Positions 1 to 64,000 of a DNA stretch of 64,000 nucleotides are shown here, piece after piece. The translations under genes and the position numbers were made by a program. The notes under the pieces were generated by a model. It was not told the origin of the DNA and searched no databases. It worked only from the letters and a program-made list of their open reading frames with translations. Origin of the DNA: Candidatus Micrarchaeia archaeon (lineage in GTDB: Bacteria; Chloroflexota; Dormibacteria; Aeolococcales; Bog-877); NCBI GenBank assembly GCA_035533215.1, contig DATLUG010000042.1, positions 16,330-80,329 on the forward strand, given 5' to 3'. Each line of letters opens with the position of its first letter. Within the stretch, counting starts at the first letter, position 1.

Positions 1-29
1 CGGCCGGGCACCCTGGCCCGGGTCCCCGG

Positions 30-656
30 TCACCCGCTCGGACCGGCGCAGATCGACACCCCGCCGCCGCCGCCGGGCCGGCCGGGCAGGCGGACGACCG
101 CGACCAGCCGGCCGGGGTCGAGTGCCAGGCAGAGGACGGCAAGCGACCGCGGGCCCCCCGCTCGGTCGAGGTTCAGCTGACCGGGGAATCCCGCCGACAC
201 CAGCTGGTCGAGGGCCCCGGGGAGGCCGATCTGGCCCACCCCCACCCGGTCGGCGTGCAGGAGGATCAGGGGGCCGCCCCCCGGCTGGAGCTGGTACCGG
301 AAGCTGACCACGACGCGCTGGCCCAGCGGCAGCACCGCTGCGGTCACCACCAGCTGGCCCCGCTCCACGTGGGCGGCGAGGTCGGTCGGCGTCCCCGGCG
401 TCCCCGACCCCAGCCGCAGGAGACGGGTCACCTCGGCGTCGCCGAGCTGGACCTGGGCGACGCCCTCCCGGCGGCGGATCGCGTCCAGCGCCGCCAGGCT
501 GACCGCGCGGCGGAGCGCTCCCGCTGAGCTCGGCGCCACCGGCGGGTAGGTGGGGGCGGTGGTCAGCTGGTGGTAGAGGAAGCCGCCGGCGGCGACGACG
601 AGGACGATCGGCAGGAGGCAGGAGGCGCAGGCGGAGAGGCAGCCCCGGCGGAGCAC
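30..656 (-). CDS. membrane-anchored hypothetical protein (208 aa)
   Basis: GTG start 6 nt downstream of the NUDIX stop. Frame is GC3-saturated. Hydrophobic N-terminus CLLPIVLVVAAGGFLY. No family recognised. Confidence 0.6.
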   Translation of the reverse strand: MLRRGCLSACASCLLPIVLVVAAGGFLYHQLTTAPTYPPVAPSSAGALRRAVSLAALDAIRRREGVAQVQLGDAEVTRLLRLGSGTPGTPTDLAAHVERGQLVVTAAVLPLGQRVVVSFRYQLQPGGGPLILLHADRVGVGQIGLPGALDQLVSAGFPGQLNLDRAGGPRSLAVLCLALDPGRLVAVVRLPGRPGGGGGVSICAGPSG

Positions 657-662
657 GGCGGC

Positions 663-1214
663 TCAGCCGGGCCCGGAGGCGCCGACCGCGGACCCTCCCC
701 TGGCGGTCGCGGCGGCGGCGCGCCAGGCCGCCAGCGCCTGACGGTGGCTGGAGAAGGCCAGCTCGGGCATGCCGTCGGGCGCGAAGAAGTCCAGCTCGGT
801 CGCCTCCGGGGTGGGGGAGGGCCGGCCCGCCGCCACCGCGCCGCCGTAGGCGACGACCACCAGCCCCGCGGCGGTGAGCCCGACGTGGAAGACGCCGAGG
901 AGCCGCACCGCCCCCAGCTCGCAGCCCGTCTCCTCGAGGCACTCCCGGCGGGCCCCGTGCTCGGGGTGCTCGTCGTAGTCGAGGTATCCGCCCGGGAGCG
1001 CCCACTCCCCCAGCCCCGGCGCGATCCCGCGCCGGATCGCGAGCACCCGGCCGCCCCCGTCCACCGCGATCGCCACCACCACCACCTTGGGGTCGCGGAA
1101 CGCGACGAAGGCGCACGACGGGCAGCTGGGCAGGGTATGGGCCTCCACCGGCCGGGGCACCAGCCGGGCCCCGCAGTGGGGGCAGAAGCGGTACGGCGCG
1201 TCGGTCAGACCCAC
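663..1214 (-). CDS. NUDIX hydrolase with N-terminal zinc ribbon
   Basis: CPHCG...CPSC zinc ribbon followed by a NUDIX box GGYLDYDEHPEHGARRECLEETG. GTG at 1214 overlaps the upstream stop (GTGGGTCTGA). The longer ORF-track start at 1424 lies in a low-GC3, R/P-rich stretch. Confidence 0.85.
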   Translation of the reverse strand: MGLTDAPYRFCPHCGARLVPRPVEAHTLPSCPSCAFVAFRDPKVVVVAIAVDGGGRVLAIRRGIAPGLGEWALPGGYLDYDEHPEHGARRECLEETGCELGAVRLLGVFHVGLTAAGLVVVAYGGAVAAGRPSPTPEATELDFFAPDGMPELAFSSHRQALAAWRAAAATARGGSAVGASGPG

Positions 1215-1546
1215 TCGATCCCGAGGAGGCGCAGCCGGGGGTCCTCGGTCGTCAGGATGCGGATGCGCGCGACCACGTACCGGCGGTCCCCCGGGCGCAG
1301 CCGGACGGGATGCGGCGGAAGGGCGCCCGCCGCGGGGTCCGGCCGGACCGTCCCCCGCCGGTAGACGACGACCGGCTCCCGGAGGCGGGCGTCGAGGTAG
1401 GCGGCGAGGCCGGGGTCGTCGCACACGACCCGACCGTCCTCTCGGACGGAGGCGACCGCGCCGTCGCGCTCGATCGCCCAGCAGAGCACATCGGTGGAGG
1501 CCGGCACGGCGGCGATGATACTGCGGGTCCGCGTGCGCCTCAGCAC
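1205..1546 (-). CDS. small hypothetical protein (about 113 aa)
   Basis: Only the last ~113 codons of ORF 1205..1954 look protein-like (VLCWAIERDGAVASVREDGRVVCDDPGLAAYLDARL...). GTG at 1546 lies just after the dinB stop at 1569. Start is uncertain. Confidence 0.5.
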   Translation of the reverse strand: MLRRTRTRSIIAAVPASTDVLCWAIERDGAVASVREDGRVVCDDPGLAAYLDARLREPVVVYRRGTVRPDPAAGALPPHPVRLRPGDRRYVVARIRILTTEDPRLRLLGIEWV

Positions 1547-1568
1547 GATCGCCCGACCCCGACCCGGC

Positions 1569-2876
1569 TCACCCCGGGGGAGCGGGCCGAGCCGGGTCGA
1601 GGTGGTCGCGATTCCAGTCCAGCTGGGGCCCGCTCTCGTCACCGCCGCGGCGGATCGCGGCCGGCCCGTAGCGCTGGCGCAACCGGTCGAGCGCCTGGTC
1701 CAGCCCGCTCGGCCCGGTGGCCGGGGCCGCGAACAGGTCCAGCTGCGCTGTGCTCGTGAGCTGCTCCACCCCGACCCCGAGGAGGCGGACCGGGCGCCCG
1801 CTGTGCCACGCCTCCGCCAGCAGCGCGGCGGCCGCCTCCCCGATGGCGCGGTCGGCGTCGACCGGCGAGGCCAGGGTCCGGCGCCGCCCGACGGTCTCGA
1901 AGTCGGCGTAGCGGAGGCGCAGGGTGACCGCTCGGGCGGCGAGCCGGCGGCCACGGAGCCGTCCCCCGACCTCGGCGGCGAGCGCCAGGCAGCGGCGGGT
2001 CAGCCCCTCGGCGTCGCCCCGATCAGCGGCATACGTCTCCTCCCGGCTGATCGAACGCGGGATGCCGGGGAGGACGACCGGGGCGGGATCGAGGCCGGCC
2101 GCCCGGGCGGCGAGGCCGACGGCCGCCGGTCCCAGCCCGAGGGCCAAGGCCGCGGGAGTGCGCTGGGCCAGCTCCCCGAGGGTCGTGACCCGGAGGCGGC
2201 GGAGCGCCGCCTGGGTCCTCGGGCCGATCCCGGGGAGCTCGCCGATGGGAAGCGGGGCCAGGAAGGCGGCCTCGCTCCCCGGCGGGATCACCAGCAGCCC
2301 GTCGGGCTTGCTGCGCCGGGACGCCACCTTGGCCACCGTCTTGGAGGTGGCGACGCCGACCGAGGCGCTGAGCCGGCAGTGCCGCAGGATCGTTCGCCGC
2401 AGCTCGGCCGCGATCGCCTCCGGGGCCCCGAACCGCCTGGCGGAGCCGGTGACGTCCAGGTAGGCCTCGTCGAGCGACGCGGGTTCCACCAGGGGGGTGA
2501 CCGACCCCAGCACCCGGAACACCCCGCGCGAGACGTCGGCGTAGTGAGCGATGTCGACCGGGAGCACCCAGGCCGATGGGCATCGGCGGCGGGCCTCCCC
2601 CAGCGGCATCGCCGAGCGCACGCCGAACGCCCGGGCCGGGTAGGAGGCGGCGCACACGACGGCCCGCCCGAGCGGCCCCGTCTGACCCGGCTCCAGCCGC
2701 AGGGAGCCGCCCACGATCACGGCGGCTCCCGCCATCTGGGGGTGGCGGAGCTGCTCGCACGAGGCGAAGAAGGCGTCCAGGTCGACGTGGAGGATCGCCC
2801 GCGCCCCGATCGGCCAGTGGGTGGGCGCCGCGGGGGCGGGCGCTGCCGCGGGCGGGGTGCCGACCGGACCGTTCAG
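1569..2876 (-). CDS. dinB: DNA polymerase IV (Y-family, DinB)
   Basis: ILHVDLDAFFASCEQL, SLDEAYLDVTG and SVGVATSKTVAKVAS motifs. Upstream of 2876 the frame has low GC3 and overlaps the XRE gene. The only in-frame start before the ILHVDLD motif is CTG at 2876 (CTGA overlap with the XRE stop), so the start is uncertain. Confidence 0.9.
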   Translation of the reverse strand: MNGPVGTPPAAAPAPAAPTHWPIGARAILHVDLDAFFASCEQLRHPQMAGAAVIVGGSLRLEPGQTGPLGRAVVCAASYPARAFGVRSAMPLGEARRRCPSAWVLPVDIAHYADVSRGVFRVLGSVTPLVEPASLDEAYLDVTGSARRFGAPEAIAAELRRTILRHCRLSASVGVATSKTVAKVASRRSKPDGLLVIPPGSEAAFLAPLPIGELPGIGPRTQAALRRLRVTTLGELAQRTPAALALGLGPAAVGLAARAAGLDPAPVVLPGIPRSISREETYAADRGDAEGLTRRCLALAAEVGGRLRGRRLAARAVTLRLRYADFETVGRRRTLASPVDADRAIGEAAAALLAEAWHSGRPVRLLGVGVEQLTSTAQLDLFAAPATGPSGLDQALDRLRQRYGPAAIRRGGDESGPQLDWNRDHLDPARPAPPG

Positions 2877-3235
2877 CGCGACGCGGCGACGTCGGGGCCG
2901 ACCGGGGCGCGCCCGCGACCGCGGGCACGCCGGTGGGCGACGAGGTCGTCGTCCCGGAGATGGCCGGCCGCGATCATCAGCTCGACGTAGCTGACCCCCA
3001 GGTGGGGAGCGGCTCGCCGCAGCACCCACGGCGGCGGGTTGGAGCGATTCTTGCTGACCGACTGGTAGAAGTAGATCTGGTTGAGGTCGCAGAGCACGGC
3101 CAGCCGGTGCAGCGAGAGGCCACGGTCCTGGCAGCGGGCTCTGAGGTACTCGGCGAACTCCATGCGATCCCCGACGGTCGAGGCGGCGGCTCCGACGGGG
3201 CGGCCCGCCGGCGGGCGCCCGACCCGTGGCGCCAT
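2873..3235 (-). CDS. XRE-family helix-turn-helix transcriptional regulator
   Basis: MEFAEYLRARCQDRGLSLHRLAVLCDLNQIYFYQSVSKNRSNPP is a typical HTH_3-like core. ATG at 3235 or 3163. Stop overlaps the dinB start. Confidence 0.7.
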   Translation of the reverse strand: MAPRVGRPPAGRPVGAAASTVGDRMEFAEYLRARCQDRGLSLHRLAVLCDLNQIYFYQSVSKNRSNPPPWVLRRAAPHLGVSYVELMIAAGHLRDDDLVAHRRARGRGRAPVGPDVAASR

Positions 3236-3584
3236 GCTAACACCGGTCCCACGGCGTGCTGGCCCGTTTCGCGCCCGGCTTCCGCAAAGCCGCCGGTCAC
3301 CCCCGTGCCCGGCTCCCGGGGTCCCGTCGGGTCGGTGCCGGTGCCCTGCTGGGACGTGACCGCAGACCGGTCGGTCCCCCGTCCCCCAGCACCGGCGCCA
3401 CGACCAGCGCGACCCTCGCGATCCGCCGCGCCCGGAGCCCCGGATGTGGACGACCACGGTCGCGACCGGCTGGACCACCACCCGCCCAGCCGGACCGCCA
3501 GGATCAGCCGCCGGCTGCCACCCCGCCGGGGATCCGCATCGCGGCCGCGGTCCACCCCCCGCGTCGCCCGACCCGGGCCTGGGG

Positions 3585-4352
3585 TCACGAGCGCTCCCCG
3601 AGGGCCGCGACCTCGCAGAGGAGCGCGGACCAAAGGGGCGCCCGACCGGCCGGCGCCAGCCGCGCCCGCATCCCCGCGGCCCTGGCGCCGGCCAGGTCGG
3701 CCGCCGGGGAGTCGCCGACGAAGAGCACCGCGCCCGGCGCGAGCCGCAGCCGTCGCAGCAGCGCCGCGAAGATCGCCGGGTGAGGCTTGCGCCAGCCCAC
3801 CTGGCTGCTGAACACGGTGACGTCCAGGTGGGCGAGGAGGCCCAGGTGCCGGAGCTGGGCGCGGAGGACGGCGGGCGGGTAGGGGGCGTTGGAGCAGAGC
3901 CCGGTGCGCAGTCCGTGGCCGCGGATCGCCTCCAGGAGGCGGACCGCGCCGGGCCGGACCGTCACCCCGGCGAACCAGGCTCGCTGATGGAGCCACACCA
4001 CCCGGGAGCGGGTGCGCGACGGCACCCGGTGGCCGACCAGCTCCAGGAGGGCGGCGTCGTACACCCGGGCGATGTCGACCTCGCGGGCGGGATCGGACCC
4101 CTCCCCCGAGGGGCCGGCCGCCGACTCCACCCTGGCGTCGAGCGCCCTCGCCAGTCCCCTGGGCGCGGCGCCGCCCCCTCGGACGGGCAGGAGGAGCCGC
4201 GCCAGCTCCGGGTCGAGCCGGTCCAGCGACGCCACCGGTCGCCGGAAGCTGACCAGGGTGCCGCCGTAGTCGAAGGCCACCGCGCGCAGTCGCGGGTGGA
4301 TCACGCCCCCCGGCTCCGGGCCGGGCGCGGTCAGCTCCGGCGGAACGGCCAC
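3585..4352 (-). CDS. HAD-superfamily hydrolase
   Basis: Motif I AFDYGGTL, motif II CSNA, motif IV FVGDSPAADLAGA. Alternative GTG start at 4304 (VIHPRLRAVAFDYGGTL) would remove the overlap with the upstream gene. Confidence 0.85.
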   Translation of the reverse strand: MAVPPELTAPGPEPGGVIHPRLRAVAFDYGGTLVSFRRPVASLDRLDPELARLLLPVRGGGAAPRGLARALDARVESAAGPSGEGSDPAREVDIARVYDAALLELVGHRVPSRTRSRVVWLHQRAWFAGVTVRPGAVRLLEAIRGHGLRTGLCSNAPYPPAVLRAQLRHLGLLAHLDVTVFSSQVGWRKPHPAIFAALLRRLRLAPGAVLFVGDSPAADLAGARAAGMRARLAPAGRAPLWSALLCEVAALGERS

Positions 4353-4840
4353 CGACGCGCGCGCAGCCGGGCCTCGCGGTCGGCGAGCGCCTGCTCCCGC
4401 TCGGCGAGCCCGGCCTCCCGCTCCCGGACCTGCACCTCGACCCAGGTGCTGAGCGACCGCACCCGCTCCTCGATCTCCTGGATGCGCGCGGCACGTCCGC
4501 GGAGGTCCTCGGCCTGGTCGCTGAGGGCCCGGCGGGCCGCCTCGACCGCCTCCGCCAGCCGCTCCTCCATCTCGGTGAGGCGGCGGACCCGAACCTCCAC
4601 GTCGGCAGAGAGGGCGCGCAGCGCGATCTCGGTGGCCGGGAGCTGGGCCTGGTGGAAGCCGATCGGGCTCCCGGGGAGGGCCAGCGCCGCCGACGGGGGA
4701 GGTCCGGCGGCGCTGGCCGCGCGTCCCGCGGCGGGGACCGCGATCGGCGCGGTCACGGGTCGGAGCGTCGGGGGCCGCACCGGGGCGGCGGCGGGCGCCA
4801 CGGCGGCGGTCAGGCTGCGGGCGTGGTCGGAAGCGGTCAT
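4331..4840 (-). CDS. coiled-coil protein, function unknown
   Basis: ATG at 4840 preceded by GGAG. The C-terminal half is heptad-like and E/R/A-rich (EMEERLAEAVEAARRALSDQAEDLRGRAARIQEIEERV). Confidence 0.55.
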   Translation of the reverse strand: MTASDHARSLTAAVAPAAAPVRPPTLRPVTAPIAVPAAGRAASAAGPPPSAALALPGSPIGFHQAQLPATEIALRALSADVEVRVRRLTEMEERLAEAVEAARRALSDQAEDLRGRAARIQEIEERVRSLSTWVEVQVREREAGLAEREQALADREARLRARRWPFRRS

Positions 4841-4939
4841 GACCGATGGCTCCTGCGAAGACGTGGAACGGACCGGAGCTCCCGGGCTGCGGTCCACCCT
4901 AGCAGGGGACGTGGCCGCCGTCGAGCGGCCGCGGGCCGC

Positions 4940-5458
4940 TCACGGCGCCGCCGGGCCTCCCGCGGGGCCGGCAGCCGGCTTCGCCCCCGGCCGGCGTCGC
5001 CGTCGCCGCCGCCGGCTTCCCGTCGAGCCCGCCCCCGAAAGCCCTCCATCCCGGTTCGGCTGGCCGGCCGCCGGTGGACGGGGGCCTCCGCCAGGTGGGC
5101 GGCCCGGGGCGGGCGGTGCGGCCCCGCCGGCGGTCGCGGGCTCGCGCGCCTGCCGGTCCAGCGGCGGCCGCCCGCCCCGGCGGCGACCCCGCCGCAAACC
5201 CTGCGACGGGCCCGATCCTGGCTGGCGGTCGCGGGCCGGCTCGGTCTGGCCGAAGCGCGCAAGGGAGCTCGACTCGGACCAGGGGCGCCACCGGAGCGGC
5301 GGAGGCTCTCCGTACCCCACGAGGGTCAGGTCGAGGTCCTGGAGGAACGCCTCCAGCGGCCGCTTCTCCTTGGCGGCGTTGCCGGTCTGCCGCTGCTTCT
5401 CCGCCCAGGGCTGGTAGCGGGTCGACTCCGGATCGAGGAACTCGGGCAGCGTCGCCAT
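4940..5458 (-). CDS. hypothetical protein with disordered R/G/P-rich tail
   Basis: ATG at 5458. The first ~60 codons are clearly protein-like and GC3-high (MATLPEFLDPESTRYQPWAEKQRQTGNAAKEKRPLEAFLQDLDLTLVGYGE). The C-terminal part is low complexity, so the end is uncertain. Confidence 0.45.
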   Translation of the reverse strand: MATLPEFLDPESTRYQPWAEKQRQTGNAAKEKRPLEAFLQDLDLTLVGYGEPPPLRWRPWSESSSLARFGQTEPARDRQPGSGPSQGLRRGRRRGGRPPLDRQAREPATAGGAAPPAPGRPPGGGPRPPAAGQPNRDGGLSGAGSTGSRRRRRRRRPGAKPAAGPAGGPAAP

Positions 5459-5483
5459 CTCAGCGGAGTATAGGATCGGCCCC

Positions 5484-6437
5484 GTGGACCGACTCCTCGC
5501 CGAGGGCCTGTGGCAGCTGGACGCCCTCCTCGGAGGGTACGAGGACGTCAACGCCGTCTTCCTGGTCCTGGGCCCGCGCCCGTGCCTGGTCGAGACCGGG
5601 CCGCAGCTGGCGGCGGCGACCGTCCGCGCCGCGCTGGGGCGGCACGGGCTCGGGCCGACGGACCTCCGCTGGGTCGTCCTCACCCACATCCATCTCGACC
5701 ACGGCGGCGGGGCGGGCGAGATCGCAGCCGCGTTTCCGCGCGCGACGGTCCTCTGCCATCCCCGGGGCGCGCGCCACCTCGCCGACCCCGGCCGGCTGGT
5801 GGCGGCCGCGGGGGTGGTGTACGGCCCCGCGCTCGACACCCTCTACGGCCGCATGACCGCGGTTCCGCAGGACCGCATCGCCGCGGCCGAGGATGGCCGG
5901 CGGGTCGACCTCGGCGGGGGGCGCTGGCTCCGCTGCATCCACTCGCCCGGGCACGCCAAGCACCACCTCGCCGTGCTGGACGAACGGACCGGGGTGCTGC
6001 TGGCCGGGGACGCGGTCGGGGTGCAGATCCCCGGCGGCGGACCGCTCCGACCCTCCACCCCACCCGATGACTTCGACCGCGATCAGGCGGTCGGCTCCCT
6101 GCACCGCTTCGCCCAGCTGCGGCCCAGCCAGCTGGTCCTCACCCACTTCGGTCCGGCCGGTGACCCCGAGGCGGTGCTGGTCGCGGCCGAGGAGCGGCTG
6201 CGCGGCTGGTGCGACGCCGCCGAGGCGGCGTTCGCGGAGGACCACGGCCTCGACCACATCGTGCGGGCGCTGCGCCTCCGGGTCGCCGCCGAGGGCGGCC
6301 CGCCGGTGGCGCCGGAGCGGGAGCGCGTCGTGCAGCTGATGAGCGGCGCGCGGTCCAATGCCGCCGGACTCCGGGGCTGGCTCCAGCGCCGGGCGGCCGC
6401 CGGATCCGGGGCCGCGGCGGGCATCCCGGCCGGATGA
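5484..6437 (+). CDS. MBL-fold metallo-hydrolase
   Basis: THIHLDHGGG (HxHxDH) motif and later HSPGH. GTG start. Confidence 0.9.
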   Translation: MDRLLAEGLWQLDALLGGYEDVNAVFLVLGPRPCLVETGPQLAAATVRAALGRHGLGPTDLRWVVLTHIHLDHGGGAGEIAAAFPRATVLCHPRGARHLADPGRLVAAAGVVYGPALDTLYGRMTAVPQDRIAAAEDGRRVDLGGGRWLRCIHSPGHAKHHLAVLDERTGVLLAGDAVGVQIPGGGPLRPSTPPDDFDRDQAVGSLHRFAQLRPSQLVLTHFGPAGDPEAVLVAAEERLRGWCDAAEAAFAEDHGLDHIVRALRLRVAAEGGPPVAPERERVVQLMSGARSNAAGLRGWLQRRAAAGSGAAAGIPAG

Positions 6438-6835
6438 TCACCGCCTGTCTCGAGGTGGCGACGGGCCGCCGGCGGCTCACCGACCTCACCGACGACCTCC
6501 ACCGCTTCTGCCACGGGCACGGCGACGGACTGCTGTCGGTCTTCGTCCCCCACGCCACCTGCGGCCTCGCGCTGGTGGAGGTGGGGGCGGGCTCCGAGGC
6601 GGACCTGCTCGCCTGGATCGACCGCCTGCTGCCGCGGGACGAGCGCTACCGACACCGCCACGGGTCGGCCGGCCACGGCGCCGACCACCTGCTCCCGGCG
6701 CTGCTGCCGCCGACCCTGACCGTCCCGGTCGTCGGCGGACGCCCGGCGCTGGGGACCTGGCAGCACGTGGTGCTCGTCGACACCAATCCCGACAACCCCG
6801 AGCGCCGGGTGCAGCTCGACCTTCTTCCCGGCTGA
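6434..6835 (+). CDS. YjbQ/UPF0047-family protein (secondary thiamine-phosphate synthase-like)
   Basis: MITACLEVATGRRRLTDLTDDL...HATCGLALVE...GHGADHLLPALL...GTWQHVVLVD. ATGA overlap with the MBL gene stop. Confidence 0.85.
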   Translation: MITACLEVATGRRRLTDLTDDLHRFCHGHGDGLLSVFVPHATCGLALVEVGAGSEADLLAWIDRLLPRDERYRHRHGSAGHGADHLLPALLPPTLTVPVVGGRPALGTWQHVVLVDTNPDNPERRVQLDLLPG

Positions 6836-6949
6836 GCCGCCCCGGGCCCGGCGGCAGGTTTGGGAATGCGCCGGGCGGGGTAAACCTCCACCGCGGGCGT
6901 GGGTGCGCCGAGGCATCGCAGTGAGGCGTCCCGTGCCTGAGGGATCGTC

Positions 6950-8089
6950 ATGCTGCAGCGCCGGATCGCGGTCATCGCACCCCCGTGGTACCCGATCCCG
7001 CCCCAGGGCTACGGCGGGATCGAGCTGGTGGTGGGACTCCTGGTGAAGGAGCTGCGCAGCCGCGGCCACGACGTCACGCTGTTCGGGAGCGCCGGCTCCG
7101 GTCTCGCCGTGCGGCCGCTGGCGCCCGAGGGATGGGATCGTGCCCTGGGCGGCCCCGACGAGCGCTGGCGTGAGGTGACCTACGCCGCCCGCCTCGCCAC
7201 CGCCCTGCGCCGCGAGCGCCCCTTCGACGTCATCCACGATCACACCGGTGGGGCGGGCCTGGTGGTGGCGGCGAGCGCCGGCCGCGGCCCGGTGGTGCAC
7301 ACCGTCCATGGACCGCTCGGCGAGCCGGCCCGCACCTTCTACGCCGCACTGCGCGGGGTGGGCCTGATCGCGATCAGCGACCATCAGCGCACCACCGGGC
7401 CGGGGCTCCCCTGGCTGGCGACGGTCCCCAATGCCGTCGACCTCGGGGCCCTCCTGGAGCCCGGGGCGGTCGCCCGCGAGCCCTACCTCCTCTGTCTCGC
7501 CCGCATCTCGCCGGAGAAGGGACAGCATGTGGCGATCGCGGTCGCCCGGCGGACCGGTCGTCCGCTCGTGCTCGCCGGCAAGATCGAGCAGACCGCGGCC
7601 TCGCTGGCCTACTACGGCACCGAGATCGCGCCCCACCTGGATGGCGTCCGCGTCCGTCATCTCACCAACGTCGCGGGTCGGGAGAAGGCCGAGCTGCTCG
7701 CCGGAGCGACCGCGCTGCTGGCGCCGGTCCAGTGGCCGGAGCCGTTCGGGCTGGCGGTGGCGGAGGCGATGGCGAGCGGGACCCCGGCCGTGGCGCTGCG
7801 GCAGGGAGCGCTGCCGGAGCTGGTCGAGGACGGGGTGTCCGGCTTCGTCTGCGACACCGTCGACCAGATGGTGGCGGCGGTGGGGGCGGCGGCGGAGCTG
7901 GACCCTGAGGCCTGCGCCCGCGCTGCGCGCCTGCGGTTCAGCCCCCGGGCGCTGGTCGAGCGCACCCTCTCGGTGTACGCCGACCAGGCGGCCGGGGCGC
8001 CGGAGGCGGCGGCGCTCGTGCGGGCGCCGGTCCAGCCGGCGGGGTCCGCCTGGGCCCTCGCCACCGGGGCGCCGCCGGCGCCCAACTGA
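6950..8089 (+). CDS. glycosyltransferase family 4
   Basis: IAPPWYPIPPQGYGGIE N-terminus and a C-terminal EPFGLAVAEAMASGTPAVA (E-x7-E type) motif. GAGGGA Shine-Dalgarno sequence 7 nt upstream. Confidence 0.9.
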   Translation: MLQRRIAVIAPPWYPIPPQGYGGIELVVGLLVKELRSRGHDVTLFGSAGSGLAVRPLAPEGWDRALGGPDERWREVTYAARLATALRRERPFDVIHDHTGGAGLVVAASAGRGPVVHTVHGPLGEPARTFYAALRGVGLIAISDHQRTTGPGLPWLATVPNAVDLGALLEPGAVAREPYLLCLARISPEKGQHVAIAVARRTGRPLVLAGKIEQTAASLAYYGTEIAPHLDGVRVRHLTNVAGREKAELLAGATALLAPVQWPEPFGLAVAEAMASGTPAVALRQGALPELVEDGVSGFVCDTVDQMVAAVGAAAELDPEACARAARLRFSPRALVERTLSVYADQAAGAPEAAALVRAPVQPAGSAWALATGAPPAPN

Positions 8090-8096
8090 CTCCGCC

Positions 8097-10358
8097 TCAG
8101 TCCGCCTCGACCCGCCGCCACGGCGCCGACCCCCGCACGACGGTGAGATGGACGCCGTGGAGGGCGGTGCGGCAGTCGGTGCTCCCGTCCGGTCGTCGCC
8201 AGGCGTGCACCCGCAGCCGCCCGGAGCCGATCCGAACGTTCTCCAGCTCCAAGTGCGGGCACCAGGGGGGAAGCGCGGGATCCAGGTACACGACGCCCCT
8301 GGGCACGTCCGGCTCCAGCCCGAGGAGCAGGCGGACCGCGTGGAACACGGCGCCGGCCGCCCACGCCTGGGGGGCGTTGGCGAGCGGGTAGGGGACCGGG
8401 GCATCCGCCCCGCGGCGGCTGAGGCCGGCGAAGAGCTCGGGGAGCCGGGAGCGCTCGAACCCGGTCGCCGCCCCCAGGATCCCGTCGATCAGCCGCCAGC
8501 TGTCGGCGGTGCGGCCGTAGCGGCGCAGGCCGTCGGCCGCGATCAGGGTGTCGTGGGGCCAGACCGAGCCGCGCTGATAGTCGTGGGGGTCGTAGGCGGG
8601 GTGGTCGCGGCTGAGGGTGCGCAGCCCCCACCCGGTGAAGAGGTCGGGTCGGAGCAGCCGCTCCGCGACGCGCTGGCCCCGGTCGGGGTCGAGGATGCCC
8701 ATCCAGAGGCAGTGGCCGGGGTTGGAGGTCGCGGTCATCACCGGTCGCTTGGTCCCGTCCAAAGCGAAGGCCAGCTCGCCGGGGGGGTCCCGCCAGTAGG
8801 CGGCAAGGAAGCGTGCCCGCAGCTCGCGCGCCTCCCGCCGGAGCGCGCCGGCCCGGTCGGGCTCGCCCCAGGCCTCGAAGAGCTCGGCGATGTCGCGCTT
8901 GGCCCCGTAGACGTAGGCTTGCATCTCGCAGGTCCCGATCGGCGGGGGCGGAAGACCGCCCCCCTCGTCGAGGACGCCGTCGTCGGCGTCCCGCCAGCAC
9001 TGGTTGCGATAGCCGCCGGGCGTCCGGCGCTGGTACTCCTGGAAGCCGTCCTGGTCGCGGTCGCCGTGGCGGTCGATCCAGTCCAGGCAGCGCTCGGCGC
9101 TGAGCCGGAACGGCTGCAGCACCGCCGCGTCCCCCAGCCACCGGTGGGCGGCGGCCAGCAGGACCAGGAACAGCGGGGTGGCGTCGGCGGTGCCGTAGTA
9201 GGGGGTGTGGGGAATCTCGCCGAAGTGGGCCCACTCGCCCACCCTGCGCTCGTGGCAGATCTTGCCCGGCTCGGCGTCCCTCGCCGGGTCGTCGAAGGTG
9301 GCCTGCCAGCCAGCGAGCTCCTGCAGGGTCCCGATGGCGAAGAGGGGATGGGCCGCCATCGCCTGCAAGGACGCGATGATCGCGTCCCGCCCGAAGATCG
9401 CCACGAACCACGGGATCCCCGCCGCCGGCAGCCAGACGTCGGGGGAGAAGTCGTGGTGGAAGAGCCGGAGGGCGGCGAAGTCCTCCACCGCCTGGTCGTA
9501 GGCGAGGAGCAGGCGGGGGTCGGCCGGGTTCACCCGCGCCACCGTGCGCTGCCACCGTCGCCGCAGCCGCTCGGCACGGTCGGGCAGCGGGTGACGGAGG
9601 GGGCAGGCGCCCACCCGAGGGCGGCCGCGCAGGCTGGTGAGGCAGTCGACCTGGAGGCAGACATGCCACTCGCCGCCGGGTTCCAGCGCCACCGGGAAGC
9701 GCAGGCTGCCGTTGGCGTAGGCGGCGCCGGCGCTCTCCGGCGCGATGCGCAGGAGGCAGCGCCGGACGAACCCGTCGCGGCGGTAGCGGGTGTCGAGCTG
9801 GGCAGGCGGCCGCCACCCACTCTCCAGGCGGGTGCGGGCCTGCCACTGCTGGGTGCGCACCTCGAAGAGGTCGGCGAAGTCGGTGGCCAGTGCCACGTCC
9901 ACCACCAGCGTCACCGGAGTGCCGCAGTAGCTGTGGAGGGTGAGGTCCTCGTGGAGCCGGTGCTCGCTCATGGTGCGGTCGACCGTGAGCGTCACCCGCC
10001 CGCCCCCGATGGCGTCGGTCGACAGCAGCCAGCGGGCGTGGCGGAAGGAGAGCTGGCTGTAGCCGAGGCACTCCAGGGGGCGGCCGCTGAGGAGGATCCG
10101 GTGGCCGCTCAAGAAGCGGGTGTCGTCCGAGAACAGTCCCTCGGCGCTGGACGCATTGCCGATGGATCCGTCCGCGCCGGCGACCAGGAAGGTCGAGCCG
10201 TGGTTGATGGTGACCGACAGCGGGCCGTGGCCGACACTGACCGGGGCCGGCTGGGGGGGGCCATGAGGAGCCGGCGCCGGGGCCACCGCTGCCGGCACCG
10301 CGCGCGGAACCAGAGGGGGCGACCGCGATGGCTGGGGGGTCTGCTTGGCGAGGCGCAC
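8097..10358 (-). CDS. amylo-alpha-1,6-glucosidase / glycogen debranching enzyme-type protein
   Basis: GDE N-terminal-like region plus a GDE_C-like region (YYGTADATPLFLVLL, GFQEYQRR...GYRNQCWRD, CEMQAYVY, NPGHCLW, GWGLRTLS, YQRGSVWPHDT). Convergent with the GT4 gene. Confidence 0.9.
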   Translation of the reverse strand: MRLAKQTPQPSRSPPLVPRAVPAAVAPAPAPHGPPQPAPVSVGHGPLSVTINHGSTFLVAGADGSIGNASSAEGLFSDDTRFLSGHRILLSGRPLECLGYSQLSFRHARWLLSTDAIGGGRVTLTVDRTMSEHRLHEDLTLHSYCGTPVTLVVDVALATDFADLFEVRTQQWQARTRLESGWRPPAQLDTRYRRDGFVRRCLLRIAPESAGAAYANGSLRFPVALEPGGEWHVCLQVDCLTSLRGRPRVGACPLRHPLPDRAERLRRRWQRTVARVNPADPRLLLAYDQAVEDFAALRLFHHDFSPDVWLPAAGIPWFVAIFGRDAIIASLQAMAAHPLFAIGTLQELAGWQATFDDPARDAEPGKICHERRVGEWAHFGEIPHTPYYGTADATPLFLVLLAAAHRWLGDAAVLQPFRLSAERCLDWIDRHGDRDQDGFQEYQRRTPGGYRNQCWRDADDGVLDEGGGLPPPPIGTCEMQAYVYGAKRDIAELFEAWGEPDRAGALRREARELRARFLAAYWRDPPGELAFALDGTKRPVMTATSNPGHCLWMGILDPDRGQRVAERLLRPDLFTGWGLRTLSRDHPAYDPHDYQRGSVWPHDTLIAADGLRRYGRTADSWRLIDGILGAATGFERSRLPELFAGLSRRGADAPVPYPLANAPQAWAAGAVFHAVRLLLGLEPDVPRGVVYLDPALPPWCPHLELENVRIGSGRLRVHAWRRPDGSTDCRTALHGVHLTVVRGSAPWRRVEAD

Positions 10359-10997
10359 CGCGGGATGGTCGCACGACGGGCCGTCGGCAGGCCGCGCCGG
10401 CCCCTGGGCGTCGGGGCCACGAAGGCCAGATCGGCCAGCCTGACGGAGGCTGAACCGTGGCGCCGGTCCGCCGCCACCAGGTGCCGGGTGGCGGCACGCT
10501 GCACCGCCGGGTGGAGGGTGGCGTCGGTCGGCGGATCGCGGCGATGGGAGCGCAGCGGCTCGATGGCGGCGGGAAGGGCGCGGACGCCTTTCCTGCCGGT
10601 GGCCACCGATCCCACCGGCACTGCGGATCCCCGCCCCGGTCTGGGGATTCTCGCCGGAGGCGGGTCCGGTCGCAGACCGGGGACGGTCTGGTGGCGACGG
10701 GGCGGCCGGGACGGGCCGATGGCGTCAGGGCGCGCCGAGCGCGCTGCGCCGCCGGCTCCGGTGGGCGACCTCGTCCGCGAGCACGAGGCGACGGTGCGGT
10801 CCGACGACGGTGCGCCACCCTTCGGCGTGCCCCCGGCGCCGGAGCCGGAGCGGATCCCGGTCCGGCCCCCAGCCGTCGCCGTCGGCCGCGCCGCCTGTCG
10901 GCCCGGCTGGGTCTGGCACCACCCCCCAGGGGTGGGCCGGTCCGCGCCGATGGGGGCGCGCGATCGGTCGCGACGGTGGCTCCGGGCGCGCCCGCGG

Positions 10998-11026
10998 TTG
11001 CAGCGGGGGGTGCCGCCGACTACAAT
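10998..11026 (+). promoter_or_regulatory. sigma70-like promoter for the DUF5679 gene
   Basis: TTGCAG (10998-11003), a 17-nt spacer, then TACAAT (11021-11026), 55 nt upstream of the ATG. This AT-containing hexamer pair stands out in very GC-rich DNA. Confidence 0.5.
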
Positions 11027-11081
11027 GCGGCCGTTGTCCGGAGGCCGAATTCGGCCTGAGTTGCGTCGGAGGGGTACGAAG

Positions 11082-11231
11082 ATGGCCGTGACCGGGTACT
11101 GCATGAAGTGCAAGCAGACGCGTGAGATCGCCGACGCACAGCCGACCACGCTGAAGAACGGCAAACCGGCGACGACCGGCAAGTGCCCGGTCTGCGGCAC
11201 CAAGATCTTCAAGATCGGCAAGGCGGCCTGA
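11082..11231 (+). CDS. DUF5679-type small zinc-ribbon protein (49 aa)
   Basis: MAVTGYCMKCKQTREIADAQPTTLKNGKPATTGKCPVCGTKIFKIGKAA. GGAGGGG Shine-Dalgarno sequence upstream. Two CxxC pairs. Confidence 0.8.
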   Translation: MAVTGYCMKCKQTREIADAQPTTLKNGKPATTGKCPVCGTKIFKIGKAA

Positions 11232-11433
11232 GACCGACCCGGCCCCGAGCCCGGGCGACGGTCGGACGCACACCCGGCCGCCGCCCCGGCACCGGTGGCA
11301 CCCGGGCGTCGCAGCACCCGAGCGGGGTGGTCGGGCGCTGGGGCCCACCGGCGGTGGTGGTCGCGGGCGACCGTCCGCGACCCGCGTGCCGGGGCCACCG
11401 GCGGCGGCCCGGCGCTCGGGCCGCCGCCGTCGA

Positions 11434-12816
11434 TCAGGTCGGCTGGGGCGCTCGGACGCCGCTGCCGGGACCGGGCGCGGGGACGTCAATCGGCTCCGGC
11501 ACCGGGATCGGGTGGTGGAGTTCGAACACCTCCTCGTTGAAGAGGACGCGGTCGCCGTGCTCCAGCTCGCGCTGCGACATCCGGAGCGGCACCACCAGAC
11601 CGATCAGCTTGAGAATGACGAAGGTCATCGCCCCGTCGTAGGCGGTGACGAAGACGAAGCCGAAGGCCTGGACCAACAGCTGGTGCGGATTGCCGCTGAA
11701 GAGCCCGGCGACGCTGACCCCGGCGCCGCGCACGCCGACGTACACGATCATGGCGGGGTTGGCGATGATTCCGACCAGCAGGCCGCCCACCGCGCCGGCC
11801 ATGTAGTGGGTGTGGATCACCCCCAGGGTGTCGTCGACCTTGCGGAACGGCCACCGCCCGGCCATCGTGTTCATGGTCAGCCACGGAATCGCGGAACCGA
11901 GGAGGCCGACCAGGATGGCCCCGTAGCCATCCACGTAGCCGGCGGCCGGGGTGATCGCCACCAGGCCGCAGATCATCCCGTTGATGGCGCCCACCATCGA
12001 CAGCTTCTTGTTGAACACCATGTCGAAGGAGAACCAGGTGAGCAGCGCCACCGCGGTGGCGAGGTTGGTATTGAGCACGGCCGCCGCGGCGTCCGCGTTG
12101 GCGAAGTAGGGGTCGCCGCCGTTGAAGCCGTTCCAGCCCAGCCACAGGATGCCCGCCCCCACCATCGCCAGCAGCATGTTGTTGGGCTTGAAGTCCTGCT
12201 GGTCCTTGACCGTGCGGGGCCCGATCACCGCCGCCCCCACGAACCCCGAGATGCCGGCGGCGACATGGATCACGTAGCCGCCGCTGTAGTCGACGACGCC
12301 CAGCCCCGCGAGCCAGCCTCCGCCCCAGAGCAGGAAGGCGTTGACGCTGTAGACCAGCACCGACCACAGCGGGACGAACAGCATCCACGCCCGGAAGTTG
12401 ATCCGCCCGAAGAGGGCGCCGGCCAGGATGATGGGGGTGATGGCAGCGAACACGAACTGGAAGTACACCAGCGAGGACTGGGGGAATCGGAAGCTCGGCA
12501 TGAGCCCGTGGAGGAGCGGGATCGCCGCCTGGGCGGTCTCGCCGGCCGAGCTCAGCACCGGCTGCGGGAGACCGACCACGGTCCCGATCCAGGCGTGGCC
12601 GAAGCCCATGTTGAACCCCGCCAGCACCCACACCACCAGCACCGCCGCGAAGGCGTAGAAGGCCATCACCGCCGAGCTGACCGCCCACTTGCGCTTGACC
12701 ACGCCGCCGTAGAGGACGGCCAGGCCCGGGATCGACATCAGACCCACCAGGGTGCCTGCGGTCAGCTGCCAGGCGTTGTCGCCGGGGCTGAGGTAGGTCG
12801 GGGAGGGGATGTACAT
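11434..12816 (-). CDS. amt: ammonium transporter (Amt family)
   Basis: Multi-TM protein with AVLYGGVV, FQFVFAAITPIILAGA and DYSGGYVIHVAAGISGF motifs. ATG at 12816 with an AAGGAG Shine-Dalgarno sequence 8 nt upstream. About 50 aa C-terminal soluble extension. Confidence 0.95.
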   Translation of the reverse strand: MYIPSPTYLSPGDNAWQLTAGTLVGLMSIPGLAVLYGGVVKRKWAVSSAVMAFYAFAAVLVVWVLAGFNMGFGHAWIGTVVGLPQPVLSSAGETAQAAIPLLHGLMPSFRFPQSSLVYFQFVFAAITPIILAGALFGRINFRAWMLFVPLWSVLVYSVNAFLLWGGGWLAGLGVVDYSGGYVIHVAAGISGFVGAAVIGPRTVKDQQDFKPNNMLLAMVGAGILWLGWNGFNGGDPYFANADAAAAVLNTNLATAVALLTWFSFDMVFNKKLSMVGAINGMICGLVAITPAAGYVDGYGAILVGLLGSAIPWLTMNTMAGRWPFRKVDDTLGVIHTHYMAGAVGGLLVGIIANPAMIVYVGVRGAGVSVAGLFSGNPHQLLVQAFGFVFVTAYDGAMTFVILKLIGLVVPLRMSQRELEHGDRVLFNEEVFELHHPIPVPEPIDVPAPGPGSGVRAPQPT

Positions 12817-12909
12817 CTCGGGCGCACTCCTTGTTCCGAAGGGGCGGGCGCCGCTGGGTGGCGCTGGCAGCAATTGTCGAGGCGATGCCGGCGCTCGTCT
12901 TGGTACAAG

Positions 12910-12952
12910 GATCACGAATTGTGGCCCGTGATCCTGGCGAAGCCACACAATT
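12910..12952. promoter_or_regulatory. nested inverted repeats in the gltD-amt intergenic region
   Basis: GATCACG (12910-16) ... CGTGATC (12927-33). AATTGTGGC (12917-25), inside that loop, is complementary to GCCACACAATT (12942-52). This is the most AT-rich patch of the region, ~100 nt upstream of amt. Confidence 0.4.
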
Positions 12953-13018
12953 TAACGGTCCAGATCTTGTAGGTCGTGAGCCCGCGCTGTCGCCCGCCTG
13001 GCCGCCGGGCCGGGCGGC

Positions 13019-14470
13019 TCAGGCCGCCCGGCGGGCCAGGGACCGGTGGACGGCGGCCGCGACGGCGCGCCCGTCGGCGATCGCCGTGACCACCAGCGAC
13101 GCGCCGCGCACGGCGTCGCCGGCGGCGAACACCCCGGGGACCCCGGTGGCGCCGCCGTCGGCGACGATGAGACCGCCGCCGGGGCCGCAGGCGAGGCCCA
13201 GCTCGGCGACCGCCCCGTCCAGCTCCGGACCCTGGAACCCGAGCGCCAGCAGGACCAGGTCTGCGGCGAGGGTGTGGTCCTGGCCCTCGACCGGGTCGAG
13301 CACCACGGCGCCCCCCGGGTGCGGTCGGGGCCGCAGCCGACGCAGACGGACGCCGCCGACCCGGCCGCCGACGCCCTCGAAGGCCACCGTCTCGACCGCG
13401 TATCGTCGACCGCCGCCCTCCTCGTGGGCGGGGCTGGTGCGCAGGATGATCGGCCAGCTCGGCCACGGGTTGCCGGGGGCCCGCTCCCGGGGGGGCTGCG
13501 GACGCAGCTCCAGCTGTTCGACCGCCGTGCAGCCTTCGCGCAGGACGTTGCCGAGGCAGTCGGCGCCGGTGTCGCCACCGCCCAGGATCACCACCCGCTT
13601 GGCGGCGGCGGTGATGGGCAGGTGGTCGCGACGTGGTGGCAGTCCGGCCACCCGGCGGTTCTGCTGGGGCAGGTAGTCCATCGCCAGGTGGATCCCGGCG
13701 AGCCCGCGCCCGGGCACGTCGAGCTCTCGGGCGCGACGCGCGCCGATGGCGAGCACCACGGCGTCGAATCGGCGGCGGAGCGTCGCCACCGGGAGCTGGG
13801 AGCCCACCCGCACCCCGCAGTGGAAGCGCACCCCCTCCCGGCGCAGCTGCAGGAGGCGACGGTCCAGCAGCGACTTGGCGAATTTGAAGTCGGGGATCCC
13901 ATAGCGGAGCAGGCCCCCGGGACGGTCATCCTGCTCGTAGATCGCGACCAGGTGGCCGGCACGCGCCAGCTGTTGCGCCGCCGCCAGCCCCGCCGGCCCC
14001 GACCCCACCACCGCCACTCGCCGTCCGGTCCGGCGCGGCGGGGGCTCGGCGCCCACCCACCCCTCCAGGAAGCCGCGGTCGATGATGGCCCGCTCCACCT
14101 CCTTGATGGCGACCGGCTGGTCGTGGATGGCGAGGACGCAGGCCGCCTCGCACGGGGCCGGGCAGAGACGGCCGGTGAACTCCGGGAAGTTGTTGGTGCG
14201 GTGGAGCCGGTCGCAGGCGCTCCGCCAGTCATCGCGGGTGACCAGAGCGTTCCAGTCCGGGATGAGGTTGTGGAGGGGGCAGGCGTCGTGGCAGAAGGGG
14301 ACGGCGCAGCCCATGCAGCGACTGGCCTGCTGGCGGAGCACCGGCACGGTCAGCTCGCCGTGGACCTCGGCGTAGTCGCGCAGCCGCTCCGCCACCGGGC
14401 GGTCCTGGGGCAGCACCCGGGGATGGTGCAGGAAGGCCAGCGGGTCATGGCCGCCCGAGGAGCCGGTCAC
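13019..14470 (-). CDS. gltD: glutamate synthase small subunit
   Basis: Fe-S cysteines (CMGCAVPFCH), VAVVGSGPAGLAAAQQLARAGH and GGLLRYGIPDFKF. GTGA overlap with the gltB stop. Confidence 0.95.
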   Translation of the reverse strand: MTGSSGGHDPLAFLHHPRVLPQDRPVAERLRDYAEVHGELTVPVLRQQASRCMGCAVPFCHDACPLHNLIPDWNALVTRDDWRSACDRLHRTNNFPEFTGRLCPAPCEAACVLAIHDQPVAIKEVERAIIDRGFLEGWVGAEPPPRRTGRRVAVVGSGPAGLAAAQQLARAGHLVAIYEQDDRPGGLLRYGIPDFKFAKSLLDRRLLQLRREGVRFHCGVRVGSQLPVATLRRRFDAVVLAIGARRARELDVPGRGLAGIHLAMDYLPQQNRRVAGLPPRRDHLPITAAAKRVVILGGGDTGADCLGNVLREGCTAVEQLELRPQPPRERAPGNPWPSWPIILRTSPAHEEGGGRRYAVETVAFEGVGGRVGGVRLRRLRPRPHPGGAVVLDPVEGQDHTLAADLVLLALGFQGPELDGAVAELGLACGPGGGLIVADGGATGVPGVFAAGDAVRGASLVVTAIADGRAVAAAVHRSLARRAA

Positions 14471-17400
14471 GCGACTATCCGCGCCGGTGCCGACGGCGAA
14501 TGTACGGGCAGGTGGTTCGCCGGCGGCGGACGGAACGCCGGCCGCACCGCCACCAGCCGGGCCGCCGCGCGGGGCCAGTCGCGCAGCCAGGCCGCGGCCA
14601 CCGGGCTCCGGGTGAGGTGGTGGTGGCGGCGAAGCAGCTCTCCCACCATCTCCATCTCCTCCGACCGCGCGCCACCGAGCACCACCGACTCGCGGTTGGC
14701 GTGGCGGTGCACCCGTGAGCGGTGGTCGAGCACGAAGGCCACTCCCCCCGTCATTCCGGCGCCGAAGTTGCGGCCCACCATCCCCAGCACCAGCACCATC
14801 CCGCCGGTCATGTACTCGCAGCCGTGGTCGCCGATCCCCTCCACCACCGCGGTCGCGCCGCTGTTGCGGACGCCGAACCGCTCGCCCGCCTGGCCGCGGA
14901 AGTAGGCCTCACCCGCCGTCGCGCCGTAGAGAACGACGTTGCCGACGATGACGTTGTCCTCGGCGGCGTAGCCGGCAGCGGCGGGCGGCCGCACCACCAG
15001 CCGGCCGCCGCTCAGACCCTTGCCGACGTAGTCGTTGGCGGCTCCTCGGCAGACCAGGGTGACTCCCGGGGCCAGCCAGGCTCCCAGGCTCTGGCCGGCG
15101 ACGCCGCTCAGGTGGATGCGCAGGGTGTCGGGCGGGAGCCCGCCGCCGCCATGACGGCGGGCCACCTCGCCGCTCAGGCGCGACCCCACCGCCCGGTCCC
15201 GGTTGCGGACGGCGGCGCGGACGGTGGCCGGTGCGCCGTCGACGAGCGCATTCCCGGCCCCGCGCTGCAGGCGCAGGTCGAGGGCGGTGTGGAGCTGGTG
15301 ATCCTGCGCTCGGGTGCGGCGGCGCTGGCCGCTCGCGGTCGGCAGCGCGGCCCGGATGGCCGCGGAGGGCTGCGGCGGGTGCAGCAGCCCACGCAGATCG
15401 ACCCGCGCCGCCTTCCACGGCCGGACCCTGCCGCCCGGCCGGAGCCGGTCCACCCGGCCGACCATCTGGTCCATGCTCACGAAGCCGAGCCGGGCCATCC
15501 ACCTGCGCACATCTGCCCCCACCAGCATGAAGAACCGCACCACGTGCTCGGGGGTGCCGCCGAACCGCCGACGCAGCACCGGGTCCTGGGTGGCGACGCC
15601 CACCGGGCAGGTGTTGAGGTGGCAGACGCGCATCAGGACGCAGCCGCTGGCGACCAGGGCGGCGGTGGCGAAGCCGAACTCCTCGGCGCCGAGCAGGCAC
15701 GCGATGACGACGTCGCGGCCGGTCTTGAGGCCGCCGTCGGTCTGCAGGGTGACCCGATCGCGCAGTCCCTGGCGCACCAGCGTCTGCTGGGTCTCGGCGA
15801 GGCCGAGCTCCCAGGGAACACCGGCGTGCTTGATCGACGACAGGGGTGCCGCGCCGGTGCCACCGTCGTATCCGGAGATGGTGATGTGGTCGGCGCGCGC
15901 CTTGGCGACTCCGGCGGCCACCGTCCCGACCCCCGCCTCCGCCACCAGCTTCACGCTCACCCGGGCATCGGGATTGGCCTGCTTGAGGTCCCAGATCAGC
16001 TGGGCGAGATCCTCGATGGAGTAGATGTCGTGGTGGGGGGGCGGGGAGATCAGCTCGACGCCGGGGGTCGACCGGCGCACCCGGGCGATGACGGCGTCCA
16101 CCTTGTGCCCGGGGAGCTGGCCGCCCTCGCCCGGCTTGGCCCCCTGGGCGATCTTGATCTGGAGGTCATCGGCGTTGACGAGGTAGTCCACCGTCACCCC
16201 GAATCGCGCCGAGGCCACCTGCTTCACCGCGCTGCGGCGAGAGTCGCCGCCCGGCTGGGGCCGGAAGCGTGCGTCGTCCTCGCCGCCCTCGCCCGTGTTG
16301 CTGCGGGCCCCCATCCGGTTCATCGCCACGGCCAAGGTCTCGTGCGCCTCCGTGCTGAGCGAGCCGAGCGACATCGCCCCGGTGGCGAACCGCCGCACGA
16401 TCGCCTCCACCGGTTCCACCGTGTCGAGCGGGATCGCGACCGCCGGGGCGGGTTCGAGCAGGTGCCGCAGCGTCACCGGCGGCTCGTCCTCCCCGTCGGC
16501 GAGCCGGCAGTAGTCCGCAAAGCGCTGGTCGTCGGCGGTGCGGACCGCGTGCTGCAGCGCTGCCACCGTGGCCGCCGTCCACCCGTGCGGCTCGCCGCCA
16601 GTGCGCCAGCGGTGGCTGCTGCCGAGCTGCGGCGGACGGGCGGTGTCGGGGCCGGGATACGCGTCGCGGTGGCGGATCAGGGTCTCCTCCGCCAGCACCG
16701 CCAGGGTGGCGCCGCCGAGGCGGGCGGGGGTGCCGGGCCAGCAGCGGTCGACCACCGTCTGGTCGACGCCGACCGCCTCCATCACCTGGGCTCCGCAGTA
16801 GCCGGCGAGGGTGGAGATGCCCATCTTGGACATCACCTTGCCGATGCCCTCGGTGAAGGTCGCGATCATCCGCAGCGCCCCATCGGCGCCGGAAAGTGCG
16901 GCGGCGGTCTCCAGCGCCAGCCGCGGGTGGACCGCCTCGGCTCCCTGGCCCAACAGGCAGGCGAGATGGTGGACGCTCCTGGGCTCGTCGGACTCCACCA
17001 GCAGGCTGAGCTTGGCCCTGGTTCCCGATCTGACGAGATGGTGGTGGACGGCCCCCACCGCCAGCAGCATCGGCGCCGGGGCCAGGTGCTCGCCGGCGGT
17101 CGCATCGCTCAGCACCAGCAGCCGCACCCCGTCCCGGATCGCGGCGTCGGCCCCGGCGCAGAGGCGGGCCAGGGCCCGGTCCAGACCGCGAGCGCCGCGA
17201 GCGGCCGGAAAGACCGCGGCGAGGGTCCGCGAGCGCAGTCCGAGCGGCTGCGTCGCGCGGACCCAGCGGAGCTCGGACGCGGTCAGGACGGGACGCTCGG
17301 TCCGCAGACGGCAGATGGCCTGGGGACGGGGATCGAGCAGGTCGCCACCGCCGCCGAGCTCCATCGCCAGCGACATCATGCAGCGCTCGCGGATGGGGTC

Positions 17401-19011
17401 GATGGGCGGATTGGTCACCTGGGCGAAGCCCTGCGCGAGGTAGTCGTAGGCGAGCCGCGGAAGGGGCGAGAGGACCGCCAGGGTGAGGTCGTTGCCCATC
17501 GAGGCGGTCGCCTCGTGGCCGGTCCCCGCTGCCGGCGCCACCACCTGCTCCAGCTCCTCCTCGCTGTAGCCGAAGAGGCGGTGGCGGGTGGCCAGCTCCT
17601 CCAGGGCGGGGGCGGACGCGGCCGGCTCGAGGTCACGGGGGAGGCTGCTGGAGTGGGCGTCGAGGGCGGCCCCCCACGGCCGCCGCCGCGCCACCCGGCG
17701 CTTGACCTGACCGTCGAGGACCACCCGCCCGGTGTCGGGCTCGACCACCAGCATGCTGCCGGGGTGCAGGCGTCCCAATCGCGACACCCGGCTCGGGGGG
17801 ACGTCCACCACGCCCGCCTCGGACGCGAGCACGACGAGGCCGTCGCAGGTGACGACGTAGCGAGCCGGCCGCAGCCCGTTGCGGTCGAGCACGGCGGTGA
17901 CCGTGCGCCCGTCGCTGGCGACGATCGCGGCTGGCCCGTCCCATGGCTCCAGCAACCGCGCCTGGTGCCGGTAGAAGTCCCGCAGCCGGGTGGGGATCAG
18001 CGGGTCGCCCTCCCACCCTTCCGGCACCATGGTGCAGAGCGCCTCCGGCAGTGATCGGCCGCTGCGCACGAGCAGCTCCAGCGTGTTGTCGAAGGCCGCT
18101 GAGTCGCTGCCCCCGGGCTCGATCACGGGCAGCACCGCCGCCGGCTCGCCTCCAGCGACCGGATGACGGAACCCCCGCTCGCGGGCGCGCATCCAGTTGA
18201 CATTGCCGCGCAGGGTGTTGATCTCGCCGTTGTGGGCGGCGAGGCGGAAGGGCTGGGCCAGACGCCAGCTCGGTTCGGTGTTGGTGCTGAAGCGCTGGTG
18301 CACCACCGCCAGCTGGCTGCGGCAGTCCGCCGATACCAGGTCCGGGTAGTGGGCGGGGAGCTGGGCCGCCGTGAGCTGGCCCTTGTAGACCACGGTGCGG
18401 GTGGAGCAGCTGGCCACGTGGGCGAGGTCCGCCGACCGGGGGTCGGCGAAGTCGATGCGCTGCACCGCCGCCTCGATCGCCTTGCGGGCGCGGTAGCAGC
18501 GATCCTCGGCCGTGGCGCGGCGGGGCCCGCAGGCGACCACGCACTGGCGCACGACCGGACGGGCGCTGCGCGCCACCGGGCCGGCGGCGCGCGGGCGGCT
18601 TGGAACGTCCCGCCAGGCGATCAGGGCGAGTCCGTGCTGCGCCAGCAGGAGGGTGGCGGTGGCCTCGACCGCGCGGCGGTCGCCCGGGTGGCGGGGGAGG
18701 AACAGCATCGCCACCGCATAGCGCCCGGCCGGCGGTGGGACCACCCCGGAGCGGGCCAGGTCCCGGCGGAGGACCGCGTCGGGGATCTGGAGCAGGATGC
18801 CGGCGCCGTCGCCGGAGCGGGGGTCGGCCCCCACCGCCCCGCGGTGAGCGAGGCGTCGAAGCACGGAGAGGGCTGTCTGCACCACCTCCCGTGAGGCCGG
18901 TCGCCCCAGGCTGGCGACGAACCCCACACCGCAGCCGTCGTGCTCGTGGGCGGGATCGTACAGCCCGTGGGTGGCGGGAGGTCCGGGACGGGAGCGGGGC
19001 TCAGTGGCCAA
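14467..19011 (-). CDS. gltB: glutamate synthase large subunit
   Basis: 1514 aa. Amidotransferase CGVGFVAS after a ~26 aa propeptide, plus FMN and GXGXG domains. TTG start at 19011, with no other in-frame start upstream of GLYDP. Confidence 0.95.
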   Translation of the reverse strand: MATEPRSRPGPPATHGLYDPAHEHDGCGVGFVASLGRPASREVVQTALSVLRRLAHRGAVGADPRSGDGAGILLQIPDAVLRRDLARSGVVPPPAGRYAVAMLFLPRHPGDRRAVEATATLLLAQHGLALIAWRDVPSRPRAAGPVARSARPVVRQCVVACGPRRATAEDRCYRARKAIEAAVQRIDFADPRSADLAHVASCSTRTVVYKGQLTAAQLPAHYPDLVSADCRSQLAVVHQRFSTNTEPSWRLAQPFRLAAHNGEINTLRGNVNWMRARERGFRHPVAGGEPAAVLPVIEPGGSDSAAFDNTLELLVRSGRSLPEALCTMVPEGWEGDPLIPTRLRDFYRHQARLLEPWDGPAAIVASDGRTVTAVLDRNGLRPARYVVTCDGLVVLASEAGVVDVPPSRVSRLGRLHPGSMLVVEPDTGRVVLDGQVKRRVARRRPWGAALDAHSSSLPRDLEPAASAPALEELATRHRLFGYSEEELEQVVAPAAGTGHEATASMGNDLTLAVLSPLPRLAYDYLAQGFAQVTNPPIDPIRERCMMSLAMELGGGGDLLDPRPQAICRLRTERPVLTASELRWVRATQPLGLRSRTLAAVFPAARGARGLDRALARLCAGADAAIRDGVRLLVLSDATAGEHLAPAPMLLAVGAVHHHLVRSGTRAKLSLLVESDEPRSVHHLACLLGQGAEAVHPRLALETAAALSGADGALRMIATFTEGIGKVMSKMGISTLAGYCGAQVMEAVGVDQTVVDRCWPGTPARLGGATLAVLAEETLIRHRDAYPGPDTARPPQLGSSHRWRTGGEPHGWTAATVAALQHAVRTADDQRFADYCRLADGEDEPPVTLRHLLEPAPAVAIPLDTVEPVEAIVRRFATGAMSLGSLSTEAHETLAVAMNRMGARSNTGEGGEDDARFRPQPGGDSRRSAVKQVASARFGVTVDYLVNADDLQIKIAQGAKPGEGGQLPGHKVDAVIARVRRSTPGVELISPPPHHDIYSIEDLAQLIWDLKQANPDARVSVKLVAEAGVGTVAAGVAKARADHITISGYDGGTGAAPLSSIKHAGVPWELGLAETQQTLVRQGLRDRVTLQTDGGLKTGRDVVIACLLGAEEFGFATAALVASGCVLMRVCHLNTCPVGVATQDPVLRRRFGGTPEHVVRFFMLVGADVRRWMARLGFVSMDQMVGRVDRLRPGGRVRPWKAARVDLRGLLHPPQPSAAIRAALPTASGQRRRTRAQDHQLHTALDLRLQRGAGNALVDGAPATVRAAVRNRDRAVGSRLSGEVARRHGGGGLPPDTLRIHLSGVAGQSLGAWLAPGVTLVCRGAANDYVGKGLSGGRLVVRPPAAAGYAAEDNVIVGNVVLYGATAGEAYFRGQAGERFGVRNSGATAVVEGIGDHGCEYMTGGMVLVLGMVGRNFGAGMTGGVAFVLDHRSRVHRHANRESVVLGGARSEEMEMVGELLRRHHHLTRSPVAAAWLRDWPRAAARLVAVRPAFRPPPANHLPVHSPSAPARIVA

Positions 19012-19045
19012 TTGGTGCGGTGAGGACGAGCGGATGGCGATGGGG

Positions 19046-19079
19046 AAAAAAAACGGCCCCCCGAAACTCGGGGGGCCGG
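19046..19079 (-). terminator. intrinsic terminator in the gltB 5' leader
   Basis: The minus strand reads CGGCCCCCCG-AGTTT-CGGGGGGCCG followed by TTTTTTTT. It ends 34 nt before the gltB start codon. Confidence 0.75.
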
Positions 19080-19199
19080 TCGGCTACGAAGAAGCGCTGG
19101 ACGCGCTAGCCGGCCGGCCCGCCTGCTGCGGGGGTGGGGGCGATCATCGAGCCCGCGACGGTCGGCACGGTGGGCTGGCTGGCGTCCAAGGTGGACTCA

Positions 19200-19228
19200 T
19201 TTATACCGGCGCGGTGAGGGGCTGTCAA
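19200..19228 (-). promoter_or_regulatory. sigma70-consensus promoter driving the gltB leader
   Basis: The minus strand reads TTGACA (19228-19223), a 17-nt spacer, then TATAAA (19205-19200). Predicted transcription start is near 19193. Confidence 0.65.
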
Positions 19229-19509
19229 GGACGGGCGGCGGGCCGGCAGTGGGGAGCGTTGGCGGCCTGTCACATCTCGGCCGCGGATCTCGGGCCGGCA
19301 TGGAGTCGTGGCTGAAGGTCCAGGCAGGAAGGACCGCGACGGCAACGCCCTCGCCCGGGCGATCGTGACCGGGCGACCGAGGGGGCATGCTTGGAGCCCG
19401 AGCTGGACACGAGGCGGCTGCGGTGGCCCGGGGTCGCCCCGAGGGCGAAAGGGTGGGAGGGCTCGAGCAGCCAAGCTCAGTTCGGAGGCAGGGAGCGCGG
19501 CCTGAACAC

Positions 19510-19745
19510 GTTGGCAGGGGGGCGCTGTTGCGACGCGAGGGGCTGTACGGCTCGCTGCTCTCGGAGCGGCGCCGGCAGCGGGATCGGGGCGGCCCGGTGG
19601 CGCTGACGCAGCCAGCCGGGCGTCGGCCCGCGGACCCACGCGATCACACCATCGCCAAGGTGGAGGCGCACGGCCGGCGCGGCGACCTCGGCTGGCGAGC
19701 CACGGTGATCAGGGCGACGGGGACGGCCTTCGAGGACCGGGCCGC
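19510..19745 (+). pseudogene. IS3-type orfA (HTH/leucine-zipper ORF) remnant
   Basis: GALLRREGLYGSLLSERRRQRDRGGPVALTQPAGRRPADPRDHTIAKVEA... resembles, from memory, the ...LRREGLYSSHL..WRRQRD...RGRKP... region of IS3-type orfA proteins. No intact start and no orfB. Confidence 0.3.
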
Positions 19746-19872
19746 ACCCTCCGGGCCCGCGAGCACCCGCTGCGCGGTGAGATCCCCCCAGGGCTCCGGA
19801 TCGGGGGAGGGACCCCACAGACGCGACGGATGTGGCAGGGGGCGTGATCCGTCGTAGCCGGCACCGCCAGGA

Positions 19873-20259
19873 TCAGACCGAATAGGATCGGACGTATCCT
19901 GGCAAGACTTCCCAAAGCTTGCCGATGATCGAACCGGGCGCAGCCCGCGTCAGTCGCTCCGCGAGTAGCTCCAAAGCGTTCACGGCCGCCCGCAACACCT
20001 CAGGGTCGGCCCCGCCGAGTGCGTCGGCGAGCTCCCGGTCGATGGGGCCGGCTCCCTTTCGCGCCACCGCGCGTGTGTGCTCTGGGAGAAGGTGGACAAG
20101 AGGGCGACGCATGTCAGCGGGGTCCGCCTCCGTTGAGACGAGCCCCTCGTCGCGCAGCTTGGCGACCGATGCGGATACACAGCTCGGAGGCAGGGCTGTT
20201 CGCTCGGCGATCTCATTGATCGACGCGTCGGGATTCGCGACGACGTCCAGAGCACCCGG
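19873..20259 (-). CDS. MarR-like winged-helix regulator, 5' end apparently frameshifted
   Basis: LDVVANPDASINEIAERTALPPSCVSASVAKLRDEGLVSTEADPADMRRPLVHLLPEH is a MarR-type wHTH. The frame opens right after a TAG (20260-62) with no canonical start. A GTG at 20296 in another frame gives a plausible N-terminus (VPSQSALSQAILAG). The last ~15 codons have low GC3. Confidence 0.55.
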   Translation of the reverse strand, partial: PGALDVVANPDASINEIAERTALPPSCVSASVAKLRDEGLVSTEADPADMRRPLVHLLPEHTRAVARKGAGPIDRELADALGGADPEVLRAAVNALELLAERLTRAAPGSIIGKLWEVLPGYVRSYSV

Positions 20260-20309
20260 CTAGGATCGCCTGTGAGAGCGCGGATTGGCTGGGCACCGTC
20301 CACGGCAGG

Positions 20310-20555
20310 CTAGAGCAGGCTCTCCACGGGGTGGACGTCGCCACAGGTGACCCCGAGGGCAGCGTGATGCTTGCGCACCGCTTCCGCATCGGGTGCCTCC
20401 ACCAGGCAGTAGACCTGCCCTTCAGGGTTATGGTAGGCCTCAAGCTGCCGCACCCCGAACTCGTCCCGGGTTCCGGTCCGTGTGACGTCTGCGATGGACT
20501 TGAGCGTCTCGGGGGGTAGCTTCAGGTCGCTGTGGAAGTCCATAAACTTGGGCAC
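20310..20555 (-). CDS. DUF4242 (SCO4226-like) small protein
   Basis: (M)PKFMDFHSDLKLPPETLKSIADVTRTGTRDEFGVRQLEAYHNPEGQVYCLVEAPDAEAVRKHHAALGV. GTG at 20555 preceded by GGAGGAGGAG. Confidence 0.85.
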   Translation of the reverse strand: MPKFMDFHSDLKLPPETLKSIADVTRTGTRDEFGVRQLEAYHNPEGQVYCLVEAPDAEAVRKHHAALGVTCGDVHPVESLL

Positions 20556-21004
20556 TGTCTCCTCCTCCGTGTCAAGTGGGGGGCGTCGCCACCCCGGCCA
20601 ACTTCCAGCACGATACACTCATCTCTAAGGCACGTGTGACCACGCTCGCCGAGGATTCCGTACGCGTTCACCAGTCGGCGGCCGGCCCCGGCGCCAGTTC
20701 GCCCGCGCGCGCCACGGGAACTCCTTGGGTTGAGCGGTGCCGGTGGCGGGCTGACCGGCCACCTCTGCTAGGGCCATGGCGGGCCTCCACTCTTCGCGGC
20801 ACCGATCGGTGCCCCACGGCCGCTGGTATAGCACCGGTCCACACCCTCGTCAAGCGTGCTGACCGCACCCCCAGGGCGACGTCAAAGTCGGGGGCGCTGA
20901 ACTGAGGGGCGGGGGGCTGGCTTTGTCGGCGGCGGTGCGGGATACCCGCGGGGATGGACCCCTTGGGGGCCGGCGGGGCCGACGCGGCGACCGATCGCGG
21001 GCGG

Positions 21005-21220
21005 GTGGTGGTGCGGCTGGCGGAGCCGGACTAGGGGAGCCGCTGGGCCGAGCGGATGAGGGCCCATCACGACCTCGGATTCCCGGATCCTGGTGGGCGA
21101 GTCGCTGACGTACATCGCGGAGCACAGGGCCGCTGGGTCGCGCTGCTGGGATGGGGGGCCGCCGCCTTCAAGTGCGGGCCGCGGGACCGCTGGATCGGCT
21201 GGACCCCGAGCCAGCAGAAG
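21005..21220 (+). pseudogene. DUF4338-domain gene fragment (in-frame stop, frameshifts, 3' truncation)
   Basis: VVRLAEPD*GSRWAERMRAHHDLGF, then LVGESLTYIAEH in a second frame, then GRWVALLGWGAAAFKCGPRDRWIGWTPSQQ in a third. Similarity ends abruptly at ~21220. Confidence 0.55.
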
Positions 21221-21229
21221 GTCATATGG

Positions 21230-21382
21230 TTTGTCAAGCCCGTCGACAAGTTCAGTGATAGCGACGGGTTCGTCGCAATCGGAACAGGGGCCACCACGTC
21301 CGATCCGCCGCATGAAGGGTCCGCACTCGTCACAGCGCTGCTCGCCGATCTCGCGAGCCTCGCAGGGTGGGCACTCATACAC
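21230..21382 (-). pseudogene. small double-CxxC zinc-ribbon gene, truncated or fused at its 3' end
   Basis: GTG at 21382 abuts the IS end. VYECPPCEAREIGEQRCDECGPFMRRIGRGGPCSDCDEPVAITELV. GC3 then collapses and the frame runs on, without a stop, antisense to the DUF4338 fragment. Confidence 0.5.
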
Positions 21383-21385
21383 TGT

Positions 21386-23015
21386 CAGCCTCGATATTTC
21401 ACCAGCCGGGGAGTGACGGGCGGGCTGCGGTTTAAGAAGGCCCATCCGATGGGGAGGATCTGGGTGTTGGATCCGGAACTCTCCCTCGGAGGGCCTTCAC
21501 CGTGGACGTGGGGCACACTCGCCGCCGCCCGCGCCTCCACGTGACCGCGGATGGGCCGGGCTTGGTCACCCATGCCTGGGTCCGGCTGCTCAGCGATCTG
21601 GTGGAGCGCAGCGGCTGGCGACGGCGCGGACGGCGGCCGTGGCCGCCGCGCAGTCGCGGCGAGGGCCTGGCCGACCGCCCAGGACGGCCCGCCCAGCCGG
21701 AGTGTTTCGGGCTGGTCGCCCCGCCGGCCACCGCCTGGCGGTACCTGACCGGGATCACGGCAGAGCAGCTGGCGGCCCTGCAAGCGGCGCAGGCGTCGGC
21801 GCGGGCGTGGGCGTGGCGGCACGGGGCCGCCCCGGCGCGGGTGACGTCGGACGTCGACGCCCCCCTGGTCACCGCCGACAGTGAGAAGGAGCGGGCGGCG
21901 CCCACGCACACGCGCGGCTACGGGTTCCACCCCCTCCTGGTGACCTGGACGAGACCCGCGAAGCCCTCGCCGGGCAGCTACGGCCGGGCAATGCCGGCGC
22001 CAACACCGCCGCCGATCACGTGGCCCGCCTCGAGGACGCCGTGGCCCAGCTGCCGCGGCCGACGCGGGCCCAGGACCCCGGGCACGGGCTCGAGGTGCTG
22101 GTGCGGGCCGACTCGGCCGGCGCCACCCACGGCTTCGTCGACGCGATCGTCGCCCGCGGCCTGGAGTTCTCGATCGGCTTCGACGTCACCGAGCCGGTCC
22201 GCGACGCCATCCTGGCGCCGCCGAAGCGGGCCCGGGTCGCGGCGATCCAGCAGGACCGGGAGCGGCGGGAGGGCGCAGGGGTCGCCGAGATCACGGACCG
22301 TCTGGATCTGCGCGCGTGGCCGGCGGGCACCCGCGTCATCGTCCGGCGCGAGGCGCCGCATCCCGGGGCGCAGTTCACCCGCTTCGATCCTCAGGGGTGG
22401 CGCCACCAGGCGTTCATGACCAACGGCGATGATCCCGACCGGGCCTACCTCGAAGCCCGCCAGCGCGGGCATGCTCGGGTCGAGGACCGGATCCGCACCG
22501 GCAAGGACTGCGGCCTGCGCACCTTCCCCTGCCTCGCCTTCGCGGCGAACGCGGTGTGGCTGCTGTGCGTGCAACTCGCCAGGACCTGCTGGCGTGGGCG
22601 CGGGCCTGTGGTCTGGAGGGACCGCTGCGACGTGCCGAGCCGAAGCGGCTGCGCTACGCGCTCTGGCATGGTCCAGGACGGCTGGTGCGCACCGGACGGC
22701 GCTGGCTCCCCTGCCTGGACCACCGCTGGAGGTGGGCGCGGTTGCTCGCGGCCGCCTTCCACCGCCTGCAGGCGCTGCCCCTCGCGGCCTGACCGCGCCG
22801 CCGACCCGTTGGCGATGACCCCGCGGGTGACGGAGGTTGGCGCACGCCCTCGCCCATCCCCGACTGGCCCGCCGCCCCTCCTGGCACGGCTCCCCGAGCC
22901 GTCTGCCCGCCCGTCAGACCCCTCCGCACGCCGATGGTCCTACGCGGACATCCCGGCAGTCTCCCCGGGGCCCCTTCGTCGCCCGTTTCCACCCCCTGAT
23001 GAAATAGCGAGGCTG
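21386..23015 (+). mobile_element. IS1380-family insertion sequence (about 1.63 kb), decayed
   Basis: Terminal inverted repeats CAGCCTCGATATTTCACCAG (21386-21405) and CTGATGAAATAGCGAGGCTG (22996-23015) match at 18/20 positions. They enclose an IS1380-type DDE transposase reading frame. Confidence 0.8.
21520..22792 (+). pseudogene. IS1380-family transposase, multiple frameshifts and an internal deletion
   Basis: LHVTADGPGLVTHAWVRLLSDL and DAPLVTADSEKERAAPTHTRGYGFHPLL, then a frame change at ~21935-21945 to LDETREALAGQLRPGNAGANTAADHVARLEDAVAQLP...RADSAGATHGFVD...HARVEDRIRTGKDCGLR. A second change at ~22550-22590 leads to LLAWARACGLEGPLRRAEPKRLRYALWHGPGRLVRTGRRW. A shortened region near 21610-21680 suggests a deletion. 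Confidence 0.8.
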
Positions 23016-23130
23016 GGCTAGGCGAGGTCCCGTGGGAAGCCAGTTCCGGGTGGGCCGCGGAGAGACTGTTCGCCGATTCTCACCAGCTGGAGTCCGCGTT
23101 GGATGAGGCTCAGGCGTCCACATCGGTCAC

Positions 23131-23152
23131 CGTGCATCGGCACCGATGCACG
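23131..23152. repeat. perfect 10-bp-arm palindrome
   Basis: CGTGCATCGG-CA-CCGATGCACG, ~115 nt right of the IS end and ~200 nt upstream of the VOC gene. Confidence 0.6.
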
Positions 23153-23352
23153 TACAACCTACCGAACCGGTATGGGGCTTGACTCCGGTCCAGCCATGCC
23201 TGGAGTTGGCCCGGATACGCGCCCGCGCCCGCGATCAGACCTGTTTCAAGCCCCGCCTCGCCCAGGAGAGATGAGCCCTGGGGGCGGACCTTGCTTGGAG
23301 AGGCGCCTGCGGCGCCCAGGAGCCCGCAGTTCTCATGTCCTGCTAGAGTGCT

Positions 23353-23802
23353 GTGACCGCTGGAACCGGGAGGACGGCAGTGGCGGATCACGACTCCGCA
23401 GCACCATCGACGGCTATCTCAGTGATGCTCATCGTCCCCGATGCGGAAGCTGCGGTTCACTGGTACCGCGGGGCTCTGGGGGCGCGCGAGCTTTGGAATC
23501 TGGGCGGCGTCGCTGGCTTGGAGATCGCGGGAGCACCCTTCTTCCTGCACCAAGTCAACCCGGCCAATCCGACGGAGTTGAGCCCCGATCGCGCGGGGTC
23601 CACCAGCACGCGCATAGAACTCTTCGTCGACGATCCCGATCGCCTGCTCGACCAGGCGATCGCCCATGGAGCCTCGCCGGGCTCCGAGGTGGAGGACCAT
23701 GAGGTGCCGTGGGGAATCCACCGCCAAGGTGGCTTCCGCGATCCATTCGGGCACAACTGGTCGGTCGGAGATCGCTCGCCGCTCCACCAGTGGGTCCCCT
23801 GA
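23353..23802 (+). CDS. VOC-family (glyoxalase/bleomycin-resistance/PhnB-like) protein
   Basis: ISVMLIVPDAEAAVHWYRGALGARE...RIELFVDDPDRLLDQAIAHGA...VPWGIHRQGGFRDPFGHNWSV. Start is GTG at 23353 or GTG at 23380. Confidence 0.85.
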   Translation: MTAGTGRTAVADHDSAAPSTAISVMLIVPDAEAAVHWYRGALGARELWNLGGVAGLEIAGAPFFLHQVNPANPTELSPDRAGSTSTRIELFVDDPDRLLDQAIAHGASPGSEVEDHEVPWGIHRQGGFRDPFGHNWSVGDRSPLHQWVP

Positions 23803-23804
23803 TT

Positions 23805-23841
23805 CCGAAGGACGGCTGCTCCTGCAGCCGCCCTTCGGTTT
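23805..23841 (+). terminator. intrinsic terminator after the VOC gene
   Basis: CCGAAGG-A-CGGCTGC / loop TCCT / GCAGCCG-C-CCTTCGG followed by TTT, starting 3 nt after the stop. Confidence 0.75.
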
Positions 23842-24162
23842 GAGGGCCAGCCAGGTCAGCACGGCACGGCCACATGCGCGCGGGGGTGCACGCCCGCGAC
23901 CGTGGCAACGTGGACTGCTGCCGTGACTGGTGGCCACCATCGGCCGTGGCAGCCCGGTCCATCGGATTGGGGGGAGTGCCGCCCGCGAGGGCGGTCGCAT
24001 CGAGCACCCCGCTGCGAGCAGGGCTGTCGTCGCTGCGGCCCAGTCTCCGCTGCCACCGCCGCGCCCTGATTCAGGGGGGCGACGCCGGCACGCGACGGGC
24101 GGTCGCACCATCGATGCGGGCCCGGGCCACCAGCGGAGATCCCGGTTGGGAGGACGATCGGA

Positions 24163-24393
24163 ATGGACCTCCGGCAGGCCGGCATCATCGGGGCCGTCGG
24201 GGCCGCCACCCTGGGCATCGGCGGGTGTGGTGGGGGAGCTCCCCGCGCCAGCCTCCGTGGGGAAGGGAGGGGACCGCCGCCGACACGATCGAGGGCAACC
24301 ACCTCTGCCCGTGGTCCTCGAGAGCGGGGCCGCCACCGCCAGCGTGATCGCTGCCCCCGCGTCGGCATCCGGTCGGGGCCCAGGGCACGGTGA
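24163..24393 (+). CDS. possible small lipoprotein gene, frame unstable after the signal peptide
   Basis: GGGAGGA Shine-Dalgarno sequence 8 nt upstream of the ATG. MDLRQAGIIGAVGAATLGIGGC looks like a lipobox signal. After a G-run (~24228-24238) GC3 drops in this frame and rises in another. Confidence 0.3.
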   Translation: MDLRQAGIIGAVGAATLGIGGCGGGAPRASLRGEGRGPPPTRSRATTSARGPRERGRHRQRDRCPRVGIRSGPRAR

Positions 24394-24557
24394 CCGCCGC
24401 GATCCTGCTCTTCACCAGCGAGCGGACCGTGAGGCGGGACGAGGCGGCGGCGGCCGAGGGCACCGCCATCGGCGGCCGGAGCGCCGCACCGTGATGGAGG
24501 CAACCGGCACCGAGGCCCGGGCGCCTTTGGGCCGGCACCGTTCGCGACAATTGGGGG

Positions 24558-26429
24558 ATGCCGCCTCGACGCCCGGACGCCGACACCGACGACGCCAAGC
24601 TCCGTGAGCTGCTCTTCCTGCAGCGCCTCTCCACCGCGGCGGCCACCACCGTCGAGCCCGACGCGCTCCTGGACCTGGTGATCCGGGAGACCACCGGGGC
24701 CATGCGGACCGACGTCTGCTCCCTCTACCTCCACGACCCGGAGCGCTCGGAGCTGGTCCTCACCGCGACCAACGGCCTCAATGTGAGCCAGGTGGGGCAG
24801 GTGCGGCTGCGGCTGGGCGAGGGCGTCACGGGCTGGGTGGCGGAGCACCGCCGGCCGCTGGTGGTCCCGAGGGTGGCGGCGGAACCGCGGTTCCGCTGGA
24901 TCCCCGGGGTGGACGATCCCCGCTTCACGTCCATGCTCTCGGTGCCGATCCTGGCGGGTCCGCGGATGATCGGGGTCCTCAACGTCCAGACGGTCCCCAC
25001 CCGGGCGTTCGTCGCGCCCGACATCGACTTCCTGGCCGCGATCGCGGGCGGGGTGGCGGGGATCATCGAGCGGAGCGAGCTGCAGCGCCGGCTGGAGACC
25101 CAGCTCGACGAGATCCGCTCCTCGCAGGAGATCCACGAGCGCTTCACCCAGCTGGCCCTGGCCGGGGCCGGCCTGGAGGCCATCCTGGAGGCGATCGGCA
25201 GCCTGGCCCGGGCCCATGTCGACCTGTACGATCCGCAGGGCTTCCGGCTCCACCGCCAGGGGCCGCCCGGGCTGCCCCTGGGCCGCCTCGCCCTCCCGTC
25301 CGGGCTCGCCCGGGGGGACCGCGCCGGGCCGGTCTCCGCGCAGGCCGGCCGTCCCCGCCGCCGGCTGTGGCTGACCCCGATCCGCACCGAGGGGGAGCTG
25401 GTCGCGGTGCTGGCGGCCGAGCCGTCCTCGGCGTCCGCCGTGCCCGCGGCCGGCCGGGTGGGCGGCGAGGCGGAGGTCCTGGCGCCGATCCTGCGGCGGG
25501 CGCTGGAACATGGCGCCACCGTCCTGGCCCTGGAGCTGGCCAAGGAGCGTGCCGCGGCGGAGGTGGAGCGCCGGCTCCGGGGGGATCTGGTGGAGGCCCT
25601 CCTCTCGCACGGTCTGGCGGCGGCCGAGGCCTCCAGGCTGGCAGCCCAGGCGGGCCGGCTGGGGTCCCGGGTCGCGGAGCACAGCTTCGTCCTCGTGGTC
25701 GAGCCCGACGACGAGGAGGCGGCGAGACGCCTCGGCAGCCGCCCGTTCCAGGACCGCATCCACGAGGCCGTCGATGACCTGTGCCAGCGGCGCGTTGCCG
25801 GGGCGCTGGTCGTCACCCGTCCCACCTCCCTCGTGGTGCTGGCCCCCTCCGGGCGGACCGAGGAGACCGAGGAGGCCGACGCCGAGGCGGGGACGGTGGA
25901 CAGGGTGCCGGACCAGCAGCGGATCGTCGACCTGGCGCGCGGGATCCAGGACCTCGTCCGCCGCCTCGCCCCGGACACCGCCTTCTCGGTGGGGATCGGC
26001 AACCTCGCCCAGGGGCTCGAGGCGCTCCCCCTCGCCCACGACCAGGCCCGCCAGGCGCTCCGGCTGGTGCGCCGGGGCGGCGGCCGCGGGCAGGTCGTCT
26101 CCTACCGCTCCCTGGGTGCGCTGCGCCTGCTCCTCGAGGTGCGCGATCCGCAGGCGATCACCCGGTTCGTCGACGAGACCCTGGGCCCCGTCCTCCGACC
26201 CGGCGGCCGCCGCACCGCACCACTCCTCGCCACCCTGGAGGCGCTGGTGCGCCACCGCTGGAACCGGCGCGCGACCGCCCGGGGGCTGGCGCTGCACGTC
26301 AACAGCCTCGCCTACCGCATCCGCACCATCGAGTCCGAGACGGGCCTTCGGATCGACGACCCCGAGGCCCGGGTCCTGCTCACCGTGGCGCTGCAGGCCC
26401 GCACCCTGCTGAGCCCAGAGGGAGAGTGA
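24558..26429 (+). CDS. GAF-domain / PucR-family (CdaR-like) transcriptional regulator
   Basis: N-terminal GAF (SLYLHD...LVLTATNGL...GEGVTGWVAEHRRPLVV...SMLSVPI). C-terminal PucR HTH (LLATLEALVRHRWNRRATARGLALHVNSLAYRIRTIESETG). Confidence 0.9.
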   Translation: MPPRRPDADTDDAKLRELLFLQRLSTAAATTVEPDALLDLVIRETTGAMRTDVCSLYLHDPERSELVLTATNGLNVSQVGQVRLRLGEGVTGWVAEHRRPLVVPRVAAEPRFRWIPGVDDPRFTSMLSVPILAGPRMIGVLNVQTVPTRAFVAPDIDFLAAIAGGVAGIIERSELQRRLETQLDEIRSSQEIHERFTQLALAGAGLEAILEAIGSLARAHVDLYDPQGFRLHRQGPPGLPLGRLALPSGLARGDRAGPVSAQAGRPRRRLWLTPIRTEGELVAVLAAEPSSASAVPAAGRVGGEAEVLAPILRRALEHGATVLALELAKERAAAEVERRLRGDLVEALLSHGLAAAEASRLAAQAGRLGSRVAEHSFVLVVEPDDEEAARRLGSRPFQDRIHEAVDDLCQRRVAGALVVTRPTSLVVLAPSGRTEETEEADAEAGTVDRVPDQQRIVDLARGIQDLVRRLAPDTAFSVGIGNLAQGLEALPLAHDQARQALRLVRRGGGRGQVVSYRSLGALRLLLEVRDPQAITRFVDETLGPVLRPGGRRTAPLLATLEALVRHRWNRRATARGLALHVNSLAYRIRTIESETGLRIDDPEARVLLTVALQARTLLSPEGE

Positions 26430-26433
26430 GGCG

Positions 26434-27511
26434 TCAGCCTCCGGGTCCGCGGGCGGTGGCGGCCGGGACGCTCCGGGCGGCGGCAGTGGGAGCGGTGCCG
26501 ATGGTCGCGACCGGGTCGAACGCGAGCCCTGCCACCGTCTCGCTGCCGGCGCCGACCCGGCGCAGCCAGACCACGTACTGAGCCTCGCTGCTCTCCGCAC
26601 CCTGCGGTACGCGCCGGGGGCGAGGAAGGCGGGCCAGTCGGTGCGGGCCCGGTTCTGGGTGCAGTGGCCGCCGGCCACCCGGGCGGTGTCGGTGAGGGTC
26701 GCGTAGGCGGCATCGGCGACGATCCAGAATCCGGAGGGCTGGTCGATGACGGTGGGGACGGCCGCCGGCGACTGGACGAAGGTGTCGCTGATGCGCTCGT
26801 CGTACTTCCGACCGTTGTCGGCGATGTAGCGGCGGTTGGCGCGGTTCAGCTGCGAGGTGAAGGGGCCGGCGGCGAGATGGCCGAGTGACACCGACGGCCG
26901 GGTGCTGGCGCTCCAGTACCGGTCGAGCGTGGTGACCAGGGACCGGCACCACGACGCGCAGGCGACGATCCGGGCGCTGGTCCCGAAGCGGGGGACCGAG
27001 TCGCCCCTGAAGAAGTGGGTCGCGTAGTCGATGACCCAGCGTCCGGGCGGCGGTCTGCGCTGGAGGACGACCAGCTCGGCCACCGTCCTTCCGGTCCCGG
27101 TCCCGCGCCGGTCGGCGGCGGCGAGGTCGACCCCGGGGTGGGCGGAGGAGGCGGAGGCGAGCACCGACCAGTGGCGGGGCGTCGGCACGGCTGCGAGACG
27201 CCGCCCGCTCAGCTCCTCCCAGGCCACCCCGGTGGAGTCGTCGGCGGCCATCACCCCGCGCTCGACGGTGTCGATCAGCGTGGGCGTACGGGTTCGCTGC
27301 GCGCGGTCGTAGACGGCGATGTCGTGATCCATCACCGCCGCGACCCACCCCGACGACGTCGTGGGATCGGGGCTCCCGGGTCGCGCCACCGATCGCAGCG
27401 CCGGCCCGGGCGGTCCCGGGTGTGCGCCGGCGCACACCCGGCCAGGACGATCGCCACGCCACCGGCCAGGGCGGCGCCGCGACGGCGGCTCGACCGGCGA
27501 CCGGGGCGCAC
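26434..27511 (-). CDS. lipoprotein-like protein of unknown function, needs two frame changes to be read
   Basis: GTG at 27511 gives MRPGRRSSRRRGAALAGGVAIVLAGCAPAH (lipobox). The body (VMDHDIAVYDRAQRT...YIADNGRKYDERISDTFVQSP...DWPAFLAPGAY) is in a second frame that has no stop for a further 2.7 kb. The tail (PQGAESSEAQYVVWLRRVGAGSETVAGLAFDPVATIG...) and the stop at 26434 are in a third frame. All three segments are GC3-saturated. Confidence 0.55.
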
Positions 27512-27546
27512 GGTGGCGCGAGTCTACGGGGTGGCGGCGGGGAGCG

Positions 27547-28140
27547 TCAACCGCGGCGAGTGGGCCGCCCGTCAGGCGCGGTACCCCGCCCGCCCCTCGC
27601 CGGGCGTCCGCCGGCGAGGGGGGTCGCCTCGAGCTCGCGGCACCGACGACGTCGGCGAGGGAACGCGCGGCGTCGCGAACCGCGTGCCCGATCTCGGCCG
27701 AGCCGCGGCGGTCGGGCTCGGCGCCCACCGCTGCCACCATCGGCCGGCGGCGCGGTCGTGGCGGCCGTCGACACGACCGACCACACGGTCGCGGCGCATG
27801 GTGGGCTGCAACTGGTCGCCGCGGCGCCGCCGCCCGACCGGCGGGGGCGGATCTCGGTGCGGTGGCAGAGCCCCACAAGGAGCTCGAGCCGGACGCGGTC
27901 GAGGACCAGGGTGTCGAACGGCGACGGCAGGCTGGTGCGCCCGGTCGCCGGCGCGCCGTCGACCAGCTGGTCCACGTCGTCGCGATGGACGGAACCCTGC
28001 CGGCCGATCACCATCTCGCCCGACCACCCGCGCGGAGCGGAGCTGGCCCCTTTGGCCGAGCCGCTCGCGCACCTCGTCGGGCTGGCCGCAGCGGCTCGAA
28101 CTCGGGGGGGTGGCCGCGTCCGTGCCCCCCCCGCGGTCAC
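27547..28140 (-). CDS. hypothetical ORF with ambiguous frame
   Basis: GTG at 28140 overlaps the upstream TGA (GTGA). The middle part is convincingly coding (GEMVIGRQGSVHRDDVDQLVDGAPATGRTSLPSPFDTLVLDRVRLELLVGLCH). The best-GC3 frame differs at both ends, with G8 and C7 homopolymers at 28104-28132. Confidence 0.35.
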   Translation of the reverse strand: MTAGGARTRPPPRVRAAAASPTRCASGSAKGASSAPRGWSGEMVIGRQGSVHRDDVDQLVDGAPATGRTSLPSPFDTLVLDRVRLELLVGLCHRTEIRPRRSGGGAAATSCSPPCAATVWSVVSTAATTAPPADGGSGGRRARPPRLGRDRARGSRRRAFPRRRRRCRELEATPLAGGRPARGGRGTAPDGRPTRRG

Positions 28141-29075
28141 CGGCTGCGGGTCGCCCGCTCCCGGCTCCGGTCCGGCTCCGCCCGTTCGGCGCACGCGTAC
28201 CGCAGGAACAGGTGCGATGCGTGTCGCCGGACGCTGAGGAGCGCAAGCGGCGACCGGTCTCTCGGCAGCAGCTCGACGCCGTCGACGACGCCGGGGCGAT
28301 GGCGGCCGTCCTGGCGCCCGGCCAGGACCGGGGCCACGGTGAGGAAGAGCTGGTCCAGCAGGCGGGCGCGCAGGAGCTCGCCGACCAGCACCGGGCCGCC
28401 CTCGGTGAGGATCGTCCCCCACCCTCTGGCCCGCAGCCTCGCGAACAGGTGAACGAGGTCGACCCCATCGGCGGCGGGGGTCGTCACCACCTCCGCGGCG
28501 GGCAGGCGCAGGCGCGCCCGGACGGCCCCCGCCGGGGTGGTCGCGACCAGCACGTCGCCGGCCAGCCCCGGGTGGTCGGGCGGGAGGTCGCCGGTGCGCG
28601 TCAGCACCACCAGCCGCGGGCGGGGGGCCCGGCCGAGCGATGACCGCAGCGCCCGCAGCTCGGCCGCGGCCCAGCCGCAGACGTGCTCGGGGGTCCACAC
28701 GTGCCCGGGGGTCGCCCGCAGGGTGCCGGCGCCGATCACGACCGCGTCGGCGCAGGCCCGCAGCAGCGCCATCACGAACCGGTCGGCCGGGTCGCGGCCG
28801 CTGATCACCGATCCCGCTGATGGGATCCCAGGGCCGAGGGCCACCACGCCGTCGGCCGAGGCGACGAAGTTGGCGAACAGCACCGGGGGCGTGAACCCGA
28901 ACCCGCCCCCGTACAGTCGGCTGAGGCGGGCCGGCACCTCCGCGTAGCGGGCGAGGCCGCGCTCCTCAAAGTCGCACCGCAGCGGCGACAGCGGCTCCTC
29001 CCCATCACCCCCGCCGCCATCGGCGTCGCTCACGATCCCCTCCCCGTCCGCCGCCCTGATTGGGGCCGTTCGCAT
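28137..29075 (-). CDS. RibD C-terminal-domain / dihydrofolate-reductase-like family protein
   Basis: FANFVASADGVVALG...GRDPADRFVMALLRACADAVVIGAGTLR...LTEGGPVLVGELLRARLLDQLFLTVAPVLAG. ATG at 29075, with an alternative GTG at 29033. Confidence 0.8.
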   Translation of the reverse strand: MRTAPIRAADGEGIVSDADGGGGDGEEPLSPLRCDFEERGLARYAEVPARLSRLYGGGFGFTPPVLFANFVASADGVVALGPGIPSAGSVISGRDPADRFVMALLRACADAVVIGAGTLRATPGHVWTPEHVCGWAAAELRALRSSLGRAPRPRLVVLTRTGDLPPDHPGLAGDVLVATTPAGAVRARLRLPAAEVVTTPAADGVDLVHLFARLRARGWGTILTEGGPVLVGELLRARLLDQLFLTVAPVLAGRQDGRHRPGVVDGVELLPRDRSPLALLSVRRHASHLFLRYACAERAEPDRSRERATRSR

Positions 29076-29212
29076 CCTAAGCGCGGACCACCGCCAGTGG
29101 CGACGGAGGAGGATGGAGCGGGGGCCGGCCCCGGCCGGGCCGCCGGGGTGGCGACGGACGATCTGGCGGACGCGGCGTTCCTCACCCGGACCGCGGTGCC
29201 GGTCTGACCCGC

Positions 29213-29821
29213 TCAGCGCCCAGCGGTGGCACCCGTCGCCGGTGACGGCCCCGGCCCCGTGCCCCGGCCCCGCTCGTGGGCGGCGGGGAGGCTTGCGCCT
29301 GGCAGACCCGCCACCATCTCCAGGGCATGGGGGAGAGCGGCCCAGACCGCGTCCAGGCTCTCCTCCACGGCTCGCCGGGCGCCAGGCAGCGCCAGCACCA
29401 GGGACCGTCCCCGCACCACCGCGACCTGGCGGGACAGGATCCCGTGCGGGGTGTGGCGGAGGCCGGCGGCGCGCATCGCCTCCCCGAACCCTGGCACCAC
29501 ATAGTCGGCCACCTCCAGGACCGCCTCCGGGGTCCGGTCCCGCTGATGGAGCCCGGTCCCGCCAGTGCAGAGGACCAGCGCTGGCCGGAGGTCGTCGACG
29601 GTCCCCCGCAGCCAGCCGGCCACCTGCTCGGGCTCGTCCGGCAGACAGGCGGCCCGGGCGACCTCCCCGGGGAGGTCGCGGGCCCGCTCCTGCAGCCAGC
29701 GGCCGCTGGTGTCCTCGGCCAGCCCCTGCGCGCAGCGGTCGCTGACGGTGAGGACCGCGACCCGCCAACGGCCCCGGACCGCGGGGGCCTCGCAGCGGTC
29801 GTCGGCGCCGCCGGCCGCCAC
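29213..29821 (-). CDS. MoaB/Mog-family molybdenum cofactor biosynthesis protein
   Basis: VAVLTVSDRCAQG...ALVLCTGGTGLHQRDRTPEAV...VPGFGEAMR. GTG at 29821, 4 nt after the deaminase stop. Confidence 0.85.
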   Translation of the reverse strand: MAAGGADDRCEAPAVRGRWRVAVLTVSDRCAQGLAEDTSGRWLQERARDLPGEVARAACLPDEPEQVAGWLRGTVDDLRPALVLCTGGTGLHQRDRTPEAVLEVADYVVPGFGEAMRAAGLRHTPHGILSRQVAVVRGRSLVLALPGARRAVEESLDAVWAALPHALEMVAGLPGASLPAAHERGRGTGPGPSPATGATAGR

Positions 29822-29825
29822 CCGG

Positions 29826-30416
29826 TCAGCCCTCCCCGCCGGCCGGCTCGGCGCCCGCGCCGGCCGCTGCCCCGCCGTCCGAGCCGGACGCCAGGAAGGC
29901 GAGGAGCCGCCCGCGGTCCACCGCCAGCGGCTCGAACACCTGGAAGCGGGCGCGCAGGCTCGCGTACTGGACCGCGAGCTCGCGGTCCTGGTCGGCCGCC
30001 GCCGGCTGCCACTCGTCGAGGTACCGCACCGCCACGATCCCCGCCTGGAGCGCCTCCTTGCAGCAACCGAAGCAGGGTCGGAGGGTGGTGGTGAGGGTCC
30101 CGCCCAGGGTCGACTGGCCGAAGCGGGCGGCGGCCAGGATCGCGTTCTGCTCGGCGTGGACGCAGACGCAGAGGTCGTAGGCACCCCCCACCGGATACGG
30201 GCCGGTGTCGCGCCGGGCGCAGCGGTGGCAGCCCCCCTCCGAGCAGTTCGGCATCCCGATGGGGGTCCCGTTGTACCCGGTGCTGAGCACCCGGTCCTCG
30301 CGGATGACGACGGCGCCGACCCGCCGTCCCAGGCAGTCCGCCCGGGTCCGGGCCGCCAGGGCCAGGAGGACCGCGTACTCCTGCTTCGACGGCCGGGCGG
30401 CGCCCGCCTCGGGCAT
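29826..30416 (-). CDS. deoxycytidylate (dCMP) deaminase / ComEB-like
   Basis: VCVHAEQNAI (HAE) and LRPCFGCCKEA (PCxxC) zinc motifs. Confidence 0.9.
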   Translation of the reverse strand: MPEAGAARPSKQEYAVLLALAARTRADCLGRRVGAVVIREDRVLSTGYNGTPIGMPNCSEGGCHRCARRDTGPYPVGGAYDLCVCVHAEQNAILAAARFGQSTLGGTLTTTLRPCFGCCKEALQAGIVAVRYLDEWQPAAADQDRELAVQYASLRARFQVFEPLAVDRGRLLAFLASGSDGGAAAGAGAEPAGGEG

Positions 30417-30426
30417 GCCCTCGACC

Positions 30427-31983
30427 TCAGCGGTCGACGGCGGCGACGATGGCGGGGTCGAGCCCCGGGAAGCTGCGCAGGAACTGCAGGCGTTCCCGGG
30501 TCAGCTGCGCCACCAGCTCGCGATAGGCATCCTGCCGGCCGGTGCGCTGGTAGAGGAGGCGCGGCTGGAGCAGCTCCGGGTCGTCGATGCCGGGGACGCG
30601 GGCGGCCACGTCGTAGCCGAAATCGGGATCCCGCTCCCAGCTGACCGTCCCCTCGGCGATCGCCCGGACCACCGCCGAGGAGTCCTGGATCCGCACCTTC
30701 TTGCCGCGGGGGTCGTCGTCGCCACCGCCGACCCGGCCGGTGTTGAGCAGGTAGGCGGTGAAGCCGCCGCTGTCGTGCAGCTCCTTGAAGCGGTTCCCCT
30801 GCTGCGAGTGGAGCAGGGGAAAGAAGGGATTGGTGCCGGGGACCCGGAGCGCCCGCCCGGCCTCGGCGGCGCCGCCGGCGGCGGTGCCGCGGGTCTCCCC
30901 CAGCATAAAGTAGGCGGCCGCCTGCTCGGCCGACAGACGCGCCACCGTCGGGATCAGACCGTCGTTGCGGTTGAGGATGAGCAGGGAGTGCACCGGCCCG
31001 AGGTCGCGGGCGTCGCGCGACCAGCCCAGGGCGTCCATCGGGAACACCGCGCGCCCATTCTGGGTGTGGCGCTGGTCGAAGAAGTCGCAGGGTCCGTCCA
31101 CCTCCGCCTGCGACACGTTCTCCAGATACGAGACCCGGGAGGTGACGGCGCGATGGATGGTGGGCTCGTCGTCGGGGTCGAGCGCGTAGGTCTTGGCGAA
31201 GCAGCCGTTCTCCGACCCGTACACCTTGCCCCCCGGCATCAGCGCGATGAAGTCGTCCTGCACCGGACGGCTCTCGTTCTGACGGGTGAAGGTGGTGGTG
31301 GTCTTGCCGGTGCCGGAGAGACCCACGATGAGGATGGTCTGCTCGCCGCCGTCGGTGGGGATCGCCTTGCAGCCGGCGTGCATGGCCAGGCCGCCGCGGT
31401 CGTAGACGATCCGGTTCCAGAGCCGCAGCAGGTTCTTCTTCGACTCCCCGAAGTAGTCGGAGTTGCAGACCCGGGTCACCCCGCGCTCCAGGTCGACCGC
31501 GATGCAGCGGTCGTCGGGGTAGCCGGGTGCGGCCAGCCCGGGGGTGTAGATGACCGTCATGTCGGGCTCGAACTCGGGCCCGATGCCGGGCCCGTCGAAG
31601 AGCAGATGGGCCTGCATCCCGGCGATGTTGGCGAAGCTGCGCTCCATCACCAGCCGCGCCGGCACCCGGAAGTCCACGTCGTTGCCGATGTAGCCGTCGA
31701 TCACCAGCACGTCCCGCTCCCGCAGGTAGGCGTCCTGCATCTCGGCGATGCGGCGTCCCTCGGCCGGCGGGACGGTGCGGTCGGAGTGGCGCTCAGGGGC
31801 GTCGCTGATGATCACCGTGGAGGCGTTGCTGCGGGCCAGGACCGTGGTCTGGACGTTGTAGTTGTCGTAGGCGGTGCGCCGGGCCGTGGGCATGGCGCTG
31901 GTGAGCTCCCGGAGCCGCTCCGGGGAGGGGTTGAAGTCGGCCGAGCGCGTCAGCGGCAGTGAGGCTCTGGCCACCTCGCCCAT
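30427..31983 (-). CDS. pckA: phosphoenolpyruvate carboxykinase (ATP)
   Basis: GLSGTGKTT P-loop, FNPSPERL N-terminus, GRAVFPM. AGGAG Shine-Dalgarno sequence 7 nt upstream of the ATG at 31983. Confidence 0.95.
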   Translation of the reverse strand: MGEVARASLPLTRSADFNPSPERLRELTSAMPTARRTAYDNYNVQTTVLARSNASTVIISDAPERHSDRTVPPAEGRRIAEMQDAYLRERDVLVIDGYIGNDVDFRVPARLVMERSFANIAGMQAHLLFDGPGIGPEFEPDMTVIYTPGLAAPGYPDDRCIAVDLERGVTRVCNSDYFGESKKNLLRLWNRIVYDRGGLAMHAGCKAIPTDGGEQTILIVGLSGTGKTTTTFTRQNESRPVQDDFIALMPGGKVYGSENGCFAKTYALDPDDEPTIHRAVTSRVSYLENVSQAEVDGPCDFFDQRHTQNGRAVFPMDALGWSRDARDLGPVHSLLILNRNDGLIPTVARLSAEQAAAYFMLGETRGTAAGGAAEAGRALRVPGTNPFFPLLHSQQGNRFKELHDSGGFTAYLLNTGRVGGGDDDPRGKKVRIQDSSAVVRAIAEGTVSWERDPDFGYDVAARVPGIDDPELLQPRLLYQRTGRQDAYRELVAQLTRERLQFLRSFPGLDPAIVAAVDR

Positions 31984-32210
31984 CTCGATCTCCTCGCGAC
32001 CCGGCCGGGCGTTCGCCCGTCCCCCTTCGGATTCGAGCGTAGCAGACGACCTGGGTCCCCCGGGACGGTTCGCCCACCGCCGGTCGGCGCCGTCCGGCTC
32101 TCGTCCGCCCGGGGCACCGGTTGCGGGCGGGGCGGCGGCGCGCCACCATGGGCCGGGGGCGGCGGCCGGCGCGGGACCGGCCCTCCCGGGAGGAGGACCG
32201 CGAGGTGGCC

Positions 32211-32696
32211 ATGACGATCACGACACCGAAGGTGGCGGCGGTGATGACCCAGAGCGTCGTCACGGTGGGTCCGGATGCGACCGTGGCCGAGGTGGCGGAG
32301 ATGCTCCACCGCCATCACATCACCGGGGTCCCGGTGGTGAACGACTACCTGGGGGTGGTCGGGGTGGTGAGCGAGTCGGACCTCATCGGCAAGCGGGGAC
32401 GCACCGCCGGCGACATCATGACCGCGCCCGCCCGCACCATCGGGGAGGACGCCGCCCTGAGCGACGCGGCCGGGATCCTCCTCGAGGAGCGGATCCGGCG
32501 GCTGCCGGTGGTGCACAACGATCGGCTGGTGGGCCTGATCTCCCGCACCGACCTGGTGACCTTCTTCGCCCGCCATCAGTGGGTCTGCGGCGGGTGCGGG
32601 TCGGCGGTGCGGGGGCTGGAGCCACCCGCCGCCTGTCCCAACTGCGAGGCTCCGGCGCAGGGATTCCAGCTGGAGGACGCCGCTCCGGGGATGTGA
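32211..32696 (+). CDS. CBS-pair domain protein with C-terminal zinc ribbon
   Basis: Two CBS repeats (VMTQSVVTVGPDATV...ITGVPVVN; IMTAPARTIGEDAAL...RRLPVVHNDRLVGLISRTDL), then CGGCG...CPNC. Confidence 0.85.
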   Translation: MTITTPKVAAVMTQSVVTVGPDATVAEVAEMLHRHHITGVPVVNDYLGVVGVVSESDLIGKRGRTAGDIMTAPARTIGEDAALSDAAGILLEERIRRLPVVHNDRLVGLISRTDLVTFFARHQWVCGGCGSAVRGLEPPAACPNCEAPAQGFQLEDAAPGM

Positions 32697-32720
32697 CCCC
32701 GGGGGCCGGGAAGGGATGGC

Positions 32721-33761
32721 TCAGGCGGGGGGGACCGTCACCGGTGCCCGTTGGCGCAGCCGGCGGAGGTCGTGCACCGACTCGGTCCAGCGGATGGTCC
32801 CACTGTACGACCGCATCACCACCGACGAGGTCCGCACCTCCATCCCCGCGAAGCGGACCCCGGTCAGCATCTCCCCGTCGGTGATCCCGGTGGCGGCGAA
32901 GAAGATGTCGTGCCCACTGCAGAGGGCGGGCAGGTCGAGCACCCGGTCGGGATCGAGCCCCTCGTCAGCGACCAGCCGCCCCTCGTCGTCGTCGCGGGGC
33001 CAGAGGCGGCACTGCATGTCGCCGCCGATGCACTGCACCGCGCAGGCGGTCAGCACCGCCTCGGGGGCGCCCCCGATCCCGGCCAGGACGTCAACCCCAC
33101 TGCGGTCCGGGAGCGCGGCCATCACCCCGCCGGCGACGTCGCCGTCGGTGATGAGCTTGACCCGGGCCCCGGCGGCGCGGATCTCGGCGAGCAGGCGTTC
33201 GTGGCGGGGGCGGTCGAGCACCACCACGGTGAGGTCGCCGACGTTGCGGCCCTCGGCCTCGGCGATGCGCTGCAGGTTGCGGTGGATGGGGTCGCGCAGG
33301 TCGATGGCGCCGCGGGCCCGCGGACCGACCACCAGCTTCTCCATGTAGGCGCAGTGGGTCTGGAAGAGCGAGCCCCGCTCGGCCAGCGCCACGGTGGCGA
33401 TCCCGCCGGGCAGGCCGCGGGCCACCAGGCGGGTGCCGTCGATGGGGTCCACCGCGACGTCCACCTGCGGAGGGTTGCCGTTGCCCACCCGCTCGCCGAT
33501 GTACAGCATCGGGGCCTGGTCCTTCTCGCCCTCGCCGATGCGGACGACCCCGTCCATGTCGACGAAAGACAGGGCGCGGCGCATCGACTCCACCGCCGCG
33601 CGGTCGGCGGCGATCTTGTCGTCGCGCCCCATCAGGCGGCCGGCCGCCATCGCCGCCCCCTCGGTGACCCGGACCAGCTCCAGGGCGAGGTTGCGGTCCA
33701 TCGGGGTGCCGGGGTCGAGGTCGGGTGAGGGCCGGGTCGGCTCGTGGCTGGGATCGTCCAT
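32721..33761 (-). CDS. glpX: class II fructose-1,6-bisphosphatase
   Basis: DRNLALELVRVTEGAAMAAGR, DPIDGT, GGAPEAVL. Start is ATG at 33761 or ATG at 33701 (MDRNLALEL). Confidence 0.95.
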   Translation of the reverse strand: MDDPSHEPTRPSPDLDPGTPMDRNLALELVRVTEGAAMAAGRLMGRDDKIAADRAAVESMRRALSFVDMDGVVRIGEGEKDQAPMLYIGERVGNGNPPQVDVAVDPIDGTRLVARGLPGGIATVALAERGSLFQTHCAYMEKLVVGPRARGAIDLRDPIHRNLQRIAEAEGRNVGDLTVVVLDRPRHERLLAEIRAAGARVKLITDGDVAGGVMAALPDRSGVDVLAGIGGAPEAVLTACAVQCIGGDMQCRLWPRDDDEGRLVADEGLDPDRVLDLPALCSGHDIFFAATGITDGEMLTGVRFAGMEVRTSSVVMRSYSGTIRWTESVHDLRRLRQRAPVTVPPA

Positions 33762-33845
33762 GGCCGGGGACGATACGCCGGGGCGGCGCCGGCGGTGCCG
33801 AGCCCTCCCCGCTTCGGGCGGGCTCGGTCGCCGCCCGCCTCTCGC

Positions 33846-35495
33846 TCAGGCGGCGCCCACCACCCCGGCGGCGCCGCCGTCAGCCCGGGCCGGGGCGGGC
33901 GACCGCCCCCGCACCCCCAGCGCCACCACCGCGGCCAGGACCAGGACCGTGATCGGCAGGAGGAGCGTCGGTCGCATGGCGTCGACGAAGGCGTTCACGA
34001 ACACGCCGTGGGCCAGCGACCGCAGCAGGGCCACCGTGGCGCTGGCGGTCCCTCCCGGCACCGGCAGGGCCCCCCCGGTCTGCCCGGCGCCGATCTCCAG
34101 CCCGTGCCGGGCCGCCCGGGCGAACTGGGCCACGAAGTGGCCGGCGAACGCGGCCGGCAGGCGGCCCGCGGCCGCCTCCGCCCGGTGGTGGAGCGCCACC
34201 GCGAGCCGATTCTGCAGCAGCGCCCCCACGCCGGCGCTGGCGATCACCGCTCCCAGCTCCTGGATGGTGTTGAGGACCCCGGACGCCACTCCGCCGAGCT
34301 CGGGCCGGATGTTGCGGGTGGCCACGCTGAACACCGGCCCCCAGATGCAGCCCATGCCGACCCCGCTCACCACGAGCCCGGGCACCAGCGACCAGCGGCC
34401 GGAGTCGGCCTGGACGTCCCAGGCGATGAAGGCTGACCCGGCGGCCAGCAGCAGCAGCCCCGGGACCAGCAGCCATTTGGGGTCCAGCCGCTGGCCCGCC
34501 GGCCCGTTGGCCGCGCCGGAGCTGAGGAACATCGCCGCCGGCTGCACCGCGATGGTGAGGCCGGCCGCGATCGCGCTGAGACCGAGGATCGACTGGTAGT
34601 AGATGGTGAGCGGCAGGTAGAGTCCGACGATCGCGAAGCCCATCGCGCACAGCACCAGCGCCATCAGGGTGAAGTTGCGGTCGCGGAACACCGCGAAAGC
34701 GAGCAGGGGTTCGCCCCCCTGGCGGCGCGCCTGGTGGACGACGAAGACCGCCAGGAGCACAGCGCCGGCGGCAAGGATCAGGGGGATGCTGAGAATCCCG
34801 GTCACGGTCCCCCAGGCGTACCGCTGACCCTCGATCAGCCCGAACACGAGGCAGAACAGCGAGCCGGTCACCAGCGCGACGCCGGCCAGGTCCAGCCGGT
34901 GTCGCCGACCCGGTCGGAGGTCGGGGACCAGCCGCAGGGTCGCGACCACGAGCGCGAGGCCCACCGGGACGTTGACGAAGAAGATCCAGCGCCAGCCGAA
35001 GTTGGTCACGAGGAAGCCGCCCAGGGTGGGCCCGGCCATGACCGCCAGACCGGCCAGGATGCCGTAGACGGCGAACACCGGGGCGCGGCGCTCCGCCGGA
35101 AAGAGGGTCAGGATGATGGCCATCGTCTGCGGGGCCAGCAGTGCGGCCCCGATCCCCTGCAGGGCCCGGGCGGCGATGAGCTGGTCGGCGGACGGGGCCG
35201 TTCCGCTGAACGCCGAGGCGGCCACGAACACCAAGAGCCCGGTGACAAAGAGCGTCCGCGGCCCAACGATGTCGCCGAGTCGGCCAGCGGTGATGAGGAG
35301 CACCGCGTAGGCGAGGCTGTACCCGTTCAGCATCCAGAGCACCTGGTCGAGGCTGGCGTGGACGCCGTCGACCAGCCGCGGAATGGCGATGTTGACGATG
35401 GTGAGGTCGAGCAGGGTCATGAAGGTGCCCAGCGCGAGGACCACCAGGACCACCCACGGGTTGGTGCGGCGATCGGCGGGGGCGGTGACGGTCAC
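33846..35495 (-). CDS. MFS transporter, DHA2 (EmrB/QacA-like, 14-TM type)
   Basis: LGTFMTLLDLTIVNIAIP, GRLGDIVGPR, many TM segments. GTG at 35495, 10 nt after GGAGGAG. The upstream part of the ORF-track ORF is R/P-rich junk. Confidence 0.9.
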   Translation of the reverse strand: MTVTAPADRRTNPWVVLVVLALGTFMTLLDLTIVNIAIPRLVDGVHASLDQVLWMLNGYSLAYAVLLITAGRLGDIVGPRTLFVTGLLVFVAASAFSGTAPSADQLIAARALQGIGAALLAPQTMAIILTLFPAERRAPVFAVYGILAGLAVMAGPTLGGFLVTNFGWRWIFFVNVPVGLALVVATLRLVPDLRPGRRHRLDLAGVALVTGSLFCLVFGLIEGQRYAWGTVTGILSIPLILAAGAVLLAVFVVHQARRQGGEPLLAFAVFRDRNFTLMALVLCAMGFAIVGLYLPLTIYYQSILGLSAIAAGLTIAVQPAAMFLSSGAANGPAGQRLDPKWLLVPGLLLLAAGSAFIAWDVQADSGRWSLVPGLVVSGVGMGCIWGPVFSVATRNIRPELGGVASGVLNTIQELGAVIASAGVGALLQNRLAVALHHRAEAAAGRLPAAFAGHFVAQFARAARHGLEIGAGQTGGALPVPGGTASATVALLRSLAHGVFVNAFVDAMRPTLLLPITVLVLAAVVALGVRGRSPAPARADGGAAGVVGAA

Positions 35496-35502
35496 GATGG
35501 GT

Positions 35503-36210
35503 TCACTCCTCCGGTACGGGGGGCGCCGACGTCGGATGGGCGGCGGGGAGCCCGGGGGCGCGCGGGTCGTCGGCGGGAGCCGGGTGGGTCGCCTGGAACT
35601 CCCGCCACAGCGAGAGGCCGTCCAGGGTTCCGGTGCCGATCTCGGAAGCCAGCGCGCGGATGAAGGTGAGCTCGGCCTGCTTGAGGGCGAAGCCATAGTC
35701 GGCCTCGACCCGGAACAGGCGCGGGATGTCGATCTGCGCGACCAGCTCCCGGTGGGCGGCCAGCTCGGTCTCGAGGCGGCGGGCGCGGCCCTCCAGCAGC
35801 TCGACCACCGTCTCAGGGGGGAGGACGGGCATCAGCGACAGCCCTGCCTCGAACCGCGAGTACTCCTTCGCCGGGGTGCCGACCAGCTCCGACATCCACT
35901 CGATCAGGCGCTGCCGGCCGGCCTCACCGATCCGGTACACGGTCCGCTCCGGGCGGCGCCCGTCCCGCTCGGTCTCCTTGGGGACGATGAGCCCCAGCCG
36001 CTGAAGCGTGTCCACCACGGTGTAGAGCGAGCCGTAGTTGAGCTTGATGCTCTCGTGCTTGGCCCGGGTTCGCAGGGTGGTGGCGACCTCGTACGGGTGC
36101 ATCGGCCGCTCGTACAGGCATGCCAGCACCGCCAGCGCCAGGGGATTGGCCAGCCTCGGGGACGCCACCGCACCTCCAGGTTGCAGGATATTCGTCATGG
36201 AGTATTCCAT
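35503..36210 (-). CDS. PadR-family transcriptional regulator (long form with C-terminal domain)
   Basis: LALAVLACLYERPMHPYEVATTLRTRAKHESIKLNYGSLYTVVDTLQRLGLI. ATG at 36210 or 36198. Likely co-transcribed with the MFS gene. Confidence 0.9.
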   Translation of the reverse strand: MEYSMTNILQPGGAVASPRLANPLALAVLACLYERPMHPYEVATTLRTRAKHESIKLNYGSLYTVVDTLQRLGLIVPKETERDGRRPERTVYRIGEAGRQRLIEWMSELVGTPAKEYSRFEAGLSLMPVLPPETVVELLEGRARRLETELAAHRELVAQIDIPRLFRVEADYGFALKQAELTFIRALASEIGTGTLDGLSLWREFQATHPAPADDPRAPGLPAAHPTSAPPVPEE

Positions 36211-36213
36211 GAC
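36194..36213. promoter_or_regulatory. palindromic operator at the padR start
   Basis: GTCATGGA-GTAT-TCCATGAC (8-bp perfect arms), covering both candidate padR ATG codons. Confidence 0.6.
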
Positions 36214-36313
36214 GTGAACCGTCCGGCAAGGGTCCGGGACCGGGCGGGGGCGGCCACCGCCCCCCGACCCGCCCTGGCGCCACCAGGCGCTGGGCGACTC
36301 CGGCCTCGGGCGG

Positions 36314-36979
36314 CTACGCGCCGGCCCGGAAGGCCTGGTCCCAGAAGCGACACTCGAAGTCCAGCGCGGTGCCGAAGGCCTGTCGCATCCGGTCGCGCCG
36401 GCGGGCCCGGGCTCCGTCGCCGAGCCGGTCCACCAGCCGGCGCGCCCACGACGCCAGGTCCGCGAAGTCGGGGTCGGCGTAGGTGACCGCCACCCGCCGG
36501 AGGAGGGGCTGGGTCGGCAGACCCGCCCGGGCGAGGTCGGCGCCGATCTCGGCGTAGCTCCACAGGCAGGGAAGGAGGGCCGAGGCCGCCTCCGCGAACG
36601 TGGCCACCCCGGCGACTCGCAGGAGGAAGCCCGTGTAGGCCGCCGTCACGGGACTCGCCATGGTCGCCTCCAGCTCGTCCGGTGCGATCCCCATCGCCTC
36701 GCCCAGCCCCCGGTGGAGCGCCATCTCCCCCTCCAGGGTGGCGTGGGCGGCCGCCACCAGCCGGGTCGCGGTGCCGAGGTCGGGGGCACGGCTGCCGGCG
36801 CGCGCCAGCGCCCGGGCGTAGCCGTCGAGGAAGCGAAAATCCTGCCGCGCCCACGCCTCCAGCTGCGCGGGGGAGAGGGTGCCGTCGCCGAGGGCCGCGA
36901 CGAAGGGGTGGCACCGGCACGCGTCCCACACGGCCGCGACGTCGAGGCGCAGGGCGTCACTGAAGCGAGGCGCGGACAC
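36314..36979 (-). CDS. TenA/thiaminase-II-family protein
   Basis: HPFVAALGDGTLSPAQLEAWARQDFRFLDGY...PCLWSYAEIG...ALDFECRFWDQAF. GTG start. Confidence 0.85.
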   Translation of the reverse strand: MSAPRFSDALRLDVAAVWDACRCHPFVAALGDGTLSPAQLEAWARQDFRFLDGYARALARAGSRAPDLGTATRLVAAAHATLEGEMALHRGLGEAMGIAPDELEATMASPVTAAYTGFLLRVAGVATFAEAASALLPCLWSYAEIGADLARAGLPTQPLLRRVAVTYADPDFADLASWARRLVDRLGDGARARRRDRMRQAFGTALDFECRFWDQAFRAGA

Positions 36980-37361
36980 CGCGCCACTGTAGGCGGCCCG
37001 GTGGGCGCGGCGGCTCCGCCACGTCGTAACCCGCCGCGGGCTGGGGACGCCGCCCGCTGCGGCGACGCCGGGGAACGTCCGCCGCGGTCGGCCCCGAGTG
37101 CCGCCCCGTCGCCGCCGTCCTCAGCCTGGTCGCGGCCGCCGGCCCTCGGCCTGTCCGGGCCGGGCGCGGTGGTCGAGGCCAGCCGTGCTGCCACCTCGTG
37201 TCTGCCTCGGCGTCGGCAGCGCTCCCGACGGCGGCGGCCGCGGCGGTGACGGCGACAGCGCCGACCGGGCCCTGCACCAAGCCGAACAGGTCGCCGCCGT
37301 GTCACCTCCCGGCTCCCCCCGGCCGGCCGCCGGCTGTGCGGACCGGTGCTAGGCTGACCCG

Positions 37362-37703
37362 GTGGTCCCCCCCGCCGAGCTCGCCCGCCCCACCCCCAGC
37401 GCCTTCGCGTACGACGAGCGAGCGCTGGCGCTGGTGGTCACCTGGGCCGACGGGCCGGTCCACCGGATCCGCTTCGCCGACCTGCGCCGAGCCTGCCCGT
37501 GCGCGGTCTGCAAGGGCGAGATGGGGCGCCCCGGCCGCTTCGACCAGGAGCCGAGCCTGCGGCCCGGGGAGGACGACCTCGTGACGATCGAGCTGGTGGG
37601 GCAGTACGCGGTCGGCGCCGAGTGGCGCGACGGACACCGGACCGGCATCTACAGCTTCGAGCGCCTCCGCCAGCTCGGCGACCGGCTGAGCACGGGGTCG
37701 TGA
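37362..37703 (+). CDS. DUF971-family protein
   Basis: LALVVTWADGPVHRIRFADLRRACPCAVCKGE...YAVGAEWRDGHRTGIYSFERLRQL. Confidence 0.8.
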   Translation: MVPPAELARPTPSAFAYDERALALVVTWADGPVHRIRFADLRRACPCAVCKGEMGRPGRFDQEPSLRPGEDDLVTIELVGQYAVGAEWRDGHRTGIYSFERLRQLGDRLSTGS

Positions 37704-38548
37704 GCGAGCCGCTCACGCTCCTCGCCGTCCACGCCCACCCCGACGACGAGGTCACCGGCACCGGTGGGGTGCTGGCACGGTACGGCGACGAGGGGGTGCG
37801 CACCGTTGTGGTCACCTGCACCGGCGGCGAGCTCGGCGACGGCCCCGATGGGATGCATCCCCATCAGCCCGGCCACGACCCCGACGCGGTCGCCCGCCTC
37901 CGGCGAGCGGAGCTCGAGACGTCGTGCCGGGTCCTCGGCGTGGGCACCCTGGTCCGGCTCGGCTACCGCGACTCGGGGATGATGGGCTGGCCGGAGAACG
38001 AGGATCCGCGAAGCTTCTGGCGAGCCCCGCTGGCGCCGGCGGTGGAGCGGGTGGGGGCCCTGCTCGAAGCCCACCGACCCCAAGTGGTGATCACCTACGA
38101 TCCCCAGGGGGGCTACGGCCATCCCGACCACATCCAGGCCCACCGGGTCGCGGTGGCGGCGGTGCAGGCCGCCGGCCGACCGGTCCGGCTCTGCTACACG
38201 GCCTGGCCGCGATCCTGGTTCGCGCGCTGGATCCGCGAGGCGCCGCGCTGGGGGATCGACCTCTCGGAGTGGTTCGAGGATGGCCCGCCAACCGACCCGC
38301 CCCCGGGCACGCCCGACGAGGACGTCGGCTACGTCGTCGACATCGGGACTGTGGTGGAGCGCAAGCGCCAGGCCCTGCTCGCGCACGGCAGCCAGTCCGA
38401 CAACGGGCTCTGGCTGCGGATGCCGGCGGAGGCGTTCCACACCGAGATGGGGCGCGAGGCCTTCGTGGCGGTCGACCCCGCCACCCTCGCGGTCCAAGCG
38501 CCCGACGGCGAGGGCCCCCAGCCCGACCTCTTCGCCGGCCTAGCCTGA
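37700..38548 (+). CDS. PIG-L/LmbE-family deacetylase (Mca/MshB-like)
   Basis: LLAVHAHPDDEVTGTGG, VVTCTGGELG, GGYGHPDHIQAH. GTGA overlap with the DUF971 stop. Confidence 0.85.
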   Translation: MSEPLTLLAVHAHPDDEVTGTGGVLARYGDEGVRTVVVTCTGGELGDGPDGMHPHQPGHDPDAVARLRRAELETSCRVLGVGTLVRLGYRDSGMMGWPENEDPRSFWRAPLAPAVERVGALLEAHRPQVVITYDPQGGYGHPDHIQAHRVAVAAVQAAGRPVRLCYTAWPRSWFARWIREAPRWGIDLSEWFEDGPPTDPPPGTPDEDVGYVVDIGTVVERKRQALLAHGSQSDNGLWLRMPAEAFHTEMGREAFVAVDPATLAVQAPDGEGPQPDLFAGLA

Positions 38549-38561
38549 CGCGGCGCCCGCC

Positions 38562-38981
38562 TCAGGCGGGCGGAGCCGGGATGCGGTCGGGAGCGGCGTC
38601 GAGCAGGCGCCGGAGCATGGCCGCCACCACGGTGGGCTTGAAGGGTTTCAGGACCACTGGCACGGCGGCGTCCCGGCAGCGCGCCTGGGCGGCGGTGTCG
38701 CGCTGCTCCGGCATCAGCACCACCCCCGCCCGCGGGCGCCATGGCGCCGCATCGACGCGACCCGCCAGCGCGCATCCGTCCTCGTCGAGGGTGACGTCGC
38801 TGAGCAGGAGGTCGACATCGCCCGCCCGCAGCAGCGCCTCGGCGGCGGCGACGGTGCGCACCCAGGTGACCCGATGCCCCTCCATCCGAAGCTTGAACTC
38901 CAGGATGCGGCCGATCATCGGTTCGTCCTCGACGAGGACGATGTACGCAGCGTCCGCGGCGGGTGGCGGCGGACCCTGCAC
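38562..38981 (-). CDS. single-domain response regulator (receiver only)
   Basis: IVLVEDEPMIGRILEFKLRMEGHRV...DLLLSDVTL...VLKPFKPTVV. Only the last ~139 codons of the 1319-aa ORF-track ORF look real. GTG at 38981. Confidence 0.8.
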   Translation of the reverse strand: MQGPPPPAADAAYIVLVEDEPMIGRILEFKLRMEGHRVTWVRTVAAAEALLRAGDVDLLLSDVTLDEDGCALAGRVDAAPWRPRAGVVLMPEQRDTAAQARCRDAAVPVVLKPFKPTVVAAMLRRLLDAAPDRIPAPPA

Positions 38982-39107
38982 GGGCGTGGAGTCTACCCGC
39001 GTCGGCGCCGATCGGCGGCGGGGCCGGCGCCGGGGGTGCGGTAGCATGGGCGAGGCGCGGGGTCGCGGCGACCGCGGAACAGCGGCCCGCCCCGCCGGTG
39101 GAGTCCC

Positions 39108-42100
39108 ATGGAGCGTCGCCCCGTGCCGCGCCGCCTTGGCCGCCCCCGCACGGGGCCGTCGCGGCCGCCCCGTCCGGGCGGGGCCGCGGGCTGGCCACGT
39201 CCCCGGCTGGACCTGCCCCTGATCGCCGCGCTGCTGACCCTGGCCGGCCTCGGGGTCCTCAACCTGATGGCGCTGGGGGAGGCCAGCCTCGCGGTGCATC
39301 AGGCGCTCATCGTCGTGGTGGGATTCATGGGCTGTGTCGCCGCCTGGCGGGTGCGGCGCGACGCCTGGCCCTGGATCGGGCGGGCGGTGTACGCGGGCAG
39401 TGTCGTCATGCTCCTCGCCGTCGAGGTCCACGGGGCACGCGCCTTCGGCGCCCGGCGGTGGCTGGTGGTGGGCTCCTTCGTCCTCCAGCCATCCGAGCTC
39501 GCCGAGCTTGGGCTTCTGCTGATCCTCGCCGAGGTGCTGAGCCATCCCCGGCTCTCCACCCTGCGCCGGGTCGGCCTCGCGCTCGGCCTGGCGGCGGTGC
39601 CGATCGGGCTGACCCTGCTGGAGCCGGACCTCAGCACCACCGGCCTCCTCGTCGTGATCCTCGCCGGCGGCCTGGTGCTGGCCCGGATCGACTGGCGCTG
39701 GCTCGCCGGCCTGGCGGTGGGCGCGATAGCGGTCGTGCCGCTGGGGCTCCACCTCCTGCGGCCCTACCAGCTCGCCCGGCTGCACGGCTTCCTCGGCGGC
39801 GGTGGGGGGTCGGCCGGTGCCGGCTGGACCGTGCTCCAGGCTCACGTGGCGATCGCCGCCGGGGGGCTGCTCGGCGCCGTCCGCTCGCCCCTCCACGGCC
39901 TCCTGGCCGCCTATCTTCCGGCACGGGAGACGGACCTCGCCTTCGCCAGCCTGGTCGAGTCGTGGGGCCTGGTGGCGGCGGCGGTGCTGCTCCTGGCGGT
40001 GGCGGTCCTGCTCTGGCGGCTGGTCCTGGCCGCCTCCCGGGCGCGCACCCAGCAGGGCGCCCTGGTCGCCGGCGGCCTGGCGATCCTGGTCGGGACCGAG
40101 ACCGCCGTGTCGATCGCGGGGAACCTCGGGGTCGGCCCGCTCGCCGGGATCCCCATCCCGCTGGTCAGCTACGGCGGAACCGCCGCGGTCGCCCATCTCG
40201 TCGCCTTCGGGATCGTGCTCGGCTCCCGCACCGACGCCCAGCGCCGACGCCTGTGGCGCGTCCCCTGGCGGCTGCGCGAGCGACCGCGCCTGATGGGTGG
40301 GCTCGGCCTGGTGCTGGTCGCCCTGCTGGTCGGGCTCGGCGCCCTCACCTATCGGCTCCAGGCGCTGCACGGGCCCGCCCTGCGCCAGACCGCGATCCAG
40401 GAGATGACCCGGTACGTCGCGCTGTCGCCCGCCCGGGGCGAGATCACCGATCGCCACGGGCACCTGCTCGCCGCCGACGTCCCGGCCGACCAGGTGGACG
40501 CGATCCCGGGGATCCTCCGGCCCGGGACGTCCGGCTTTCGCCGGCTGGCACGCCTGCTCCAGCGCCCCCCCGCGCGCCTGCGCCGCGCCCTCGCGGCGCC
40601 CGCGCCCGGCAACGGTTTCGCGGTGCCGCTGGCGGCCGCGGTCCCGGTGGCGGTGGGGCGGCGGGTCGCCCGCGCCGCGATCCCGGGGGTGCTTGTCATC
40701 GCCTCCGAGCGGCAGGTGTACCCGTACGGGTCCCTGGTGGGGCCGCTGGTCGGCTACACCGGCGTGGAGACCCCGACGGACGTTCGCCGGCTCGGACTCC
40801 TCCCGCCCGGCTCGGTGGTCGGGCGGGCCGGGCTGCAGCTCGAGTACGATCGGACGCTGCGCGGGCGGTTCGGGTCCCAGGCGGTGCTGGTGAACCCCGC
40901 CGGGAGGCCGATCGCGCTCGGGCCCGCGGTCGCTCCCCGCCCCGGCCGCACCGTCGAACTCAGCCTCGACCTCGGGCTCCAGGCCGCCGCCACCCGCGCC
41001 CTGCGGAACGCGATGGACGGGCGCTATCCCGGCTCGCAGACCGGAGACCAGGGTGCGGCGGTGGTCCTCGACGCCCAGACGGGTGCGGTGCTGGCGATGG
41101 CCAGTCTTCCCGCCTACGACGACAACGCCTTCGGCCCCCCGGTGGAGGGACCACGGCTCGCCCGCACCCTGCGCGCGCCGGGATCGCCCCTGCTCGAGCA
41201 CGCGACCCAGACCGCGCTGCCGCCGGGCTCGACCTTCAAGCTCGTGGTGGCGGCCGCCGACAGCGTCTACCGGGCGATCCCGCCCCAGCAGGTGATCCCG
41301 ACCGGTTACGCGTTCGCCTACGACGGCGCCAGCTATCACAGCTGGACGACCCTGCCGCCGCAGGACCTCGCCCAGGCCATCGCCTGGTCCAACGACGTCT
41401 ACTTCTACAAGCTGGCGCTGGCGCTGGGGCCGTCCCGCATCGTCGCCGTGGCCCACGCCCTCGGGGTCGGGCGGACGACCGGCATCGACCTGCCCGGCGA
41501 GAGCCCGGGGTTCCTCGGCACCCCGCAGACGGTGCGGCGGCTGGGCGCCACCTGGTACCCGGGCTCGACCGTCATCCTCGGCATCGGCCAGGGATACGTC
41601 ACCGCCACCCCGCTGCAGGTGGCGCGCTGGACCGCGGCCGACGTGACCGGGCGGCTGCTGACCCCGCGCCTCGGCCTGGCGGTGAGCGCGGGTCATGGCG
41701 CCGAGCGGCTCCCCCCGGGCCCCGCGAGCCCCCTGCCCTTCGCCGCCCGGCTGGCGCCGGTGCGGGCCGGCTTCCGCCTGGCGGTGACCCAGGGCACGGC
41801 ATCGATGCTGCTGGGGCTGGGGCTGGACGCGGGCGGCAAGACCGGCACCGCCCAGGACCCGTCGGCGCCCCACGGCGGCCCCGACGCCTGGTTCACCGCG
41901 GCGGCACCGATGCGGCAGCCCCAGGTGGTGGTGGCGGTGATGGTGCGCGGGGGCGGGGAGGGCTACTACGCCAGCCAGCCCGCGGCCAGGGCCATCCTCC
42001 AGTACTTCTTCGCCCACCGCCGCCAGATCCTCGCCACCGCCCCCCCGCCGGGCCTTCCGACCGCCGTCGAGGGAGCGCCGACCGCCGCCGCCTCCCACCG

Positions 42101-42221
42101 CCGGGCGCCGCGGCCGGCGGCGACCGCCTCCCCGCCCAGCCCGGGCCGCCGGGCGGGCGCCACCGGCCCGTGCCCGGCGGCGGCGGGTGAGCGATGCCGG
42201 CACCGCGGGCGGGCGCTGTGA
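39108..42221 (+). CDS. fused SEDS glycosyltransferase (RodA/FtsW family) and class B penicillin-binding protein (PBP2-like)
   Basis: Residues 1-~375 are multi-TM FtsW/RodA/SpoVE-like (LQPSELAELGLLLILA, GIPIPLVSYGGTA). After a basic linker and one TM (MGGLGLVLVALLVGLGALTY) comes a bPBP with STFK, SND-like (WSNDVYF) and KTGTA motifs. No stop or frame change between the two parts. Confidence 0.85.
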   Translation: MERRPVPRRLGRPRTGPSRPPRPGGAAGWPRPRLDLPLIAALLTLAGLGVLNLMALGEASLAVHQALIVVVGFMGCVAAWRVRRDAWPWIGRAVYAGSVVMLLAVEVHGARAFGARRWLVVGSFVLQPSELAELGLLLILAEVLSHPRLSTLRRVGLALGLAAVPIGLTLLEPDLSTTGLLVVILAGGLVLARIDWRWLAGLAVGAIAVVPLGLHLLRPYQLARLHGFLGGGGGSAGAGWTVLQAHVAIAAGGLLGAVRSPLHGLLAAYLPARETDLAFASLVESWGLVAAAVLLLAVAVLLWRLVLAASRARTQQGALVAGGLAILVGTETAVSIAGNLGVGPLAGIPIPLVSYGGTAAVAHLVAFGIVLGSRTDAQRRRLWRVPWRLRERPRLMGGLGLVLVALLVGLGALTYRLQALHGPALRQTAIQEMTRYVALSPARGEITDRHGHLLAADVPADQVDAIPGILRPGTSGFRRLARLLQRPPARLRRALAAPAPGNGFAVPLAAAVPVAVGRRVARAAIPGVLVIASERQVYPYGSLVGPLVGYTGVETPTDVRRLGLLPPGSVVGRAGLQLEYDRTLRGRFGSQAVLVNPAGRPIALGPAVAPRPGRTVELSLDLGLQAAATRALRNAMDGRYPGSQTGDQGAAVVLDAQTGAVLAMASLPAYDDNAFGPPVEGPRLARTLRAPGSPLLEHATQTALPPGSTFKLVVAAADSVYRAIPPQQVIPTGYAFAYDGASYHSWTTLPPQDLAQAIAWSNDVYFYKLALALGPSRIVAVAHALGVGRTTGIDLPGESPGFLGTPQTVRRLGATWYPGSTVILGIGQGYVTATPLQVARWTAADVTGRLLTPRLGLAVSAGHGAERLPPGPASPLPFAARLAPVRAGFRLAVTQGTASMLLGLGLDAGGKTGTAQDPSAPHGGPDAWFTAAAPMRQPQVVVAVMVRGGGEGYYASQPAARAILQYFFAHRRQILATAPPPGLPTAVEGAPTAAASHRRAPRPAATASPPSPGRRAGATGPCPAAAGERCRHRGRAL

Positions 42222-42243
42222 CCGGGCCGGGCCGGGACTGGCC

Positions 42244-43257
42244 TCAGCCGTGGACCCCGGCGAAGGCGCTGACGATCCGAGGGTCGGCGAGGCAGGCCGC
42301 GGCGCCCTCGGCGACGCACGTGAGCGGCCGCTCAGCCAGCCGAACGGTGAACCCGAAGGCGTCCTCCAGCCTGGTCTCGAACCCCTCCAGGAGCGAGCCG
42401 CCGCCGAAGGCCAGGATGCCGTGCTGCATGATGTCGCCGACCGCCTGCGGGGGCAGGTCCTCCAGCGCGTTGGCGAGGGTGTCGATGATCCCGTCGACGG
42501 TCGGGCGGAGCGCCTCGGCAACCTCCCCGGGGGCCAGGGTGAGGAGCTTGGGGCGGCCGGTGACGAGGTCGCGGCCCTCGACCATCAGCGCCCCCTCGTC
42601 GGCATGGCCGTTGCGCAGCCGCATCTTGATGTCCTCGGCGGTGAGCTCGCCCACCAGGAGCTGGTGCTCCTGGCGCAGGTACTGGTACAGGGCGATCGTC
42701 ATCTCGTCGCCGGCGACGCGGCAGGAACGGGTGGTGAGGATCCCCCCGAAGCAGAAGGCGGTGACCTCCGCGGTGCCCCCGCCGACATCGACGACCATGT
42801 GCGCCTGCGGCTCCAGGGGGTCGATCCCGCTGCCGACAGCGCCCGCGATCGGCTCCGGGACCAGGTCGACGCGGCCCGCGCCCGACTCCTCGACCGCCTC
42901 GGTGAGCGCCTGACGCTCCAGCCCGGTGGCGCCGGCGGGGACGCCGGTGACGGCATGGGGGCGGAAGCGCTCCCAGGGACGCCGCGCCACCTGGTGGAGG
43001 ATGCCGATGATGAAGGTCCGGGCGGTCTGGAGGTCGGTGACGACACCGTCCCGGATCGGCCGGACCGTCAGCATCCCCACCGGGGTGCGCCCGGTCAGCT
43101 CGCGGGCCTTGTGGCCGATGAGGAGCGGCCGGCGGCCGCGTCCCCCCTCGGTCGGAACCACCATGACCGATGGCTCGTTGAGCAGGATGCCCCGCCGCGG
43201 ATGGCAGACCACGGTGTTGGCCGTGCCGAGGTCGATCCCGAAACCTGCAGACCACAC
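42244..43257 (-). CDS. mreB: rod shape-determining protein MreB
   Basis: GIDLGTANTVV, VTGVPAG, VVDVGGGTAEV, GGGSLL. GTG at 43257 with a GGGAG Shine-Dalgarno sequence 8 nt upstream. Confidence 0.95.
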   Translation of the reverse strand: MWSAGFGIDLGTANTVVCHPRRGILLNEPSVMVVPTEGGRGRRPLLIGHKARELTGRTPVGMLTVRPIRDGVVTDLQTARTFIIGILHQVARRPWERFRPHAVTGVPAGATGLERQALTEAVEESGAGRVDLVPEPIAGAVGSGIDPLEPQAHMVVDVGGGTAEVTAFCFGGILTTRSCRVAGDEMTIALYQYLRQEHQLLVGELTAEDIKMRLRNGHADEGALMVEGRDLVTGRPKLLTLAPGEVAEALRPTVDGIIDTLANALEDLPPQAVGDIMQHGILAFGGGSLLEGFETRLEDAFGFTVRLAERPLTCVAEGAAACLADPRIVSAFAGVHG

Positions 43258-43339
43258 GCCCGTCTCCCTGCTCCACCCGTGACGATCCACCTCAACCCGG
43301 CCACCTGGCGGGTGTGGGCCTCACTCTATACCCGGGACC

Positions 43340-45031
43340 GTGACTGACTCGATCACAACGCCGAATCCGTCACCGGGGTTCCGCCCCGGGACCGCGACCG
43401 CCCCAGAGCTGGTCCGTCGTCTCGGCAGCGGGAGCGCGGGCGAGACCTGGCGGGCGCGGCTCCCCGACGGCCGCTGGGTGGCGGTGAAGGTGCTCGCGCC
43501 CGCGGCCGCCGCCGCCCGCCGCGCGACCGCGTCGGACCAGGGCCTCCTGGCCCGGCTCGCCCACCCCCGGCTGGTGCCGGTGCACGCCGTGCTCGACCAG
43601 GGGGAGCGGCTGTGGGTGGTGCGCGCGCTGGCCCCGGGAGTGACGCTCCGCCGGCTGCGCTCGGTGGTGGAGCTCGCGCCGGGGCAGGTGGCCGCGCTGG
43701 GCACCGGCATCCTGGAGGCGCTCGACGGACTGCATCGCGCGGGCCTGCACCACGGGGGAGTGCAGCCCGACAACATCTGGGTGGATGAGGACGGGGCGGT
43801 GCGGATGGCGGACGCCGCGCTGCCGCGGGCGGGAGCGGCGCCCGGGCGTCGGGCCGGCGCGCGCGGCGCCGCCGACCGGAACGCCGCCGACCTGGCCGCC
43901 GCGGGCGGCCTCCTGGTCGCGGCCCTGGAGGCCGGGCCCCAGGCTCCGGAGGCGGCCCACGGGAGCCTGCTGGTCACCCCGGGGGCGTCCCAGCGCCCCC
44001 AGCTGCTGGCGGCGGCGCGGGCGCTGGTCGCCCTCGGGGACCGCGCGGGGCGGACGGCAGGGGGATCCCAGACCCCCGCGGGCGCCCCGCCGCCGACCAT
44101 CCTCGCCGACTGGGCTCGGGCGGCGGGCCCGCTCGCCGATCCGGCTTCCCGGGCCGTCTGCCTCGCCGAGCTCGGCGCCTTCGTCCGCCGCCTTCGACCG
44201 AGGGAGCCGGCCGGACCCGATGCGATGCCAGGCCCCGCTCCCGATCCGCGGCGGGCGGCCGTCCCAACGCTCGCCGCCCAGGCGCCGGCCGCCGCCCCGC
44301 GGCCCCCTCCGGTCCCCGCCCCGCCGAGACACCCCCACCGAGCGGGGAGGGGGGCGGCGGCGGCGATGGCGGCGGCGCTCGTGCTCGGGGGCGTCGGCGC
44401 CGTCGTGCTCGCCCTCGCCCTCGGCGCCCATCCCGCGCCGCGGGGGGCGGACCAGCCCTCCGGCTCGCGGTCGCCGACGGTCCCGGCCGGAGCGCCGGCC
44501 CGCCCGCACCCGTCGGCGCGGACATCCGCGCCGACGCGGCGCGGGCCGACCGGGACATCCCGGCGGCGGGCCGCCGCGGCCGCCTCCCCGCAGCCCGCGC
44601 GGGCCCCCGGGCGCCCGCACCGGGCCGCCTCCCTCCCGCGGGGACTCGCCCCGCTGCCGTCGCTGGGGCCGGGGTCGGCCGGAGCGGTCCAGCGGGTCTC
44701 GATGCGCACCGCGCCGGACGGCTGCACCCGCTCGTCCGCGGGCTGCAGCGTGACCATCCGGATCGACCTCGGCTCCCATCCCGCCGAGCCGATCGGCTGG
44801 GCCCTGGAGCTCGTCGACGCCTGCACCGGCCGTGTCACCCCCGGGCCCGCCGGCAGCTACACCGCGCCCGCTCCCTACACCTATGTGGAGGCGCAGGCGA
44901 GCGTCACGCCGGCGACGGTCGCCGCCGGCGGCCGGGTCCCGGTGGCGGTGGTGGCGGTGACCACGTTCCCGGCGCGGGCGGCCGCGACGCCGACCTACCT
45001 GGTCCCGCCGGGCGCGTCCTGCACGGCCTGA
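43340..45031 (+). CDS. membrane protein with degenerate Ser/Thr kinase-like (pseudokinase) domain
   Basis: GSGSAGETW G-loop and a VAVKVL lysine. The catalytic loop reads LHHGGVQPDN (HRD Asp and Lys absent) and there is no DFG. A P/A-rich linker, one TM (AAAAMAAALVLGGVGAVVLALAL) and a ~150 aa extracytoplasmic tail with 4 Cys. Confidence 0.75.
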   Translation: MTDSITTPNPSPGFRPGTATAPELVRRLGSGSAGETWRARLPDGRWVAVKVLAPAAAAARRATASDQGLLARLAHPRLVPVHAVLDQGERLWVVRALAPGVTLRRLRSVVELAPGQVAALGTGILEALDGLHRAGLHHGGVQPDNIWVDEDGAVRMADAALPRAGAAPGRRAGARGAADRNAADLAAAGGLLVAALEAGPQAPEAAHGSLLVTPGASQRPQLLAAARALVALGDRAGRTAGGSQTPAGAPPPTILADWARAAGPLADPASRAVCLAELGAFVRRLRPREPAGPDAMPGPAPDPRRAAVPTLAAQAPAAAPRPPPVPAPPRHPHRAGRGAAAAMAAALVLGGVGAVVLALALGAHPAPRGADQPSGSRSPTVPAGAPARPHPSARTSAPTRRGPTGTSRRRAAAAASPQPARAPGRPHRAASLPRGLAPLPSLGPGSAGAVQRVSMRTAPDGCTRSSAGCSVTIRIDLGSHPAEPIGWALELVDACTGRVTPGPAGSYTAPAPYTYVEAQASVTPATVAAGGRVPVAVVAVTTFPARAAATPTYLVPPGASCTA

Positions 45032-46116
45032 CCGGCGGCCGGGGCGAGCAGGTCCCGGCCGATGGCGCCCGGCCGGTCTGCCCCCGCCAGCCGCATCGCC
45101 TCCACCAGCTCGGTGCGGTACCGATCGAGGACGCGGCCGACGCCGGCGGCCCCGTCGGCGGCCAGTCCGAGGATCGCCGGGCGCCCCACCAGCACCGCCC
45201 GGGCGCCCTGCGCCAGCGCGCGGACCACGTCCACACCGGTGACGATCCCGCCGTCGACCAGCACCTCGGCGGTGTCCCCGACCGCCTCGACGACCCCCGG
45301 CAGGGCGAGGCAGCTGGCCACGGCCCCATCCAGCTGGCGACCGCCGTGGTTGGACACGACGACGGCGCGGGCCCCGGCGGCGACCGCCGTGCGGGCGTCG
45401 TCGGGATGGAGGACGCCCTTCACCACCACCGGCAGGCCGCTCTGCTCCGCCAGCCAGGCGATGGTGCCGGGGGTGACGTCGGCAGCCTGGCTGATGCGGT
45501 CCCACCGCTGCGGGTCGCCGGAGGCCGCGACGTCCGGGAGGTTGGCGAACAGCATCGCGTCCGGGATCACGAGGTCGGGGCAGCGCCGCTTGGTCCCCGG
45601 CACCGGGGTGTCGGCGGTGAGGACCAGCGCGCGCGCGCCCAGGCGGGCGGCCGCCGCGACCAGCTCCCGGGTGAGGCCGCGGTCGCGCAGCACGTACACC
45701 TGGAACCAGAAGGGACCGCCGGCGGCGGCCACCTGCGCCAGCGGCACCGAGCACCGGGTGGAGACCACGTGGAGGACGTCCCGGGCGGCAGCGGCGGCGG
45801 CGGTCGCCGCCTCGCCGGCGCGGTGGAACAGCCGCTGGTGGCCGACCGGGGCGATCGCCACCGGCATCGACACCGTGGTGCCGAGGAGCTGCGTCGCCGG
45901 ATCGACCACGGTCACATCGCGGAGGACCCGCGGTCGCAGCGCGATGCGGTCCCAGGCGTCGCGGTTGGCGGCCAGCGTCCGCTCGCGGCCGCTGCCTGAC
46001 TCCAGGTAGGCGAGGGCCTCCGCCGGGAGCCGCCGATGGGCGAGCGCCTCGATCGCGTCGGCGTCGAGGGTCCCGGCATCGGCGGCGCCGGTCCGGCGAA
46101 CGGGCGGGCTGGACAC
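44995..46116 (-). CDS. FMN-dependent alpha-hydroxy-acid dehydrogenase/oxidase (LldD/glycolate oxidase family)
   Basis: LRPRVLRDV, FWFQVY, VVVKGV, VVSNHGGRQLDG, VLVDGGI, GRP. GTG at 46116. 37-nt convergent overlap with the pseudokinase gene. Confidence 0.9.
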   Translation of the reverse strand: MSSPPVRRTGAADAGTLDADAIEALAHRRLPAEALAYLESGSGRERTLAANRDAWDRIALRPRVLRDVTVVDPATQLLGTTVSMPVAIAPVGHQRLFHRAGEAATAAAAAARDVLHVVSTRCSVPLAQVAAAGGPFWFQVYVLRDRGLTRELVAAAARLGARALVLTADTPVPGTKRRCPDLVIPDAMLFANLPDVAASGDPQRWDRISQAADVTPGTIAWLAEQSGLPVVVKGVLHPDDARTAVAAGARAVVVSNHGGRQLDGAVASCLALPGVVEAVGDTAEVLVDGGIVTGVDVVRALAQGARAVLVGRPAILGLAADGAAGVGRVLDRYRTELVEAMRLAGADRPGAIGRDLLAPAAGQAVQDAPGGTR

Positions 46117-46206
46117 CTTGCCATGATCGGCCTCCGGGGGCCGTCCCGGCGAGAACCCGCCCCGGGTGCGCCCCCCGGCCGCACCGGTGGGGCAGAATCG
46201 CCGTGG

Positions 46207-47745
46207 ATGGTGATGCACGCCCGGCGCCCCCTGATGGCCGGAGCGCTCCTCGCTGGTCTGGCGCTGTCGGTCGCGGCGCCCGCGATCGCGGCGCGGGCGC
46301 CGACGCCGCGGCGGAACGCGGGGGCCGGCCGGGCGCCCGTCCCCAACCGGCTGGTGGAGGCGCTCGCCGCCGCCGAGATCTCGGCACGCCGGGACGCGGC
46401 CGCCCGCCGGCGGCTCAGCCGGCTGACGGCCGCCACCGCCAGCAGGCTCCAGCGGCTGGATCGCACCGCCCACCGGGCCGACACTCGCCGCCTCCGCGCG
46501 CAGCGCGCGGAGGCGGAGGCGCGCGATGCGCTCGCCGGCCTCCTCGCCACCGACTACACCACCGGCCGCACCGACATCGTCGCGGTGATCGGGAGCGCCT
46601 CCTTCGCCGCCGCCATCGGCCGCGCGATCCGGCTGAGCCAGGCGACCGGGGCGGCGGCGACGACGACCGCCGCGCTCCTGTCGGCGGTGGGTCGGGCCCG
46701 GCACGGCACCTCGCGGCTGGCGCGGATCCGGGACGGGCTCGCGCTGGATCGGGCGCGGCTGGCGGCGGAGGCGGTCGTCCTCGCCCAGTCCCAGGCGGCG
46801 TCGCGGCGGCGGTCCGGCCGCCTGGCGGTGCAGCTCGCGGCCCTCCGACTCGCCGCGGCTCGGCGCGCGCGCGCCCGCCCCCCCGCGCCCCCCCGGGCGG
46901 CCGCGACCCCGCCCCCGGCCGTCACCCCGCGCGCGACCGCCGGGCGGGCCTCGCCGACCGCGGTCGCCGCGCGGTCGCCGCGCCGCCGCCCGCCGCCGGC
47001 CCCGAGCCCGACCCGGACCGCGGCTCCGAGCGCGACGCCGAGGCCGCCCGTCGCCCCGACCGCGAGCGCGACTCCGACCTCGGGGCCGACGCCGTCGGCC
47101 TCAGCGCCGGCGCCGCCCACCGCTGTGCCCGCCCCCGCGGTGAGCCCGCGCCCGTCGCCGACCCCGGCATCCACCGCCAGCGCCATCGCCGGGGTCCCCG
47201 CTCCGCCGCCGCCGCTCCCGCCGGGCGCGGTGACCGTGGCCACCAACCTCACCGAGCCGAGCGGGATCCGCGAGGGTGCGCTGGCGGCGTTCCTGGCCGG
47301 CACCAAGCTGTCCGGCGATGCCGCGGCCTTCCTGGCGGCGGAGCGCACCGACCACGTCAGCGCGCTGTTCCTTGCCGCCGAGGCGATCCTGGAGACGGGC
47401 TTCGGCACCTCGACGATCTACCGCACCAAGCACAACCTGTACGGGTGGGGCGCGGACGCCGCCCACCCCCTCCGCGACGCCCTCGCCTTCCGCAGCGACG
47501 CCGCCTGCATCGCGCAGGTGGCCTGGGCGATCGCGGTCGACTACCTCACCCCCCCGGGTTCGATGGTGCAACCGTACGGCGCTCCCGCCGCGGCGCCGGC
47601 ATCAGTCGCCACCGGACGGTTCTACCACGGCCCCACCCTGCTCGGGATGAGCGTCGACTACGCCGGGAACGGGGCCTGGGCGAGCAGCGTCGCCACCATC
47701 GCCGACGAGATCCAGCAGAGCGCCGGGGCCGGCCCCGGGGGCTGA
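46207..47745 (+). CDS. secreted coiled-coil protein with C-terminal glucosaminidase (LytD/FlgJ-type) domain
   Basis: Signal peptide MVMHARRPLMAGALLAGLALSVAAPAIA, then a long R/A coiled-coil region, a P/A/T linker, and AAFLAAERTDHVSALFLAAEAILETGFGTSTIYRTKHNLYGWGA. Confidence 0.8.
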   Translation: MVMHARRPLMAGALLAGLALSVAAPAIAARAPTPRRNAGAGRAPVPNRLVEALAAAEISARRDAAARRRLSRLTAATASRLQRLDRTAHRADTRRLRAQRAEAEARDALAGLLATDYTTGRTDIVAVIGSASFAAAIGRAIRLSQATGAAATTTAALLSAVGRARHGTSRLARIRDGLALDRARLAAEAVVLAQSQAASRRRSGRLAVQLAALRLAAARRARARPPAPPRAAATPPPAVTPRATAGRASPTAVAARSPRRRPPPAPSPTRTAAPSATPRPPVAPTASATPTSGPTPSASAPAPPTAVPAPAVSPRPSPTPASTASAIAGVPAPPPPLPPGAVTVATNLTEPSGIREGALAAFLAGTKLSGDAAAFLAAERTDHVSALFLAAEAILETGFGTSTIYRTKHNLYGWGADAAHPLRDALAFRSDAACIAQVAWAIAVDYLTPPGSMVQPYGAPAAAPASVATGRFYHGPTLLGMSVDYAGNGAWASSVATIADEIQQSAGAGPGG

Positions 47746-47775
47746 GACCGCCGCCGACCGGGGTCGGCGGCGGTC
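47746..47775 (+). terminator. perfect 13-bp GC hairpin after the glucosaminidase gene
   Basis: GACCGCCGCCGAC-CGGG-GTCGGCGGCGGTC starts 1 nt after the stop. There is no U-tract, so function as a terminator is inferred. Confidence 0.5.
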
Positions 47776-47834
47776 GAGAGCGTGGGCTGGCCCCGACGTT
47801 GGTATGCTCGCCAGCGCTTGGCGGTGCCGGCCGA

Positions 47835-47911
47835 GCCCCGTTCGTCTAGTGGCCCAGGACACCGCCCTCTCAAGGCGGAGATCAGCGGTTCGAATCCGCT
47901 ACGGGGTACCA
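47835..47911 (+). tRNA. tRNA-Glu (anticodon CUC), CCA encoded
   Basis: Cloverleaf by hand: acceptor GCCCCGU/ACGGGGU (G1-U72 wobble), D arm GUC-UAGUGGCCCA-GGAC, anticodon arm CCGCC-CUCUCAA-GGCGG, T arm AGCGG-UUCGAAU-CCGCU, then A-CCA. Confidence 0.9.
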
Positions 47912-47951
47912 GGCGCGGCCACCGCATCGCCGCCCGGTCACCCGAGGAGCC

Positions 47952-48491
47952 ATGCCGGACACCCCGGACGCCCGCCCCCGCCCCCCGGCCCTCCCGATGG
48001 CGGCCCACGGCCACCAGATCCAGGCCCACCAGGTGGTTCTGCCGGCGGAGCCGGCGGAGGCCCGCTCGGCGCTGGCGGCGGCGCTCGCCATCTCCGCCGG
48101 CCCCGAGCGGCGCGCTGCCCTCGCCGCGGTCTGCGCCGCGCATCCCAGCTGCCTGGACGCGTGGTCGCGGCTCGCCCAGGCCGCCTATGGGGGCGGCGAC
48201 GTGGTCGACGCCTACGCCTTCGCCCGCGTCGGCTACCACCGTGGGCTGGACCGGCTCCGCCGTCACGGCTGGGGCGGCAGCGGCCAGGTTCGATGGGCCG
48301 AGGAGGGCAATCGCGGCTTCCTGCGCGCCGTCCACGGCCTCATGGGTGCGGCCGCCGCCATCGGCGAGATGGACGAGGCCGACCGCTGCCGGGCCTTCCT
48401 GGTCGACCTCGATCCCGAGGACGGCATCGGCGCAGGCGCCCGTCCGGCCCTCGCCTCCGGCGACCGGGTCCCGCCGGCGGACCTTCCCTGA
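47952..48491 (+). CDS. DUF3151-family protein
   Basis: AAHPSCLDAWSRLAQAAYGGGDVVDAYAFARVGYHRGLDRLRRHGWGGSGQVRWAEEGNRGFLRAVHGL. Confidence 0.8.
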   Translation: MPDTPDARPRPPALPMAAHGHQIQAHQVVLPAEPAEARSALAAALAISAGPERRAALAAVCAAHPSCLDAWSRLAQAAYGGGDVVDAYAFARVGYHRGLDRLRRHGWGGSGQVRWAEEGNRGFLRAVHGLMGAAAAIGEMDEADRCRAFLVDLDPEDGIGAGARPALASGDRVPPADLP

Positions 48492-48524
48492 GCGGCGGCC
48501 GGAACCGGCGGGTCGGGCGGCCCT

Positions 48525-49454
48525 CTACGGCGGGGTCGTCTCGGACGCGCCCGCCAGCGCGGCGACCGCGGCGGGCGCGCGGGGTGGGGCCTCGGGCAGC
48601 GGCGGCGGCGGCTCGGGGGCGGTCGGCGGCGCGCCACGGAATCCCGCCGCATTGCGATGTCCGCCGCCGCCGAAGCCGACCGCGATCGCGCTGACGTCGA
48701 TCCCCGCGGGGGTGGACCGGAGCGACCAGCGTGCCAGCCCGTCGCCGCCCTGCCACCAGACCCCCGCAAACGGTCGCCCCTGCGCCAGCCGGTCACCGAG
48801 CTCGCTCTGCAGGATCGGGCTGTTCACGACCGGCACCGGGATCCCCGCCACCTCCACCACCGCGGCGCGGGCGGCGATCCGGTCCACCAGCTGGCGCTGG
48901 TAGCGGAGGAGGACCGCACCCTCGCGGCGCAGGAGGTCGACGTCGAGCGCGTCCCAGACCGCGAAGTCGTACGGATGGGCGCTGAGCGCCACCGACACCT
49001 CGGCGCTGCCGGGGAGCTGGTTGCGCCAGAGGTCACGGTCCTGCACGTAGCGGAGCAGGGGGGGCGGCGGCGAGCCGTGGAGGTGCTCCCAGGTCATCAC
49101 CGCGCCGCTGCGATCCATGTCGAAGGTGCAGCAGTCGAGGTCGTGCAGCTCGGCCGCCGCGCTGCGGTGGTGGTCGAGGACCCGCAGGTCGGCGGCCTCG
49201 GCCCAGAGCCTCTCGGTCACGGGGCGGGAGAAGGCGAAGTCGCAGATGAGGACGGTGCGCCCGCCAACCTCCGGGGGGGAGTCGCCGTGGCTGATCGGCC
49301 GGTAGTCGGCGCCGTCGCCCCACCGCTTCCAGGCCGCGTACGCCGCCCCGAACCCGTCCGGACAGTCGCCGTGATAGCAGACCAGGGGACGGCTCGGACC
49401 GGGAGCCGGCGCAAGCGCGGCGACGGGCGTCCCAGCCAGCGGCGTCTCAGCCAT
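48525..49454 (-). CDS. DHH/DHHA1-family phosphoesterase
   Basis: CYHGDCPDGFGAAYAAW, VLDHH, GGGGHRNAAGF. ATG at 49454 overlaps the upstream gene's stop by 8 nt. Confidence 0.85.
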   Translation of the reverse strand: MAETPLAGTPVAALAPAPGPSRPLVCYHGDCPDGFGAAYAAWKRWGDGADYRPISHGDSPPEVGGRTVLICDFAFSRPVTERLWAEAADLRVLDHHRSAAAELHDLDCCTFDMDRSGAVMTWEHLHGSPPPPLLRYVQDRDLWRNQLPGSAEVSVALSAHPYDFAVWDALDVDLLRREGAVLLRYQRQLVDRIAARAAVVEVAGIPVPVVNSPILQSELGDRLAQGRPFAGVWWQGGDGLARWSLRSTPAGIDVSAIAVGFGGGGHRNAAGFRGAPPTAPEPPPPLPEAPPRAPAAVAALAGASETTPP

Positions 49455-50709
49455 AGATGAACCCCTCGACGTCCTGGAGCGAGGTGACCTGGCGACTGTC
49501 GACGAGGCCCGGGATGTCGTAGTAGTTGCTCTCGTCGACGGTGAACGACGACGGTCCCTGGACCGCAGCCACGTAGGCCACATGGCCGAAGCTGGGGTCG
49601 TACGGATACGCCGGTCCCCACACCACGATCGCACCGGCCTCGGGGACGGTGCCGGTGGCGTAGCCCGCGGCCTGGGCCTCGCTCAGCCACTGGTAGGCGT
49701 TCCCGTACCAGGGGACGTACCGGCGGGTGGCGACGTACCAGGTGCACTGTCCCCACGGGAAATGATCGGGGAAGGGGGCCCCCTGGGTCGGCACGATCGG
49801 GGTCGGCGCGGTGGCGTTGCCGGCGGCCGGAGCGGCGGCGGCGGCGGCGGCAGCGGCAGCGGCGGCGGCAGCGGCAGCGGCGGCGGCGGCAGCGGCAGCG
49901 GCGGCAGCGGCAGCGGCGGCGGCCGCGGCGGCCGCCTCCCTCTGCTGCACCGCTGAGATCTGGCCGGCGACGGCGTCCGCCTGGCCCGCCACGGTGGCGG
50001 CCGCTCCGGTGAGGCGCCCGACCTCGGTCTGGTAGGTCGCCTCCTCAGCGGTGAGGCGGGCCCGCGCCGCCTGCAGCGACGTGACGATCCCCACCTGGCG
50101 GTGGACCTCGCTGCGCTGCTGGCGCTGGAGACCGTGGAGGGTCGCCTCCTCGCTCGCGAGCGCGGCCGAGAGGACCGAGAACTGGTGGTTGACGGCCTGG
50201 ATCTGCACGGTGGCATCGACGAAGCCGGCGATCCCCCTGCTGTTGACGAAGGCGCTGGTCACGGTCGGTCCCACGCCCCGCTGGTAGAGGTCCACCACCG
50301 CGCCGGAGAGGCGCTGCTGATCATGGTGCAGGCGCACCTCGGTGAGCAGGATCCGGGTGGTGGTGCGGGCGAGGGCGGCGTTGATCCGGTCGAGGCGGAT
50401 CTGGGCCGTCTCCAGCCGGGACCGGAGCACACCGATCCGGCGCGCGGTTGCGGTTGCCTGCTGGACGGCGACGCTGCGCTCCCCGTGCAGGGTCCCGAGC
50501 TGGGAGTGGAGCGTCGCCTGCCGCTGCTCCAGCGCCGCCTGCTGCTGGCGGAGGATGGCCTGCTGGTGGCGGATGGCGGCCAGCCTCTGGGTGTACTTGC
50601 TGGCGGAGACCGGCGGGGCCGCGCCCACCCAGGTGGTCCCGGCCAGCGCCACGCCCACCATGAGCACGACCAAGCGGCGCGGCACGGGACGACGGAATAC
50701 TCGAGACAT
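49447..50709 (-). CDS. secreted coiled-coil peptidoglycan hydrolase with C-terminal CHAP domain and poly-Ala linker
   Basis: Signal/TM LVVLMVGVALAGTTWVGA and a Q/R/A/L coiled-coil region. Then a run of ~35 Ala and CHAP motifs (FPWGQCTWYVATRR ... FGHVAYVAAV). Confidence 0.9.
   Translation of the reverse strand: MSRVFRRPVPRRLVVLMVGVALAGTTWVGAAPPVSASKYTQRLAAIRHQQAILRQQQAALEQRQATLHSQLGTLHGERSVAVQQATATARRIGVLRSRLETAQIRLDRINAALARTTTRILLTEVRLHHDQQRLSGAVVDLYQRGVGPTVTSAFVNSRGIAGFVDATVQIQAVNHQFSVLSAALASEEATLHGLQRQQRSEVHRQVGIVTSLQAARARLTAEEATYQTEVGRLTGAAATVAGQADAVAGQISAVQQREAAAAAAAAAAAAAAAAAAAAAAAAAAAAAAAAAAAPAAGNATAPTPIVPTQGAPFPDHFPWGQCTWYVATRRYVPWYGNAYQWLSEAQAAGYATGTVPEAGAIVVWGPAYPYDPSFGHVAYVAAVQGPSSFTVDESNYYDIPGLVDSRQVTSLQDVEGFIYG
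49831..49935 (-). repeat. imperfect GCY/GCG trinucleotide repeat encoding the poly-alanine tract
   Basis: The plus strand is (GGC/AGC/CGC)n for 105 nt. In the CHAP gene frame every codon is Ala. Confidence 0.9.
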
Positions 50710-50810
50710 GAAGAGGAGGACGGAGTGCGACGACGGTCTCGCCGCCGCACTGTATCAGCCGCGGACCCCCATCGCAAGCTTGCCCGCTCCCGTGAACGGA
50801 CGGCGCCATC

Positions 50811-50831
50811 GTCACCGGTCTGTCACCGGTC
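50811..50831. promoter_or_regulatory. tandem direct repeat upstream of the CHAP hydrolase gene
   Basis: GTCACCGGTC-T-GTCACCGGTC (11-bp register), ~100 nt upstream of the start at 50709. Confidence 0.4.
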
Positions 50832-50900
50832 GAGCCCGGCCCCAGCCGACCCGGCCGGATCGGTGCGCCTCGGCCAGCTCCCCTCGGCGGGCCGGGGCCG

Positions 50901-51347
50901 CTATCGGCGCGCGGAAGGGAGGCGGGGAAGGTCCGGGGGCTCACCGGGTCGCCGGCCGGACCCGACCGCCGCCGCGGCGAGTCGGAGCAGCGCGGCCGCC
51001 GCCGGCCCCCAGGCGGGACCGCCGGCGGCGGGTCGGCCCCGCCCCGGGGTGGCCGGCGGGTGGAGGCCGACGGCCCGGGTGGCGCGGACGTGCAGCCGGA
51101 CCCGGCCCAGCCGGCGGCGCTCCAGCCACAGCTCGGTGCGGTCCACAGCGAAGGGCGCCCCGGGCGAGCGGCCGCCCTCTGATCCGCCCCGACCCTCGTC
51201 ACGCAGGCGCCACACCGCCCGCGCCAGCGGCGGCAGCACCGCCACCAGAACGGTCACCAGCGGGCGGACCCATCGTGCCGGCGGCCGCCCGCGGCGGCGC
51301 GTCAGCACCGGGCTGGGGGCGGGGGCGATGGCGGGGAGCCGTTCCAT
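50901..51347 (-). CDS. hypothetical small membrane protein
   Basis: ATG at 51347. GC3-saturated frame. One hydrophobic segment (WVRPLVTVLVAVLPPLARAVW). Divergent from the 51415 operon. Confidence 0.5.
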   Translation of the reverse strand: MERLPAIAPAPSPVLTRRRGRPPARWVRPLVTVLVAVLPPLARAVWRLRDEGRGGSEGGRSPGAPFAVDRTELWLERRRLGRVRLHVRATRAVGLHPPATPGRGRPAAGGPAWGPAAAALLRLAAAAVGSGRRPGEPPDLPRLPSARR

Positions 51348-51414
51348 CCGGTGTGCGTCGATGGTACGCGGCCGCGATCGGGGGCGGCGGCTCCCTCTCC
51401 TGTAAGCTGCCGCC

Positions 51415-52377
51415 ATGCTGGACGGGGGCCCACCGCCCGACCCGTCCGCCGCCGGGGCGGTGCCCGGACGGATGCGCCCGCTGCGCTTCGGCGAGCTCCT
51501 CGACACCGTGTTCACCCTCTACCGGCGGAACTTCGTGCTGCTGGTGGCGGTGGTGGCCGTCGTGCAGGTGCCATTCCAGGCGCTGTCGGCGCTGCTCCCC
51601 CGGCCCACGGTGCAGCTCCCCCGTACCGCCACCGGGACTGCGCTCAGCCACGCCCAGACCCAGCACCTCCTCCACGACCTCACCGCCACGGTGGCGGTGG
51701 ACCTGGCCCTGCTCGGCCTCACCTACGCGGTGGTGGTGCCCCTCCAGACCGCGGCCTTCACGAGGGCGGTGGCGGACCGGCTCCTCGGCCGCACGGTGGC
51801 GGTGGGGGCCGTCTATCGCGCTGCCCTGCGGCGCTGGCTGCCGCTCCTCGGCCTCGGCCTCCTGCTGGTGATCAGCTTGGTCGCGGCCATCGCCGTCGTC
51901 GCCGGGCTGGTCTTCGTCCTGGTGGTGCTGGTCGGCCCGCTCGGAGCGCTGGTCGGGGTCGTGCTCGGTGTCGCCGCCGGGGTGGCGGCCATCATCACCT
52001 ACGTGCGGCTCCTGTTCGGGAGCCAGGTGGTGGTCCTCGAGGGCCTCGGGCCGTGGCGCGCGCTGGTCCGCAGCTGGCGTCTCACCCGCGGCCTCGCCTG
52101 GCGGGTCGCCGGGGTGGTGGTGGTGCTGGGGCTCATCGGCGGCGTCGTCAGCCTGGTGCTGGGCGGTCTGGTGGCGGGGATCGCGGCCGCGCTCGGGGTC
52201 GGGAGCAGCGGCGCCACCGCCGTCGACGACATCGGCCAGGCGGCGGTGGCCATCCTGGTGGCGCCGATCCTGGCCACCGGGCTCACCGTCCTCTACTTCG
52301 ACCACCGGGTCCGCCGCGAGGGCTTCGACCTGGAGCTCCTGGCCGCCCAGCTGGCGGGCTCGTCGCCAGCACCGTGA
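51415..52377 (+). CDS. polytopic membrane protein (first gene of the MoxR-associated operon)
   Basis: FGELLDTVFTLYRRNFVLLVAVVAVVQVP plus ~6 TM segments, ending ...YFDHRVRREGFDLELL. This resembles the membrane-domain family often annotated as glycerophosphoryl diester phosphodiesterase membrane domain. Confidence 0.75.
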   Translation: MLDGGPPPDPSAAGAVPGRMRPLRFGELLDTVFTLYRRNFVLLVAVVAVVQVPFQALSALLPRPTVQLPRTATGTALSHAQTQHLLHDLTATVAVDLALLGLTYAVVVPLQTAAFTRAVADRLLGRTVAVGAVYRAALRRWLPLLGLGLLLVISLVAAIAVVAGLVFVLVVLVGPLGALVGVVLGVAAGVAAIITYVRLLFGSQVVVLEGLGPWRALVRSWRLTRGLAWRVAGVVVVLGLIGGVVSLVLGGLVAGIAAALGVGSSGATAVDDIGQAAVAILVAPILATGLTVLYFDHRVRREGFDLELLAAQLAGSSPAP

Positions 52378-53339
52378 CCGGCGACCGCCGGCTCCGCCTC
52401 CCCCGGGCGCTGGCGGCGTTGGCGTTGGCGGTCGCCGCGGCCGGGGCGTCCGCCGCCGGGGCGGCCCCGATCGGCTCCACCCCGCCGCTCTCGGCGGCGG
52501 CCCCCGGGGTCCCCACCGCGGGGTCGGCCGCGGCGGCCCGGCTGGTGGCGGCTGTGAGCGGTGCCCGCGCCGCGCTGGGGGCGGGCGCCCGCGGGCAGGC
52601 GGCCCGACGGCTGGCCGCGGCCCCGGCCGGGGCTGGACCGCTCCTCTCGCCGATCGATCGCGACCTGCGGACCGGTCACCCGGGTGCCGCCGCCCAGGCG
52701 CTCGCCGCCCTCGGCAGCGAGCTCCAGGGCGGCCGGCGGCCCGTGCCGGCGGAACCCGCCGTCCGCCGGGCGCTCGCCCTCGCCTATGCCGACCCGGCCC
52801 TGCACGTACGGGAGCCCGGGGGGACGGCCGCGGGGCCGGGCGCGGCCGGAGTGCTCGGCTGGATCCGACGCCTGCTCGGCGCCCTCTTCCACCTCCTGCC
52901 CCGGCCCGCATGGATCCTCCTCGGGGTGCTGGTGGTGCTGGCGGGGTCCTGGCTGGCCTGGTGGCGACTGGGGGTCGCGGCGGGCGCCCGACCCGGGCCG
53001 CAGGCGGAGCCTGCCTCGGGGCCGGCCGCGCCCGACCCCGAGGCGGCGTGGCGGCTCGCCCAGGCGGCGGCGGCGGCCGGCCGCAACCGCGATGCGGTGC
53101 GCCTCGCCTTCCAGGCCCTCCTCCTCACCGTCGCCCGTCGCCATGCGCTGGTCGTCGACCCCGCGTGGACCAACGCCGAGCTCCTCGCCGCCGCCGAGGC
53201 CGCGGGCGCGTTCGGACCCCGGCTGCTGCCGCTGGTCTCGACGTTCGACCGCGTCGTGTACGGGGGCGAGGACCCGGGGGCGGCCGGCTGGAGCGCCTTC
53301 GCCAGCGGCTGCCGCGCCGCCCTGGCGACGCTCGGATGA
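52374..53339 (+). CDS. DUF4129-domain protein
   Basis: Signal/TM, a central TM (AWILLGVLVVLAGSWLAWW), and a C-terminal AFQALLLTVARRHALVVDPAWTNAELLAAA...FDRVVYGG. GTGA overlap with the upstream stop. Confidence 0.8.
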   Translation: MTGDRRLRLPRALAALALAVAAAGASAAGAAPIGSTPPLSAAAPGVPTAGSAAAARLVAAVSGARAALGAGARGQAARRLAAAPAGAGPLLSPIDRDLRTGHPGAAAQALAALGSELQGGRRPVPAEPAVRRALALAYADPALHVREPGGTAAGPGAAGVLGWIRRLLGALFHLLPRPAWILLGVLVVLAGSWLAWWRLGVAAGARPGPQAEPASGPAAPDPEAAWRLAQAAAAAGRNRDAVRLAFQALLLTVARRHALVVDPAWTNAELLAAAEAAGAFGPRLLPLVSTFDRVVYGGEDPGAAGWSAFASGCRAALATLG

Positions 53340-54568
53340 GGGCTTGGCGCTCGTCCCGGGGTGCGCCCCTCCTGTGGATCGTGGGCCTGGTGGGCGCGCT
53401 CGCGGTGCTGCTCCTGGCCATCGCGCCCGCCGCCGTCTCCCCGCCGGGCGACCGCTCCAGCTTCGCCAACGGCCCCAGCGGCACGCTCGCGCTCGCCAAC
53501 CTGCTCACCGCCCACGGCGACCGGGTTGATCGACTCACCGGCTCCGGCTTCCCCGCCGCGCTGCGGTCGACGCCGGCCCTCGTCGAGGCCGGCCCGTCGC
53601 ACCCCTTCAGCGCCCGCGACCGGGCGGCGCTGGTCCGCTTCGTCGCCGGCGGCGGCACGCTCCTGTACGCGGCGGCGATCCCGGCGGTCGACCGCCCAGC
53701 CCTGGCCGCGTTCGGGGTGGCCCTCGACCCCTCCGTGCGGGCGCCCGCAGCGTGGCCGCTGCTGCCGGTCCTGCCGGGCGGCGCCGGCGCGGTCACCCTC
53801 GGGAGGGCGCGCCGCCTCACCGGCGCCAGCCCCGCCGTGCTCGCGCTCCTTGGCGGCCCCGGCGGCGCGGTGGCGGTGGCGCGGCCGCTCGGCCGCGGCC
53901 ACCTCTACGTGCTCGGCTCCGCCGCGGCGCTCGACAACGCCGGGCTCCGGCGCGGGGGCAACGCCGCCCTGGTCCTCGGCCTGCTCGCCCTGGCGCACGG
54001 TCGCCGGGTGGTGATCGACGAGATCCACCACGGCTACGTCGCCGGCACCGGGGTCGGGGCGCTGGTCCTCGGCACGTCGCTCGGCGCGGCGCTGCTGCTG
54101 GTCCTGGCGGCCCTCCTCGTTGCCGGCGCCACCCAGGGGCGCCGGCTGGGACGGCCGCTCCCGCCCCCCGAGCTGGCCATCGTCCGCTCGACCGCGGACC
54201 ACCTCCGGGCGGTGGCGGCGCTGTACGCTCGCACCCGTGACCGGGGCGTCGTGGCGGGGCGGGTCCGCGCCCAGCTCGAGGAGGTGGTCCGCGGCGTGAC
54301 CGGCTGTCCCCCGCAGGCCGGTGACGACGTCCTCGCCGGCGCGCTGGCGGCGCTCCACCCGAGGGAGGCGCCGGCGGTCCTCGGCGTCCTCCGTGCCCTC
54401 GCCGCGGCGGAGCGGGGAACGTGCCCTGTCGGCCGGCTCCTGGAGCTGGCCCGGAGCGCCGATGGGCTCGCCCGCCGGCTCGGGGGTCCCCTGGCCCCAG
54501 CCCGGTCGGGCGAGCCCGCTCCCGCCCGCGCCCGGCCCCTGGGCGGACCGGGCGGGGGGTGGGGGTGA
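53336..54568 (+). CDS. DUF4350-domain protein
   Basis: N-terminal TM, FANGPSGTLALANLL..., GHLYVLGSAAALDNAGL, EIHHGY, and a second TM. ATGA overlap with the upstream stop. Confidence 0.8.
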   Translation: MRAWRSSRGAPLLWIVGLVGALAVLLLAIAPAAVSPPGDRSSFANGPSGTLALANLLTAHGDRVDRLTGSGFPAALRSTPALVEAGPSHPFSARDRAALVRFVAGGGTLLYAAAIPAVDRPALAAFGVALDPSVRAPAAWPLLPVLPGGAGAVTLGRARRLTGASPAVLALLGGPGGAVAVARPLGRGHLYVLGSAAALDNAGLRRGGNAALVLGLLALAHGRRVVIDEIHHGYVAGTGVGALVLGTSLGAALLLVLAALLVAGATQGRRLGRPLPPPELAIVRSTADHLRAVAALYARTRDRGVVAGRVRAQLEEVVRGVTGCPPQAGDDVLAGALAALHPREAPAVLGVLRALAAAERGTCPVGRLLELARSADGLARRLGGPLAPARSGEPAPARARPLGGPGGGWG

Positions 54569-55515
54569 CGGGGGCGCTGCGGGACGCCTCGGCGCGCCTG
54601 CGCGCCGAGGCGGGTCGGGTGCTGGTCGGCCCGCTGGACCTCGTCGACCAGCTGCTCCTCGCCATGGTGTGCGGTGGCCACGTCCTCCTCGAGGGCGTGC
54701 CCGGCACCGCCAAGACCCTGCTGGCCAAGACCGTCGCCCGGCTGACCGACGCCCGGTTCGCCCGGGTCCAGTTCACCCCCGACCTGCTGCCGGCGGACGT
54801 CATCGGGACCGTCGTCTACAACCAGGCGTCGGCCGCCTTCGAGGTGCGCCGGGGGCCGCTCTTCAGCGACATCGTGCTCGCCGACGAGGTCAACCGCAGC
54901 CCGGCGCGCACCCAGGCGGCGCTGCTGGAGGCGATGGAGGAGCGCCAGGTGACGCTCGACAACCAGCGCCATCCGCTGGGCGACCGCTTCATGGTCCTGG
55001 CCACCCAGAACCCCATCGAGTACGAGGGCACCTATCCCCTCCCGGAGGCGCAGCTGGACCGCTTCCTGCTCAAGCTGGAGGTGCCGTACCTCCCCGTCGC
55101 CGACGAGGTGGAGCTGGCCCGCCGGGTGGCGGAGGGCTTCGACCCCCACGACCTCGACCGGCTGGCGCCGCCGGTGATCGACGCCGTCGCACTCGCCGCG
55201 CTGCGGCGCGAGGTGGGAGCGGTGCGGGTGGCGGACGAGGTGCTCGCCTACGCGGTCGCGATCGTCGATGCCACCCGCCACGCGCCCGACCTCGGCCTCG
55301 GGGCGAGCCCCCGCGGCACGGTCGGCCTGGTCCGCCTCGGGAAGGCGCGGGCGGCGCTCGCCGGACGCGACTTCTGCCAGCCGGAGGACGTCAAGGGGAT
55401 CGCCGTGGCGGCGCTGCGGCACCGGGTGCTGCGCCGCCCCGAGGCGGAGATTCAGGGCGTCGGCGAGGTCCAGGCGATCGAGCGGGTCCTGGCCCAGGTC
55501 CCCGTGCCGCGCTGA
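54565..55515 (+). CDS. MoxR-family AAA+ ATPase
   Basis: GHVLLEGVPGTAKTLLAK (Walker A), LADEVNRSPARTQAALLEAMEE (Walker B region), ATQNPIEYEGTYPLPEAQLDRF. GTGA overlap with the upstream stop. Confidence 0.95.
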   Translation: MTGALRDASARLRAEAGRVLVGPLDLVDQLLLAMVCGGHVLLEGVPGTAKTLLAKTVARLTDARFARVQFTPDLLPADVIGTVVYNQASAAFEVRRGPLFSDIVLADEVNRSPARTQAALLEAMEERQVTLDNQRHPLGDRFMVLATQNPIEYEGTYPLPEAQLDRFLLKLEVPYLPVADEVELARRVAEGFDPHDLDRLAPPVIDAVALAALRREVGAVRVADEVLAYAVAIVDATRHAPDLGLGASPRGTVGLVRLGKARAALAGRDFCQPEDVKGIAVAALRHRVLRRPEAEIQGVGEVQAIERVLAQVPVPR

Positions 55516-55534
55516 GCGGATCGGTGGCGGGCCG

Positions 55535-56839
55535 ATGACCGGCCGCGCGCTGGGCCTGGTGCTGCTTCCGGTGGCGCTGCTGCTGGGCGGCACCGCGGTC
55601 TCAGGGCTCGCCGCCGCCGCCGGGCTGGCCCTCGTCGCCCTGGTGGCGGCGTGCGCCCTCGACCGGCGGATGGCCCCCGGGGCCGCCGCCTGGCGCGCGG
55701 TCCGCCACCACCAGCCACTCCTGTCGATCGGGGTCGCGAACCCGGTCGACCTCGTCCTCCGCAGCGTCCACCCCCACCCGACGCGGATCGTCGTGCGCGA
55801 CGAGGCGGCCCCCGACCTCGAGCCCGCCCCCATGCTGTTCCGGACTCGCCTTCCCGGCTGGGGCGAGGCCCGCTGCCGCTACACCCTGCTCCCCCATCGG
55901 CGCGGCCGGTACCGGATGGGGCGCGTCGTCGTCCGCGCCTGCGGGCCCCTCGGGCTCTGGACCCGCCAGGTGCACCTGCCGCTGGCGGAGGAGGTCCGGG
56001 TCTACCCCGACCTCACCCCGGTGAGGGCCTGGGACGACCGCCGGCGGCGGGGGGAGCCGGCCATCCCCGGGATGCGGCGGGTGCGGTGGGCCGGCCAGGG
56101 GGTGGAGTTCCGCGGGGTGCGCGAGCAGGTGGACGGCGACGACTTCCGGCTGGTCAACTGGCGCGCCACCGCCCGGATGGGCCGGCTCATGGTCACCGAG
56201 CACCAGCCCGAGCGGGCGCAGACGGTGTGGATCCTCGTCGACTGCGGACGGGCGATGCAGGGCGGCATCGAGGGGCTGCAGAAGCTGGACCACGCCTGCA
56301 ACGCGGCCCTCCTCTTCGCCCACGTCGCGGTCCGGTCGGGCGACCGGGTCGGAGTCCTGGCGTTCGCCGACCGGGTGGGGGCGCTGCTCGTGCCCCGGCC
56401 CGGCCCAGCCCAGTTCCGCCGCACCCTGGAGCTCCTCTTCGGGCTCCGAGCGGGGGCGGTCGAGTCCGACCCCGCCCTGGCGCTGGCCCGCTGGCGGCGG
56501 CTGCAGGGCCGCCGGGCGCTGGCGGTGCTCTTCACCGATGTCGCCGACCCGGCGGCGGCCGGTCGGCTGGACCGCGCGCTGGCGGGGGCCCAGCCGCGCC
56601 ACCTGGTCCTGGTCGTGACCCAGCGCGACCCGGTGCTGGGGCGGGCGGCGTGGGCGCCGCCCGCCTCCGCCGACGCGGTCTACCAGCGGGCCGCGGCGCT
56701 GGCCACGATCGCGGAGCGCGACCGCGGCCTGGAGGCTCTGCGCCATCGGGGATGGCTCACGGTGGACAGCACCGTCAGCGCCCTGGCGCCGTCGGTCGTC
56801 AGCCGCTACCTGGAGCTGAAGACGCGCGGGCGGCTGTGA
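55535..56839 (+). CDS. DUF58-domain protein
   Basis: Two N-terminal TMs, GVEFRGVREQVDGDDFRLVNWRATARMGRLMVTEHQPERAQTVWILVD, and a vWA-like remainder. Confidence 0.9.
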   Translation: MTGRALGLVLLPVALLLGGTAVSGLAAAAGLALVALVAACALDRRMAPGAAAWRAVRHHQPLLSIGVANPVDLVLRSVHPHPTRIVVRDEAAPDLEPAPMLFRTRLPGWGEARCRYTLLPHRRGRYRMGRVVVRACGPLGLWTRQVHLPLAEEVRVYPDLTPVRAWDDRRRRGEPAIPGMRRVRWAGQGVEFRGVREQVDGDDFRLVNWRATARMGRLMVTEHQPERAQTVWILVDCGRAMQGGIEGLQKLDHACNAALLFAHVAVRSGDRVGVLAFADRVGALLVPRPGPAQFRRTLELLFGLRAGAVESDPALALARWRRLQGRRALAVLFTDVADPAAAGRLDRALAGAQPRHLVLVVTQRDPVLGRAAWAPPASADAVYQRAAALATIAERDRGLEALRHRGWLTVDSTVSALAPSVVSRYLELKTRGRL

Positions 56840-57728
56840 CCGGGCGGCCGGCCGCGGCCGGCTCCGGGTCGAGCGCCTCCAGGGCGCTGATGACGGCCCG
56901 GGTGATGACCGTGGGGGTGGAGGCGCCGGCCGTCACCCCGACCCGGCGGCAGCCGACGAACCACTCCTTGCGGAGGTCCGCGGCGGTGTCGACGAGGTAG
57001 GCGGGGCGGCCCGCGTGCTCCTGGATCACCTGGACCAGGCGCTGGGTGTTGCTGCTGCGGGGGCTGCCCACCACCACCACCGCGTCACAGTCGGTGGCCG
57101 CCGCCACCGCCGCCTCCTGGCGCTCCTGGGTGGCATTGCAGATCTCGTTGTGGACCTCGATCTGGGGAAAGCGCTCCTGCAGCCGGGCGATGATGGCGCG
57201 GGTGTCCCACAGCGAGAGGGTGGTCTGGGTGGTGACCGCCAGCCGCTCCGCCGTCAGCACCAGCTGGTCCACGTCCTGCACCGACTCGACGAGGTGGATC
57301 CGGCCCGCTGCCTCCCCCAGGACCCCCTCCGGCTCGGGGTGCCCGTGCTTGCCGATGTACACGACGGTGTAGCCGTCCCCGGTGAGCCGGCGGACCAGGT
57401 CGTGGGTGCGGATGACATCGGTGCAGGTGGCGTCCACCGTGTGCAGCCCGCGCGCCCGGGCCCGCTCCCGCACCTCGGGCGACACACCGTGGGCGGTGAA
57501 GATCACGGTGCCCTCGCGGATCGCGTCCAGCCCCTCGAGGCGGGTGGCCGCGTCGACCAGGCGGACCCCCGACTCGGCGAGCTCGGTGGTCACGTGCTCG
57601 TTGTGGACGAGGTACCCCAGCATCGCGATCGGCTCCCCCTGGCGTTCGGCCCCCACCTTGCGGGCAGCCCGGATCGCCTCCACCACGCCGTGGCAGTAGC
57701 CGCGGGGGACGATCTTGACGATCTCCAC
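56799..57728 (-). CDS. ispH: 4-hydroxy-3-methylbut-2-enyl diphosphate reductase
   Basis: PRGYCHGV, FTAHGVSPEV, ATCTDV, HNEICNATQERQ, VVGSPRSSNTQRL. 41-nt convergent overlap with the DUF58 gene. Confidence 0.95.
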   Translation of the reverse strand: MEIVKIVPRGYCHGVVEAIRAARKVGAERQGEPIAMLGYLVHNEHVTTELAESGVRLVDAATRLEGLDAIREGTVIFTAHGVSPEVRERARARGLHTVDATCTDVIRTHDLVRRLTGDGYTVVYIGKHGHPEPEGVLGEAAGRIHLVESVQDVDQLVLTAERLAVTTQTTLSLWDTRAIIARLQERFPQIEVHNEICNATQERQEAAVAAATDCDAVVVVGSPRSSNTQRLVQVIQEHAGRPAYLVDTAADLRKEWFVGCRRVGVTAGASTPTVITRAVISALEALDPEPAAAGRPVTAARASSAPGSG

Positions 57729-57794
57729 GCCTCGATCCTAGCAGCCGCCTCCCGAGCGGCCCCCCGGGGACCCGTGCGGCCGCCCGGCGGGCGG

Positions 57795-58826
57795 TCAGCC
57801 CGGGTCGGCAGGATGCCCGTCCGGGAGGACGTCGGCCGCCCGGGGGCGGCCGGGGGCGCGATCGAGGGGCCGGTCCGGGCGGCCCGACCCGAGCAGCCAC
57901 CCGTACAGGAGGAGAAAGGTCGCCGCCCCCACGCCCAGCTTGGCCGCGATCGGAAGCCGGGACGGGGTGACGAACCCCTCGATGAGGCCCGCCACCACGA
58001 GGAGGCAGGCGGCCCCGGCGGCCAGCCGCGCCGCCGGTCCGGCGGCGGCGGCGAGGGCGGCGCCGCGGCGCTGCAGCCCGGGACGGAGCCAGGCGTCGCC
58101 GATCCGCAGACCGGCCCCGGCCGCCGTCGCGATCACGGTCAGCTCGATCACCCCGTGGGGAACGATCAGGGACCAGAACTGCGGGTCCAGCCCTCCCGCG
58201 TGGGTGGCCTCGGCGAGGGTGCCGAGCTGGAACCCGTTGAGGAGGAGGACGAGAACGGTGGGCACCCCGGCGCAGAGGCCCAGCGCGAAGGCGACGAGGG
58301 CGACCCGGATGTTGTTCTGGATGATGAGGGCGCTGAGCGGCGAGGCCAGCTGCCCGGACAGCGCCGCGGGGTTGCCGAGGTGGTGGCCGGCGACGGCGGC
58401 GCGGACGCCGGCCGGCACCAGCTGGGTGAGGTCGGGCCGGAGCACGACCGCGGCCCAGCCGGCGGCGAAGCCGACGAGCAGCGCGAACCCCGCCGCGCCG
58501 ACGTACCGGCCGTGGGCGCGGAAGAGGCGCGGGAGGCCGACGGCGAAGAAGCGCCCGAGGTCGCGGAGGTGGGTCGGCGGCGGTCGGTACAGGAGCGGCT
58601 GGGCCCGGACCAGCAGCTGGGTCAGCTCCGCCACCAGGGGATCGCCGGGGTAGTCGCGGGCGGCCACGGCGAGATCGGTGCTGACCGTCCGGATCAGCGC
58701 CGCCAGCCCGTCGACGTCGGCCGCGGCGGCCCGGCGGATCCGGCCGCCGCGGAGGCGGCCGAGAAGGCCGCGGAGGTCCTGCCAGTCAGGACCTCGCTCC
58801 GCCACGAAGACGTCGATCGGGTTCAA
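57795..58826 (-). CDS. SpoIIM-like (DUF95) membrane protein
   Basis: IIQNNIRVALVAFALG, LLLNGFQLG, IVPHGVIELTVI, LIEGFVTP. Confidence 0.85.
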   Translation of the reverse strand: MNPIDVFVAERGPDWQDLRGLLGRLRGGRIRRAAAADVDGLAALIRTVSTDLAVAARDYPGDPLVAELTQLLVRAQPLLYRPPPTHLRDLGRFFAVGLPRLFRAHGRYVGAAGFALLVGFAAGWAAVVLRPDLTQLVPAGVRAAVAGHHLGNPAALSGQLASPLSALIIQNNIRVALVAFALGLCAGVPTVLVLLLNGFQLGTLAEATHAGGLDPQFWSLIVPHGVIELTVIATAAGAGLRIGDAWLRPGLQRRGAALAAAAGPAARLAAGAACLLVVAGLIEGFVTPSRLPIAAKLGVGAATFLLLYGWLLGSGRPDRPLDRAPGRPRAADVLPDGHPADPG

Positions 58827-58898
58827 CCGGGGCGGGCCGCCCGCAGATGCCCGCCCGGTGCCGCGCGCTCCGGGGCAGCGCTACGATCCCGCCAACCG

Positions 58899-59714
58899 AT
58901 GCTGGACCAGGTCTCGATCCGGACCCCGGAGAGCGTCACCCTCGAGGTTGCGGTGGCCGGGATCGGCTCCCGGTTCCTCGCCGCGGTGCTCGACACCCTG
59001 GCCATCCTCCTCGTCGAGGCGGTGCTGATCTTCGCCGTGGTGGCGGTGCTCGGCTCAGCATCCCACCCCGGGGCCGGCGGCCCGCTCCTCATCGTCCTGG
59101 TGGTGGTCGCCTCGCTGGTCCCGATCGCCTACTACGTCGTCTTCGAGCTCGCCGCGGAGGGCCGTTCCCTCGGCAAGATGGCCCTCGGCCTCAGGGTCGT
59201 CCGCCTGGACGGGGTGCCGGTGGGGGCGGCGGAGTCGCTGGTCCGCAACATCGTGCGGCTGCTGGACTTCCTCCCGGTCGCCTATGGCGTCGGTGTGTGC
59301 ACGATGTTCGTGGCCCGCAACTCCCGGCGGCTCGGCGACCTCGCCGCCGGGACGGTGGTCATCCGTGAGCGCACCGCACTCGCCGACCCGGGCACGGCCT
59401 CGGCCGGGGTGCCGGTGCTCACCGTCGAGGGCCCCGGCGCGCCGGTTCCGGGGGTGGAGCGGGGCGGCGCCGCCGAGCTCGGGCTGCTCCGGGCGTACCT
59501 CGGCCGGGGCGACCTCGCCCCGGCTCGGCGCCGGGTCCTCGCCACCGAGATCGCGGCGGGCCTCTGCACCAGGTGGGGCAGCGAGCCGGCGGCGATCGGC
59601 CCGGAGCCGGCCGACCTCTGGCTGCAGCGCGTGTACCTCCAGCTCCACGCCCGCCTGTATCCGGGATCGCCCCCGCCCACCGCGGGCGCGGCGGTGCCGC
59701 CGCCGCCAGCCTGA
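58899..59714 (+). CDS. RDD-family membrane protein
   Basis: GSRFLAAVLDTLAILLV..., RSLGKMALGLRVVRLDG, RRLGDLAAGTVVI. Divergent from the SpoIIM-like gene. Confidence 0.85.
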   Translation: MLDQVSIRTPESVTLEVAVAGIGSRFLAAVLDTLAILLVEAVLIFAVVAVLGSASHPGAGGPLLIVLVVVASLVPIAYYVVFELAAEGRSLGKMALGLRVVRLDGVPVGAAESLVRNIVRLLDFLPVAYGVGVCTMFVARNSRRLGDLAAGTVVIRERTALADPGTASAGVPVLTVEGPGAPVPGVERGGAAELGLLRAYLGRGDLAPARRRVLATEIAAGLCTRWGSEPAAIGPEPADLWLQRVYLQLHARLYPGSPPPTAGAAVPPPPA

Positions 59715-59721
59715 GCTGCGA

Positions 59722-60189
59722 TCAGGCCCGCACCGGGCCGCCGCGGTCGCTGCGGCGGGAGACGGCGGCGGCGGTGCGGTCGAACCCGGGACCGCGCGCC
59801 AGCCGCTCCTGGTCCGGGCCCGGGGACGGCGACCGCCGAGACGCCCGCCGCCGGTCCGTCGTGGCGCCTGGGTCGCGGTCCGTCGTATGGCGCGGAGCGG
59901 CCGGGGGGCCCGGCTGGGGCGCCCGGTCCGGTCCGGTGCGACCTCGGGCGCGGCCGGCCGGCGGTGACGGGTCGGCCCGCGACCGGCTCGTCGACGCCAC
60001 CCGGCGCGTCGCTCGGCCGAGGCGGTCGACCCAGATCACGGCGCGGATCGCGGCGACGCCCACGATCCCGAGCAGGGCCAGGGAGGCGCCCGCGTCGAGC
60101 AGGCTGCTCAGCGGCGGCACGACGACCGACACCACGACGCACCCGCCCACCACGGCGAGGAGGGTGCGGATCGGACCGCGGAGTGACAT
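59722..60189 (-). CDS. small two-TM membrane protein with disordered tail
   Basis: MSLRGPIRTLLAVVGGCVVVSVVVPPL...ASLALLGIVGVAAIRAVIW. GC3-saturated throughout. Confidence 0.55.
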   Translation of the reverse strand: MSLRGPIRTLLAVVGGCVVVSVVVPPLSSLLDAGASLALLGIVGVAAIRAVIWVDRLGRATRRVASTSRSRADPSPPAGRARGRTGPDRAPQPGPPAAPRHTTDRDPGATTDRRRASRRSPSPGPDQERLARGPGFDRTAAAVSRRSDRGGPVRA

Positions 60190-60246
60190 CGTCAAGGAGT
60201 GGTCCCTCCGGGAGGCCCGGACGGGGCGGCCGAGCCCCGACCGGGA

Positions 60247-60468
60247 TCAGGGGTCGATCGTGACCAGGACCTGTCCCTCCTGGACCACCTCCCCCTCCCG
60301 GGCCAGCACCGCGCCGACGGTGCCGGCCGTCGGGGCGGTGACCGGGATCTCCATCTTCATGGACTCCAGGATCAGAAGGGTCTGGTCGGCCGCGACCGTC
60401 TCGCCGGCCGTGACCAGCACCTTCCAGCAGTTGCCGATGAGCTCGGCGCGCACCTCTGTCATCCGCAT
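60247..60468 (-). CDS. stand-alone biotin/lipoyl-attachment (BCCP-like) protein, 73 aa
   Basis: LLILESMKMEIPVTAPTAGTV contains the biotinylation motif E(A/S)MKM. Confidence 0.85.
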   Translation of the reverse strand: MRMTEVRAELIGNCWKVLVTAGETVAADQTLLILESMKMEIPVTAPTAGTVGAVLAREGEVVQEGQVLVTIDP

Positions 60469-60585
60469 CTCCCACCGAGGAGCCGGCGGGACCGTCCGGC
60501 CCCGCCCATCCTACGGGGGGGCTGCGCACCCGCCGCCGATAATGGCCGCCGGGGTCGCCGAGCGCCCCGCCACGAGGAGCGGCCG

Positions 60586-60900
60586 ATGTGGATCACCAGC
60601 GCCAGCGACCGGCCTCGGTGCCGGAGCTCCGAGGGGTGCGGCGACGTGCTCGGGCCGACCGTGCGCTCCCGCACCCACCGTTCGCAGCGGGGTGCCGGCC
60701 TCGGGTCGCTGGCGGGCGGCGCGCCCGCGGGCGCGACCGGGAACCAGGTCGCCGCTCGCCAGGAGGCGATCGGGCGGACGGTCGCCGAGGCCAACCGTGG
60801 CGACCCGGTCGTGGCCATGCGCGTCGACGCCTCCGCGATGGGGGCCGTCTGGACCGAGCGGGGCGCCCCCGGCAGCGCGGCCGGCGCCGAGACGCCGTAG
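60586..60900 (+). CDS. hypothetical small protein
   Basis: ATG with a GAGGAG Shine-Dalgarno sequence 6 nt upstream. High GC3. No family recognised. Confidence 0.35.
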   Translation: MWITSASDRPRCRSSEGCGDVLGPTVRSRTHRSQRGAGLGSLAGGAPAGATGNQVAARQEAIGRTVAEANRGDPVVAMRVDASAMGAVWTERGAPGSAAGAETP

Positions 60901-60913
60901 GGGGGGGCCCGCG

Positions 60914-61555
60914 ATGTCGACGGCGCGCCCGCACGGCCTGTCCAGCTGGCTCCACCTGATTCCCTGCGAGCGCGCGTTCGCGGCCGGCCCGGAGGCCCCG
61001 GCGGAGGTGGCGGCGGTGCTCTGCCGCCACGGGCTCGCGGTCCCCGCCGCCGACGGCGGCCTCTCCCCGGGCCCCACGTTCGCGTCCCGGCTGCAGGACG
61101 TCCGGACCGGTCCCGTGGGCCCTTCGGCCCGGAGCGGTGCGCTGCTGCACCCGACCGTGCGGGCGGACGCCGCGGCGCCATTCCCCGCGGTCCACCCCCG
61201 CGGGGTCGTGCGGGTGGAGGCCGGCATCCTCCGGGTCTATCCGGACCCCGGACCGCTCGGCTTCCAGTCTGACCAGCCCCGTCGCTACCTTTGTGTCTGC
61301 CCCGCCTGCGGCGGAGCCCTCGACCTCTACCGCCTCAGCTTCCCGGGGACCGATCCCCTCGTCGCCGGGTGCCCGGCCTGTGCGGCCGAGGTGCCGATCG
61401 CGGAGCTGGGGTGGGACCCGCCGCTGGCGGCGGCTCGGTTCGAGGTCACCTTCGGCGACCTCGACGGTCGGCCCAGCCTTGGCGGCGACGCCGTCTTCCC
61501 GGCGCTCGAGGACGCCGCGGGCTGCCGGCTGCGCGAGGTGCACGTCACGCTGTGA
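60914..61555 (+). CDS. hypothetical protein with CxxC...CxxC zinc-ribbon segment
   Basis: ATG at 60914. GC3-saturated. YLCVCPACGGALDLYRLSFPGTDPLVAGCPACAAEV. Confidence 0.65.
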   Translation: MSTARPHGLSSWLHLIPCERAFAAGPEAPAEVAAVLCRHGLAVPAADGGLSPGPTFASRLQDVRTGPVGPSARSGALLHPTVRADAAAPFPAVHPRGVVRVEAGILRVYPDPGPLGFQSDQPRRYLCVCPACGGALDLYRLSFPGTDPLVAGCPACAAEVPIAELGWDPPLAAARFEVTFGDLDGRPSLGGDAVFPALEDAAGCRLREVHVTL

Positions 61556-61622
61556 GAGCCATCGGCGCCGGTGACGGCGGTGGCGTCGTGGTGCGGCCGG
61601 GTGGCGGGGGAGCCCGCTGGCG

Positions 61623-62015
61623 GTGAAGATCACGGTCGACCTCCACGACGTGTACAACCGCGGCTGGGAGATCGACCGCGCCCTGCGCGAGGCGATCGAC
61701 GAAGCGGAGCGGACCCACGCCGCCATGGTCGAGATCATCCCCGGCAAGGGCTCGGGCCAGCTGAAGAAGAGGGTCCTGCGCTTCCTGGACCAGCCGGAGG
61801 TGCGGTCGCGCTACCACCGGGTGGAGAAGGACTCCCGCAATTTCGGGCGCCTCTTCATCCACTTCCGCTGGGTCCGCGGGCTACCCCGGAGCGCCCCGCC
61901 CGCGCGCCGCGCCACCGGGGCCGAGACCGGCCCGCTGGCGGCTGGCCCCCCCGACGCTCAGGCACCGAGCAGCCCGAGCCACTCGCGGGGGCGGACGCCG
62001 CGGAGCGGGCGGTAG
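61623..62015 (+). CDS. Smr-domain protein
   Basis: KITVDLHDVYNRGWEIDRALREAIDEAERTHAAMVEIIPGKGSGQLKKRVLRFL. The C-terminal ~45 aa are low complexity and overlap the convergent gene by 58 nt. Confidence 0.8.
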   Translation: MKITVDLHDVYNRGWEIDRALREAIDEAERTHAAMVEIIPGKGSGQLKKRVLRFLDQPEVRSRYHRVEKDSRNFGRLFIHFRWVRGLPRSAPPARRATGAETGPLAAGPPDAQAPSSPSHSRGRTPRSGR

Positions 62016-63148
62016 CCGCAGTTGACGGCGAGGAGGGCCTGCAGCGGGGCGGGGTCGCGGGCGGCGCGGGCGATCACCCGCCGGCTCACCCGGGGGTGCC
62101 GCCCGAGCCAGAGGGCGATGCCGAGGACCCGGCGCCGGTCCCGCCAGAGCCGACGGTGCTGGTCGCGATAGCGAGCCAGCGCGACCGCGGGGGCGAGCCG
62201 TTCGTCCAGGAGGGCGGCCAGGCTGGCGGCCAGGGCCTCGGCGAGCAGCAGCCCCGTCGCCAGGCCCTCGCCGGTCGCCGGGTCGTCGTAGCCGGCGGCG
62301 TCGCCGACCAGGACCAGTCCGGGCCCGCAGATCCGGGCCGGCCGCTGGAGGAACGACCCCGCGGCGCGCGGCGGGCTGGTCTGGGCGACGTCGCGAAGGT
62401 GGGGGAGGGCCGCCCGCGCCGCCCGCGCATAGTCGCGGGCGGCGGCCCCCACCAGGCGCCGCGGTCCCAGGAGCGACACCAGGCGCTCGTCGGGCCCGAC
62501 CGGCGCCTCGTACCACTCGTGGTCGCCGCAGAGAGTGATGGTGATCCCGGGGCGGTCCTGCGCCGCCACCCGCCAGTGCCCCGCAACCCCGTACCGCTGC
62601 CGACCGTGGCGGCTCGCCGCCGGCCGGGCCCACCCCGCGGCCGCCCGCAGCGTCGAGTGCAGCCCATCCGCGGCCACGGTGACCCGGGCCGTCAGCGGTC
62701 CCGCCGAGGTGCCCACCCCGACCACGCGCGCGTCGCGGTCGGTGAGCAGCCGCTCCGCCCGCACCCCCTCGAGGAGCGTCACCATCGGCTCCCGCCGCAG
62801 CGCGTCGACCAGGGTCGCGTCGAACGTGAGCCGGCGGACCCCGAGCCCCTCGGCCGGGCCGCCGCCGGGCGGCGCGGGGAAGGCCGCGAACGCCGTGTGC
62901 GGCACGCCGGGCTGGGTGTACCCGACGCCCGGCAGCGGCTGCGCGCCGCCGGCGAGCACCGCGTCCAGCACCCGCAGGCGCCGGAGCGCCGCCACCCCGG
63001 GGGGCATCAGTCCCTCCCCGCAGGCCTTGTCCCGAGGGAAGCGGGATCGGTCGACCACCGTGACCAGGTGACCGGCGCGGGCCAGGTGCAGGGCCGTCGC
63101 GGCTCCGCTCGGGCCCGCCCCGACCACGACCGCGTCCACGGTGACCAT
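61958..63148 (-). CDS. FAD-dependent oxidoreductase, geranylgeranyl-reductase family
   Basis: VDAVVVGAGPSGAATALHLARAGHLVTVVDR, DKACGEGL, AADGLHS, LVGDAAGYDDPATGEGL. ATG at 63148. The frame stays open and GC3-high upstream to 63535. Confidence 0.85.
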   Translation of the reverse strand: MVTVDAVVVGAGPSGAATALHLARAGHLVTVVDRSRFPRDKACGEGLMPPGVAALRRLRVLDAVLAGGAQPLPGVGYTQPGVPHTAFAAFPAPPGGGPAEGLGVRRLTFDATLVDALRREPMVTLLEGVRAERLLTDRDARVVGVGTSAGPLTARVTVAADGLHSTLRAAAGWARPAASRHGRQRYGVAGHWRVAAQDRPGITITLCGDHEWYEAPVGPDERLVSLLGPRRLVGAAARDYARAARAALPHLRDVAQTSPPRAAGSFLQRPARICGPGLVLVGDAAGYDDPATGEGLATGLLLAEALAASLAALLDERLAPAVALARYRDQHRRLWRDRRRVLGIALWLGRHPRVSRRVIARAARDPAPLQALLAVNCGYRPLRGVRPREWLGLLGA

Positions 63149-63552
63149 CCGGTCATGGTGGCGCAGCGGGTGCCGGTGCGCGGGGAGCGGCCGGCGGCGG
63201 CGGGTGATGGTCCGCGGCGGCCCGAGCCGGGCGAGCGGGTGGACTGCCGCCGCCCCCGCCCACCCGGGCGCGCGCAGCGCCGCTTCGACGCGACCCAGCC
63301 GTCGCCGCGCCGCTCGGTCGCCGGCAGCGGGCACCCCGGCGAGCGGGCGGACCCGGTCGTGGGCCACGGCGCCGGCGGCTGCGAGGCGCCCGCCGGCGAT
63401 CGCGCCCTGGCACCGCACGTCGTCCATGCGCTGGCCCCGCCGGTCGCCAGCTGGCGTGATGGCGAGCCGGAGCCGGGCGAGGGCGAGATCGCGCGAGGAG
63501 CAGTCCCGCTCCGGCGACCGGCGGCGGTCGTCCACCGAGATGACCCGGCGGA

Positions 63553-64000
63553 TCAGGCCAGCCCCTCCAGCCGTGACACCGCGAGCCGACGGGCGGACCG
63601 CTCCAGCCGCCGTCCCGCCGACACCACCCGCCGCTCCCAGTGGGCGGCGCTGTTGAGGGCACCGGGCACCCGCAGCATCAGGTACAGCGCCGCCAGCGCG
63701 TAGAGGATCGACACCAGGCTGTGACCGTCGGCAACGGTGAGCTGGACCGCCACCCGCAGCACCAGCAGCTGCACGAACTGCATGAAGAGGGTGATCGTGA
63801 ACAGCCGTGCCCACTGGCGAGCGTAGACGCGCGTTTCCGGCAGCACGTGCAGCAGCGCCGCCAGCGGGGCGGTGACGCAGAGGACGGTGAGGATGGTGGC
63901 GCGGACGACGTAGGCAAGTACCAGGATCACCAGCGCCACCACCATGACGGCGGTGAGGACGAGGAGGAAGAGGTTGGTGGCGGCGGTCTGCAGAGCGGGC
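63553..64000 (-). CDS. polytopic membrane protein, partial (runs off the window), TrbL/VirB6-like pattern
   Basis: The frame is open to position 64000. ...LFLLVLTAVMVVALVILVLAYVVRATILTVLCVTAPLAALLHVLPETRVYARQWARLFTITLFMQFVQLLVL resembles, from memory, the LAPLA...LP.TR.W..W core of TrbL/VirB6-type proteins. Confidence 0.5.
   Translation of the reverse strand, partial: PALQTAATNLFLLVLTAVMVVALVILVLAYVVRATILTVLCVTAPLAALLHVLPETRVYARQWARLFTITLFMQFVQLLVLRVAVQLTVADGHSLVSILYALAALYLMLRVPGALNSAAHWERRVVSAGRRLERSARRLAVSRLEGLA

Follow-up and report, generated by a model that had tools for sequence, protein, structure and literature searches.

The classical attenuators of Enterobacteria (trp, his, leu, ilv) and the ilvB1 attenuator of M. 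tuberculosis (PMC13236596) carry a short promoter-proximal ORF. In trp-type attenuators, four RNA segments pair either as 1:2 and 3:4, resulting in termination, or as 2:3, resulting in read-through; an intrinsic terminator is located just before the first structural gene, and the stop codon of the upstream ORF (uORF) is placed such that a terminating ribosome masks segment 2. The gltB leader described here resembles these systems in these points, with a candidate helix in the place of the 1:2 pairing. Unlike them, it has no tandem cognate codons and its peptide is not conserved, its uORF lacks a Shine-Dalgarno sequence and starts 3 nt from the predicted 5′ end, and it would govern nitrogen assimilation, namely glutamate synthase (GOGAT) and the ammonium transporter Amt.

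In high-G + C bacteria, uORF-dependent attenuators are documented for ilvB1 of M. tuberculosis and for whiB7 in the same source (PMC13236596). As cited there, the whiB7/wblC riboregulator of Actinobacteria responds to general ribosome stalling and not to a single amino acid, and, like the gltB leader, it combines a uORF with a competing antiterminator and terminator. It differs in that it precedes the gene of an antibiotic-resistance transcription factor in another phylum and has no sequence similarity to the gltB leader, whereas the uORF before gltB extends over almost the entire sensory domain and has an invariant core at its end. Leaderless uORFs that act as polycysteine attenuators in mycobacteria contain runs of Cys codons and start with AUG or GUG exactly at +1 (bioRxiv 10.1101/834739). 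They share with the gltB leader the short ORF at or near the 5′ end without a Shine-Dalgarno sequence, the regulation of a downstream operon and the high G + C content; unlike them, the gltB uORF has a predicted 5′UTR of 3 nt, mostly a UUG start codon, no codon runs and a canonical intrinsic terminator behind it.

The glutamine riboswitch (glnA RNA and Downstream-peptide) and, in Selenomonadales and Veillonellales, the gltD motif are cis-regulatory RNAs upstream of glutamate synthase or nitrogen-assimilation genes; for the gltD motif, the described mode of action is occlusion of the ribosome-binding site and not a terminator switch that involves a uORF (PMC8632094). The gltB leader occurs in other taxa and has no match in Rfam.

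Glutamate synthase and the ammonium transporter are central in nitrogen assimilation. In the studied bacteria, gltB and amt are controlled by the DNA-binding regulators NtrC, GlnR, TnrA and Lrp and are not known to be under leader-peptide attenuation. A literature search for leader-peptide attenuators or riboswitch control of this type in front of gltB found none, and a search for work on the glutamate synthase of Dormibacterota found nothing.

Operon, promoter and terminator

The analysis covered a stretch of 64 kb (the window) with a G + C content of 76%. The operon and the elements that frame its leader are the following:

11434..12948, minus strand: amt, ammonium transporter (Pfam Ammonium_transp, E = 3e-84)
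13019..14470, minus strand: gltD, glutamate synthase small subunit (Pfam Fer4_20 and Pyr_redox_2)
14467..19011, minus strand: gltB, glutamate synthase large subunit, 1514 aa, TTG start codon, identical to NCBI HVA22462.1
19012..19045, minus strand: C-rich, G-poor spacer of 34 nt between the U run and the TTG of gltB
19046..19078, minus strand: intrinsic terminator, stem-loop of 11 bp (19078-19054) with U8 (19053-19046), predicted -24.8 kcal/mol
19192, minus strand: predicted transcription start, A, the 7th nt after ATAAAT, inferred from the homologues and from genes of the window
19199..19205, minus strand: -10 element, TATAAA (19205-19200) or ATAAAT (19204-19199)
19223..19228, minus strand: -35 hexamer TTGACA, read directly and, together with the -10 box, unique in the window

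The start of gltD overlaps the stop codon of gltB, and amt is the last gene of a conserved gltB-gltD-amt order, which is kept in most members that bear the leader and was found likewise in L095-L104 and L110.

On the minus strand, TTGACA (19228-19223) is followed after a spacer of exactly 17 nt by TATAAA (19205-19200). If one mismatch is tolerated, the pattern TTGACA-N17-TATAAW still has a single match in the 64 kb window, and there is none among 100 dinucleotide-preserving shuffles, which bears out the TTGACA-17-TATAAA promoter named by an earlier reading of this DNA, made from the letters alone (the sequence-only reading). A strong promoter of the sigma-70 type is proposed. In 12 of 12 homologues, TTGAC(A/G/C) is found as the -35 box at the same position, and the -10 boxes of the homologues (TACAAT, TATAAC, TATGGT, TAGGCT or TACGAT) are located 17-18 nt downstream of it. 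Ten of the 12 homologues have an A as the seventh nucleotide behind the -10 box, and 11 have a purine there. In five other genes of the window, exactly 6 nt separate TANNNT from the start codon, which suggests both that position 7 is the usual transcription start and that the genome commonly produces leaderless transcripts.

The stem detected by a terminator scan comprises 11 pairs, 10 of them G-C, around a loop of 3 nt (19078-19054), and T8 comes directly behind it (19053-19046); this is essentially the same structure as the 10-bp stem at 19079-19054 with eight U residues that had been pointed out before. This T8 is the only run of at least 7 T in 64 kb. From the predicted start to the end of the U run, the leader of the window comprises about 147 nt. 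Among the members of the family (see below), the terminator is 90% paired and five of its pairs are changed on both sides (12 sequences). The distance from the U run to gltB is 27-60 nt across the members, so there is no room for another gltB promoter in any of them. It had been claimed that the transcription of gltB-gltD-amt must read through this terminator, and with a gap of 34 nt and no space for an alternative promoter in the window this claim holds. No Shine-Dalgarno sequence before gltB could be found in the spacer of the window or in any homologue.

Distribution of the leader

The N-terminus of GltB was used in a scan that resulted in 80 gltB loci, taken from one genome per species. 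Only the two closest of these 80 carry the same leader directly upstream of gltB: L001 (71% GltB identity) and L002 (62%), both with promoter, core, terminator and U run. A metagenome scan with the pattern GGGCCGGNCNGCTAGCGCNTCC revealed three true matches, which added one new distinct member, L093, and 11 chance matches within ORFs; the pattern was too strict, since many members read GCGCACCC. The protein search with the N-terminal 333 aa of GltB yielded no close relative, only fragments whose identity did not exceed 53%. The search with full-length GltB revealed a clade of about 35 protein clusters with 56-73% identity, several records of which are named Candidatus Dormibacteria. The contigs for 12 of these clusters provided the loci L095-L111.

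In total, 12 distinct leaders were collected, that of the window and 11 others (L001, L002, L093, L095, L096, L098, L101, L102, L104, L105 and L106), all of them directly upstream of gltB genes from one clade; these 12 sequences represent only about seven lineages. The conservation in relatives that the sequence-only reading had proposed as a check is thus given by 12 distinct sequences within a single GltB clade. The host of the leader is known only from metagenome bins. From the predicted start to the end of the U run, the leaders are 147-150 nt long, with 142 nt in L101. The upstream neighbors vary (a tRNA with a deaminase gene, leuCD, a transposase gene, a PIN gene), so it is gltB with which the leader travels.

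From the 12 leaders, a covariance model was built, which scores these same leaders at 87-152 bits. No match to the model was found in about 75 gltB loci from other phyla, and no second copy of the leader in the 64 kb window or before its other genes. The loci of the next-closest GltB clusters, P0162 (55%) and P0160 (56%), do not contain the leader. The Rfam 15 covariance search of the whole window at the gathering score resulted in nothing except one tRNA, and the glutamine, ykkC/ppGpp, T-box, ydaO and TPP classes gave no match at this score. At E <= 10, only look-alikes of sRNA terminators well below the threshold appeared. The same search on seven homologous loci gave no family match either, which agrees with the earlier statement that the leader belongs to no known riboswitch class. 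The feature before gltB is very probably a real and conserved cis-regulatory element.

The strong promoter followed by a strong terminator would also suit a stand-alone small RNA of about 147 nt that acts in trans, perhaps also encodes a 27-aa peptide and reaches gltB by incidental read-through. The short transcript is probably abundant, the only near-matches in Rfam are sRNA terminators (all below threshold), and attenuator-derived trans-acting sRNAs exist, for example rnTrpL of Sinorhizobium (PMC7968998). However, the element is always located immediately upstream of gltB on the same strand without room for a gltB promoter, there is one copy per locus and no other in 64 kb, and a conserved antiterminator overlapping the terminator (see below) would be purposeless in a plain sRNA gene. 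As the main function of the locus, a small RNA is highly improbable; it is compatible with an attenuator, and both could coexist.

Upstream open reading frame

Between the promoter and the terminator, a short ORF was identified whose last codons coincide with the most conserved part of the leader:

19106..19189, minus strand: uORF of 27 codons, UUG start codon at 19189-19187, UAG stop codon at 19108-19106
19106..19123, minus strand: invariant core (box 2 and stop codon), GGCGGGCCGGCCGGCUAG, invariant alignment columns

The peptide of the window uORF reads fM/L-DASQPTVPTVAGSMIAPTPAAGGPAG. In all 12 sequences, an ATG (2), GTG (3) or TTG (7) is present at the same position, never a CTG, and it is in frame with the invariant UAG, resulting in 27 codons in 11 sequences and 26 in L101. 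None of the 12 sequences has a stop codon in this frame; over the same span, the two other frames contain 12 and 6. With 81 nt in 11 members and 78 nt in the remaining one, the span shows a single length change, of 3 nt, whereas behind the UAG the non-coding part up to the end of the U run measures 58, 60, 61, 62 or 63 nt. UAG is the stop codon in 12 of 12 sequences, although it ends only 3 of 30 well-supported genes of the window (UGA: 27 of 30). The sequence-only reading had seen no convincing leader peptide, a view that has to be revised in light of the start codon, open frame and invariant stop codon kept in every one of the 12 sequences.

The sequence of the peptide itself gives no sign of selection, and it is the integrity of the ORF that argues for coding. 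No synonymous excess was found in the uORF frame (14.6%, compared to 25% and 13.6% in the other frames), and the variable columns are distributed evenly over the codon positions (13/11/9). The only recurring residues are a Pro at codon 9 and the C-terminal Gly-Gly-x-Val-x before the stop codon. Runs of Glu, Gln or other cognate codons are absent from the uORF peptides of the 12 sequences, and classical regulatory codons (runs of Glu, Gln, Asn, Arg, Pro or Cys) were rejected since none is conserved. If the uORF is used, it is the ribosome that matters rather than the peptide.

The transcript of a canonical leaderless mRNA begins directly with its AUG or GUG start codon. In all 12 members, 9-10 nt separate the -10 box from the start codon of the gltB uORF, which is a UUG in 7 of 12 and lacks a Shine-Dalgarno sequence (9 nt, or 10 nt when TATAAA and TATAAC count as the -10 box of the window and of L001); in the five other, apparently leaderless genes of the window, this distance is 6 nt. 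With the predicted transcription start, the 5′UTR of the uORF would comprise 3 nt, ACC in the window and ACY in the family. Such a 5′UTR is unusual, and initiation there may not be efficient.

The C-terminal residues leave space for another reading of the same ORF. The Gly-Gly-x-Val-x encoded via GGAGGG, together with a UAG that is read by RF1 only, could hold or release the terminating ribosome depending on a nitrogen metabolite such as glutamine and thereby set the termination of transcription ahead of gltBD-amt. The uORF would then be a metabolite-sensing translation-arrest device and not a passive timer, and would correspond, for nitrogen status, to TnaC or SpeFL, here in an uncultured phylum. 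The invariant UAG usually stands in the weak context UAG-C. We regard this reading as quite unlikely.

Alternative folds of the leader

The leader folds better than its shuffles (z = -3.1; none of 200 shuffles is as good). The following elements were derived from the predicted folds:

19097..19189, minus strand: OFF domain, a long irregular hairpin enclosing the whole uORF (minimum-free-energy fold)
19189-19182 with 19104-19097, minus strand: helix P0, suggestive only
19179-19164 with 19119-19105, minus strand: helix P1, the upstream pairing of the core
19161-19152 with 19132-19122, minus strand: helix P2, apical and closed by P1 (minimum-free-energy fold)
19093..19107, minus strand: hairpin P3, AGCGC-GUCCA-GCGCU (constrained fold), nested inside the antiterminator
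19073..19120, minus strand: antiterminator (ON), in which GGGCCGGCCGGCU (19120-19108) pairs with AGCCGACCGGCCC (19085-19073) and thereby takes the 5′ arm of the terminator

In the alignment of the 12 sequences, the near-invariant core of 18 nt has the consensus GGAGGG-NN-GGUC-NN-CUAG. This strand can pair either upstream, forming P1, or with the 5′ arm of the terminator. Its GGAGGG resembles a Shine-Dalgarno sequence and is located 10 nt before the UAG. GGA is a minor Gly codon here (7-15%), and the core of the window uses the synonymous GGC. The role of GGAGGG may be pairing, the tethering of the ribosome at the stop codon, or both.

Six pairs of P2 show compensatory changes (12 sequences). 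P1 is 74% paired with two compensatory pairs, and its register differs in L104-L106. The tentative long-range helix P0 would connect the region of the start codon with a stretch 5-15 nt downstream of the UAG. In the window, where UUGGACGC pairs with GCGUCCAG, and likewise in L101 and L106, this helix is strong; compared to shuffles it is not significant overall, though present in several lineages. The P3-equivalent hairpin, which starts at the CUAG, is 83% paired in the family.

As an isolated element, the antiterminator is predicted at -36 kcal/mol. It is 85% paired in the 12 sequences, compared to 29-45% in slid controls, in which the 3′ partners were shifted by 1-3 columns. The complete folds are paired to 77.8% (OFF) and 80.6% (ON), compared to 29-47% in the controls. 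The antiterminator shows only one-sided changes from G-C to G-U because its 5′ strand never varies. These comparisons show that two mutually exclusive folds, terminator and antiterminator, are conserved.

An alternative pairing of the G-rich core had been foreseen by the sequence-only reading. The part of that proposal concerning the 5′ arm of the terminator stands, and this pairing is conserved; the main upstream partner is a conserved CCG-containing segment and not the C-rich tract that had been named. Two small hairpins had also been listed, of which GCGC-GTCCA-GCGC corresponds to P3, while the 5′ arm of GTCCA-CCT-TGGAC is located upstream of the probable transcription start. A further candidate, base pairing between the beginning of the transcript and the gltB start region, was rejected as not general: the complementarity is exact over 9 nt in L095 and L096 and over 7 nt in L098 (CGCAAAGU).

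The architecture of promoter, structured domain and competing antiterminator and terminator is the classical layout of a riboswitch. In a metabolite-binding riboswitch of a new class, P0-P1-P2 would be the aptamer for a ligand such as glutamine, glutamate or 2-oxoglutarate; the ligand would stabilize this domain and keep the core off the terminator arm, resulting in termination, and the open frame would be incidental or secondary. The near-invariant core of 18 nt, the superiority of the fold over shuffles and the substitutions without selection on the peptide suit this explanation, and other candidate motifs are located before glutamate synthase genes (the gltD motif and the glutamine riboswitch, PMC8632094). 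However, nearly all invariant nucleotides are part of the partner-switching strand and the stop codon and not of junctions or loops flanking a pocket, and no separate conserved unpaired nucleotides fit for a ligand pocket were seen in the leader alignment. The 5′ half of the domain is poorly conserved with a pairing register that varies between lineages, and no Rfam class matches. A riboswitch also leaves unexplained the fixed NUG, the lack of in-frame stops, the length change by a multiple of 3 nt and the invariant UAG. Given the conserved uORF, a metabolite-binding riboswitch is less likely than a ribosome-mediated attenuator and is considered unlikely. A leader that combines a ligand-binding aptamer with a translated uORF would, if true, be as novel as the translation-arrest device described above.

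The invariance of GGAGGG-NN-GGUC-NN-CUAG even where its pairing partners vary also brings a protein into consideration. In P3, the CUAG of the 5′ strand is constant while its 3′ partner occurs in varying registers, as a site bound in a sequence-specific manner would show. A regulator that binds RNA and has a possible link to nitrogen signaling could attach to the core or the CUAG hairpin and control the choice between terminator and antiterminator, as in TRAP, PyrR, ANTAR or LicT-type systems. An ANTAR-target leader consists of two tandem short hairpins with hexanucleotide loops, the second of which overlaps the terminator. Neither such tandem hexaloop hairpins nor TRAP-type triplet repeats are present in the predicted folds; in a comparison by eye, the P2 loops comprise 4 nt and the P3 loops 5-13 nt. 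Moreover, no candidate RNA-binding regulator is conserved beside the operon, where the neighbors differ, and the conserved features of the ORF would be left unexplained. Control by a protein is judged improbable.

Proposed attenuation model

The explanation that we favor, and consider probable, is that the leader is a ribosome-dependent transcription attenuator of the leader-peptide type for the gltB-gltD-amt operon, most likely trp-like but without cognate regulatory codons. The promoter would start the transcript about 3 nt ahead of the uORF of 27 codons. In the OFF state, the uORF region would fold on itself (P0-P1-P2), the core would pair upstream and the terminator with its U tract would form, so that transcription stops 34 nt before gltB. 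In the ON state, the core would pair with the 5′ arm of the terminator, enclosing P3, and the RNA polymerase would continue into gltB.

The choice between the two folds would be made by the position of the ribosome on the uORF, which in this model is translated. A ribosome at the UAG, the last triplet of the core, would cover the core and thereby lead to the terminator. A ribosome delayed at about codons 5-17 would cover the upstream partner strands and leave the core free for the antiterminator. If there is no ribosome, the upstream pairing would form first and favor termination, which is a kinetic argument, as the upstream partners are transcribed first. Prompt translation up to the UAG would accordingly result in termination and a stall in the first two thirds of the uORF in read-through.

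The masking by the ribosome was represented by equilibrium folds of transcripts cut just before the 3′ arm of the terminator, with a footprint of 28 nt and successive A-site codons. An A site placed within codons 5 to about 17 results in an antiterminator probability near 1 in most members; from codon 22 up to the stop codon, the value is 0 in 12 of 12. The cut transcript without a ribosome has antiterminator probabilities of 0.0-1.0 across the members and is thus poised. If the full-length leader is folded at equilibrium, nearly all members form the terminator irrespective of the mask, as a kinetic switch would, so the attenuator model depends on co-transcriptional kinetics.

The input of the attenuator would be nitrogen or amino-acid sufficiency, read through the speed or the initiation of translation and not through the codons of one amino acid. 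The putative nitrogen response named by the sequence-only reading draws on what the operon encodes. Slowed translation under nitrogen or amino-acid shortage is a possible, still tentative candidate, plausible because the operon encodes the low-ammonium assimilation route.

Significance for nitrogen assimilation

The module of about 150 nt can be synthesized and tested in vitro, though the organisms cannot be grown, and the covariance model can be used for the annotation of the gltB leader in metagenomes. If the attenuator model is true, a clade of uncultured Dormibacteria-like soil bacteria couples its nitrogen-assimilation operon to the ribosome on an ORF of 27 codons, and attenuation would be widened from the sensing of an end product towards a general read-out of the translation state.

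Gene starts and GltB records

In the NCBI record, the GltB of the window (HVA22462.1; gene 14467-19011) is labeled 'Candidatus Micrarchaeia archaeon' and its closest relatives are labeled Verrucomicrobiae, Acidiferrales or Micrarchaeaceae; most of the GltB clade carries the name Dormibacteria. Errors of binning or taxonomy in the soil MAG set appear to lie behind the four former labels. Furthermore, the gltB start was set 59 codons too late by other gene callers. Their product of 1455 aa would lack the catalytic Cys at the N-terminus of GltB.

A TANNNT-like hexamer exactly 6 nt upstream of the start codon was found for five of the 30 well-supported genes in the window:

Gene starts (window positions): 24558, 36979, 37362, 51415, 57728
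Hexamers at these genes: GACAAT, TACAGT, TAGGCT, TAAGCT, TAGGAT

Because of this 6-nt distance and since few genes in the window have a Shine-Dalgarno sequence, leaderless mRNAs seem to be common in this genome.

Upstream neighborhood of the leader

The region 5' of the leader (window 19230-23100) has a degraded appearance and contains:

20310-20618 (-), small SCO4226-like (nickel-responsive) gene
22020-23021 (+), DDE transposase fragment

Between these two the codon-position G + C signal is weak, which suggests that pseudogenes or remnants of insertion elements adjoin the glt operon. At the leader of the window, transposase remnants lie where several other members have a tRNA and a cytidine/deoxycytidylate deaminase gene. 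In these members, a long-arm tRNA gene, of the Ser/Leu type as judged by its length, and the deaminase gene are located just 5' of the leader promoter (L002, 3576-3660; L093, 623-708 (-); also L095, L098 and L110).

Repeats and complementary segments

In L002 (3880-3910), the spacer that separates the terminator from the AUG of gltB carries (A/G)AGCCGC three times in tandem, and so do the equivalent spacers of the relatives L095, L096, L098 and L102; none of these five spacers contains a Shine-Dalgarno sequence. The spacer of the window (19045-19012) is likewise rich in C and poor in G, and CAUCGC-like units recur in it. A translation enhancer and a Rho loading site are possible roles.

In the metagenome scan, the search pattern for the near-invariant leader core was also matched by chance in L088 (Ga0306926_10502996, ~690-800 (-)), with neither a terminator nor gltB behind the match. 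This is a tandem array with units of ~34 nt, each containing GGGCCGGGCCGCTAGCGCATCC, and is a repeat unrelated to the gltB leader.

In the window, TGGAC at the start of the upstream ORF (19188-19184) is complementary to two GTCCA copies (19195-19191 and 19102-19098). The former is probably located upstream of the transcription start, and therefore only the latter could pair in the RNA.

Directly 5' of the gltB AUG in L095 (2475-2505) and L096 (2418-2448), CCGCAAAGU exactly matches the reverse complement of ACUUUGCGG, the 5' transcript end with the start region of the upstream ORF. A 7-nt version, CGCAAAGU, is found in L098 (1230-1260), and L002 shows a single mismatch; the remaining lineages lack the complementarity. 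On read-through transcripts, such pairing might link the translation of the upstream ORF to that of gltB.

Follow-up and report, generated by a model that had tools for sequence, protein, structure and literature searches.

A RodA/PBP2-type SEDS-bPBP fusion in a single open reading frame beside mreB in a Dormibacteria genome

The fused gene and its two halves

A gene of a Dormibacteria MAG, from an uncultured soil bacterium, was found to encode a SEDS (RodA-type) glycosyltransferase and a class B PBP (bPBP, PBP2-type) as a genuine fusion in a single open reading frame. It was located in a 64,000-nucleotide stretch of DNA, which as a whole is referred to here as the window. As the preliminary description had claimed, the frame at 39108..42221 on the forward strand (coordinates including the stop codon) ran without an internal stop and encoded 1037 aa, or ~110 kDa. 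The letters quoted in that description were all found, namely the stretch ...PLVSYGGTAAVAHLVAFGIVLGSR, the linker TDAQRRRLWRVPWRLRERPRL, MGGLGLVL, STFK (S708-K711) and KTGTA (from K911), and the HMM scan that it proposed matched all three domains in the same frame. These were FTSW_RODA_SPOVE at residues 58-371 (39279..40220; 9e-60), PBP_dimer (PF03717) at residues 440-602 (40425..40913; 9e-21, 75.6 bits) and Transpeptidase (PF00905) at residues 649-965 (41052..42002; 3e-45, 155.3 bits), so that the GTase, pedestal and TPase domains followed one another in one polypeptide. The call of the fused gene drew on the single frame, Pfam, NCBIfam, homologues and contig support.

The remaining parts of the chain, also on the forward strand, were delimited by other evidence. 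A cytoplasmic linker (residues 375-396, RTDAQRRRLWRVPWRLRERPRLM, 40230..40295) was placed by conservation and spacing. It was followed by the bPBP membrane anchor and stalk helix (residues ~397-432, 40296..40403), which corresponded to an AF2 helix at 394-432 and aligned to the TM region of E. coli PBP2 from residue 22. The Pro/Ala/Arg-rich C-terminal tail (residues 976-1037, 42033..42218) was poorly conserved and predicted to be disordered; the homologue alignment broke down there and the AF2 pLDDT was <50 for residues 980-1037. The AF2 model as a whole, of moderate confidence (pLDDT 73, pTM 0.59), placed ten SEDS helices first, then a short cytoplasmic linker, the bPBP membrane helix, the pedestal and the transpeptidase. 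This arrangement agreed with the earlier suggestion that the topologies of the two halves were compatible.

The top NCBIfam models for the frame were pbp2_mrdA and rodA_shape, and both halves were closer to RodA/PBP2 than to FtsW/FtsI in NCBIfam and in the PDB sequence search. The trusted cut-offs of the two equivalogs were not reached (368 bits vs 455 for TIGR03423 and 218 vs 336.7 for TIGR02210), and the fusion was therefore considered RodA/PBP2-like rather than a certified orthologue. The annotation 'FtsW/RodA/SpoVE family cell cycle protein' should be replaced by that of a RodA/PBP2-type bifunctional synthase.

The catalytic motifs were intact in both halves. The SEDS half, with helices between residues 36 and 379 of the AF2 model, scored 202.9 bits against PF01098 (cut-off 26.4) and covered profile positions 34-348 of 356, and its closest PDB sequence was E. 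coli RodA (8tj3_B, 1.3e-39), compared with 1.5e-24 for FtsW. Its residues W118, R117, E130 (in QPSE), D174, P271 and the catalytic D276 were invariant in 22 fused homologues. Mapped by motif and spacing, they matched residues discussed for E. coli RodA, where W102, R101, E114, D159, P257 and the neighbouring catalytic Asp D262 are the counterparts (PMC10449877). The clade to which the window belongs had a Glu (E133) at a site that was Lys in the other members and in E. coli RodA (K117); the equivalent SpoVE mutant has been reported to be defective in vivo (PMC10449877).

In the bPBP half, the TPase motifs S708-T-F-K711 (SxxK), S761-N-D763 (SxN/D) and K911-T-G913 (KTG) were all invariant among the fused homologues, and Foldseek against PDB chains matched the fusion model to E. 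coli and Y. pestis PBP2 with TM 0.72-0.74. We also considered whether this half resembled an 'activated', MreC-independent PBP2. This reading was rejected since L61 of E. coli PBP2 aligned with Y436 and not with an Arg (cf. L61R); relatives had W, C or A at the position, and the preceding R435 (E. coli K60) was invariant.

Relatives, neighbouring genes and the likely role of the module

Relatives were sought with a 151-aa probe spanning the junction, a search that the preliminary description had recommended. The best 120 protein clusters all carried the three domains in the fused architecture, and all 60 junction-spanning loci, from Dormibacteria and cultured Actinomycetota, were fused as well. 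Together with the 117 such fusions counted in InterPro by a 2025 survey (PMC12516126), these numbers corrected the earlier belief on rarity, as natural SEDS-bPBP fusions were not very rare. A tree was built from the 57 of the 60 loci with a confirmed open frame of >=900 aa, the frames being anchored by tblastn. All 57 fused sequences formed one clade against unfused PBP2s (SH-aLRT 100), which was common to Actinomycetota and Dormibacteria. The window protein shared this clade with members from Pseudonocardiales, Geodermatophilales and Propionibacteriales, and it was 51-53% identical to those of Nocardioides and Carbonactinospora. The tree thus points to common descent of the fusion with the actinobacterial bifunctional bPBPs.

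Next to the fusion, an mreB gene was found at 42244..43290 on the reverse strand (Pfam MreB_Mbl, 3.9e-92), convergent as previously described, the two stop codons being 22 nt apart. It encoded the sole MreB of the source genome. An adjacent mreB was present in ~50 of the 60 fused loci, usually in convergent orientation, and in all 20 genomes of the order with this MreB type the fusion lay beside it. Beyond mreB, a gene at 43340..45031 on the forward strand encoded a bitopic protein of 563 aa with an N-terminal kinase-like domain (Pkinase N-lobe match, 2.5e-12) whose catalytic motifs were degenerate. A TM helix and a Pro-rich spacer separated this domain from a C-terminal ectodomain, which was conserved beside the fusion. 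The ectodomain, of ~115 aa, had four invariant Cys (C22, C29, C55 and C121) and an invariant W47, and it adjoined the fusion in 52 of the 60 loci. Its AF2 model was a six-strand beta-sandwich (pLDDT 83) with weak structural matches to Ig-like, ApaG or Asf1 folds (E >=0.008, TM ~0.5). The possibility that this protein was a hidden MreC was rejected since Pfam was searched without a match up to E=10 and the AF2 fold was not MreC-like. On the other side, the divergent receiver-only response regulator noted earlier was located at 38562..38981 on the reverse strand (Pfam Response_reg, 1.1e-9; start codon uncertain), and it was kept at this position only in the Dormibacteria clade of the window. Sigma-70 and terminator patterns were searched for and none were found, and a search for RNA runs was likewise empty.

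The absence of mreC and mreD from the window, pointed out in the preliminary description, extended to the source genome and 40 relatives. Namely, profiles for MreC, MreD and RodZ_C (PF04085, PF04093 and PF13464) had zero matches in all 41 genomes of the order and were positive in control genomes, although very divergent homologues could escape such profiles. Judged by these three proteins, the set was not a canonical Rod complex (MreBCD-RodZ-RodA-PBP2). Genomes of the sister family without the fusion likewise lacked detectable MreC, MreD and RodZ. Thus, their absence was a lineage trait, and we rejected the idea that it was a consequence of the fusion. The context had also been called unusual; an adjacent mreB without mreC and mreD was indeed seen, but such a context was the rule for the fused family.

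We consider it likely that the one-chain RodA/PBP2-type synthase and the adjacent MreB form a compact elongation-type module without MreC, MreD and RodZ, probably together with the bitopic partner. In such a module, the ten SEDS helices would polymerise lipid II. The conserved cytoplasmic linker (~20 residues) would lead into the PBP2-type membrane helix, which could pack back on the SEDS helices in the manner of the two-protein complex, and the pedestal and transpeptidase would cross-link the new glycan. The synthase would work with MreB and probably also with the bitopic protein. The fusion is probably enzymatically active, and its product would stay uncleaved and take part in lateral wall growth.

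A rather unlikely alternative is that the fusion is an accessory, conditional wall synthase (for a resting-cell or spore-like wall, stress or shape change) controlled by the regulator and kinase-like neighbours, and it is indeed flanked by the receiver-only regulator and the kinase-like bitopic protein. The spread of the module was patchy, as the fusion and mreB, present or absent as a unit within the family of the window, were both absent from 7 of its 25 genomes, and 2-5 GT51 enzymes were encoded in every genome examined. Some lineages can therefore dispense with the module, and its role may be conditional. In addition, the sharing of a single clade by two phyla points to an accessory unit that can be transferred. 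Among Actinomycetota, the carriers of the fusion belong to groups that grow at the poles or sporulate, and MreB in Streptomyces serves spore-wall synthesis. However, the relatives were MAGs of 75-95% completeness, so that incompleteness could explain some of the absences. Moreover, the source genome had this RodA/PBP2-like pair and one FtsW/FtsI pair elsewhere but no separate MrdA, and a sole RodA/PBP2-like pair with a sole MreB is what would be expected of a primary elongation system.

The linker and the junction

[quoted passage not shown] Its motif RRRLW...RPRL was kept among the fused homologues and its length was near-constant, the distance from SYGGT to RGxITDR being 84 aa in 47 of 53 fused sequences. 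L382 and W383 were invariant, and P393, R394 and L395 were at least 90% conserved. In contrast, M396, the ATG of MGGLGLVL, was not conserved, almost every homologue having V, A, S or L instead. Thus, there was no conserved internal start, and this spoke against initiation at that ATG, which the preliminary description had named as a possible argument against a fusion. An out-of-frame TGA overlapped the M396 ATG (TGATG at 40291-40295). A relic overlap of a rodA stop and a pbpA start was rejected as its origin; since the linker was conserved at the protein level in the fused frame and M396 was variable, the TGATG was considered coincidental.

It could be argued that the one frame gives rise to two proteins, through internal initiation or proteolysis of the linker, with the fusion merely ensuring 1:1 co-expression. 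An in-frame ATG exists in the source genome, the linker was Arg-rich and of low AF2 confidence (residues 381-386), and synthetic RodA-PBP2 fusions have been reported to be cleaved to a minor extent (PMC6207328). We regard this as very unlikely because the ATG was not conserved, the family had no conserved ribosome-binding or start signal, and the invariant LW, conserved PRL and fixed length are more readily explained by a linker with a structural or binding function than by a spacer that could be dispensed with.

At a G+C content of ~76% the source genome had long open frames in all frames, and the open frame by itself was therefore little proof; the case for the fusion rested on conservation, on support from reads and on the presence of both domains in the same frame. 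In three soil metagenome runs, which may include the source sample of the MAG, independent Logan contigs covered 39900-40700 at a depth of 25-34 with zero indels, and differed by two substitutions only (40573 and 40616), both outside the junction. Neither a stop nor an indel, which the preliminary description had named as refuting the fusion, was thus seen at the junction in these contigs. An artefact (rodA and pbpA being two genes in reality, merged by a missed stop, a frameshift or a chimeric assembly) might be suspected in an 82%-complete MAG of such base composition with a TGATG resembling a classic stop/start overlap, but it was effectively refuted by the indel-free contigs, by the same one-frame junction in 3 of 3 genomes of the genus and in 60 loci, some of them from cultured strains with complete genomes, and by a linker conserved as protein where M396 was not.

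Comparison with known systems

It has previously been reported that Actinomycetes encode 'bifunctional class B PBPs', chimeras of GTase, pedestal and TPase with an mreB neighbour, the type example being a 947-aa protein of Rhodococcus jostii RHA1 (microLife 2025, PMC12516126). Natural SEDS-bPBP fusions were also noted by Nygaard et al. 2023 (PMC10449877). The window protein is of this known kind, mreB neighbour included, and what is new here is the Dormibacteria member, from a further phylum. It shared with the bifunctional bPBPs (PMC12516126) the order SEDS-pedestal-TPase, a length of ~950-1040 aa, the adjacent mreB, coexistence with a separate FtsW/FtsI pair and the lack of a separate MrdA. 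It differed from them in its host, as Dormibacteria were not named in that survey, and its clade differed in the convergent mreB, the kinase-like bitopic partner beyond mreB, the divergent receiver-only regulator upstream and the Glu at the position equivalent to RodA Lys117. Another type, the SEDS-PbpA fusions of Coriobacteriia and Chloroflexota, also joins SEDS and a penicillin-binding module in one chain, but these have a PBPA_dimer domain and, in some of them, dead transpeptidase motifs, whereas in the window protein the pedestal was the canonical one (PF03717) and the motifs were intact.

The two-protein RodA-PBP2 complexes (T. thermophilus 6PL5 and E. coli 8TJ3) had the same catalytic motifs and fold as the fusion, with only ~25-30% sequence identity, and the host of the fusion differed in having no detectable MreC, MreD or RodZ. 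Synthetic RodA-PBP2 fusions of the same order, with linkers of 8-15 residues, have been shown to be active and functional (PMC6207328; PMC10449877), and the single-chain topology is therefore workable. Their linkers were Gly/Ser spacers, unlike the conserved sequence of the natural one.

In E. coli, MreB binds both the RodA C-tail and the N-terminal cytoplasmic region of PBP2 (PMC13327600). Since the natural linker is composed of just these MreB-binding elements, it may by analogy be a docking site for MreB, its binding being putative. Moreover, an E. coli minimal elongasome of MreB and activated RodA-PBP2 variants without MreCD and RodZ has been described (mLife 2026, PMC13327600). The component set, MreB and synthase only, was as in the window module, but in E. 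coli the system depends on activating mutations and is only partly functional, whereas the arrangement in the window is natural. We tentatively suggest, as a possible extension of the compact elongation-type module, that the fusion, MreB and the four-Cys bitopic protein could constitute a self-contained minimal elongasome with no need of MreC, MreD and RodZ that was passed as a whole between Actinomycetota and Dormibacteria, with the linker as the MreB dock and the bitopic partner in the extracytoplasmic regulatory role of MreC.

The practical gain for the window is a modest one, in that reading the gene as one protein is correct and the family now extends to Dormibacteria. More broadly, natural single-chain SEDS-bPBP synthases are nature's counterpart of the engineered fusions used for the RodA-PBP2 structure. 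Their conserved linker of fixed length, their mreB neighbour and the absence of MreC, MreD and RodZ from their hosts make them a simple system for studying the coupling of the cytoskeleton to wall synthesis, and the same system could show what the accessory elongation proteins are really needed for.

The fused reading frame and its domains

The gene at window positions 39108-42221 (+) was one continuous open reading frame of 1037 codons with no interruption, as the preliminary description had stated. The three domains for which that description had proposed a scan were all matched by Pfam, namely FTSW_RODA_SPOVE at residues 58-371 (9.4e-60), PBP_dimer at residues 440-602 (8.7e-21), and Transpeptidase at residues 649-965 (2.8e-45). 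The top NCBIfam models were pbp2_mrdA and rodA_shape, both under their equivalog cut-offs. By sequence match, the SEDS half was nearer to E. coli RodA (1.3e-39) than to FtsW (1.5e-24), and the nearest sequences to the bPBP half were the PBP2 proteins of T. thermophilus and E. coli. Since the G+C content of the window was about 76% and spurious frames of more than 1000 aa were present in other frames, the open frame alone was weak evidence; the weight rested on both domains sharing one frame and on the comparative and read evidence. The observation of a SEDS-bPBP fusion gene was confirmed, and its first reading as a RodA/PBP2-type protein was supported.

Among 22 homologues, the SEDS residues D276 (TDLAFAS; D262 of E. 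coli RodA), P271, W118, R117, E130, and D174 were invariant, as were the bPBP motifs S708xxK711, S761-N-D763, and K911-T-G913; the roles of these residues in E. coli have been described (PMC10449877). There was one deviation: E133 (codon 39504-39506) replaced the Lys of the SEDS QPSExxK motif (K117 of E. coli RodA). The window shares this Glu with those of its Dormibacteria relatives that are at least 56% identical, while every other fused member has retained Lys. The K117N substitution was mild in vitro, while the equivalent SpoVE mutant was severely defective in vivo. The AF2 model of the fusion (pLDDT 73, pTM 0.59) placed the SEDS helices at residues 36-379, a low-confidence stretch at 381-386, and a long helix at 394-432, followed by the pedestal, the transpeptidase, and a disordered tail at 980-1037. 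Its best PDB matches were PBP2 structures (TM 0.72-0.74).

The junction and its linker

Logan contigs from three soil-metagenome runs covered positions 39900-40700 at a word depth of 25-34; the junction, where a missed stop or frameshift had been a concern, was reproduced with no insertion or deletion. The contigs differed from the window by two substitutions only (40573 and 40616), both off the linker (40230-40295) that connects the final SEDS helix to the membrane helix of the bPBP. Since the sample from which the MAG was assembled may be among those sequenced in the three runs, this result shows assembly reproducibility rather than fully independent support.

The independent support for the junction is its conservation. 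A search of 5.8 billion proteins gave 708 relatives, and the best 120 of these all had the three Pfam domains and a length of 934-1126 aa; they came mainly from Candidatus Dormibacteraeota MAGs, but cultured Carbonactinospora thermoautotrophica and Nocardioides terrisoli, whose genomes are complete, also contributed. With a 151-aa junction probe, scored as present where its whole length aligned within one open frame, the suggested search of related genomes found the same junction in 3/3 genomes of the genus, 14/21 other genomes of the family, and 2/16 of the sister family; in a further family genome (G130) the fusion gene was cut by the contig end. Alignment of the probe to GTDB species genomes gave 60 junction-spanning loci, with named strains of Pseudonocardia, Geodermatophilus, Modestobacter, Blastococcus, Trujillonella, and Nocardioides among them, and in nearly all of them one unbroken frame ran for 944 aa or more. 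Three loci (L036, L064 (= G143:C68), and L086) matched the whole fusion with a broken open frame (479-603 aa); the break marks either a frameshifted pseudogene or an error in the MAG sequence.

The linker was kept in the 22 homologues, which are 51-80% identical to the fusion, with the consensus RRDxxRRRLWxxPxRxRxRPRL; L382 and W383 were invariant, and P393, R394, and L395 were each at least 90% conserved. The spacing from the SEDS SYGGT to the bPBP RGxITDR motif was 84 residues in 47 of 53 sequences (range 82-85). The in-frame ATG of M396, previously flagged as a possible internal start, was not conserved, being V, A, S, or L elsewhere. Therefore, an out-of-frame TGA over this ATG was rejected as a relic stop/start overlap and considered a coincidence. 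Since engineered RodA-PBP2 fusions are functional with linkers of 8 or 15 residues, the natural linker of about 20 residues is long enough.

Conserved neighbors and the Rod gene inventory

Pfam bore out the convergent mreB gene at 42244-43290 (-), whose stop codon is separated by 22 nt from that of the fusion. An mreB gene was directly downstream of the fusion in about 50 of the 60 loci, mostly convergent and co-directional in four (e.g., L069 of P. thermophila); in Carbonactinospora and L005 the 3' ends of the two genes overlapped. Thus, the fusion-mreB pair was the rule for the fusion family. The fusion adjoined the high-scoring MreB type (293-320 bits) in 20/20 such genomes of the order, and both were missing from seven genomes of the window's family. 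Several genomes without the fusion (G127, G131, G133, G140, and others) carried an approximately 274-aa frame whose match to the MreB profile was confined to positions 1 to 150-173 (about 80 bits); this short actin-fold frame also occurred in some fusion carriers.

Beyond mreB, at 43340-45031 (+), we found a 563-aa bitopic protein whose N-terminus matched only the protein-kinase N-lobe in Pfam. Its HRD and DFG motifs were degenerate by eye (HHG in HHGGVQPDN, and ADA), and it may be a pseudokinase. The weakly kinase-like cytoplasmic part was seen in Dormibacteria only. The C-terminal ectodomain of about 115 aa, in which four Cys and one Trp were invariant, adjoined the fusion in 52 of the 60 loci. 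In Actinomycetota the partner was directly upstream of the fusion and co-directional (in L069 the order was partner, fusion, mreB), while in the window's clade it was beyond mreB. The ectodomain had no Pfam match and was predicted to form a six-strand beta-sandwich (pLDDT 83), for which structure searches gave weak generic Ig-like neighbors only, none of them MreC-like.

The divergent receiver-only response regulator noted earlier was also recovered by Pfam at 38562-38981 (-). Together with a GBBH-like_N protein at 37362-37703 (+), it kept its position upstream of the fusion across the window's Dormibacteria clade (L003, L027, L029, L047, L058, and L060); neither was there in Actinomycetota.

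The search for separate copies showed that the MAG (2.6 Mb, 82% complete) had only two SEDS and two bPBP genes, one of each joined in the fusion and the others forming an FtsW/FtsI pair on contig C37, as well as one MreB and three GT51 genes. The lack of mreC and mreD in the window extended to the other genomes searched: MreC (PF04085), MreD (PF04093), and RodZ_C (PF13464) had no match in any of 41 genomes of the order, while control genomes were positive. Sister-family genomes with another MreB type and no fusion likewise had no match, which ruled out the absence as a result of the fusion and made it a lineage trait.

Origin of the fusion and its relation to known proteins

A tree of the bPBP half, for which unfused PBP2s served as outgroups, united the 57 fused sequences in one clade (SH-aLRT 100), where Dormibacteria were monophyletic (98) and placed among three or four lineages of unsettled order. 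The full-length tree, disregarding the 12 wrong-frame rows that it took in, made Dormibacteria sister to the Nocardioidaceae/Jatrophihabitans clade (100). MreB identities followed the same pattern (59-65% to Nocardioidaceae-type loci vs 42-55% to Pseudonocardia and Geodermatophilaceae). The simplest reading of these sequences is one fusion origin, after which the fusion-mreB pair crossed between phyla at least once. The window's closest relative, L027 (DATKRN010000040.1; fusion 77% identical, MreB 94%), is labeled Verrucomicrobiia, and L030 (DASQAY010000008.1) Candidatus Eisenbacteria; both grouped within the Dormibacteria clade, and these MAG labels look wrong. Two Clostridia rumen MAGs (L096 and L106) matched fusion residues 29-952 at about 28% identity, in L106 as one open frame of 891 aa, with no mreB seen nearby; they may represent a separate SEDS-bPBP fusion lineage.

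The existence of SEDS-PBP fusions in a single ORF has previously been reported, with reference to the RHA1 genome (Nygaard et al. 2023, PMC10449877). A 2025 survey (PMC12516126) collected 117 proteins from InterPro that combine GTase, pedestal, and TPase and called them "bifunctional bPBPs". They predominate in Geodermatophilales, Pseudonocardiales, Propionibacteriales, and Mycobacteriales, coexist with FtsW/FtsI in hosts mostly without canonical MrdA, and the R. jostii RHA1 gene has mreB as a flanking gene. The window fusion was alike in its mreB neighbor and coexisting FtsW/FtsI. Since that survey reports both, the fusion and its mreB neighbor are already described, bioinformatically only, and the window fusion is a member, in a further phylum, of this known kind. 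Our analysis adds the Dormibacteria membership, the conserved linker of fixed length, the finding that the fusion and its mreB are strictly present or absent together, the bitopic protein as a third conserved partner, and a connection to E. coli work from 2026 (PMC13327600). In that work, MreB is bound both by the C-tail of RodA and by the N-terminal cytoplasmic region of PBP2, and MreB with activated RodA-PBP2 is a sufficient minimal elongasome without MreCD or RodZ. Because these two MreB-binding elements are exactly what the linker consists of, the natural linker is a candidate MreB dock. The minimal-elongasome reading would be of more interest if shown.
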